Of a stretch of DNA of 33,607 nt, positions 1 through 33,607 are shown one piece after another. The notes under the pieces are model-generated. The model saw only the letters and a program-made list of their open reading frames with translations. It had not been told where the DNA came from and did not search any database. Position numbers and translations under genes: made by a program. Every line of letters starts with the position of its first letter. Within the stretch, counting starts at the first letter, position 1. Source of the DNA: an uncultured archaeon (GTDB lineage Archaea > Altiarchaeota > Altiarchaeia > IMC4 > SCGC-AAA252-I15); NCBI GenBank assembly GCA_902384455.1, contig CABMCB010000103.1:1-33607 (forward strand). The letters are read 5' to 3'.

Positions 1-2
1 GC

Positions 3-425
3 TACGGAGTGTTCCGATTCAACTCCTTGCCGCAGGATTTCCTGGCGGTGCTTAAGAAGACGGACGCCTTAATTCTCAACAGGAAGGAATTCGACCACCT
101 TAGAGGTATAGGATTCGACGCAACAACAAAAGGCAACCCCGGCATCCTGCTTGTGACTGAGGGCGCCTTAGGCTGCGCAGTACACACGAAAAACACCGAA
201 ACGCAGATTCCCGCATATCAGGCAGACGCAGTAGACCCGTCAGGCGCAGGAGACGCATTCAACGCCGGATTCATCGCAGGCCGCATCAAGGGATTCGACG
301 TTTACGAGAGCGTTCGTATGGGCAACGCAGTAGCCGCGTTTGCCGTGGAAAAATGGGGTTGCCAGACGAACTTGCCTTCGTGGGAGGAGGCGGAACGAAG
401 AATAAGAGGTGAAAAAACGAAATGA
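3..425 (+). CDS. PfkB/ribokinase-family carbohydrate or nucleoside kinase (5'-partial, begins before the window)
   Basis: C-terminal PfkB signature VDPSGAGDAFNAGF, plus NRKE and VTEGALG motifs; frame is open from the window edge. Confidence 0.9.
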   Translation, partial: YGVFRFNSLPQDFLAVLKKTDALILNRKEFDHLRGIGFDATTKGNPGILLVTEGALGCAVHTKNTETQIPAYQADAVDPSGAGDAFNAGFIAGRIKGFDVYESVRMGNAVAAFAVEKWGCQTNLPSWEEAERRIRGEKTK

Positions 426-1540
426 GTTGGTACGCAATAGACGCTTTGGACCCCGCATTCAACTACACAAAAAATATTCTGTTTAAGCCGTTCAGGCTGA
501 ACTGGTGGCTTAAAGTCGGGTTAATCGCCTGCCTGCTTGGGGCGGGCGGATTCAGAGGCAGCATGCCCAATCCGTCAGGAGAAAGCAAGTGGAATGCTAC
601 TTCGCTCACGCCTGCTGTAGTAGCCGTAGTTCTTGCGGTACTTGTCTTCGTGCTTGTTTTCACGTACATTTCCTCGGTGGCCCAATTCATGCTTCTTGAC
701 GCGGTGCTCAAAAAAGAGGACGGACTCATAGCTTCGTTCAAAAGAAACGCCGAGAAGGGCTTAAGCCTCTTTTTGTTTCAGATGGCGCTGCTTCTGGCTG
801 CATTGGGTATTGTTGTTGCCGCAGTCGCGGCAGGAATATATGTCAGCGAAAATTACGCCAAACCAATAGGAACCGCCGCCACCATCCTCATAATACTTGC
901 AGCACTCACTTTTTTCATCTGCTTTGTTGTGGCAATATCAGTAGTCAGCATGTTCGTTACAGACCTCGTGCTGCCGCAAATGACCCTTTTGAACAGGCCG
1001 CTTCTGACCGGGCTTCGCCGGGTGCTTTCGTCGGCGAAAAAAGAACCCTCACAATACATCGCCTACGTCCTCATGAAAATACCCCTTGGGATGGCTTCAG
1101 CAATGGTCTCTTTCCCCATAGGCATGACCGTATTCCTCATTGGACTGATTGTATTTGGGATTCCTGCAGCGGTTGTCGCCATACCCGCGTACCTGATATT
1201 CAAGGGAAGCGCAGTACTCACTTTGCTTATCGCCGTATTTGTTGTTTATGCGCTATCAGCCATCCTGATATTAGGTTACGCTTCCGTAGTCTTAACCCTA
1301 CCCATCACCGTCTACTTCAGGGCGTACAGCCTCTACTTCCTTAAAGCAACAGACGCCGAAATGCCGCTTGAAATGCTTGCCGAAAAGAAAACCGTGAAGC
1401 AAAGTTTCAAAACAACAACAAGAACATTAAAGGAAACCACGCCAAAACGCAGCGGACGCCCCACATCAACCAGAAAAACAACCTCAGCAGGCACAAAGAA
1501 GACAAAACAAGCCGGACGGAAGAATTTAAGGGTCTACTGA
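422..1540 (+). CDS. Multi-pass membrane protein of unknown function (archaeal DUF7544-like) with a Lys/Thr-rich C-terminal tail
   Basis: Several hydrophobic helices; MSWYAIDAL...A...TK.LF start and YFRAYSLYFL end are typical of this archaeal family; ATGA overlap with the upstream kinase. Confidence 0.7.
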   Translation: MSWYAIDALDPAFNYTKNILFKPFRLNWWLKVGLIACLLGAGGFRGSMPNPSGESKWNATSLTPAVVAVVLAVLVFVLVFTYISSVAQFMLLDAVLKKEDGLIASFKRNAEKGLSLFLFQMALLLAALGIVVAAVAAGIYVSENYAKPIGTAATILIILAALTFFICFVVAISVVSMFVTDLVLPQMTLLNRPLLTGLRRVLSSAKKEPSQYIAYVLMKIPLGMASAMVSFPIGMTVFLIGLIVFGIPAAVVAIPAYLIFKGSAVLTLLIAVFVVYALSAILILGYASVVLTLPITVYFRAYSLYFLKATDAEMPLEMLAEKKTVKQSFKTTTRTLKETTPKRSGRPTSTRKTTSAGTKKTKQAGRKNLRVY

Positions 1541-1556
1541 GAAATCTAACAAAACG

Positions 1557-2543
1557 ATGAAGGCCTACATAATCGGGGGAAGCGGATACACAGGCGGAGA
1601 ACTGCTGCGCATACTACTTAACCACCCTAAGGTCTCGGACATTACAGTGACTTCACGCAAGCAAGCAGGCCAACCAGTCTCCTCAATTCACCCGCACCTG
1701 CCGGACGACATAAAATTCTCCGACTACGACAAAAACGAGGCCGTCTCATCAGACATAGTTTTCACCTGCGTGCCGCACACGACCGCAATGGACACAATAC
1801 CCGAAATCGCAGGAAAAACAAAAATAGTGGACTTATCAGCAGACTACCGCCTAAAAGACGCCGCAACATACGAACGCTACTACAAAGCCAAACACAAAGA
1901 CCCCCAACGCCTAACAACCGCCGTATACGGCATGCCCGAACTACACCGCGAAGAAATCAAAAAAGCAGACTTAGTCGCCAACCCCGGCTGCTTCCCAACC
2001 GCAATAATACCACCCGCAAAAGTACTCAAAGACGAATTCAAAGCCAAATACATAAACGCAGACGCAAAAACAGGAGTATCAGGAGCCGGAGCAGAACCCA
2101 AAGCCGACACACACTTCCCCACAATAAACGACAACATAATCCCATACAAAACAGTCGGCCACCAACACACTCCCGAAATACAGCAGGAAGCAGGAGCCCA
2201 CATACTCTTCACGCCACACCTCGTCCCACTGACCCGCGGGATACTCGCCACGATATACGCGCTCATAGACGCAGACGCCGAAACAGTCACAAACGCGATG
2301 AAAAAAGCATACGGCAAAGAACCATTCGTGGTAGTAAGAAACACCGTACCGTCTCTGCTTGCCGTGCGCGGAAGCAACTACATACACATGGGAGGCGCAG
2401 CATCAGCCGAGGGGAGAGTCGTAATATTTTCGGCCATAGACAACCTGACTAAGGGGGCGTCAAGCCAGGCGGTTCAAAACATGAATTTGATGCTCGGATA
2501 CAAGGAAACCGACGGGATAAGGCAGCTGGGTCTTAGCCCTTAG
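1557..2543 (+). CDS. argC: N-acetyl-gamma-glutamyl-phosphate reductase (ArgC/LysY family)
   Basis: GGSGYTGGELLRIL Rossmann motif, DLSADYRL, catalytic NPGCFPT, SGAG, IDNLTKGASSQAVQNMN. Confidence 0.95.
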   Translation: MKAYIIGGSGYTGGELLRILLNHPKVSDITVTSRKQAGQPVSSIHPHLPDDIKFSDYDKNEAVSSDIVFTCVPHTTAMDTIPEIAGKTKIVDLSADYRLKDAATYERYYKAKHKDPQRLTTAVYGMPELHREEIKKADLVANPGCFPTAIIPPAKVLKDEFKAKYINADAKTGVSGAGAEPKADTHFPTINDNIIPYKTVGHQHTPEIQQEAGAHILFTPHLVPLTRGILATIYALIDADAETVTNAMKKAYGKEPFVVVRNTVPSLLAVRGSNYIHMGGAASAEGRVVIFSAIDNLTKGASSQAVQNMNLMLGYKETDGIRQLGLSP

Positions 2544-4492
2544 ATTTTTTCACCCAACTCTTTGAGCTGACTTTCAAATTTCGCCATAAGCGCCGCGTAT
2601 ATTGAGTCGTTGATTTCTCCAGCCTCTTTCTTTTCCTTGAGCAATCTAATCTTCTCGTCCAGCGTATTTTTTTCCTTAATTGCGGTAGCGCGTTCCGCAT
2701 CTGGCACACGTGATTTTTCTACAGGCGCATCCGCAGATTGGACCGGCGGCGTTGCGGGAGGGGGTGATATTTTTACGGGAGCGGACAATACCACTTCAGG
2801 TGCCGCAGCAACCCCTAAACGCGCCTTGTACTGCTCAATTAAATCCCAAAGCTCAGCATAAACGTCTGACTCCCCGCTCTTACTTATCTGCTTCTCAGCC
2901 AGGCGCATCCAAGGGACAAGAGACGACTTGCGGCTTGCTAGTACCGTTAAGAAATCCTTCATTGTCGTAGGACGGTGGACTCCGCCGTGCACCGCCTCCT
3001 GCCAAGGAATCCTGACGCTCTCGTCGCATATCGCCTTTATGTCAGCGCTGCTGTAGCCGTCAGTCAAATCCGCAAGCTTCCCCACGTCAACCGACCCATC
3101 ATGAGGAACCTTCTTCAGATGAACTGAGAATATCGCCTCACGAGCCACCTTGTCCGGAGGGGGCAAAAGGATTTGAATCGTGAAACGGCCTGACCGCCTC
3201 AATGCAGGGTCAATGTCCCAGGGGGCGTTTGTGGACCCTATCACCAGCAGGTTTATGTTTGAGCTTTCCACTCCGTCCATTTCAGTCAGAAACTGGTTTA
3301 TGACCATGCGGCTGCTTGTGGACTGCGCCGACTCCCGTCGCCCGCCAAGAGCGTCAATCTCATCGAAGAAGATTATTGCGGGGGTGTTGGCGCGCGCGTC
3401 CTCAAACTGGTTGTGAAGGTTGTCTGCGCCGACCTGAGGCTCCATGCCGATTATTTCATTGGCGTTTACCGAGTAGAAGTTCGCTCCGCACTCGCCCACC
3501 GTCGCCCGCACAATGTACGTTTTGCCGCAGCCGGGCGGACCGTAAAACAATATGCTTCCGCCGCCCTTCTTCTGGTATTCAGACGAGACATCCGGGCTCT
3601 TCAACGGGTACACTATGGCTTCGCGGATGCGCTCCTTGACTGCGTCCATCCCGGCTACGTGAGTGAAATTTATCGTCGCTGCTTCGAACGCTATTTCTTT
3701 TGCCCCCGCATGGGCGCCAAGCATTATTGGCGCCATATTCTTAGGGTGAGATACTGAAGCAGGGTGCTGGCCGGACGCCTTATTCAGCATGAGGTAGTGC
3801 TGGGCGACGGACGTCTTGCCGGCTATGTGCTCGTGGATGTAAGCAACCGGCAGGTAAACTACTTTTTCGATTTGCGCAACTGCGCCGAATGTGCTCCCGA
3901 TGGTTTTGGCTATTGCTTCGGGATTGTGATGTATGCTTTGGCATTCTATTGAACCATCTGACGTATCGGAGACGACAAAGTACCTTGAGAGGTCATGACA
4001 TGCGTTTGAAAACGATGGCACCCTAGAGCTTAACTTAACGTAAACCGTTGCCTGATGCTGGTATGTGTCCACCAACTGCTGATGAAGCAACGGAGCCAAA
4101 TCCTCCTGCTTAAACTCCGCCACAGACGTCGTCCCGTGATCTACAAGAAACCCAAACGCCTGCTGAACCGGCTGAGGAAGCGACTCTAAAACAGACAGAA
4201 AATTTTGGGCATCTAACGAAGGTTCCTCCACAGCATGATGAAACGGCAGAAGCCCCTTCACTTTGCTTGCGTACCCCGGCCGAACAACAGTATAAATCGA
4301 CTTATTGACCAAGTTGACGAAGAACCGATTCTCTTCCTCAGACTTGCCTTTAAGGCGCATAAGACGGACCGAAAGCAGAGGCACATACTCCTTCACCATC
4401 TTGACGTCCTTTCCAACGCACAATTTATTCAAAGAATCTTCGATTTCAGCAGAGACGACAAAAACAGAAACCCCGATACGATTTATTTTCAT
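2540..4492 (-). CDS. Classic-clade AAA ATPase with one AAA domain, an uncharacterised N-terminal region, a Pro-rich linker and a C-terminal coiled coil
   Basis: Walker A GPPGCGKT, Walker B IIFFDE, SRH STNAPWDIDPALRRSGRF; ATGA overlap with the upstream paralog. Confidence 0.9.
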   Translation of the reverse strand: MKINRIGVSVFVVSAEIEDSLNKLCVGKDVKMVKEYVPLLSVRLMRLKGKSEEENRFFVNLVNKSIYTVVRPGYASKVKGLLPFHHAVEEPSLDAQNFLSVLESLPQPVQQAFGFLVDHGTTSVAEFKQEDLAPLLHQQLVDTYQHQATVYVKLSSRVPSFSNACHDLSRYFVVSDTSDGSIECQSIHHNPEAIAKTIGSTFGAVAQIEKVVYLPVAYIHEHIAGKTSVAQHYLMLNKASGQHPASVSHPKNMAPIMLGAHAGAKEIAFEAATINFTHVAGMDAVKERIREAIVYPLKSPDVSSEYQKKGGGSILFYGPPGCGKTYIVRATVGECGANFYSVNANEIIGMEPQVGADNLHNQFEDARANTPAIIFFDEIDALGGRRESAQSTSSRMVINQFLTEMDGVESSNINLLVIGSTNAPWDIDPALRRSGRFTIQILLPPPDKVAREAIFSVHLKKVPHDGSVDVGKLADLTDGYSSADIKAICDESVRIPWQEAVHGGVHRPTTMKDFLTVLASRKSSLVPWMRLAEKQISKSGESDVYAELWDLIEQYKARLGVAAAPEVVLSAPVKISPPPATPPVQSADAPVEKSRVPDAERATAIKEKNTLDEKIRLLKEKKEAGEINDSIYAALMAKFESQLKELGEKI

Positions 4493-7350
4493 TTCTGAGT
4501 TCCGTCCCCCTCCAACTCATCAATCTTAACTTCTACCTCAATCAACTCCTTCTGATACTGCCCCACAAGCATCTTGAACGTCGCCTCATCAATCCCGCGG
4601 TTAGCGTACGTATGCCTCAACTTCTCCATATACTTAGTCAACTCATCCTTCTTCCGCTTAAGTTCAGCCACAAGCGCCGCCCTATTTTCCACAATAGTCA
4701 ACCGCTCATTCAAAACAGACTGCTGCGCATCCTTCCGCTCCTTAACAGCGTCAACCTTAGAAAGCGCGGCCTCAATGTCAGACAGCATCTCCTTGTAGAA
4801 GTCGGCTTCACCACTCTCCTTAAGCTGCCGGACAGCAAGCTGAAACCAAGGATGAAGAGAATTAGCCTGATTCTTAACAACCCTCAGGAAATCATCCATC
4901 CCAGCCGGCCGCTCCTTGCCGCCGTGTAGCGCCTCAACCCACGGAATCTCCAGCGCATGGTCGCATAGGGCTTTGATGTCTGCTGAAGAGTAGCCCTCCG
5001 TTTTTTCCGCAAGAACCTCAAGGTTCAGGTCTGCGGCAACCGGCTTGTTTTTAGTGTGAATCCTGAAGATGTCCTTCCTAACTTCCGCGTCCGGAGGAGA
5101 AACATACACTTGGTTTGTGAAACGACCCGACCGCCTCAACGCCGGGTCAACGTCCCATGGAGCGTTAGTGCCCCCCACAACCATGACGCCCTCAAGCTTC
5201 TGGAAACCGTCAAGCTCCGTAAGAAACTGATTGACAAGACGCTTCTCATCTCCAACCATATCCTCCCTGCGAGGAGCCAACGCATCAATCTCGTCGAAAA
5301 ACACTATTGCAGGCGCGTTCTGAGCCGCCCGCTCGAAAATGCTGTGCAAACGCATTTCGCTCTCGCCCGCCTTTGCTGAAATCACGTCAGTAATACGCAC
5401 GTTGAAGAAATTCGCCTTACACTCGCCGGCAGTCGCACGAGCAAGATAAGTTTTACCGCAACCAGGCGGTCCATAAAGCAGCACACCCCCGCCAACCACC
5501 TGCCCGAACTTCTTGGCAAGCTGCGGGTTCTTCATCGGGTAAATGATGACGCGGTTAATAATCTCTTTCGCCGCAGACAAATCAGCCACGTCAGAGAAAG
5601 TAATCGGAGGAACAGCCGCCTTCTCAACGCCCCCCGCATGAGTAAGTATGTACTTCGCAAGGTCAGGGTACAAATCCACCTCACCGCTCTCCTTAATGTG
5701 CTTTTCCGCAATCCTATACCAAGCCGTAATCGAAGAACTGCGGTTATGGATCACGGAAAGGAAATCCTCCATCGAAGACTTCCTCGAAGGCTTACCCTCC
5801 AACGCCTCAGTCCACGGAACCTCCAGCGCATCATCGCAAACTGCCTTTATGTCGGCGCTGCTGTAGTCCTCCGTCAACTCGGCGAGCTTGTCGAACTTAA
5901 TGTTCTCGTCTATGGGACGCTTTCGCGTATGAATTTTGAACAACTCGACCCGCGCCTCATAGTCCGGCGGAGGAATGAAGATCTGTTGGGTGAAACGTCC
6001 TGCGCGCCTAAGCGCAGGGTCAAGCGCCCATGGAATGTTGGTGCCGCCCAGCACAAGCACGTTCTCGTTAAGCGACTCAACGCCGTCCATCTCCATTAGG
6101 AACTGGTTCACGACCATCCTGGCGCTTCCTTCCTCGTCTTCGCGGCGGGCGCCCAACGCATCCACCTCATCGAAAAACAGGATTGACGGAGAAGCCTTGC
6201 TTGAGCGCATAAACGCGTCGTGAATGTTCTTGGCTGCCTCTTCCGAACCGCCGGACAGTATGTCGCTTGTGTTTATGTTGAAGAAGTTGACTCCGCATTC
6301 GCCCACCGTCGCACGAGCGATGTAAGTCTTACCGCAACCTGGGGGGCCGTAAAGGAGTATGCTTCCTCCACCCTTCTTCTGGTACTGCTTGGCAAGCTGC
6401 GGGTTCTTGAGGGGGTATATGATTGCCTCTTTTATCTTCTGCTTGACCTCTGTCATGTCGGCTACGTCGGCGAATGTTATGGTGGAAGATTCGACTGGCA
6501 CGGAACCTGAGACGCCCATTTCCGTCATGAAGGATATCGGCTTAAGCTTTTCTTTTGTCGCAAACTCCCTCTTGGCCTCATGGCTGCCTTTAGCGCAGAT
6601 GGGGTAAGTGTAAACCTCCGTCTGCTTTCCCTCCACCGTCTTTACCGAAAGGTTGAAGGGTAGATAGACGAGTTCTGTGAACATGGCGGCCCCGCCGTAC
6701 AGATACCCAAGAACATCTATTATCCGCTCGTGACTAAACCTAATCGACTCCTTACGGTACTCGTCGTCTACGAAATCCACGACGTCCACAAACCGGTCCA
6801 GATTATAGCGGCGGTTGTCGAAGTTGGGCAGAAGCATGTTTAGCTTCACGAAAACCTTGTGGTAAATTTCCTGGTCATCCTCGACGTACAAACGATAAAA
6901 ATTGAACAACTGATTGACCTCAGGCTCGTACGTGCGAACCAGCCCCTCACGCAAAAGCTCATTGATAACGCCGTGATCCAACGCCTCATAATCTATGCTG
7001 CCATACTCATAAAGCGACCCTATCACACTAAGGACAGAATCATTATAGTCCATTATTCTCGCCAAAAAATCAGACTTCACAAGATTAGGCGTCCCGCCCC
7101 AAACGCTGTTCCGGTGGGAATAATACAAGTCGCCGTTGAACATGTTGATGTAAAAATAGTTCTCCGTCTTGTCGAACGTAGTACTCTTAAAGAACTTCCC
7201 CTTCTCCACCTTGTGCGACCGAACAACCTTGAACTTGCCAACAGGATAATAACCACGGTCACCTTTACCACTCTTTACGGCCTTCAGAAAACCCTCTTCA
7301 ACCTTCCTGTTTATCGCAAACGAACTCGTCTGTACCTTATTAATCTTCAT
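4489..7350 (-). CDS. Tandem (D1-D2) CDC48-like AAA ATPase with a non-CDC48 N-terminal region and a C-terminal coiled coil
   Basis: Two complete AAA modules (GPPGCGKT; ILFFDE and IVFFDE; TN..W..DPALRR.GRF); the N-terminal ~285 aa do not look like the double-psi-barrel N domain. Confidence 0.9.
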   Translation of the reverse strand: MKINKVQTSSFAINRKVEEGFLKAVKSGKGDRGYYPVGKFKVVRSHKVEKGKFFKSTTFDKTENYFYINMFNGDLYYSHRNSVWGGTPNLVKSDFLARIMDYNDSVLSVIGSLYEYGSIDYEALDHGVINELLREGLVRTYEPEVNQLFNFYRLYVEDDQEIYHKVFVKLNMLLPNFDNRRYNLDRFVDVVDFVDDEYRKESIRFSHERIIDVLGYLYGGAAMFTELVYLPFNLSVKTVEGKQTEVYTYPICAKGSHEAKREFATKEKLKPISFMTEMGVSGSVPVESSTITFADVADMTEVKQKIKEAIIYPLKNPQLAKQYQKKGGGSILLYGPPGCGKTYIARATVGECGVNFFNINTSDILSGGSEEAAKNIHDAFMRSSKASPSILFFDEVDALGARREDEEGSARMVVNQFLMEMDGVESLNENVLVLGGTNIPWALDPALRRAGRFTQQIFIPPPDYEARVELFKIHTRKRPIDENIKFDKLAELTEDYSSADIKAVCDDALEVPWTEALEGKPSRKSSMEDFLSVIHNRSSSITAWYRIAEKHIKESGEVDLYPDLAKYILTHAGGVEKAAVPPITFSDVADLSAAKEIINRVIIYPMKNPQLAKKFGQVVGGGVLLYGPPGCGKTYLARATAGECKANFFNVRITDVISAKAGESEMRLHSIFERAAQNAPAIVFFDEIDALAPRREDMVGDEKRLVNQFLTELDGFQKLEGVMVVGGTNAPWDVDPALRRSGRFTNQVYVSPPDAEVRKDIFRIHTKNKPVAADLNLEVLAEKTEGYSSADIKALCDHALEIPWVEALHGGKERPAGMDDFLRVVKNQANSLHPWFQLAVRQLKESGEADFYKEMLSDIEAALSKVDAVKERKDAQQSVLNERLTIVENRAALVAELKRKKDELTKYMEKLRHTYANRGIDEATFKMLVGQYQKELIEVEVKIDELEGDGTQK

Positions 7351-7451
7351 GGACGCTTCCCGTATCTAAACTCGCTACGCGTAATTCCATACGAGTTGGG
7401 GGTTTTTAAGTCTCCGACCGGAATACATTATACCCAACGGGTGATGAAATT

Positions 7452-7949
7452 ATGAATATTGCTGGAAAATCCATTGGAGAGTACATCTCCGCCATGAAGA
7501 AGACCTTAATTATTGTTGTTGTGCTACAGCTCATCAACTTTGTGATAAGCCTCATAGGAACAATAGGCGGAAAACTGCCGGTCATCGGCGCCATCGCAGG
7601 ACTACTCGCAGGAATAGTCGGCCTGCTTGTCAGCCTGGCAATCGGATTAATCGAACTAGCCCTATGCGTGTACGTAGGCTACAACCTAGCGAAGAAACTC
7701 AAAGGAACACTCGTACAAGGAGCCATCGCCGGAGCAATATTCGGCCTCATAACAGGAGTTATCGGCGCAGTACTGGGAGCAATAAACAGCATACTTAACG
7801 CAATATTCGGATTCAACGCCATGGCCGCAGCCATATCGATTGTCGTAATCATAATAACCCTTGTTGCCACGCCAATAGTCGGAGCTATCGTAGGGGCAAT
7901 ATTGGGAGCAATCGGCGCAATTGTCGGCGGCGGAACAGGCAAAAAATAA
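7452..7949 (+). CDS. Gly-rich small membrane protein (DUF5518-like)
   Basis: About 4 TM helices with GxxxG repeats (GAIAGAIFG, GAIVGAILGAIGAIVG); GGTGAT SD-like sequence upstream. Confidence 0.7.
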   Translation: MNIAGKSIGEYISAMKKTLIIVVVLQLINFVISLIGTIGGKLPVIGAIAGLLAGIVGLLVSLAIGLIELALCVYVGYNLAKKLKGTLVQGAIAGAIFGLITGVIGAVLGAINSILNAIFGFNAMAAAISIVVIIITLVATPIVGAIVGAILGAIGAIVGGGTGKK

Positions 7950-7971
7950 GGCCGTTAACGGAGGACAAACT

Positions 7972-8421
7972 ATGCCGCGGAAAAAGACGGACGACGCTAA
8001 GGAAACTGAAGAAAAGACTTCTCCCCCCGCCCAGGAAGCAAAGGAGCCTGTAAAAGAACGTGCGGCCGCAAAAAGCGGCGCTGGCAACAGCAACGTTCTT
8101 GCAGCACTGTCTTACCTTGCTATGCCGCTGGTGGGCATCATCGTCTACATAGTGTCGGAAAAAGACAAATACGCCCGCTTCCACGCCATACAATCAATAC
8201 TGGTAGGAGCCGCAGCCCTGATCATATATATACCTATGATTTTCGTGTCTATGGTTTTGATGTTCATCCCAGTAGTCGGCTGGCTAATTGCCCTGATAAT
8301 CTGGCTGGTCATCGGACTGGGCGGCATAGGACTGTGGATTTTACTGCTGTACAAAGCCTTCACCGGCGAAAAATACAAGCTGCCGGTGCTTGGCGACTAC
8401 GCAGAAAAGTACGCGGGCTAA
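7972..8421 (+). CDS. DUF4870-family membrane protein
   Basis: ALSYL...RFHAIQS...IPVVGW...KAFTGEKYKLPVLGDYAE signature; GGAGG SD before the ATG at 7972, so the ORF-track start at 7921 is probably too early. Confidence 0.85.
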   Translation: MPRKKTDDAKETEEKTSPPAQEAKEPVKERAAAKSGAGNSNVLAALSYLAMPLVGIIVYIVSEKDKYARFHAIQSILVGAAALIIYIPMIFVSMVLMFIPVVGWLIALIIWLVIGLGGIGLWILLLYKAFTGEKYKLPVLGDYAEKYAG

Positions 8422-8455
8422 ACAGATAATCTCGGTAAGTCGATGTTTTAATGCT

Positions 8456-9010
8456 ATGAGAAGAGAACCAAATAGTGTTGGAGAGGAAACAAAACAGGAA
8501 GAATTTGAACCGTATGGACCATACAAAGTAGAAGTTTCAATAAAGCCAGGAGGTAGACGAATAGAAGAACAGGAAGTAGGTTCTTTTTGTAACGCACCAT
8601 GTATGGACGTAGTCTCCGGCTCGAGAGGATGCTATATTTTTTGTATGAAAGTTTCCAATACTATGTTACCAGGGTATATAGGGAAGGCAACGAAAGATTT
8701 CAAGAGTGAAATTTTTTCACCTCATAAGTTAGATATATATAATTCTGTTTTAACAGATTATGAAAGAAAGTATAAACCATTTATCCTGTTTTTGATCCCA
8801 AAAAAAAGGAAGGGAAAAACTAACAAAAAAGCGATAGATGAGTTGGAAACGTATTTGATTAATAACGCAAGTGAGGTTAACCCGCGACTAAGAAACAAAA
8901 GGAAGATAAGGAAACCTAGCCGATGGGTGATAAAAGGCATTAGTTCGCAGATACATGGCGTACCAAAAAAAGAACTAAGAGAACTTAAACGCTTAATTGG
9001 TAAGGCATAG
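8456..9010 (+). CDS. GIY-YIG-superfamily nuclease (AT-rich, probably horizontally acquired)
   Basis: GCYIF...YIGKA bipartite motif, downstream ELE (metal-binding Glu) and NPRLRN (conserved Asn); clearly more AT-rich than neighbours; first in-frame ATG at 8456. Confidence 0.7.
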   Translation: MRREPNSVGEETKQEEFEPYGPYKVEVSIKPGGRRIEEQEVGSFCNAPCMDVVSGSRGCYIFCMKVSNTMLPGYIGKATKDFKSEIFSPHKLDIYNSVLTDYERKYKPFILFLIPKKRKGKTNKKAIDELETYLINNASEVNPRLRNKRKIRKPSRWVIKGISSQIHGVPKKELRELKRLIGKA

Positions 9011-9024
9011 TGGTTATACGCTGC

Positions 9025-9816
9025 TTAATATCTAATTTCTACGAACTTGATTTTTCCGCCTTGATCGACTAAAGTCGTTGCGACTATGTTCAACGCTTGG
9101 TCCACTGCCAACTGGCTTGTTCCGGTGACCTCTATTAAAAGATTCTTTGAATCTTCAGTCACCCGCGTAAGCTCCCCGTTTATTATCGGCGGAAAAGACA
9201 ACACCTGACCGACGGAATCCACTATGACGGGGTAACGGTCAAAACCCTCAAGAGTGAACGCATAATCCCTCCCCTTAGGGTGGCTCCTTAAGATGCGGGC
9301 AGGAGTCATAGACTCCGACATATCAAGAGGAACGAAAGACACACCATCCGGCGCCACCGCCTTGTAAGTGAACGGCGGCTTAACGCACGCCAAATCATGA
9401 ATGCCAATAGCCACCTTAACCCTGTTGCGACCGTGCGTAGTATGAAGCTTCTCCTGAACGTTCATTATGCTCTTCAGGTGTTCGCCGCTTATTTTAACGC
9501 CTTCAACGATTCCTGCGGCTATGAAAGGGCGGATTCCATCAACAGAAGAATCCACGAGCACTGAAACCCCGGAAGGCTGGACTTTATAGTTGACTGCCCC
9601 GGATTCATACCCCACAAACCCCTTAAACGCCCTCACAAAACCCTCTACTGAAAGCATGTCCGGACGATTAGGAAAAACCTCCACCTCCATTGTTTCAGCG
9701 TCAATACGCTCCAATCCCACACCCAACATTGGTATGCGGTCGCCAAGCTCAGCAAGCGTATACTTGCCGCCAAGAAGCGACATAACCTCCCGAGTGTTAA
9801 ACGACACTGTTGGCAT
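9025..9816 (-). CDS. pheT: N-terminal half of archaeal phenylalanyl-tRNA synthetase beta subunit (B1 + B3/B4 editing domain only)
   Basis: MPTV start, NRPDMLSVEG, QEKLH...GRNRVKVAIGIHDL, VLSFPPIIN, IEVTGT; stops at 263 aa, whereas full-length archaeal PheT is about 550 aa. Confidence 0.85.
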   Translation of the reverse strand: MPTVSFNTREVMSLLGGKYTLAELGDRIPMLGVGLERIDAETMEVEVFPNRPDMLSVEGFVRAFKGFVGYESGAVNYKVQPSGVSVLVDSSVDGIRPFIAAGIVEGVKISGEHLKSIMNVQEKLHTTHGRNRVKVAIGIHDLACVKPPFTYKAVAPDGVSFVPLDMSESMTPARILRSHPKGRDYAFTLEGFDRYPVIVDSVGQVLSFPPIINGELTRVTEDSKNLLIEVTGTSQLAVDQALNIVATTLVDQGGKIKFVEIRY

Positions 9817-9883
9817 GATTTATTTCCGAGTACTCACTAGGTATTAGGAGATGGAGAGAGGACCTAAATAATCGAGGTTTCTT

Positions 9884-11356
9884 ATGCCGAAAATCACGCT
9901 AGAAGACGCTTTCATCGTAATACGGGACTTAGGAGCAATCTTCCACCTATTAGCCCTAGTCATGCCGGTACCCGCGCTTGCCACAATATACTTCGAACGA
10001 AACCTCCCCATAAACACAATAATCTGGGACACGTTCACAATGCTCGTCCCCGCAATAATCTTCTACCTCCTTTACCTTTTCTGCTCCGAACTAAAAATCC
10101 AACATAGCGCCCAAACAAGCCACGCAATGGTCGCAGTAGCAACAGCATGGCTCATAGTAGCCCTCGTCTGCGCAACACCATTCATACTACGAGGCCAACT
10201 CAATCCCATAGACGCCTTCTTTGAAAGCATGAGCGGATGGGCAACAAACGGATTCACCATAATACCCGACATAGAAGGCTTCCCCAAAGACCTACTACTA
10301 TTCAGAAGCTGGATGCAATTCGTCGGAGGAGTGGGATTCATAGGACTAGCCCTAATCACAATAGAAGGAAACCTACCAGCACTAGAATACTACCTATCCG
10401 GCGTAGGAGGCCAGAAGATAACCCCCAGCGTACACGGCACAGTAAGAGTCATGTGGCGGATATTCCTCCTTTACGCGTTGGCCGGAATCGTCATGTTGTA
10501 TATCGCAGGAATGCCGATTTTCGACGCAGTCTGCATAAGCTTCTCAGCCATCTCCACGGGAGGATTCACCCCCCACGCAGCCAACATAGCATACTACGGA
10601 AGCCATGCGATAGAGGCGGTGTTAATCCTTATGATGACGATGGGCGCCATAAGCTTTTTCGTGCACTACCAGCTTTTCCAAGGCAGATGGAAAGAGCTCT
10701 TCAGAAACCTAGAGTTCAAGTACTACATCATACTCGTATCTTGCGGATGGCTACTGATAACCCTCTTCCTAATCGAGTGGGACACCGCCACACCACAAAC
10801 AATAACAACAACAGCATGGGAGGCGCTGTTCCACGTGGTATCTGCATCCACGACAACAGGATTCAGGATATCAGACATATCCAGATGGTCTGAACCAGCA
10901 AAATCCGTTTTAATGTTCCTCATGTACGTCGGAGGCGCATACGGCTCAAGCGCGGGAGGAATAAGACTCCTAAGATTCGCAGTAGTAACAGCCGCGCTAC
11001 TATACACGCTTCGACGGCTGATGTACCCGAAATCCGCAGTCATAGCGCTCAAAGCGGGAGGGCGCGTCTTCACAGAAGACGAAGCATTCTTCGCACTCAC
11101 ATTATGCTGCGCCTACGTCATCATAGCTTTCCTGGGCGCAGTCGGACTAAGCCTGGCAGGATTCGCAAGCGGAGACTCGCTTTCCATAAGCCTCGCATCC
11201 CTTGGAGAAGTAGGACTCCAGCAAGTTCCCACGTCAGACTGGCTTGCTATGAGCGACTGGGCGAAAATGCTGATAACCCTCCTCATGTGGGTGGGCAGGA
11301 TAGAAATATTCCCGCTACTTGCCATAGCTAGGATAGTCATAAGACGCAGGATATAA
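9884..11356 (+). CDS. trkH: Trk-type potassium uptake membrane protein
   Basis: Pore-loop motifs FESMSGWATNG, SAISTGGF, SASTTTGF, SLGEVG; GSSAGGIR; MWVGRIEI. Confidence 0.92.
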   Translation: MPKITLEDAFIVIRDLGAIFHLLALVMPVPALATIYFERNLPINTIIWDTFTMLVPAIIFYLLYLFCSELKIQHSAQTSHAMVAVATAWLIVALVCATPFILRGQLNPIDAFFESMSGWATNGFTIIPDIEGFPKDLLLFRSWMQFVGGVGFIGLALITIEGNLPALEYYLSGVGGQKITPSVHGTVRVMWRIFLLYALAGIVMLYIAGMPIFDAVCISFSAISTGGFTPHAANIAYYGSHAIEAVLILMMTMGAISFFVHYQLFQGRWKELFRNLEFKYYIILVSCGWLLITLFLIEWDTATPQTITTTAWEALFHVVSASTTTGFRISDISRWSEPAKSVLMFLMYVGGAYGSSAGGIRLLRFAVVTAALLYTLRRLMYPKSAVIALKAGGRVFTEDEAFFALTLCCAYVIIAFLGAVGLSLAGFASGDSLSISLASLGEVGLQQVPTSDWLAMSDWAKMLITLLMWVGRIEIFPLLAIARIVIRRRI

Positions 11357-11364
11357 TACGCCGC

Positions 11365-12594
11365 CTAAATCGCCGACTCCACAGACCCAAACCCGAAGTC
11401 AGACAGACGCCTCTGACGAAGCACGACACTTTTCTCCAGATAACTTTTCAATGGAATAGTAAGACGCTTCTGAATCTCAGACAAAGCCTCCTTCAACGTC
11501 TGGAACTTAACCGGCTCGTTCTTCATGGCCTGACGCACGTTCTCACGCACCTGCCAGACACCCAAAGGAACAACATACCCATCATAAACCTCCCTAAACA
11601 CCACCACACGAGCCTGACGACGAATACCGCGAAGATGCTCAGCCACAGCAATACGCCCCGCATAATAACCGCCGCCCTCCTCAAAAGCATACGCCTTGCG
11701 CCCCCTATGGCCTTCATATTCGTGCGCAATCACCGGCTCAAACTGACCCTTAGTCCACGGAGTATTAGGAGACCACGCCTCAAACTGCTCAAACTCCCAC
11801 GCGCCCGGCAACAAAAGCACTTCAAACCGGTTATCCAAATAAACGTTGCTGTGAACACTAATCTCATTGATTGACGGATAATCCTTGATTTCAGACACAA
11901 TCTGCTTAGCCACCGTATCGTCAACCGCAGTTATGCTCCAACGCGTAGGCACCAACCTCTGCTTATCACGAACCCCAAACGCACCCGACGCCAAAACATT
12001 AGCAAGATAGTAAACGTCAAAATGATCGTCATAAAGAGTATGAAGCGCCTCATTCGCCGGCACCTCACCCCCAGACAAAGACTCCACCTTCCGAGGAATC
12101 TTAGGATTCTCAGTCACCCTAAGACGCTGAAGCTCACCCGAAGGACCCATCGGCTGATGAATAGGATTAAAATTCAGGCTAAGAGAAGGAGCACGCCTAA
12201 AATGAGTCTCAACGTCAGTAGGCCGCACAGACATCGCAATGTCGCGCATCTCATCCACAAACTTATTGCGCTCCTTAATCCCATGCTTCTGCTTACCCCG
12301 CACCAACTGGCTGCGAAGAGCAACAACATCAGACACACCAAGCCCATACCAACGCCCAGGATTATCAACCACATCCACACGCTCAGCATCAAGACTAGTC
12401 ATAGGCCCCACAAAAACATCCGGATAACCACTATGACCGACAAACGCGCTAGTGGACGGACCGAACATAACGTCAGAAAGCCGGCTCTTCACGGACTGAC
12501 GAATATCAGCCGAAGACAAAAGAGAGCAATAAGGCGCCCCGCACAGTAATCGCCCGCCCTTACAAACCAAACACATACTTCGGTTAGGGTGCAT
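11365..12594 (-). CDS. nreA: Archaeal DNA repair protein Nre (PCNA-interacting)
   Basis: N-terminal CxxCKG..LCG..C, LVPTRWSITAVD, GGYYA.R, PLGVWQVRE, C-terminal PIP box QRRLSDF. Confidence 0.92.
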   Translation of the reverse strand: MHPNRSMCLVCKGGRLLCGAPYCSLLSSADIRQSVKSRLSDVMFGPSTSAFVGHSGYPDVFVGPMTSLDAERVDVVDNPGRWYGLGVSDVVALRSQLVRGKQKHGIKERNKFVDEMRDIAMSVRPTDVETHFRRAPSLSLNFNPIHQPMGPSGELQRLRVTENPKIPRKVESLSGGEVPANEALHTLYDDHFDVYYLANVLASGAFGVRDKQRLVPTRWSITAVDDTVAKQIVSEIKDYPSINEISVHSNVYLDNRFEVLLLPGAWEFEQFEAWSPNTPWTKGQFEPVIAHEYEGHRGRKAYAFEEGGGYYAGRIAVAEHLRGIRRQARVVVFREVYDGYVVPLGVWQVRENVRQAMKNEPVKFQTLKEALSEIQKRLTIPLKSYLEKSVVLRQRRLSDFGFGSVESAI

Positions 12595-12598
12595 CTAA

Positions 12599-12614
12599 GT
12601 ATTAATTTTAATAC
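12599..12614. promoter_or_regulatory. 16-bp palindrome GTATTAA-TT-TTAATAC just upstream of the nreA start codon
   Basis: Perfect 7-bp arms in the divergent nreA/TctA intergenic region; AT-rich, so it could partly be promoter sequence. Confidence 0.35.
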
Positions 12615-12722
12615 GGCCGCTTTAAGATGCGACGAGCAACAGAAAAGTAAGTACCTACCAAAAACATCCAAATCCGTAAGAGGTCTTTTGGTTATTAAAA
12701 AACAAAAGGGAAAACAACACGG

Positions 12723-13928
12723 ATGATTGAGTGGCTCATGTTCCTGAGTATAGGCTGCGTCCTTGGCACAATATCCGGTATAACGCCAGGACTACACATA
12801 AACACAATAGCCGCAATAGGCCTTGGAGTGTACAGCGCGCTCTCGTTGAACGGCGTAGAGTACGCCGTGATTATGACGTCTATGGCGGTAACTCACGCTT
12901 TCCTTGACTTCCTCCCCTCCATCTACTTGGGCGTGCCCAATGAAGAAACCGCCTACTCAGCGCTTCCGGCCCACCGTCTTGTTTTAGAAGGCAGAGGATT
13001 GAAGGCCGTGCTTTTGACTACATACGGGGGAATTATCGGAATCATAACGTCTCTTATGCTCATACCCATCGCGCTCGTGATTCTTCCGTGGGTGCACCAA
13101 GAACTCAGGGAGGTAATGTATGCAGTCGTTGCCGTAAGCGTAGCTTACCTTGTGTTACGTGAAAAAGGAAAAAGAAAAATTGCGGCATTGACTGTATTAA
13201 CCCTGTCTGGAACGCTTGGCTTACTCATGTTTAAACAGACGGCCCTCTCAAGCGCCCAAATGTTCTTCCCCGTATTTTCAGGCTTATTTGGGATGGCAAA
13301 CCTAATTACGGCGCTCCCCGCCAAGACTGCACGAATACCTCAGGAGCCATACGCCCGCACCACACTAGATGGAAGTTCAATAAAAGCAGGAGTCTTAGGT
13401 TCACTAGGCGGAGCGATTGTCGGCGTGCTACCATCAATGAGCCCGGGACAAGTAGCCATCATTTTATACAGCAGATTTAAGGCCAGCACAGAGGAGTTCC
13501 TTGTTTCAATAGCGGCAATAAACACAAGCGACGCAATTTTTAGTTTCGTCTCGCTTTATGCTCTTGGCAATCCAAGAAGCGGCGTCGCAGTAGCCGTCGG
13601 AAAAGTCATCAATATGACATGGCCCGACTTACTTTTGATTGTGGGAACGGCAGCCATCACAGTGCTGCCGGCGGCGGTTATCCAAATTAAACTTGGAAGA
13701 CAACTAAACAAAGTCTACGACAAAGTGCCCGAAAAAAACCTAAATTACGCGGCAATACTGCTTGTGTTAGCCCTTGTGACGTACTTTACAGGAGCATACG
13801 GCGTCTTTACCCTTGCCGTCGCCACGGCCATAGGGATACTGCCGATACAGTTAGGCATAAGCAGAACCCACCTGATGGGCATATTGGTTGTGCCCACCTT
13901 TATCCGATTTATGGGAATTACCGGATAA
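12723..13928 (+). CDS. TctA/DUF112-family (tripartite tricarboxylate transporter-like) membrane protein
   Basis: GITPGLHIN, HAFLDFLPSIYLGVP, LPAHRLVLEGRG, GNPRSG, RTHLMG. Confidence 0.88.
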   Translation: MIEWLMFLSIGCVLGTISGITPGLHINTIAAIGLGVYSALSLNGVEYAVIMTSMAVTHAFLDFLPSIYLGVPNEETAYSALPAHRLVLEGRGLKAVLLTTYGGIIGIITSLMLIPIALVILPWVHQELREVMYAVVAVSVAYLVLREKGKRKIAALTVLTLSGTLGLLMFKQTALSSAQMFFPVFSGLFGMANLITALPAKTARIPQEPYARTTLDGSSIKAGVLGSLGGAIVGVLPSMSPGQVAIILYSRFKASTEEFLVSIAAINTSDAIFSFVSLYALGNPRSGVAVAVGKVINMTWPDLLLIVGTAAITVLPAAVIQIKLGRQLNKVYDKVPEKNLNYAAILLVLALVTYFTGAYGVFTLAVATAIGILPIQLGISRTHLMGILVVPTFIRFMGITG

Positions 13929-15129
13929 GCGGCTTAGAAAGATGCCTGCGCGCCCCAACATCCGCCTCATACCACCCCGGAAGCACGTCACGACGTACAG
14001 ACACCTGCTTATCACCCGCCTTCTTACCACATTTCTTACACTTGAACCCCTTCCCAGACCCCGCACTAGTCATAGACTTCCCACAGCAAACAGGAGCACG
14101 CCGCACCATCTTCTCTTCCAATGATAAAACACCGATTTTCTCCAAATTAATCGTTTTGACGTACTTTCCAACACCCCCACAAATAACCACGCGGTCACCC
14201 GAACCAAGACCCTTAAGTACATCCCTCAACCTTCCGCTCTGCCTATACGCGGCCACATCTAAAGACCCTGAACCATCAGACACACCCAAAACAACATGCC
14301 CCCCAGACAACACACGCGCAGAAGACGAAACAACAACCTCCGCACACACATTATCATAAGGCAACACCTCAGACAGCTTCTTCATCCTTAAGTGAGCGTC
14401 AGTGCCCTGATTGGTGAAAAACACCTGCTTAAACTCAACAGGCTCAAACGCAGACACCATATTGTCCGCCTCTTCAACAGCTTCGCGCGATAAACCGCGT
14501 ACGCCATAAAGAACCGGGTCAGGCCCATGAGGCGCAATAAGAACACGGCCAGACTCCGGATCAACGTTGCCGAAAGTATCCAACGCTAACGAATCCATGC
14601 GAATAACGCTTTCCTCGTCTATCCTCCTTTTTTTACCGCAGTTTTCAGGCGAACGATACGCCAAAAGCTCCCAAGTATGAGGCTCATCCTTTGTGAAACC
14701 CAACGCAGCAACAGCCCCCACAATACCGCGGCCGCCGTTCAAACCTATGACTTCTATTCCGGCCTTATTTGCAACTTCTTGCGCGTCGTCTATTGTGACG
14801 TGCTCGCTTACTGTGCGGCGGTAGAATTCCGTTAGGATGCGTTGACTGCTTTTTGATGTTTCTGCGAGGAATGCAACTCCGGGCTGCGTGTTTGGTGAGT
14901 GGACGTGAGCAAGCCGGCGGACTTCTGCCAGTACTGCTGCTTTCGGGTCGCCATCTAAGGTAAGAGCTAACGCCGCGTTCCCGCGTGTCTTATAGGGGAT
15001 GTTGGGGTTAAGGCGGACTAAAGCAGGGTCTTGGCTACCCCCCAGTTTCTTCTGCAAAAGCGCGGCCAAGTATGTGGTGCACATGCCGTCTTTGCTGTCT
15101 GTGTCGTCTATTCCAACTCGCATACGCAT
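13918..15129 (-). CDS. tiaS: tRNA(Ile2) agmatinylcytidine synthetase
   Basis: IGIDDTDS..GMCTTY-type motif, LVRLNPNIPYKTRGN, PHGPDPVLYGVRG, TNQGTD, C-terminal Zn ribbon, RRHLSKP. Confidence 0.96.
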   Translation of the reverse strand: MRMRVGIDDTDSKDGMCTTYLAALLQKKLGGSQDPALVRLNPNIPYKTRGNAALALTLDGDPKAAVLAEVRRLAHVHSPNTQPGVAFLAETSKSSQRILTEFYRRTVSEHVTIDDAQEVANKAGIEVIGLNGGRGIVGAVAALGFTKDEPHTWELLAYRSPENCGKKRRIDEESVIRMDSLALDTFGNVDPESGRVLIAPHGPDPVLYGVRGLSREAVEEADNMVSAFEPVEFKQVFFTNQGTDAHLRMKKLSEVLPYDNVCAEVVVSSSARVLSGGHVVLGVSDGSGSLDVAAYRQSGRLRDVLKGLGSGDRVVICGGVGKYVKTINLEKIGVLSLEEKMVRRAPVCCGKSMTSAGSGKGFKCKKCGKKAGDKQVSVRRDVLPGWYEADVGARRHLSKPLIR

Positions 15130-15171
15130 AGTTTATGTGCCGTGTGCAGTTAAAATACGACGGTTAGGCAG

Positions 15172-15360
15172 TAAGTCAAGATTGTAAGTCATGGGTTTGA
15201 CGTATTTTGTTTAAGTGACTTATTTTTGTGACTTGTTTTTTAGAAGATTTTATTAAATTTTGACTTTTGAGGTGTTTGTGAGAGTTGTGTGAGAGATATG
15301 TTTTTAAGCAGGTTTGTAGATAAGTTATTGTACGTCACGGTGACGTACTTTCTTGACGTA
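15172..15360. repeat. Array of nine TGAC(G/T)TN heptads in both orientations in an AT-rich intergenic region
   Basis: Reverse copies at 15172, 15185, 15331; forward copies at 15198, 15216, 15229, 15261, 15341, 15354; seven match TGACKTA exactly; 13-bp spacing recurs four times. Confidence 0.8.
15330..15348. promoter_or_regulatory. Perfect 19-bp palindrome GTACGTCAC-G-GTGACGTAC, candidate operator at the predicted transcription start of the ATPase gene
   Basis: 9-bp perfect arms about 25 bp downstream of a TATA-like TTTTTAAG (15301-15308). Confidence 0.7.
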
Positions 15361-15367
15361 TAATAAC

Positions 15368-16525
15368 ATGGAAAGAGGCGCATACTATCGAAAATTCGGA
15401 TGGAAACTCAGCCCATTCATTAAGTCGTCTGCGATGGACATACCCATCGTAGAAAGACACGGAGAATACGCGGAAATCCAAGAATGCATAAACGGCTGGG
15501 ACAGGATAATCGTGGTAACAGCACCCATAGGATACGGAAAAACAACGTTCATGAACCAGCTGATAAGAAAAAAGCCGCCCGAAATAGACTACCTCGTTTC
15601 ATTCGACGCATACGAAGAACCCGAAGAAGTAATGCAGAGGATAACAAACGCACTCCCATTTTGGAAAAGATGGAACCTCTCAAAAACAGACCACACAAGC
15701 TTCGGCGGCGAACTAAGCAAAAGATTAGGAAACAAAAAAATGCTCCTAACATTTGACGAAGCACAAGACTACAAACCAGAATTATACAAATGGCTAAGGA
15801 TAGTAAACGACCGCGCAGCCAACGTATTCATGGCCTTCTTCGGATTACCAGGCCTTGAAGACATAATTTCGGCCGAATCCTCTTTCAGAGACCGAAAAAG
15901 TAAGTCAATAACACTAAAGCCACTTTCTGTTGGGGAATTGGGGGGAGTGGTTGAATTACGCATCCGCTGGGCCCAAGGGACGGGAACCAAACCCTTTACC
16001 GATGAAGGCCTGCGGAGGCTCTGCGAGTCTGCTCACCACGTGCCTCGCCTCCTTTTGGATAACGGACAGAAGGTGATTGAATACTGCGCCAGAAACGACA
16101 TTTTCACCATTGATGCCTCAACCGTGGAAAAAGGCCTTGGAGACTCGCCTGCAGAACAAAGGATGAAAGAGTCTACCGCTGCCGTTTTTACTGACAAAGA
16201 GGACGTTAAACAGGCAGCAGCCGAACAAAAAATGTACATTAATTTCATGGAGGAGCTTTCACCCACGCAACAGGACATAATGCGCCTCCTCTTAGAGAAG
16301 GAAAGCCTAAGCATCCCGGAGATAAGCGAGGCCCTGAACAAAGACATACGCAGCCTTGGATCGCTGATTAGGAAATTAAGAGGCCTAAATGAGGCAGAAG
16401 TTAAGCGTAAGCCGAATGTGCCTTATCCGCTTATCGTTAGGGTTGGAAAGAGTGTGCGGCTTAACAGGCGGGTGGATGTGTATGCGTTGTCTGACAACGC
16501 CAGGAGGTTGCTTGCGCGCAGTTAG
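15368..16525 (+). CDS. ExeA-like AAA+ ATPase with C-terminal winged helix-turn-helix
   Basis: N-terminal YYRKFGWKLSPF (cf. ExeA Y..FFGL...PF), Walker A APIGYGKTT, Walker B LLTFDEAQ, HVPR sensor-2-like motif; LSPTQQDIMRLLLEKESLSIPEISEAL wHTH; ATG at 15368 preferred over TTG at 15353. Confidence 0.8.
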   Translation: MERGAYYRKFGWKLSPFIKSSAMDIPIVERHGEYAEIQECINGWDRIIVVTAPIGYGKTTFMNQLIRKKPPEIDYLVSFDAYEEPEEVMQRITNALPFWKRWNLSKTDHTSFGGELSKRLGNKKMLLTFDEAQDYKPELYKWLRIVNDRAANVFMAFFGLPGLEDIISAESSFRDRKSKSITLKPLSVGELGGVVELRIRWAQGTGTKPFTDEGLRRLCESAHHVPRLLLDNGQKVIEYCARNDIFTIDASTVEKGLGDSPAEQRMKESTAAVFTDKEDVKQAAAEQKMYINFMEELSPTQQDIMRLLLEKESLSIPEISEALNKDIRSLGSLIRKLRGLNEAEVKRKPNVPYPLIVRVGKSVRLNRRVDVYALSDNARRLLARS

Positions 16526-16532
16526 TTTCATT

Positions 16533-16579
16533 TGGCGGGGCTGCGTCAATCCGCTTTGGCGCGCACACCAGCCCCGCCA
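16533..16579 (+). other. GC-rich stem-loop between the ATPase and small wHTH genes
   Basis: TGGCGGGGCTG (16533-16543) and CAGCCCCGCCA (16569-16579) are perfectly complementary; inner hairpin CGTCAA/TTGGCG pairs fully only as + strand RNA (G-U). Confidence 0.7.
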
Positions 16580-16599
16580 GTTAATCATAAAAGGGTAAG

Positions 16600-16797
16600 A
16601 TGTACACTACGGTAGTAAGGGAGGAAGTGCTTTCGATACTGAGGAGCAGAGAAGTGGCCCCGGTTGATTCAGTCATACAAGAAGCGGAAAAAAGAAACAT
16701 CAACCCCCAAGAAGCTAGGAAAGCCATTCGATTACTGATGAATGGCGGCCTTGTTTATGAGCCGTCTCCAGGTATTTTGGAGTTTGTTGACTGGTAG
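16600..16797 (+). CDS. Small stand-alone winged-helix protein resembling the C-terminal WH of archaeal MCM/RPA32
   Basis: APVDSVIQEAEKRNI...AIRLLMNGGLVYEPSPGILEFV matches the L...G.IYEP.PG pattern. Confidence 0.7.
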   Translation: MYTTVVREEVLSILRSREVAPVDSVIQEAEKRNINPQEARKAIRLLMNGGLVYEPSPGILEFVDW

Positions 16798-16879
16798 TTT
16801 ACGGGGTGTTTTACGCCCGCACAAATGTATTTATCTATGCTTATATATTAGAAAGTTTTAGTATAGTTTGAGGGAATAT

Positions 16880-17041
16880 ATGAGAAAGAAGATTATGGTC
16901 ACCCTTAATGACGAACAATATACGCGTTTGTCAGCGTCTAATGAGCTGGGAGACACGGACAGTGAACGTATGAGAAACGCCTTCATCATCTACGACAACA
17001 TGAAGGATTTGTTAGAAGTCATAAAGAAACTGAAAGAATAA
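16880..17041 (+). CDS. 53-aa ribbon-helix-helix (CopG-like) DNA-binding protein, not in the ORF track
   Basis: My translation: MRKKIMVTLNDEQYTRLSASNELGDTDSERMRNAFIIYDNMKDLLEVIKKLKE; alternating beta strand KIMVTL, helix, G.TDSE..R turn and helix; GAGGGA SD and TTATATA upstream. Confidence 0.7.
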   Translation: MRKKIMVTLNDEQYTRLSASNELGDTDSERMRNAFIIYDNMKDLLEVIKKLKE

Positions 17042-17047
17042 GTTACG

Positions 17048-18322
17048 TTACGGCTCTGTTCGCGCAGTAATCTCTCCAGCTACGGGGGAAACAAGCATAT
17101 TAGAGGCCGCTTTTACATCGCCCACCTGAGAGAGAACCCACATCAACTTCACGTAAGCCACCTCAGACAGCATATTCTCGCAATAAACGACGCCCATACT
17201 ACTTAGTTTGCGCAGATTTGAGTAAACGTGAGGATGAACCCGCCCATAAAGGCACTGCGTAGTCATAGCAAGAAGCATGCCAGATTCAACAGCCCGTTCT
17301 ATCCCGGGGATAATGTTGTTCTCGCTGTTTGTCGGCACATGACCCAACGCTGTGCCCTCTATCACTATACCGCGATAACCCTTATCAACAAAGTAATCTA
17401 TCGCGTCCGCCGGCATGCCGGGATAAACCTTAAGCAACCCCACCTTCTCCTCAAACCCGCCCTTTACATCAGGCAGACTGTTATCACGGACCTTATGCTT
17501 GCCGTTTAAGACGTGTATTTTACCGTCGATCGTTATTCTCGCCAACGGAGCGTCGTTTATGCTCTGGAAAGCATCCCGCCTGCTTGTGTGCATCTTCCTT
17601 ACATTCACCCCCCTGTGCGCAAGACACGCTCCGTCTGTCATGTTCTCATGCATAACAAGAGAAACGCCCGCAATAGGCCCCCCGGCGAACACTGCCGAAC
17701 AAAACAGGTTTAGGAACGAGTCGCTGCTGCCGCGGTCGCTCGACCTCTGGCTACCGGTAAATACGACAGGCTTGCCTAGACCGGACAAGAGAAAGGACAA
17801 CGCAGCAGTGCTGAAATGCATAGTATCCGTCCCATGAGTCACGATAACACCGTCCGAATCACTTAGCGCATCGACGACAGCATCCGCCATTTGAACCCAT
17901 TTCTTAGGAGTCATGTCCTCAGACATAACATTCATAACAGCCTTCGCAGACAAGTTAGCATGCTCTGATATTTCAGGCACAGCAGCCACCAAATCTTCAG
18001 CAGTCACCGCCGCAGAGACACCGCCGGTTTGATAATCCACCCGCGAAGATATTGTCCCCCCCGTCGATAAAACGGCAACGGTCGGCAGTTTATTTGATGT
18101 TTTAATCGACTCTCTACGAGGGGGGGATGTAGGAACGTGGCGAGAAACCACGTCCATGCTAAGAATCCTCTTTCTGTCCACGCCCATATTGTATCCGGAA
18201 CTGAGTTTCAGGGTTATGAAATCGGAAGAAAGCAGCTCCGGACGCTCCATCCACACGCCTTCAACCACTCCATCAGGCGTGACTATTTTTACTTTATCTC
18301 CTGGCAGAGGTTTATCAGACAT
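17048..18322 (-). CDS. gatD: Glutamyl-tRNA(Gln) amidotransferase subunit D
   Basis: LKLSSGYNMG N-domain, STGGTISSRVDY.TG, HGTDTM, GSQRSSDRGSSD, RKMHTSRRDAF. Confidence 0.96.
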   Translation of the reverse strand: MSDKPLPGDKVKIVTPDGVVEGVWMERPELLSSDFITLKLSSGYNMGVDRKRILSMDVVSRHVPTSPPRRESIKTSNKLPTVAVLSTGGTISSRVDYQTGGVSAAVTAEDLVAAVPEISEHANLSAKAVMNVMSEDMTPKKWVQMADAVVDALSDSDGVIVTHGTDTMHFSTAALSFLLSGLGKPVVFTGSQRSSDRGSSDSFLNLFCSAVFAGGPIAGVSLVMHENMTDGACLAHRGVNVRKMHTSRRDAFQSINDAPLARITIDGKIHVLNGKHKVRDNSLPDVKGGFEEKVGLLKVYPGMPADAIDYFVDKGYRGIVIEGTALGHVPTNSENNIIPGIERAVESGMLLAMTTQCLYGRVHPHVYSNLRKLSSMGVVYCENMLSEVAYVKLMWVLSQVGDVKAASNMLVSPVAGEITARTEP

Positions 18323-18433
18323 CGTAACTTAATGAAAAGGCAGTTTGCCAGCAGTATTTTTGATTTAAGGGGATAAAAGGGAGGAGTAGACCGTAACTTC
18401 CTTTATATAGCCATCTTAACCTGTATATTAGAC

Positions 18434-18586
18434 ATGGTCAAAAAATGCGCAAGCTTCGGCACAGAAGTCCTAAAGGATTATGTGGAATTCCCGTGCCCAG
18501 CATGCGGAGAGGTCATAGTCCGCAGCAGCCCTGCCCGAGCACTCGCGGCAAAATACTCCTGCAAATGCGGATTCACAGGCCCATAA
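18434..18586 (+). CDS. 50-aa zinc-finger protein, DUF1610/HVO_2753 family, not in the ORF track
   Basis: My translation: MVKKCASFGTEVLKDYVEFPCPACGEVIVRSSPARALAAKYSCKCGFTGP; FPCP.CG and CGF.GP hallmarks; TTTATATA box upstream. Confidence 0.85.
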   Translation: MVKKCASFGTEVLKDYVEFPCPACGEVIVRSSPARALAAKYSCKCGFTGP

Positions 18587-18587
18587 C

Positions 18588-19169
18588 ATGAACCGGCGGA
18601 CTGTAGATCCCGCACACCCGGACGAAAGGGCTATAAAGGAAGTCGCCGAGGCTATTTCTAAAGGAGAACTCGCAGTATACCCGACAGACACACTGTACGG
18701 ACTGGGCGGCCTAGCCACGTCCTTTAATGTAGTATCAAGGGTATTTCAGGTAAAGGGGCGAGGAGCGAATAAGCCGCTGACTGTTGCGTGCGATTCTATA
18801 GGCATGGTAGCGGAATACGCAGAGCTCTCAAACGACGATGCCGAATTTATGAAAAAACACGCAATTGAACCTTACACGTTTATCTTGCGGCGCAGAAACA
18901 ACTCGTTGAAAGACGTCGCTTTAGGCGGACAAACCGTGGGTTTTAGGATTCCTGCGCACCCAGTAGCCATCGCCCTCGTGAAAGCAGTTAAATCACCCAT
19001 AACCGCAACAAGCGCCAACAAAAGCGGAGCGCCCCCGACAGCAGACCCAACACAGGTGGATGAACGCGTTATTAGAGATGTTGAATGGTTTTTGGATGCG
19101 GGACGTTGCCCGGTCGGACGACCGTCTACTCTTGTAGATATGACGGAGGGTAGACGGATTCTTCGCTAG
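18588..19169 (+). CDS. tsaC: Threonylcarbamoyl-AMP synthase (short TsaC/YrdC form, no SUA5 domain)
   Basis: YPTDTLYGLG, KGR...KPL, GFRIP, TATSANKSG, PSTLVD. Confidence 0.92.
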   Translation: MNRRTVDPAHPDERAIKEVAEAISKGELAVYPTDTLYGLGGLATSFNVVSRVFQVKGRGANKPLTVACDSIGMVAEYAELSNDDAEFMKKHAIEPYTFILRRRNNSLKDVALGGQTVGFRIPAHPVAIALVKAVKSPITATSANKSGAPPTADPTQVDERVIRDVEWFLDAGRCPVGRPSTLVDMTEGRRILR

Positions 19170-19485
19170 TTTTTTTGCGTAACTGCGTTGAGACCCACTT
19201 TAGGTAGTTTTTACTTCCTTTTTCTACAGGGAGTGCGTAGATGGCGGGAAGCGCATATGGATGCTCGTTTAGGAGTAGTTCCTCTATTTTTTTGTATCTG
19301 GCAGATTCGGTTTTACATAAGAGGACGTATTCTTTTTCTTCTGCTATTTTTGGGCCCCATTTGTAAACGCTTTCTGCAGGGAGGATGTTTACGCAAGAGG
19401 ACAGACGTTCGCATACTAATAGTCTCGCTAGACGCCGCGCATCCTTTTTCGATGCAACAGACGTTACTACAAGCAGGTACCTCAT
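19126..19485 (-). CDS. cutA: Divalent-cation tolerance protein CutA
   Basis: LSSCVNI, SVYKW, EEKEY, HPYALPAI, YLKWV. Confidence 0.92.
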   Translation of the reverse strand: MRYLLVVTSVASKKDARRLARLLVCERLSSCVNILPAESVYKWGPKIAEEKEYVLLCKTESARYKKIEELLLNEHPYALPAIYALPVEKGSKNYLKWVSTQLRKKTSEESVYPPSYLQE

Positions 19486-20318
19486 GGAAGTATTGACAGG
19501 TGTATTTGAACTCGAGGCGGATGCAGTATGGAGGAGGTGGACAATACATCTGCTCCTGCCGCTGCATACTTCTTTGCGTTTTCGCGCGATATTCCTCCGC
19601 TGACTTCCAGGATAATTTTATTTCTGAATCCTTTCCTAGCCAGCAGACTGCTTGTTTCCTTGATCTTTTGAGGCGGCTGATTGTCGATTAGAATCAAATC
19701 AGCGCCTGCTGTAGCCGCCTCAACCGCTTGTTGGGGTGTTTCCACTTCTACGCCGATTTTCTGCGTGAAAGACGCATCCTTACATGCTTTCTCGACAGCT
19801 GCTCGGACGGAGGAGAACAACGCTATGTGATTATTTTTTAATAGAATCATGTGACTTAGAGTTAACCGATGAGGGTCCCCCCCGCCGGTGCGGACTGCTT
19901 TTTTAGACAGCGTTTTGAATCCGGGTGTTGTTTTCCGGGTGGCGGCTATTTGAATCGTTGGGTTGCCTTCTTTGGCTAAAGAACGCAGTTTGTGCGTTTC
20001 TGTGGCTATGGAACTCATTTCTATCAGGATGTTGAGTATTGTGCGCTCCAGAGTCAATATGCTGTGACTATCTCCTTTGATTTCCATTAAAATTCGTCCG
20101 GGTTTTACTTTTTCCCCGTCTTTTGCTTTGCTTACGGCTTTAAGACAGGTTAAATCTACGAGCCGCATAGCCTCTTGTATGCCGGAAACAACCAACTCAG
20201 ACTGCGCGATTACATGTGCTGTGACTTGTTTGTGGGGAACCAGGTCTGATGTGGGGTCGCCTAGCGACGCGTCCTCCATCAGGTAACGCCTCAGTAGATT
20301 GTCGAGTGCGGTGTTCAT
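19482..20318 (-). CDS. nadC: Quinolinate phosphoribosyltransferase (nicotinate-nucleotide pyrophosphorylase)
   Basis: ERTILN, ATRKTTPG, GGGDPHR, LKNNH, VEVE, ILIDN, EVSGGI. Confidence 0.92.
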   Translation of the reverse strand: MNTALDNLLRRYLMEDASLGDPTSDLVPHKQVTAHVIAQSELVVSGIQEAMRLVDLTCLKAVSKAKDGEKVKPGRILMEIKGDSHSILTLERTILNILIEMSSIATETHKLRSLAKEGNPTIQIAATRKTTPGFKTLSKKAVRTGGGDPHRLTLSHMILLKNNHIALFSSVRAAVEKACKDASFTQKIGVEVETPQQAVEAATAGADLILIDNQPPQKIKETSSLLARKGFRNKIILEVSGGISRENAKKYAAAGADVLSTSSILHPPRVQIHLSILP

Positions 20319-21142
20319 TTTTTATGTGCGGCCGAAAATAGGCGGTTGTATGCTGCGTGTTTGTCGCGTGCGTGTGAGTCGAAGCGGACGAATTGCGCGT
20401 CTTTTTTGTGGCGCGTTATTTTTATCTCGCTGTGGGGCTCGAGTTCTTGTAGCACGTTGCTGTCGGCGACTAAGCAGGCTCGTTTGTTTGGTCGTATTAA
20501 TCGGACTGTTATTTGCGCGGTATCTGGCACTACGATTGGGCTGTGACTTCGTAGGAAGGGGCTTATGGGGGTTATGACGAAGGCGTGTGTGTCGGGGTGT
20601 AGTATTGGTCCGCCTTGACTTAGGTTGTAGCCGGTTGAGCCTGTGGGCGTGCTTATTAGCAGGCCGTCTGCTCTTAGATTTGCGATGGGGTAGTCGTTGA
20701 GGGTTATGTAGAATTCGAGCAGGCTTGCTGATTTTTTTGGGTGTATGCTGATTTCGTTGAGGGCTGTTTTGTTTGGGGGGGTGGTTAGGCGCGTGCGTTT
20801 GTCTATTGTGTAGTTGCCGGATAGGAGGTTTTTTATTCCGTTTTCTATGTTTTTTGGGGCGAGTTCGTTTAGGTAGCCGACTCTGCCGGTGTTTATTCCT
20901 AGGATTAGGGGGTTGTTTCGTATGGATTGGAGGACAGAGAGTAATGTTCCGTCTCCTCCGACGGAGAACAGTATGTCACATTCAAGTTCTGGCAGGGGTG
21001 TTCCTTTTTTCCCTATTTTTTTTGCGGCGGTTTTTGAGAATAAGACGGTGAAATGCGGTTCAAGCAGGGCGTTTAGTGTTTTTAGGAGTTTTATGTTTTT
21101 TAGGTCTGGGTTTGTAGCTACGCCCACTGTCCGGATTTTCAT
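20315..21142 (-). CDS. nadK: NAD(+) kinase
   Basis: GGDGTLL, GINTGRVGYL, LNE, ADGLLISTPTGSTGYNLSQGGP; likely start is MKIRTVG at 21142. Confidence 0.93.
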   Translation of the reverse strand: MKIRTVGVATNPDLKNIKLLKTLNALLEPHFTVLFSKTAAKKIGKKGTPLPELECDILFSVGGDGTLLSVLQSIRNNPLILGINTGRVGYLNELAPKNIENGIKNLLSGNYTIDKRTRLTTPPNKTALNEISIHPKKSASLLEFYITLNDYPIANLRADGLLISTPTGSTGYNLSQGGPILHPDTHAFVITPISPFLRSHSPIVVPDTAQITVRLIRPNKRACLVADSNVLQELEPHSEIKITRHKKDAQFVRFDSHARDKHAAYNRLFSAAHKK

Positions 21143-21161
21143 GGGGCGCCGCAGTAAGGGT

Positions 21162-21431
21162 TTATTTTGCTGGTTGTTTGGGCGCAGCAGGCCCTTTTTG
21201 GACCAGGACGATGTCACCAACTTCTATTACGTCGGAGTATGCTATGCTTTCGTATTGGAGTATCTTCTTTACTTCATCTCCTGGCAGCACTCCGCCTTTG
21301 AATGGCCTAAGCGAGAGGCGCATTACTTCTCCTTTTTCCAGGTTTAGTATTATGTCTTCTGTTTTGCCTAAGTATGCTCCTTTTGCGGAGTAGATGTCCA
21401 TCCCGTATAGTTCAGATAATCTTTTTGCCAT
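21162..21431 (-). CDS. PRC-barrel domain protein (CdpB-like cell-division family)
   Basis: LSELYGMDIYSAKGAYLGKTEDIILN and IAYSDVIEVGDIVLV; GAGGA SD. Confidence 0.85.
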   Translation of the reverse strand: MAKRLSELYGMDIYSAKGAYLGKTEDIILNLEKGEVMRLSLRPFKGGVLPGDEVKKILQYESIAYSDVIEVGDIVLVQKGPAAPKQPAK

Positions 21432-21643
21432 GTTGAGTCCTCGGGGGTAAGAGTATGTAGTTTATTGGGTGGGGGATTTATAAATGTCTTTTGGCGGTGT
21501 TAATTGGTGTGTTTGTTGGTTTTAGGTTTTGTTTATGTGACACCCCCCTCACTTCCTGTATTTAGGAGGGCAGCAGGGCAGAAGAAGAAAAGAGTTTAGG
21601 CACTACAAAAAAAGGGGTTGCGCCATCCATAAAAATAAAAATT

Positions 21644-21928
21644 TTAGTGTACAGTTAATGTTCCGTTGCGGCCTGCGCTAACTTGCAGTTCACCGCGGTA
21701 CTCTTTGACCCATCCGTTTTCTATTGTGATTTTATCTCCCGCGTTAACTTTTTCTATTTCATCGTTCCAAAGGGAGAGTTTAGCAGTTCCTGTTTTATCC
21801 TTAATAACAGCAGAAGACACCCTACCACTACCTCTGAAGGTAGTGAATTCTCTGGGATCGTCTTTACTAATCACTTCAACATCAAGTTTATCAACTGTGC
21901 TGTTCGGTTTCAAATCTGTAATGTTCAT
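21644..21928 (-). CDS. Single-OB-fold single-stranded DNA-binding protein (SSB/RPA-like)
   Basis: ITDLKP, IKDKTG, LSLWN, GDKITIENGWVKEYRGELQV; start MNITDLK at 21928. Confidence 0.88.
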   Translation of the reverse strand: MNITDLKPNSTVDKLDVEVISKDDPREFTTFRGSGRVSSAVIKDKTGTAKLSLWNDEIEKVNAGDKITIENGWVKEYRGELQVSAGRNGTLTVH

Positions 21929-22009
21929 TTTGAATGCCCGTTTGTCCGAGCGTATAGATAACGTAGAAAAGAACATAAAAAAGACGCGTTTTTAAATTAG
22001 CTGGCAGTA

Positions 22010-22951
22010 ATGAAGGAGTACATGGCTAAACACTCAGTTATTGACGTCCATATGAACGGCTCAACAACCCTCGAAGAGTGTTTAAAAAACAGCGCAGCAT
22101 TGGGTTTTCAAGCCACGAATTTAGATAATGCCGCGCAGTTGCTGCGACGCATGAGTGAGGAAAACTGTACCACATTCCTAACGTTCACTGGGAACCTCAT
22201 GGCAACCGGCCTGAGAGGCACGTTTATAGATTTAGTTAAAAGCGGTTTTGTTGATGTTGTTGTTACTACAGGCGGCGCGATAGACCATGACATTATACGA
22301 TGTTTTGAAGAGTATCCCCTAGGTGATTTTAATCTAGACGACGTCGAACTACATAAAAAAAACATAAATCGGATAGGCAACATACTAGTACCAAACAAAT
22401 GCTATGAAAGATTAGAAAAAGCGCTGCAGCCGTGGCTCCTGAAAGCATATAAAAAAAACAAAATAACAAATCCCAGAGACTTCATTCAATTGGTTGGTGA
22501 AGAACTGAAGAGAAAAGGAAAGAAGGACAGTTTCATAGTCTCTTGTTTAGATGCAGGCGTGCCCATATTCTCCCCTGGATTAATAGACTCTGCAATCGGC
22601 CTACAGATGTTTATGTTCAAACAAAATCACCGTGATTTTTCGCTGGATGTCACGGGGGACATGCAGGCGATTTTTGATTTGGTTTTTGAATCGGAAAGAA
22701 CCGGCGCGTTAATTGTTGGTGGTGGAATTTCAAAGCATTATACGTTGGGTGTAAACCTCTTGCGGGGTGGTTTGGATTATAGTGTGTATGTGACAACTGC
22801 TGCGGAGTATGATGGGTCTCTTTCTGGTGCTGCACCAAAGGAGGCTAAGTCGTGGGGTAAGTTGAAGGAGCGTGGTCAATCGGCGGTTGTTTATGGTGAC
22901 GCGACTATTTTACTTCCTATTTTGAGTTCGGCAGTACTCAAAAAACAATAG
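22010..22951 (+). CDS. dys: Deoxyhypusine synthase
   Basis: GFQATN, TGNLMATGLR, TTGGAIDHD, NRIGN, GGGISKH, DGSLSGA..KEAKSWGK, GDATI. Confidence 0.95.
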   Translation: MKEYMAKHSVIDVHMNGSTTLEECLKNSAALGFQATNLDNAAQLLRRMSEENCTTFLTFTGNLMATGLRGTFIDLVKSGFVDVVVTTGGAIDHDIIRCFEEYPLGDFNLDDVELHKKNINRIGNILVPNKCYERLEKALQPWLLKAYKKNKITNPRDFIQLVGEELKRKGKKDSFIVSCLDAGVPIFSPGLIDSAIGLQMFMFKQNHRDFSLDVTGDMQAIFDLVFESERTGALIVGGGISKHYTLGVNLLRGGLDYSVYVTTAAEYDGSLSGAAPKEAKSWGKLKERGQSAVVYGDATILLPILSSAVLKKQ

Positions 22952-22987
22952 GACGTATGAACGTGTTTTATTACTCTTCTTCTTACG

Positions 22988-23977
22988 TTACACGTCCTTC
23001 TTCTCTTCTTCTTTATGGGTGTGTTTTTCTTCTTTATTTTTTCCGTCGGTCACGGCTTCTCTTATCGCTTCCACTCCGCTCATAAGCCGCGTCAGTTCAA
23101 GAGGCATGAAAACTTTTGTGGCTTTTCCTTCAGCTATTTTTTCCAATGCACCTATGTACTTAAAAGCCAGAACGTCTTCTGTCGCCTTCCCTTCATGTAT
23201 CCCCTTGAAAACGCTTTGTATCGCCTCGGACTCGCCCTGAGCCAAAGTGACCTGCTTGTACCTCTCCGCGTCCGCAATCTTCCTTATGGCATGCGCGCGG
23301 CCGTCTGCGTCTAGCATGTCTGCTTGTCTTTTTCCTTCAGCTTTTAGTATTTCTGATTGACGGTATCCTTCTGCTTCTAATACGGCCGCTCTTTTGGTGC
23401 GTTCGGCTTTCATTTGCATGCCCATTGCTTCAGTTATGTCTTTTGGGGGTTCTATGTGTTCTAGTTCTACGCGGGTTATTTGTACGCCCCATCTGTTTGC
23501 GACGTCGTCTAGTTGTTGTCTTAATGCGGTGTTCATGCGTTCTCTTAGTGTGAGTGTTTCGTCTAGTGATAGGCTGCCTACTAGTTGGCGGAGGTTTGTG
23601 AGCGCTAGTTTCGCTACTGCGTCTTCGAATACGCTTACGTTGTAGACTACTTTGAATGGGTCTGTTACTCTGAAGTACACTATTGCGTCGACCATGATTT
23701 TGACGTTGTCTTTTGTTATTACGTCCTGTGGGGGTATGTCGATTAGGCTTTCTCTCATATCCACTCTCTGGATGCGTTCGGCGTACGGTAGGAGAAGTGC
23801 AAGTCCGGGTCCTGTTGCTCGGTTGTATTTTCCGAAGCGTTCTATTATTCCTCTTTCAAAAGGTCGGACGATGTATATTGATTTGTATCCGAGTAGGGCA
23901 GCTAGAAGTATAATTCCGGCACTTATTATGATGGTGGTCATGCCTCCTATGTCTATTAGTGCGGCGTCTGCCATCAT
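22988..23977 (-). CDS. SPFH/stomatin-family (QmcA-like) membrane scaffold protein
   Basis: N-terminal TM, ERFGKY, PPQDVITKDNV, WGVQITRVE, QMKAER.KRA coiled coil. Confidence 0.93.
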   Translation of the reverse strand: MMADAALIDIGGMTTIIISAGIILLAALLGYKSIYIVRPFERGIIERFGKYNRATGPGLALLLPYAERIQRVDMRESLIDIPPQDVITKDNVKIMVDAIVYFRVTDPFKVVYNVSVFEDAVAKLALTNLRQLVGSLSLDETLTLRERMNTALRQQLDDVANRWGVQITRVELEHIEPPKDITEAMGMQMKAERTKRAAVLEAEGYRQSEILKAEGKRQADMLDADGRAHAIRKIADAERYKQVTLAQGESEAIQSVFKGIHEGKATEDVLAFKYIGALEKIAEGKATKVFMPLELTRLMSGVEAIREAVTDGKNKEEKHTHKEEEKKDV

Positions 23978-24186
23978 TTACTCTTAGGGGGCGCAGTATT
24001 AAATTGGGTTACTCTGCTTTGTGTGTGGTGCTGCTTCTCCCGTATGTTATTTCGCAGCAGGCAGTTCTGTAGTGCCTATTTTTTTTATGGCGTCTTCCGT
24101 CCCTAAGCATAGTGCCTAAACCGTTCCTGTTTGGCGCCAACTAACACCAGAATACCGGAAGTAACCCCCCTCCATCAACGGGGAAT

Positions 24187-25602
24187 TTAGACGTAACTGC
24201 TGCCTAAGGAACGTTTATTGCTCGTTCTCCCCCTATCCTTATCCATACCCGACCAAACAGAACCGTACTGGTCCTCAAGCTGCGCTTCAATACTCTTCGA
24301 TTCCTCAACACTCTTCTTCATATGTTTTGCCTCAATTAAGAGGGCATTATCCGCCTTTGCTATGTCCCCCGCAACCCTCACAATACCCCCCAAATCCCTT
24401 AAGCGCAAACTTAACGCATTTCTTACGTCATCAATATCCTTGGCCCGCCTACGCGCCTCGTTCAAAAATACGTCAAACGCTTCTATCGTGGCGTGAGGTA
24501 TCTTGCCGTCCGAGCGTATTTCCTGTGCTACGAAACGGAGTAACTGCTGCCTGTTCTCTTCAGTGTCCGGCAGAGAAACATCCAAAAGCACCTCATAACC
24601 GTTGCCGATTATCCTGCTGCGCAGGGGCGGAAGAATGTTCTCCACCCACCGGATGTTGCACGCTCCAACAAACAAGAATCTACAGGGGACATCATCAACC
24701 CTCACACTCGCGCCACTTGATTGCGGATTCCGGCCTACAATCGGGAACTTATTGTTCTGCATGGCCGTCAGAATAAAATGCTGTAGGCTGCCAAGGTGCG
24801 GGAGTTCGTCAATGAATAATATACCTTCATGTGCCTCGTGGATTGCTCCCGGAACAACGCGTAAATACGCTGGCGTGCCAATGTCCGGGTGGCTGCCGTA
24901 CGGGTCATGCCGTACGTCCCCCAGCAATTCTGTTTCAGATGCGCCAGTGGCCTGAATCATTTGGGGTCTGTCAAAAGGCACTATTATGTGCGTTTTCTTC
25001 TCCCCCCCCTTAATCTCGCTGATGGAGGACGCGTGCATACGTCGAATCTTCTCCCCCTCTCGCCGGTACACGAAGTCGTTCGTTCTTTGGGTTAGCACGG
25101 CCTCTGTTGTGACGATGCTTCCATTGGGTGGCGTGTCCACAACCCATCCTCCAGCAAGATCTTCCGTGATGTACTTTGCTGTGCCGCATAGCGGGCAAAT
25201 TAATTCGTCAGGGGGGCTTGCTTCCCCGCAGGTGGCGCATCTGAACCCAAGCCTTTCTGCTACGATTACCGGCACATCTAACGGCGACATAAAAAACTCT
25301 TGCCCTTCTTTTTTACTCGGTTTTTTTGGGCCGTGTCTTTCTTCAATTTCTATTGTTGGCCTGTTGGGGTTTGCCGGGTTATGAACGATAAGAATTTGTT
25401 GTCTGGGTTTGGGCAGGCGGCATGCTATTGCTTGAGCTATAAGGCTTTTGCCCGTGCCGGGGGCTCCTACTAATAAGAGATGGCGGTGCTGACTGACTGC
25501 AGTGAGTGCCTTCTCAACGGCGGTGCGTTGCCCTACAATCCTCTGTAATGGGTCCTCTGGCACCGGAACCTCTACAGTAGATGAAATTTCGTCTAGCCGC
25601 AT
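24187..25602 (-). CDS. Archaeal LonB-type AAA+ ATPase lacking the protease domain, with a Zn-ribbon insert
   Basis: Walker A GAPGTGKS, LLGDVRHDP, PGAIHEAHEGILFIDE, PLRSRIIGNGYEV, LRLRDLGG; CATC...CPLC insert; ends before any S16 domain. Confidence 0.88.
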   Translation of the reverse strand: MRLDEISSTVEVPVPEDPLQRIVGQRTAVEKALTAVSQHRHLLLVGAPGTGKSLIAQAIACRLPKPRQQILIVHNPANPNRPTIEIEERHGPKKPSKKEGQEFFMSPLDVPVIVAERLGFRCATCGEASPPDELICPLCGTAKYITEDLAGGWVVDTPPNGSIVTTEAVLTQRTNDFVYRREGEKIRRMHASSISEIKGGEKKTHIIVPFDRPQMIQATGASETELLGDVRHDPYGSHPDIGTPAYLRVVPGAIHEAHEGILFIDELPHLGSLQHFILTAMQNNKFPIVGRNPQSSGASVRVDDVPCRFLFVGACNIRWVENILPPLRSRIIGNGYEVLLDVSLPDTEENRQQLLRFVAQEIRSDGKIPHATIEAFDVFLNEARRRAKDIDDVRNALSLRLRDLGGIVRVAGDIAKADNALLIEAKHMKKSVEESKSIEAQLEDQYGSVWSGMDKDRGRTSNKRSLGSSYV

Positions 25603-25639
25603 ACATAATCTAAGGGCGCGTCCTTGTTAAAAAGAAGCG

Positions 25640-25999
25640 TCACTTGCTTGCGAGCACTTCGCTTTCGCCGTGAAATTCCTCCGAATCGAGCGTGCCATCA
25701 TGAGGTATGTCGTTTATGAACGTAATTTTCTTCACGACTATCCATAGCGGCTGGCCTCCTTTGGCGGGTTCTATTTTGGCTTCCAGTTCTGCGTCGGTCT
25801 CTTTATGGATGTTCCATTGGGGTATAAGGCTTTTCTCTGTTATGCTGCCGGTAATTACTCCGTAGCAGCTGTTTTTTTCGTTTGTTTGCTCTAATCCGAC
25901 TGCTTGGAATATCAGGTTGAGTGAGTCTGCCTTTCCGATTTGTGTTCCGTTAGCCTTTATTGTGCCTGTTCCGCGGTAGACAAGCGTTCTGTCTATCAT
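25640..25999 (-). CDS. Hypothetical beta-rich protein (119 aa)
   Basis: Fills the gap between dnaG (4 bp away) and the Lon-like gene on the same strand; ordinary globular composition. Confidence 0.7.
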   Translation of the reverse strand: MIDRTLVYRGTGTIKANGTQIGKADSLNLIFQAVGLEQTNEKNSCYGVITGSITEKSLIPQWNIHKETDAELEAKIEPAKGGQPLWIVVKKITFINDIPHDGTLDSEEFHGESEVLASK

Positions 26000-26003
26000 G
26001 GCG

Positions 26004-27161
26004 TTATGTGTTGTTGTGTGTTGGAGTGTCGTCTGTGATTACTTGTATGTTCTTCATGTTGTTTATGTCTCCGCTTTTGCTTACTCCCACTATGCATTTT
26101 ACGCTGTTTAGTGCTGCGGCGTCTATTATCCGTTGTGTTACGATTCCGTCAAAAACAACGTATTTTGGCTTAATGTTGACTATCGCTGTGATTAGGTCTT
26201 TTATCTCGACTTCTTCCAGGCGTTTTAGGTTTTCGTCGAATAGGCGTGCCATAAGTTTGCCTTTGACGTCTGCTAGTTCCTTCTTTAGGGGGTCTTCGTC
26301 GTGGGTTGTTGTTTCGTTGGTTTGTTCTATGTTGGAGTTGTTTTCGCTGGGTAGTTGGTTGAGTGGGGCTTTCCTGCGGAGCGCCATAATGACTTCTTTC
26401 TTCCCTAGTTCTTCCACTTCTTTTCCGGGTGGTGCGCGGGCGACGAAATCGATGTCTGCTACTTGAGCCAGCTCCTTTAGGATTATGTCTCCTCCGCGGT
26501 CTCCGTCAACGAAGGCAATAGCTGTTTTGCTTTTGCTTATCTCTCGTATGACGCGCGGCACGTTCGTTCCTCCTACTGCGACGGCGTTCTTTATGCCGCA
26601 TTTAAGGAGGTTTAAGACGTCTGCGCGTCCTTCGACTATGATGACGCTGTCTGCAGTTTCAACGCCGGGGCCTGAAGGCAGTCCCTTGTACGTTATTATC
26701 TCGGCTAGTTGAACAGACTTTCTGACTTCTTCAGTTAGGGCTTCAGTCTCCGGTATCTCTTCGTCCATCAGCTTTGTCAGGATGCTTTTTGCGCGTTCTA
26801 CCATCGCCTTCCGTTTGGTGCCTCGCGCGTCTTCGACGTTGGTCACCTTTATGGTTGCGTTGCATGGTCCTACGCGGTCGACTGTTTCTACGGCGGACGC
26901 TATAATGCTTGTTTCCACCATGTCTAGGCTGCTTGGGACGATTAACGTGCCGGTGCTTTTTCCTCCTTTGGTTCTGAGGTCGACTTCTATGCGGCCGATT
27001 CGGCCTGTTTTTTGTAGGTCTCGGAGTTCTAAGTCTTCTCCTAGTAGTCCTTCGCTTTGGCCGAATATGGCCCCGACGACGTCGGGTTTTTCTACGACGC
27101 CGTCTATGTTGATTTCAGCGTATATGTTATATTTTATTGTGTCTGCGGGTGCTTTTGCCAT
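26004..27161 (-). CDS. dnaG: Archaeal DnaG (TOPRIM, exosome-associated)
   Basis: [51 protein letters not shown]. Confidence 0.96.
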
Positions 27162-27189
27162 TTTGTTTACCTTTTTGTTTGTTTTTTTG

Positions 27190-27341
27190 GCAACCGCAGC
27201 GGCTCACTATGTTCTGTTCACAGAATAAGGTCTTTGTTTGTTGTTCCTCTTTGTCCGTTTATCTTCCGGGTGGGTGAGGTTTTGTTGAACATTATCAAAG
27301 TTATTTCCGTGATTGTGATGATGTGAGCGCGGTGCGGTCAC
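27190..27341 (-). ncRNA. Candidate structured 5' leader RNA of dnaG
   Basis: Minus-strand GUGACCGCA-CC-GCG-CUCAC pairs with GUGAG-C-CGC-UGCGGUUGC (17 bp, two G-U pairs valid only on the minus strand); TATA-like AAATATAAAA about 20-30 nt upstream. Confidence 0.5.
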
Positions 27342-27382
27342 TCGATTTTTAATGTTTACGTTTTATATTTCGTATTTTGTAC

Positions 27383-27715
27383 TTAAATTCTTGTTTTTTG
27401 CGTTATTTTTTGGATGATTGCAGACGCGTCTGCGTTTAGCACCAGAATCGTCTTTTTGTTTGACGTGGCGCCAGAGACTATTTCGCAGGGGCCCAAGAGC
27501 CGCGTTAGAAACGCGATTACGGCGGTGTTGGCGGCGCCTTTTATTGGGCGGGCCTTAACTTTCACGTGGATTCTTTTGTCCCACGGGCTGTATTGTGCTG
27601 TTTCGATTGCAGAGCCCGGTGTTACGCGGACGTCCACGAGGGTGCCGGTTTGGGTTTGGCGTATTGCGTCTGATATGCCCTTTTCTTTATATTGCGTTGG
27701 CTCTGATAATCTCAT
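27383..27715 (-). CDS. DUF167/UPF0235 (YggU-like) protein
   Basis: VRVTPGS, VKVKARPIKGAAN, IVSGATSNKK; exact start uncertain. Confidence 0.88.
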   Translation of the reverse strand: MRLSEPTQYKEKGISDAIRQTQTGTLVDVRVTPGSAIETAQYSPWDKRIHVKVKARPIKGAANTAVIAFLTRLLGPCEIVSGATSNKKTILVLNADASAIIQKITQKTRI

Positions 27716-27977
27716 CCAAGACTTTTAGGAATGTCTTACTTTGCTCTTCTGTAAGAGGTTTCTTTCCTGCGTCTTCGATTCGTAGGTCGTTGGTGTCTGC
27801 GACTACTACAAGGCCTCTGCTTACGGGTACGCCAAATATCTTTTGGAGTTCGGCGTTGTCGTTTAGGTCGCTTATAATGTTGTCTAAAACGTCCATTTGA
27901 ATGCCGACCCTATCTGGGTTGACACTCATATCCTTTGGAGCTGGGCTCCCAGGTGTTGATTCTGATTTGTCTGCCAT
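27687..27977 (-). CDS. Hypothetical acidic protein (96 aa)
   Basis: GGGGTGA SD, globular composition, same strand as neighbours. Confidence 0.75.
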   Translation of the reverse strand: MADKSESTPGSPAPKDMSVNPDRVGIQMDVLDNIISDLNDNAELQKIFGVPVSRGLVVVADTNDLRIEDAGKKPLTEEQSKTFLKVLDEIIRANAI

Positions 27978-28055
27978 AGTTCACCCCTCGTTTATCGACG
28001 AGTTTCTCTAGTTTAATACCTTTTTTTATTTGGCTATATAAACCGACTTCGCATA

Positions 28056-29168
28056 TTATGCGACAACTTCGCCTAGCCTGTTTTGTTTGACGCCTTCTTT
28101 TATTTCTCGGGCGATGCGTTTGCCCATGTACATGACTTCGTTGTATAGTAGGTAGGCGTATGGGCTTTGGCCTATTTCTGCGTTGCATCCTGCGACTATT
28201 CGGGCGCTTATTTCGAACGCGACTACTTTGAGGTTTTCTGTGACTATTGTCTCTAGGCAGAATGGTCCGATTGCTCCTGGTTTGGCTATTTTGTGGCTTG
28301 CTTCCACTACTTTTTCTCCTATTTCGTAGATTTCCGGCAGCAGGCTTTCTCTTACTACCAGCGGGAAGTTTCCTACTACTGTGAAGCTTGGCGTTAGTTT
28401 GTTTTCTAGTTGTTCTGGGGCGGGTATTCTGCCTATTCCGTCTACGCTTGCTTCGTAGCGTTTGTCTACTCCCAGCAGTTCCACCTGTTTTTTGAGCGGG
28501 CTGTAGAAGTAGTGCGGGTAGACTGAGACTCCTATTATGTATTCTTGTATTTGGCATCTTTTGGCGTCTTCTTTTGTTGCTAGGCCGCTTTTTATTCGTC
28601 TGTCCATTTTGACGTTGAAGCTTTCTTCGCTGTCTGCTATGAAGTATCCTTTTCCTCCTCGTGCGCCTGGGAATTTTACTAGGACTAGTTGGTTTATGTC
28701 TGATGGTTTTTCGTATATTTTTGGGACGGTTAGTCCGGCGTTTTGGAGCCATTTGGTTTGTAGGTCGCGGCTTCTTTCCCATTGTAGTAACGTGCGGTTG
28801 CCTAGCATTGGCACGCAGAATTTGGTTTCTAGTTCGTCTCCTTCTATGTATGCGTTGAAGCTTCCGTGGGGTATTACGATGCTGTTTAGTTCTCTGAGGC
28901 GGTCTTGGACGTCGTCGTCTATTATTCTCTCGTATTCTTCGACGTGGATGATTTCGTCTGCTAGTCCGTAGGCTTTGTACAGTTTTTCTTCGCCTTTCTT
29001 GCAGATGCAGACTGTGGGGAATCCCTCGTCGTGCGCGCCTTTGAAGATGTTTAGTGCGCTGTGTCTGCCTATTGTTGCTATGTGTATCTTGGACTTGTTG
29101 TATTCGGTTAGTACGCTGTCTATGTCGCAGAGAAATCGGGTTTTCGGAGTTCTGCCTCCACTGACCAT
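28056..29168 (-). CDS. purP: Formate-dependent FAICAR synthetase PurP (ATP-grasp)
   Basis: HSALNI.KGA.DEGF, IPHGSF, VKFPGARGGKGYF, QEYIIG, VVGNFP...RESLL, FEISARIVAG. Confidence 0.93.
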   Translation of the reverse strand: MVSGGRTPKTRFLCDIDSVLTEYNKSKIHIATIGRHSALNIFKGAHDEGFPTVCICKKGEEKLYKAYGLADEIIHVEEYERIIDDDVQDRLRELNSIVIPHGSFNAYIEGDELETKFCVPMLGNRTLLQWERSRDLQTKWLQNAGLTVPKIYEKPSDINQLVLVKFPGARGGKGYFIADSEESFNVKMDRRIKSGLATKEDAKRCQIQEYIIGVSVYPHYFYSPLKKQVELLGVDKRYEASVDGIGRIPAPEQLENKLTPSFTVVGNFPLVVRESLLPEIYEIGEKVVEASHKIAKPGAIGPFCLETIVTENLKVVAFEISARIVAGCNAEIGQSPYAYLLYNEVMYMGKRIAREIKEGVKQNRLGEVVA

Positions 29169-29230
29169 TACTATATATTCCTCCTGTTGCCTTTTAATAC
29201 CTTCTTTTTTGTAGTCTGCGTTATGTTATT

Positions 29231-30424
29231 GTGGCTCCTGAGAAGGTTGTGGTGGTTGTTCCTGCGCATGATGAGGGGGCTTTTATTGGGGGTGTTGTTG
29301 CTCCCCTTGTGGCTGCAAAGAATCAGGGTTTTGTTGATGAGGTGGTTGTGGTTGATGATGGGAGTTCTGATGGGACGGCGAAGATTGCGGGGGATTTTGG
29401 GGCGCACGTGTTGTCTATGGGCGTGAATAGGGGTAAGGCGCTTGCTGTTTTGAGGGGTATTGTGTATGCTGATGAGGTGGGCGCAACTATTGTGGCGACG
29501 TCTGATGCTGATATGGGAAATCTTACGCCTGATAGCGTGTCTTCTCTTGTGTCTCCTCTCCGGGGTAATCCTGAGGTTCAGATGGTTCGCGCGTCTTACG
29601 TCCAGAAGGGCCCTCTTTTGGGTGGCTATACTGTTTTCGAGTGTCCTCTTGAGCGGTCTGGTTTTCGTGCGATACGTATGTCTGCGCTTGAGCCTTTACT
29701 GAGGGGGAATACTGCGTGGCTCCAATATTTGTCTGCCGGCTCTTTTGGTCTGGAAGTTATGTTTGAGGAGCGTATTGCTCCCTTGCCCCCAACTCTATTG
29801 AGAATAAAAGCGGGTTATCTGGGGGAACTGCGGCCTGTTGATGCTACTGCTGCTCTTAGGGGTCTGGGTTTGGTTTCCCGTGATTCTGAGGCGGTGTCTG
29901 TTTCTTTTGACCGTGCGGATGAAGAGCGTTGTGCTGTTGAGTCGTCTGATGGCGGTCGCTTTGTTTTTGTGCGGCGTAAGAAGTCTGATGTCATGGACGT
30001 TTTTTCTCCGTCCGAGCGTGATGGGTCTGTTAAGGCGTCGTTGAAGCTTGCTCATGTTGACGTAATCGATTTTTCCACTTTTTTGTGGTGGGAAGAGTGG
30101 GCTGAGAAAAGTCTGGTTGAGCAGCGTGAACGGCGTATCATAGGTATTGATGACCTAGGCTTGGTGTCTCGTCCTCCTGGCGGAGGTTCTACCTCGATGG
30201 ATAAAATAAACGATGATGTTGCTCGCGCGGAGGACGTTAAAAAATGGCGTACTGAGCAGGCTCGTGAGCTTCGTAAGTCGCGTTCGACGTTGAGTTTGAG
30301 TGCGCTGGAAGTGAGCAAACAGGCAGCTGCCTCTTTCCCGCGTGCGGACGAGGTTGAAACGTTGCGTCGTGAACTTGAGGAGATGACTCGCGGTAGGGTG
30401 CGGCAGCGTAAGGCATCTACGTAG
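29231..30424 (+). CDS. GT2/GT-A glycosyltransferase with a long uncharacterised C-terminal region
   Basis: VVVPAHDE, VVVVDDGSSDGT, NRGKA, SDAD (DxD), SGFRAI, FGLEV; GTG start. Confidence 0.75.
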   Translation: MAPEKVVVVVPAHDEGAFIGGVVAPLVAAKNQGFVDEVVVVDDGSSDGTAKIAGDFGAHVLSMGVNRGKALAVLRGIVYADEVGATIVATSDADMGNLTPDSVSSLVSPLRGNPEVQMVRASYVQKGPLLGGYTVFECPLERSGFRAIRMSALEPLLRGNTAWLQYLSAGSFGLEVMFEERIAPLPPTLLRIKAGYLGELRPVDATAALRGLGLVSRDSEAVSVSFDRADEERCAVESSDGGRFVFVRRKKSDVMDVFSPSERDGSVKASLKLAHVDVIDFSTFLWWEEWAEKSLVEQRERRIIGIDDLGLVSRPPGGGSTSMDKINDDVARAEDVKKWRTEQARELRKSRSTLSLSALEVSKQAAASFPRADEVETLRRELEEMTRGRVRQRKAST

Positions 30425-30427
30425 GCG

Positions 30428-31582
30428 CTATGTTATTACTTCGTTTAGTCTGTCTGCTTCTATTGCCCGTCTTATTTCCATCGCGGTTCTTCTTCCGCTG
30501 CTCATGGGTTTTCTCCAGAGTGCGTTGCCGTAGGGGTGGCCTACTGCCACGTGTACGTTTGTTCCTCCGCCGATTCTGGGTGCTACGTCGTATATGTGGA
30601 ATTTTAAGTCTTTGTCTACGCAGGTTTGTAGGCAGAATGCGCCTATTATGCCTGGATTGTAGTATTCTTGTGTTGCTTGGACGTATTTTTCTCCGAGTTC
30701 GAATGCGGCATCAAGCAGGCTTTCTCTGAGTGTGGCGCTGTTGTGTCCGCATACGGTGTATTCTGGTATGGCTTGTTTTTCGCCGAGTGCTAGTTGTTGT
30801 GCGGCGGGTAGTCTGACGTGTCCGTCGAGGCTTGTTTCGAATCTCCAGTCTACGCCGATTAGTTCCAGCTTCTCCATCTCCTCTTCTATGGGGCTGTAGA
30901 AGAAGTCGAGGTTGAATACGGGGCCGATTATGTATCGTTCTATGCGTGCGTGGTTTAGGTCTTCTTGCGTTATGACTCCTTGTTTGAGTAGCCTTTCGCT
31001 TTTTTCTTTGTATTCTTTGTGGCTTGATGCGGTGAAGAATCCTCGTTCGAGTTTCTTTTGGGCGTGGTGAAGTTTGATTATTGAGAGTTCATTGATGTCT
31101 TTGGGGTCTGTGATTCTTTCTGGGAAGGGGAGGCCTACTTTTTCGAGTAGCCAGTAGTAGTCTCTTTTGCTTCCTCTTTCTTCTGTGGCAAGCATGTTTC
31201 TGCTTCCTACTATCGGGACTTCGAATTCGTGTTCTATCGTTTCTAGCGGTATGTAGCTGCTGAAGCTTCTGTTTGGTATGAAGAGGACGTTTTTCGCCCT
31301 CATCTTTTTTTGTTCTTGTGGTGTTGCTAGTTCGGCGTATTTGCTGTAGGTTGCGACTTCGTCTACGCAGCCGCGCACTCTTTTGTTTTCCGCCCATTGG
31401 CTTTTGAAGTAGCGGGCATATGTTGCTTCTCGGCCTTTTTGTGCGTAGAGGATTGTTTTGAATCCTTCTTCTGCGGCGCCGTCTGCTGCGTCTATGGCGC
31501 TGTGGCTTGCTAGTGCCCCGATAGTGATTTTGTTTTTGTCGTAGGCGCCGGCGATTTCCGCTATCTTCTGCCTGTCCAACAT
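30428..31582 (-). CDS. PurP-like ATP-grasp ligase (second paralog)
   Basis: ASHSAID...GA.EEGF, IPNRSF, KLERGFF, GHNSATLRESLL, DVAPRIGGGTN; start MLDRQK. Confidence 0.9.
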   Translation of the reverse strand: MLDRQKIAEIAGAYDKNKITIGALASHSAIDAADGAAEEGFKTILYAQKGREATYARYFKSQWAENKRVRGCVDEVATYSKYAELATPQEQKKMRAKNVLFIPNRSFSSYIPLETIEHEFEVPIVGSRNMLATEERGSKRDYYWLLEKVGLPFPERITDPKDINELSIIKLHHAQKKLERGFFTASSHKEYKEKSERLLKQGVITQEDLNHARIERYIIGPVFNLDFFYSPIEEEMEKLELIGVDWRFETSLDGHVRLPAAQQLALGEKQAIPEYTVCGHNSATLRESLLDAAFELGEKYVQATQEYYNPGIIGAFCLQTCVDKDLKFHIYDVAPRIGGGTNVHVAVGHPYGNALWRKPMSSGRRTAMEIRRAIEADRLNEVIT

Positions 31583-31618
31583 AAAGAACAAAATAGGAAA
31601 ACTAGGTATTAAGTAAGT

Positions 31619-33607
31619 CTATGTGGGGGTTGTCGCGTTTTGTTGAGTGATTGCTGCGCGGAGTTTTTCGGCGTCCGGGTCGTTGGGGCTTAGTTGCAGA
31701 GCCGTATTGAAGTATTTTACCGCTTCCTTGGCTTTGCCGTTGTTGTAGAGTATGACTCCTATCTGCTTGTACGGCAAGGCGTACTGCGGATACTCCTTAA
31801 GCAGTATCTGATACTCGTTTAGGGCCTGTTGATCTCTGTTGGTTGTGAAATAGAGGCCTGCGAGATTTTGCCTGGCAAACCTGAGTGTGGGGTCAATTGT
31901 CAGAGCTTGTTTAAGCGCGTATTCTGCGGTCGTGTAATTGCCGGTTGTTACGAGGGCGTATCCGTAGTCTTCCCAGGCTCCGGCGTTTGTCGGGTCGATT
32001 TCGACTGATTTGGCGAGTGCCGGTAGGGCGTTGTTGTTTTGTAGGCCTAAGTAGAGCAGTCCTACGTTATGCTGTACTCCTGGTATGTCATACCCTATTT
32101 TTGCGGCTTCTTCGGCGTCTTTTTCTGCGTCGTTGGCGCGTCCTGCGTTTTTGTTGTACTCGCTTTTTCTAAGGTAGTATGTGGCCTCCATTTCCCTCAC
32201 CATGTCTTCTGAGTTTTCGATGTTTTCTCCTAAGCCTCGGATTTTGTATGTGCTCCAGGGGTCGGTGGGTGTGTAGTTTTGTCCTTTTTGGATTAGCCGG
32301 TAAACAAGGCCTTCTTGTACTAGTTTGTATGCTGGCGGGATGTCTCCTGCTTTTGCCGTGTAATATACGGGGTGTCCGCTTTTCGCTTCTGCTTCCTCTC
32401 TTTCAAGGAAACGGTTTACTCTGTCGTTAAGAGGCAGTCGAGGGAAGTCGCTGCCGTAGAAGTCTGTCATTAGTCCTATGCGGTCGACTACGTGTACGTC
32501 CGGCCTGATTTTTTCGATCCCGTTTAGGTAGTACATCATGAAGACGTGGCTGTCTCCTTGTGTGAATAGCGTTGCGTTTGGCGGCAGTTGGTTTAGGATG
32601 GCTGTTTCGTAGTCTCGCGGTAGATATGTCCCCGAACGGTCGTTTTCGTTGAATCCAGACGCTAATAGCAACGTTACCGTCAATATCGCCAGCAGTATGG
32701 CGCATGCTTTTGCGGCTGTTTCACCAGTTCTTTTTCTTAATCCCGTCCTTGCTTCGTCGAGCCCTATAGCAATCCACACGGCAAGCGCAGTCAAAGCGGG
32801 TATCCCAAACGCGGTTGTTGAGAATGATACTGCGTTGAGGTACGTAGCATAGAACGTTTCGCACGCAGTAAGCAGCAGCGTGTACTCAAAGAAAAGGCGG
32901 TATTTCCTCCAGCGCATGAAGCCAAACACGGCAAGCAGGCCAGCAAACGAAAACTGAAGTACATACAGCTTCAGGAGGCCGAATACCCTAAAGACGCTTT
33001 CTGTCGCGGTGAAGTTGATGAAATGCTGGCTTCGATGCGTTTTCAACGTAATCGTCGCGATGAATCCCTCAACAGTGTCCGGCCTGTCCCAAACGTATTT
33101 TGCCCCCAACGCCGCTCTTATCGGCAGCAGGAAATACATGAGCGGGCCTATTGATGCCACAAGGACGAGACGAAGAAGTCTTGCCTTCTCTTTTATTATC
33201 CGGGGTTCGCTTTTCCACACGACGTAAAGGAAGGCCGGCGTTAGTATTGCCATTGATACGTGGTGGGCTAGTCCTAGGCCGAATGTCAGTGTTGTTGCGT
33301 ATAGGAGGGTCGGGTTTTTTTCTTTTTGCCATCTGAACAGGAGGTACCCAACTAATGCCACGATATGTCCGTGTAGTGTGTATACTTCTGCTGTTGTTGG
33401 TTGGCTCCAGTTTATTGGTGTGAAGGCGTATGCGAGTCCGGCTGTTGCGGAGGGTATTGGCGCTTTTGTTATTTGTTGTGCTAGTAGGTAGACGGTGGCT
33501 GCTGTTAGTGCGGCGAATATTGCGCTCATTAGGTTTATGCGGTAGGCGACGTCTCCCACAGGTATTTGAGCGAATAAGTGGCCGATTAATGTGTATAGTG
33601 GGTATCC
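31619..33607 (-). CDS. DUF2723/TMEM260-like GT-C glycosyltransferase with C-terminal TPR repeats (5'-partial)
   Basis: Frame is open to the window edge (GYPLYTLIGHLF); R.NLMSA, WSQ...AEVYTL, GL.HH, GDS..F; several TPR repeats. Confidence 0.85.
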   Translation of the reverse strand, partial: GYPLYTLIGHLFAQIPVGDVAYRINLMSAIFAALTAATVYLLAQQITKAPIPSATAGLAYAFTPINWSQPTTAEVYTLHGHIVALVGYLLFRWQKEKNPTLLYATTLTFGLGLAHHVSMAILTPAFLYVVWKSEPRIIKEKARLLRLVLVASIGPLMYFLLPIRAALGAKYVWDRPDTVEGFIATITLKTHRSQHFINFTATESVFRVFGLLKLYVLQFSFAGLLAVFGFMRWRKYRLFFEYTLLLTACETFYATYLNAVSFSTTAFGIPALTALAVWIAIGLDEARTGLRKRTGETAAKACAILLAILTVTLLLASGFNENDRSGTYLPRDYETAILNQLPPNATLFTQGDSHVFMMYYLNGIEKIRPDVHVVDRIGLMTDFYGSDFPRLPLNDRVNRFLEREEAEAKSGHPVYYTAKAGDIPPAYKLVQEGLVYRLIQKGQNYTPTDPWSTYKIRGLGENIENSEDMVREMEATYYLRKSEYNKNAGRANDAEKDAEEAAKIGYDIPGVQHNVGLLYLGLQNNNALPALAKSVEIDPTNAGAWEDYGYALVTTGNYTTAEYALKQALTIDPTLRFARQNLAGLYFTTNRDQQALNEYQILLKEYPQYALPYKQIGVILYNNGKAKEAVKYFNTALQLSPNDPDAEKLRAAITQQNATTPT

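Follow-up and report, generated by a model that had tools for sequence, protein, structure and literature searches.

A conserved Altiarchaeota cassette of heptad repeats, an AAA+ ATPase and a ribbon-helix-helix protein as a possible new type of site-specific DNA machine

The question raised by this locus is what an array of short repeats does in front of an AAA+ ATPase gene in the chromosome of an uncultured Altiarchaeota archaeon. What has been learned of replication origins and segregation systems in archaea comes from only a few cultivated lineages, and we know of nothing on either for Altiarchaeota or most DPANN. The array and the three genes that follow it lie in a window of 33,607 nucleotides, the whole stretch of DNA that was analysed. 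An earlier note on this DNA preferred, among the novel readings, a chromosome segregation cassette.

The array occupies an AT-rich spacer of 238 bp (15130..15367; GC about 0.35–0.36), which also holds the presumed divergent promoters; the extent of the spacer and the count of nine heptads given in the earlier note were both confirmed, the nine being seven exact TGACKTA sites and two TGACTT hexamers. The distal cluster (15172..15266), with a spacing of mostly 13 bp, consists of TAAGTCA heptads on the minus strand at 15172 and 15185, followed on the plus strand by TGACGTA at 15198, TGACTTA at 15216 and the hexamers at 15229 and 15261. The proximal cluster (15331..15360) is composed of TACGTCA at 15331 on the minus strand and TGACGTA at 15341 and 15354 on the plus strand; within it lies a perfect palindrome, GTACGTCAC-G-GTGACGTAC, and 7 bp separate its end from the ATG. 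Two tandem TGTGAGAG motifs (15277..15295, plus strand), which may be a site for a second factor, are found immediately upstream of a TATA-like box, TTTTTAAG (15301..15308, plus strand), the putative ATPase promoter as judged from the sequence. A similar (A/G)GNTTTTTA(A/T) element is present between both clusters in most relatives. The terminal heptad, a degenerate TAAGTtA (17039..17045, minus strand), overlaps the stop codon of the ribbon-helix-helix (RHH) gene and is one mismatch from the exact form; relatives carry an exact TAAGTCA at this place, and 756 bp of sequence following the RHH stop codon contain 12 sites, in nine of 12 relatives.

The array is unique in its genome. The window as a whole contains 17 heptads against 7.27 ± 3.16 in shuffled sequences, and at least 17 were reached in none of 100 shuffles. 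The genome of 2,411,449 bp has 492 heptads, and no other 250-bp stretch of it holds at least three; paired heptads are found in the cassette only, apart from one GC-rich pair on contig C100. Heptads number 20 per kb in the spacer and 15.9 per kb immediately behind the RHH gene; elsewhere there is roughly 1 per kb. Conservation of the repeats, which the earlier note had named as a check, was confirmed: heptads are present in all 12 examinable tiaS–ATPase spacers of relatives. There are three to nine heptads per spacer (relatives included), often 13 bp apart, the inverted-then-direct layout recurs in relatives, and the last site ends 2–11 bp before the ATG in nine of 13 spacers. Clusters of opposed orientation surround a gap of 23–101 bp with a GC content of 0.19–0.35 in 12 of the 13, the gap in locus L023 being only 8 bp. 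AT-richness was discarded as an origin marker, since content alone fails to single out the spacer: 37 genomic regions have GC < 0.32 over 200 bp and the spacer is none of them, several other places being far more AT-rich.

The array belongs to a self-contained cassette, made up of the heptads, the ATPase gene, an optional gene for a winged-helix (WH) protein, the RHH gene and the terminal heptad, and this cassette is an insertion between two genes that lie outside it. These are tiaS on the left (tRNA-Ile2 agmatidine synthetase; 13918..15129, minus strand; TiaS_FLD 1e-34, TiaS_TCKD, Zn_ribbon_TiaS) and gatD on the right (Glu-tRNA-Gln amidotransferase subunit D; 17048..18322, minus strand; Asparaginase 1.5e-59, GatD_N 8e-13). 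Compared with relatives, the ATPase, WH and RHH genes are the only conserved reading frames of the gatD–tiaS interval; all three are on the plus strand, and gene calls, profile matches and models bear out the claim of three co-oriented genes with DNA-binding-type folds. Their proposed linkage holds for two of them. ATPase and RHH genes are linked in all 12 relatives with enough downstream sequence, but the WH gene is not core, being found in three of these 12 and in the source genome. The same insertion site is occupied in 12 relatives spanning several genera and two families, and no transposase or integrase was found between gatD and tiaS. In the ATPase-less loci G030 and G031 gatD abuts tiaS with a 265-bp gap, and in G024 and G026 it lies about 0.9 kb away. 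No heptads are found at tiaS loci that lack the ATPase, so regulation of tiaS was rejected as the main role of the repeats. Repeats, ATPase and RHH are conserved jointly wherever they could be examined in relatives; the cassette thus travels as a unit. The ATPase family is patchy, with members in 23 of 61 Altiarchaeota genomes. Identity to relatives is 50–61% for the ATPase versus 46–51% for TiaS, and by this measure conservation of the ATPase equals or exceeds that of its housekeeping neighbours.

The ATPase gene (15368..16525, plus strand; 385 aa) starts at ATG 15368, a conserved Met, the TTG at 15353 taken by the ORF program lying upstream. Its product comprises an N-terminal GW..SPF motif, an AAA+ base (AAA_22, 39.3 bits, cut-off 27), a lid, a disordered linker (residues 268–289) and a C-terminal wHTH (about 290–385), the matches to which are weak, generic and below cut-offs (residues 297–345). 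All 45 aligned family members share Walker A and B, R174/R176 and R227, and GW..SPF is nearly invariant; the enzyme looks catalytically active. It is not ParA, as had been stated before: its Walker A is APIGYGKT, unlike the deviant ParA motif KGGxGK, and no ParA-type family (ParA/CbiA/AAA_31) is among its Pfam matches. The accompanying statement, that it is no recognisable Orc1/Cdc6 either, stands for sequence models and falls for the fold. TIGR02928 (cut-off 181.3 bits) gave 25 matches in the genome at E ≤ 1, none of them at 15368–16525, Cdc6_C (PF09079) matched the genome only on contigs C71 and C33 and not the cassette ATPase, and hhalign against the genome's own Orc1 gave a probability of 11%. 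In the AF2 model (pLDDT 89.7), however, the predicted fold is closest to Orc1/Cdc6. Cdc6/Orc1 chains align over residues 4–385 and all three domains with Z of 17–18 (7jgr_G 18.1, 1fnn_A 17.8, 1w5t_C 17.7, 2qby_A 17.4), and the Foldseek E-value is 6e-11. Close behind are MuB (8xvc_A, Z 16.3) and TnsC (7m99_A, Z 16.2); together with STAND proteins these are almost level with Cdc6 (Z 15–16). The initiator-specific motif of Orc1/Cdc6 is an extra DNA-contacting helix between β2 and β3, and helices 85–95, 98–101 and 112–120, which lie between strands 75–79 and 125–129 of the model, are candidate counterparts. The ATPase profile found weak wHTH and P-loop matches only among PDB sequences (best E 0.009), and the ATPase matches phrog_296, 'DNA transposition protein', at 7.7e-6. 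A defence-system reading was dropped, PADLOC giving no defence family above noise.

The optional WH protein (65 aa; 16600..16797, plus strand) resembles the C-terminal WH domain of MCM, with sub-threshold matches in three libraries (PF21120, MCM_WH_arc, 17.2 bits, cut-off 26.1; C-terminal region of NF040949, 2e-4; phrog_10371 helicase C-terminus, 2.9e-4), and among the proteins of its own genome it is most similar to the C-terminal end of the resident MCM (31% over 58 aa, E 0.003). A GC-rich hairpin with a conserved loop (16534..16579, plus strand) is found only in the four WH-bearing genomes; Rfam gave no match in 15000–17200, the hairpin included.

No other protein of the cassette is as well conserved as the RHH protein (53 aa; 16880..17041, plus strand), which is 54–81% identical in 12 syntenic relatives; an AT-rich region of its own precedes its gene. 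Proteins of the RHH superfamily (CopG/Arc/MetJ) are of β-α-α topology with a G-x-S/T turn before helix 2. The same topology and turn are predicted for the 53-aa protein (extended 1–10, helices 11–19 and 27–52), with G24 invariant and T or S at position 26 in all 14 sequences. The top structural matches (VIA) are RHH proteins, among them TraM (Z 5.4), antitoxins (Z 4–5) and, of the centromere- or heptad-binding RHH folds, omega (1irq/2bnw, Z 3.6–3.7) and ParB of pCXC100 (Z 3.3), all values being low because the chain is short. Foldseek with the monomer returned nothing at E ≤ 0.001, Pfam and NCBIfam gave no match at E ≤ 1, the best PDB sequence match of the profile, CopG, is non-significant (E 0.44), and an Atlas lead to a CopG-domain cluster scored 0.89. 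A co-fold of the ATPase with two RHH chains (score 0.00, mark 0.32) counts neither for nor against an interaction. The conserved motif before the RHH gene's own TATA in relatives is CTCTCACAT, not the heptad, and AACTCTCACAT, related to TGTGAGAG, lies upstream of that TATA in five relatives. The CTCTCACA motif was tried as a link to canonical origins and rejected, as it is absent around orc1/cdc6 of the source genome and of G007.

Distant homologues bear on the question of which protein reads the repeats: where the ATPase lineage changes, so does the repeat sequence, whether or not an RHH gene is present. TGTCTTA repeats lie upstream of the G014 orthologue, TTGCAGA repeats upstream of the G014:C78 homologue, and TGTCAAC arrays upstream of 22–25%-identical homologues without a downstream RHH; in the three genomes concerned all 15 TGTCAAC paired sites are at or within about 1 kb of the gene for an ATPase homologue. 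A remote subfamily carries TTCACGTGAA/GTGAAG arrays of up to 20 sites at 28 of 65 metagenomic loci versus none of 65 in-gene controls. The recognition-helix region differs among the ATPase subfamilies. Arrays kept by RHH-less homologues suggest that the repeats are read by the wHTH of the ATPase itself and not by an RHH adaptor, and they weaken the analogy with ParFG and SegAB. Two g11 genomes have a second conserved heptad pair, in the 63-bp spacer that precedes another gene; in G010, G011, G013 and the source genome no paired sites occur outside the cassette. The closest named member among metagenomic lineages is a Nanoarchaeia (DPANN) protein. Plasmids, phages and viral contigs yielded no family member, only distant bacterial ExeA-like genes (the nearest plasmid-borne matches, at 22–24% identity) or P-loop-only matches, and there is thus no direct sign of capture from an extrachromosomal element. 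Many homologues bear the JGI label ExeA, and no paper on the ATPase family or on an Altiarchaeota origin was found in the searched literature outside subscription journals.

Nothing is obviously missing from the genome that the cassette would have to supply, since canonical orc1/cdc6 (347 and 240 bits, TIGR02928) and two ParA/MinD-family genes (contig C51) turned up in the search that the earlier note had suggested for orc1/cdc6 and parA; a canonical mcm is present as well. Cumulative GC skew was followed on four long contigs of relatives, the source contig and one single-contig genome. In three relatives its maximum is no more than about 8 kb away from the cassette, whereas the source contig has a trough and the single-contig genome no clear replication skew; the measure was rejected as noisy and contradictory for placing origins in this clade.

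We tentatively favour, at somewhat short of an even chance, a regulator driven by the ATPase and acting on the heptads. The ATPase would belong to the initiator clade of AAA+ proteins and have its domains arranged as in Orc1/Cdc6 (AAA+ base, lid, WH), and its C-terminal wHTH would read the TGACKTA heptads. With ATP and the conserved arginines it would assemble cooperatively on the distal and proximal clusters, and probably also on the site after the RHH gene. Assembly on the proximal sites would shut off the cassette's own promoter, because these sites sit between the TATA-like box and the start codon. The RHH protein, made from its own promoter, would be a lineage-specific second DNA-binding subunit, either co-repressor or adaptor. 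From all this we infer an ATP-dependent regulatory switch with its own operon as the main target, plus a few other promoters, which would work like the non-initiator Orc1-2 or MalT-type ATPase regulators.

Enrichment of heptads in the spacer and after the RHH gene is consistent with this mechanism, as is a repeat sequence that tracks the ATPase lineage regardless of RHH. Placement of sites between the TATA-like box and the ATG fits autoregulation, and the plain autoregulated operon that the earlier note had also allowed is at least as likely as a replication or segregation module. A regulatory role also agrees with the second heptad pair before another gene, with the patchy distribution and with the presence of canonical orc1/cdc6, mcm and ParA/MinD. 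There is a precedent in Sulfolobus Orc1-2, a non-initiator Orc1 paralogue which, according to PMC9738581, regulates the DNA-damage response as a sequence-specific transcription regulator of Orc1 AAA+/WH fold; the cassette ATPase may play a comparable role. In contrast to the cassette ATPase, Orc1-2 is a clear Orc1/Cdc6 member with a genome-wide regulon. Against a regulator speaks the confinement of paired sites to the cassette in four genomes, as regulators normally have outside targets. Moreover, nine to twenty sites over 200–400 bp exceed the usual need of autoregulation, an accessory regulator is seldom as well conserved as the ATPase, whose closest structural matches are replication initiators, and the RHH protein could be the heptad reader. 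The cassette of four genomes also contains what looks like a copy of the MCM domain that docks onto Orc1 (PMC12141716).

Next comes a secondary replication origin with its own non-canonical initiator, which we regard as unlikely. The heptad clusters would be ORB- or iteron-like elements, opposed around an AT-rich unwinding stretch, on which the Orc1/Cdc6-fold ATPase binds and recruits MCM; the proximal inverted repeat would at the same time serve as operator, as happens in iteron replicons, the RHH protein would be a CopG-like copy or initiation controller, and the MCM-WH-like protein would modulate helicase docking. This reading draws on the top fold matches over all three domains, on a cis-element unique in the genome and adjoining the gene, on the strong conservation of the ATPase, on a discrete insertion and patchy distribution fitting an acquired origin, and on arrays of up to 20 sites in the remote subfamily. 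The MCM C-terminus as nearest genome relative of the WH protein and the non-significant CopG match of the RHH profile lean the same way. The heptads are, however, much shorter than ORB elements. Canonical orc1/cdc6 coexists in the genome, the Orc1/Cdc6 sequence models miss the ATPase, MuB, TnsC and STAND proteins match nearly as well as Cdc6, GC skew is inconsistent and the family is not found on plasmids, phages or viral contigs. The layout itself resembles ORB3-DUE-ORB2 beside Sulfolobus orc1-1, where, according to PMC12141716, the gene (Orc1-1 at oriC1) likewise adjoins unique oriented repeats around an AT-rich stretch; the cassette differs in its 7-bp repeats, its RHH partner and the ExeA-like N-terminal GW..PF motif of its ATPase.

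That the RHH protein, not the ATPase, reads the heptads, like omega on pSM19035, is improbable. The ATPase wHTH would then bind another target, such as the TGTGAGAG/CTCTCACA motif, or have no DNA role. RHH dimers are known to read short heptad arrays (title of 2bnw), the RHH gene is accompanied by TGACKTA heptads in each of the 12 syntenic relatives, and a heptad sits right at its stop codon; yet other short-repeat arrays precede RHH-less homologous ATPases, and the motif before the RHH gene's own TATA is not the heptad.

A segregation cassette of ParMRC-like logic is a quite improbable reading. The promoter-flanking repeats would be a centromere, the RHH protein an adaptor and autorepressor, and the AAA+ protein a new partition motor or organiser. 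In ParMRC of plasmid R1 and delta/omega of pSM19035, an operon for an NTPase and an RHH protein has short repeats around or ahead of its promoter, which are unique cis sites and also act as operators; parC iterons on either side of the parMR promoter are the familiar counterpart of such a layout. The cassette may be likened to them in the order of repeats, NTPase and small RHH, and in promoter-flanking sites unique in the genome. The RHH protein is the best conserved part and has omega and ParB of pCXC100 among its low-Z fold matches, and the extra site after its gene could support bridging or looping. The cassette, however, is chromosomal, and its NTPase is an AAA+ protein of the initiator/MuB/TnsC group with a sequence-type DNA-binding domain of its own, not ParA, ParM or TubZ. 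RHH-less ATPases keep their arrays, so an adaptor is not needed for the link of array and ATPase, and RHH is dispensable in sister subfamilies. Two ParA/MinD-family genes lie elsewhere in the genome, and most Altiarchaeota genomes lack the ATPase family.

A relic of a Tn7/Mu-like element, with heptads as former end-binding sites and the ATPase as a domesticated TnsC/MuB-type target selector, is far-fetched despite the close AAA+ core fold (Z about 16), the weak phrog_296 match and repeats at both borders of a discrete insertion, because MuB, TnsC and TniB bind DNA nonspecifically, have no C-terminal wHTH and lie beside transposases, of which the interval has none, while the same site is held across several genera and two families, all cassette parts are under purifying selection and the repeats overlap the promoter and do not form terminal inverted ends.

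Two further groups share parts of the ATPase. ExeA/GspA (COG3267) has the AAA_22 core, above cut-off, and the N-terminal G(L/W)..PF motif, which we take to be typical of ExeA; unlike ExeA, the cassette ATPase has a C-terminal wHTH, scores 34.8 bits with TIGR03015, far under the cut-off of 324.5, and lies between tiaS and gatD, not in a type II secretion or polysaccharide context. Archaeal ATPase + WH proteins without an assigned function (PABY2304, 2qen, Z 15.7; SSO1545, 2fna, Z 15.0) are of similar architecture, but the match to their Pfam family, ATPase_2, is weak and sub-threshold.

The conserved cassette thus appears to be a site-specific DNA machine of a type not described so far. On the boldest view, which we consider rather doubtful, it would be the first case to be recognised of a family of initiator-clade AAA+/wHTH proteins that is widespread in archaea (Altiarchaeota and metagenomic lineages), each member binding its own iteron-like array as a new class of chromosomal replicator or centromere independent of Orc1/Cdc6 and ParA, accompanied in Altiarchaeales by an RHH controller and sometimes a free MCM docking domain. 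Annotations such as 'AAA family ATPase', 'ExeA' or 'hypothetical' become a defined family with a testable property: each member adjoins a lineage-specific short-repeat array that is unique or nearly so in its genome. Five protein and repeat pairs (TGACTTA, TGTCTTA, TGTCAAC, TTGCAGA and TTCACGTGAA) make up a natural specificity series for biochemistry. Should assembly on these arrays start replication or mark a centromere, the principle of initiation or partition would be new; should it do no more than regulate, archaea would have a new class of ATP-driven regulator that uses the Orc1 scaffold.

The cassette lies between two minus-strand genes, tiaS (13918–15129) on the left and gatD (17048–18322) on the right, on a contig that is one of 103 in a 2.41-Mb genome. 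An AT-rich spacer of 238 bp separates tiaS from three plus-strand genes, which encode a 385-aa ATPase (15368–16525), a 65-aa WH protein (16600–16797), and a 53-aa RHH protein (16880–17041). The start of the ATPase is the ATG at 15368, and not the TTG at 15353 given by the ORF tool, since this is where the N-termini of 45 aligned family members line up; likewise, 14 aligned sequences place the start of the RHH protein at 16880. The only stretch of the window with a GC content below 0.32 over 200 bp lies elsewhere (8651–8900) and is more AT-rich than the heptad spacer.

Seven exact TGACKTA heptads and two TGACTT hexamers were found within 15172–15360. The earlier description of a heptad array followed by three co-oriented genes is confirmed and extended. 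The window contains 17 heptads versus 7.27 ± 3.16 in shuffled sequences, and 17 was reached in none of 100 shuffles. Among the 492 heptads of the genome, at least three per 250 bp occur nowhere outside the spacer array, and paired sites are found at this locus only, with the exception of one GC-rich pair on contig C100. The distal cluster comprises two minus-strand sites followed by four plus-strand sites; after a gap of 63 bp comes the proximal cluster of one minus-strand and two plus-strand sites. A perfect 9+9 palindrome is part of the proximal cluster, whose end lies 7 bp short of the ATG. A TATA-like element, TTTTTAAG (15301–15308), lies between the two clusters, as does an element of a similar kind in most relatives. 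Two tandem TGTGAGAG motifs (15277–15295) are located just upstream of this box, and the same motif, as AACTCTCACAT, precedes the TATA-like box of the RHH gene in five relatives (L014, L017, L018, L019, and L021); it may be a site for a second factor, possibly the RHH protein itself. A degenerate terminal heptad with one mismatch, TAAGTtA (17039–17045), is present at the RHH stop.

In another part of the same genome (C79:61850–63000, about 2 kb from the contig end), a small Cys-rich ORF lies between two stretches of extreme AT richness (GC down to 0.16), which hold the genome's only other AT-context copies of CTCTCACA/TGTGAGA. This region may represent either a canonical origin or an integrated element.

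Fifteen further phylum-set genomes encode orthologues of the ATPase (50–61% identical); 14 of these genomes belong to f1 (the family of the window) or f2 and one to f6. The synteny was examined in 14 loci (L013–L026). The RHH gene is located 3' of the ATPase gene, and gatD is convergent with it, in all 12 loci that are long enough; L015 stops 197 bp and L023 100 bp past the ATPase gene, and neither enters the RHH count. Upstream of the ATPase gene, tiaS is divergent in 12/12 loci that extend that far. The linkage envisaged in the earlier note thus holds for the repeats, the ATPase, and the RHH gene, but not for the WH gene, which is present in only 3 of the 12 relatives. The heptad motif occurs in all 13 tiaS–ATPase spacers (the window and 12 others), with 79 hexamer-core sites, three to nine in each. 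The commonest spacing of same-orientation sites is 13 bp (16/34 neighbour pairs in the 13 spacers), and the last site ends 2–11 bp before the ATG in nine spacers. The 12 RHH-carrying relatives have 20 heptads per kb in the 300 bp preceding the ATPase gene, 0.6 per kb within it, and 1.0 per kb in the flanks, and nine of them have an extra site at most 60 bp downstream of the RHH stop codon (12 sites in 756 bp, 15.9 per kb). The heptad cluster is absent from the ATPase-less loci among 29 tiaS loci of other genomes. In two such loci (L051 and L057) gatD and tiaS are adjacent and co-oriented, gatD being the upstream gene, with a 265-bp gap, and in two more (L052 and L054) it is about 0.9 kb from tiaS. 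At the contig-edge loci L071 and L062, heptads adjoin tiaS where the ATPase gene would begin. The array, the ATPase gene, the optional WH gene, the RHH gene, and the terminal site therefore form a discrete insertion between two housekeeping genes, and the heptads belong to this cassette and not to tiaS.

In two genomes of one genus, g11 (G051:C10, locus L266 at about 2003–2050, and G050:C3:442799), an identical heptad pair, TGACTTA-N7-TGACTTA, and a degenerate third copy sit in a 63-bp spacer upstream of a gene for a 330-aa Lys-rich, Cys-rich membrane protein, a possible second heptad target.

The ATPase matches AAA_22 (39.3 bits, cut-off 27), AAA_14, and, weakly, TIGR03015, with only sub-threshold wHTH matches at residues 297–345. 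Walker A (G55, G57, K58, and T59), Walker B (D130 and E131), R174/D175/R176, R198, and P226/R227 are invariant in the 45 aligned family members, and the C-terminal RKLRGL...SD..RR block (L337, R338, G339, L340, S375, D376, and R380) is largely so. The AlphaFold model (pLDDT 89.7) consists of an AAA+ base, a lid, a disordered linker (268–289), and a winged helix. Foldseek placed Cdc6/Orc1 structures on top (7jgr_G at 5.9e-11, 2qby_A, and 1fnn_A), then RuvB and NLRs; the VIA comparison gave Z 17.3–18.1 for Cdc6/Orc1 across residues 4–385, 16.3 for MuB, 16.2 for TnsC, 15.7 for PABY2304, 15.0 for SSO1545, and about 15 for NLRs, differences of 1–2 Z units being small. It is safe to state that the model places the ATPase in the initiator/MuB/TnsC/STAND neighbourhood with the three-domain order of Orc1/Cdc6. 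Judged by its sequence, the protein is not an Orc1/Cdc6: the TIGR02928 and Cdc6_C profiles, run against the whole genome, left it undetected and found canonical orc1/cdc6 genes at C71:9912–11096 (347 bits) and C76:3747–4775 (240 bits) as well as a partial gene on C33, and hhalign with the genome's own Orc1 gave a probability of 11%. The earlier view that the ATPase is not a recognisable Orc1/Cdc6 stands for the sequence; for the fold, Cdc6/Orc1 is the best match.

Distant homologues of the ATPase also have arrays of short repeats upstream, the repeat sequence differing between them. In G014, the gene for a 54% identical orthologue is cut off by the contig end; five to six TGTCTTA copies stand directly ahead of its ATG, and about eight CGTTGTA/TACAACG repeats lie further upstream (L027, G014:C186, 1150–1500). 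The genomic context of this locus is a different one, and an RHH paralogue (42% identical) is encoded about 800 bp off on the other strand. The 378-aa homologues of G010, G011, and G013 (22–25% identical) are immediately preceded by seven to eight TGTCAAC copies with 9–13-bp spacing and leave no room for an RHH gene downstream. None of the 15 paired GTTGACA sites in these three genomes is further than about 1 kb from the homologue gene, and the reversed-pattern control gave 0. Another homologue (G014:C78) has TTGCAGA-type repeats; an ORF that by eye looks like Orc1/Cdc6 in its N-terminal sequence adjoins it (L035, 1–1166). In a remote metagenome subfamily, about 23% identical to the ATPase and with a Nanoarchaeia protein as the closest named member, four or more copies of a 7-mer are present in the upstream 300 bp of 28 of the 65 loci with enough upstream sequence, versus 0/65 in the in-gene control; single shuffles average 2.0–3.0 copies, and the maximum of 30 shuffles was at least 4 in 15/65 loci. 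The motif of this subfamily, TTCACGTGAA/GTGAAG, reaches 20 copies over 400 bp, often with 11-bp spacing, and the neighbouring genes encode LigT, an OB-fold protein, a PRC-barrel protein, and RadA rather than an RHH protein. The conserved order in L186–L265 is OB-fold, LigT, repeat array, ATPase, 86-aa PRC-barrel, 100-aa HTH protein, and RadA. The recognition-helix region of the wHTH differs among the repeat-type subfamilies. Since homologues, some of them without RHH, each have their own arrays, the simplest reading is that the repeats are recognised by the wHTH of the ATPase itself, with the RHH protein added only in the TGACTTA lineage.

The 53-aa RHH protein matched no family in Pfam or NCBIfam. 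Its model has the expected RHH topology, the Gly-x-Thr/Ser turn is invariant in the 14 aligned sequences, and its VIA list consists mostly of RHH proteins (TraM at Z 5.4, several antitoxins at Z 4–5, and omega at Z 3.7). The 65-aa WH protein scored below threshold against the MCM C-terminal WH in three libraries; within the genome, itself excluded, it most closely resembles the C-terminus of the MCM encoded there (31% over 58 aa, E 0.003). A weak MCM-WH-like match to it at C19:5301–5459 of the same genome (28% over 53 aa, E 0.16) may represent another stand-alone WH paralogue. Only in the four genomes with the WH gene (the window, L022, L024, and L026) is the ATPase stop codon followed by a GC-rich hairpin whose loop is conserved (TCAATCCGC...GGCGCGCACA; 16534–16579 in the window); a T-run comes after the hairpin in three of them. 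The Rfam search returned no match for this hairpin, and a compensatory change was seen in only 1 of 16 predicted pairs.

A profile search retrieved 10,651 proteins at E ≤ 0.001 and only 27 at E ≤ 1e-30, and members of the close ATPase family come from Altiarchaeota only. Of the 61 phylum-set genomes, many of which are 60–90% complete, 23 have a member of the wider family (f1 16/20, f2 1/1, f6 4/22, and f7 1/1; none in f3, f4, f5, f8, and f9 with this profile at E ≤ 1e-12). The search of plasmids yielded only bacterial ExeA-like genes of 22–24% identity and no member of the ATPase family, and none was found in the phages and viral contigs searched. A literature search, with subscription journals and supplements outside its reach, retrieved no description of the family or the cassette.

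With the TATA-like box upstream of the proximal sites, these sites lie between the presumed promoter and the start codon, so their occupancy should repress the cassette, as predicted from this arrangement. Because the ATPase residues are invariant and each spacer has three to nine sites, we propose that the ATPase would assemble cooperatively and in an ATP-dependent manner on both heptad clusters, possibly with looping from the clusters to the terminal site. We tentatively favour a regulatory switch as the role of the cassette, at somewhat less than even chances. The patchy occurrence of the ATPase family, the presence of canonical orc1/cdc6, mcm, and ParA/MinD genes in the genome, the second conserved heptad pair upstream of another gene in the two g11 genomes, and the precedent of Orc1-2 (PMC9738581) speak for it. 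Against it stand the confinement of the sites otherwise to the cassette, their large number per array, the high sequence conservation, the initiator-like fold, and the free MCM WH copy inside the cassette in four genomes; the MCM WH domain interacts with ORB-bound Orc1-1 according to PMC12141716. Because of these points a secondary origin with its own initiator is retained, although we consider it unlikely.

Skew analysis adds little to this choice. The cumulative GC skew, oriented by the cassette, has its contig-wide maximum no more than about 8 kb downstream of the cassette on three contigs (G051:C1, G005:C1, and G043:C61), no clear signal on G042:C14, which extends only 9 kb past the cassette, and, opposite to the relatives, a trough on the window contig. 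Peaks on some contigs and a trough on another cannot all stand for an origin, and the result is contradictory; nor are the relatives independent, because the skew follows local gene orientation and they share local gene order. The skew was therefore rejected as an uninformative origin marker for the cassette. In the single-contig genome G007, which is devoid of the cassette, the skew is weak and has several extrema; the one clear orc1/cdc6 gene of G007 lies at 1.07 Mb and its tiaS at 0.55 Mb.

The partition or replication module proposed in the earlier note is partly supported, in the linkage of the array with the ATPase and RHH genes, but a ParMRC-like segregation module is improbable given the RHH-less subfamilies and the class of the ATPase. 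The locus is real and does not correspond to an ordinary annotated system; the most fitting description is that of an initiator-clade AAA+/WH protein whose presumed cognate repeats lie beside its gene.
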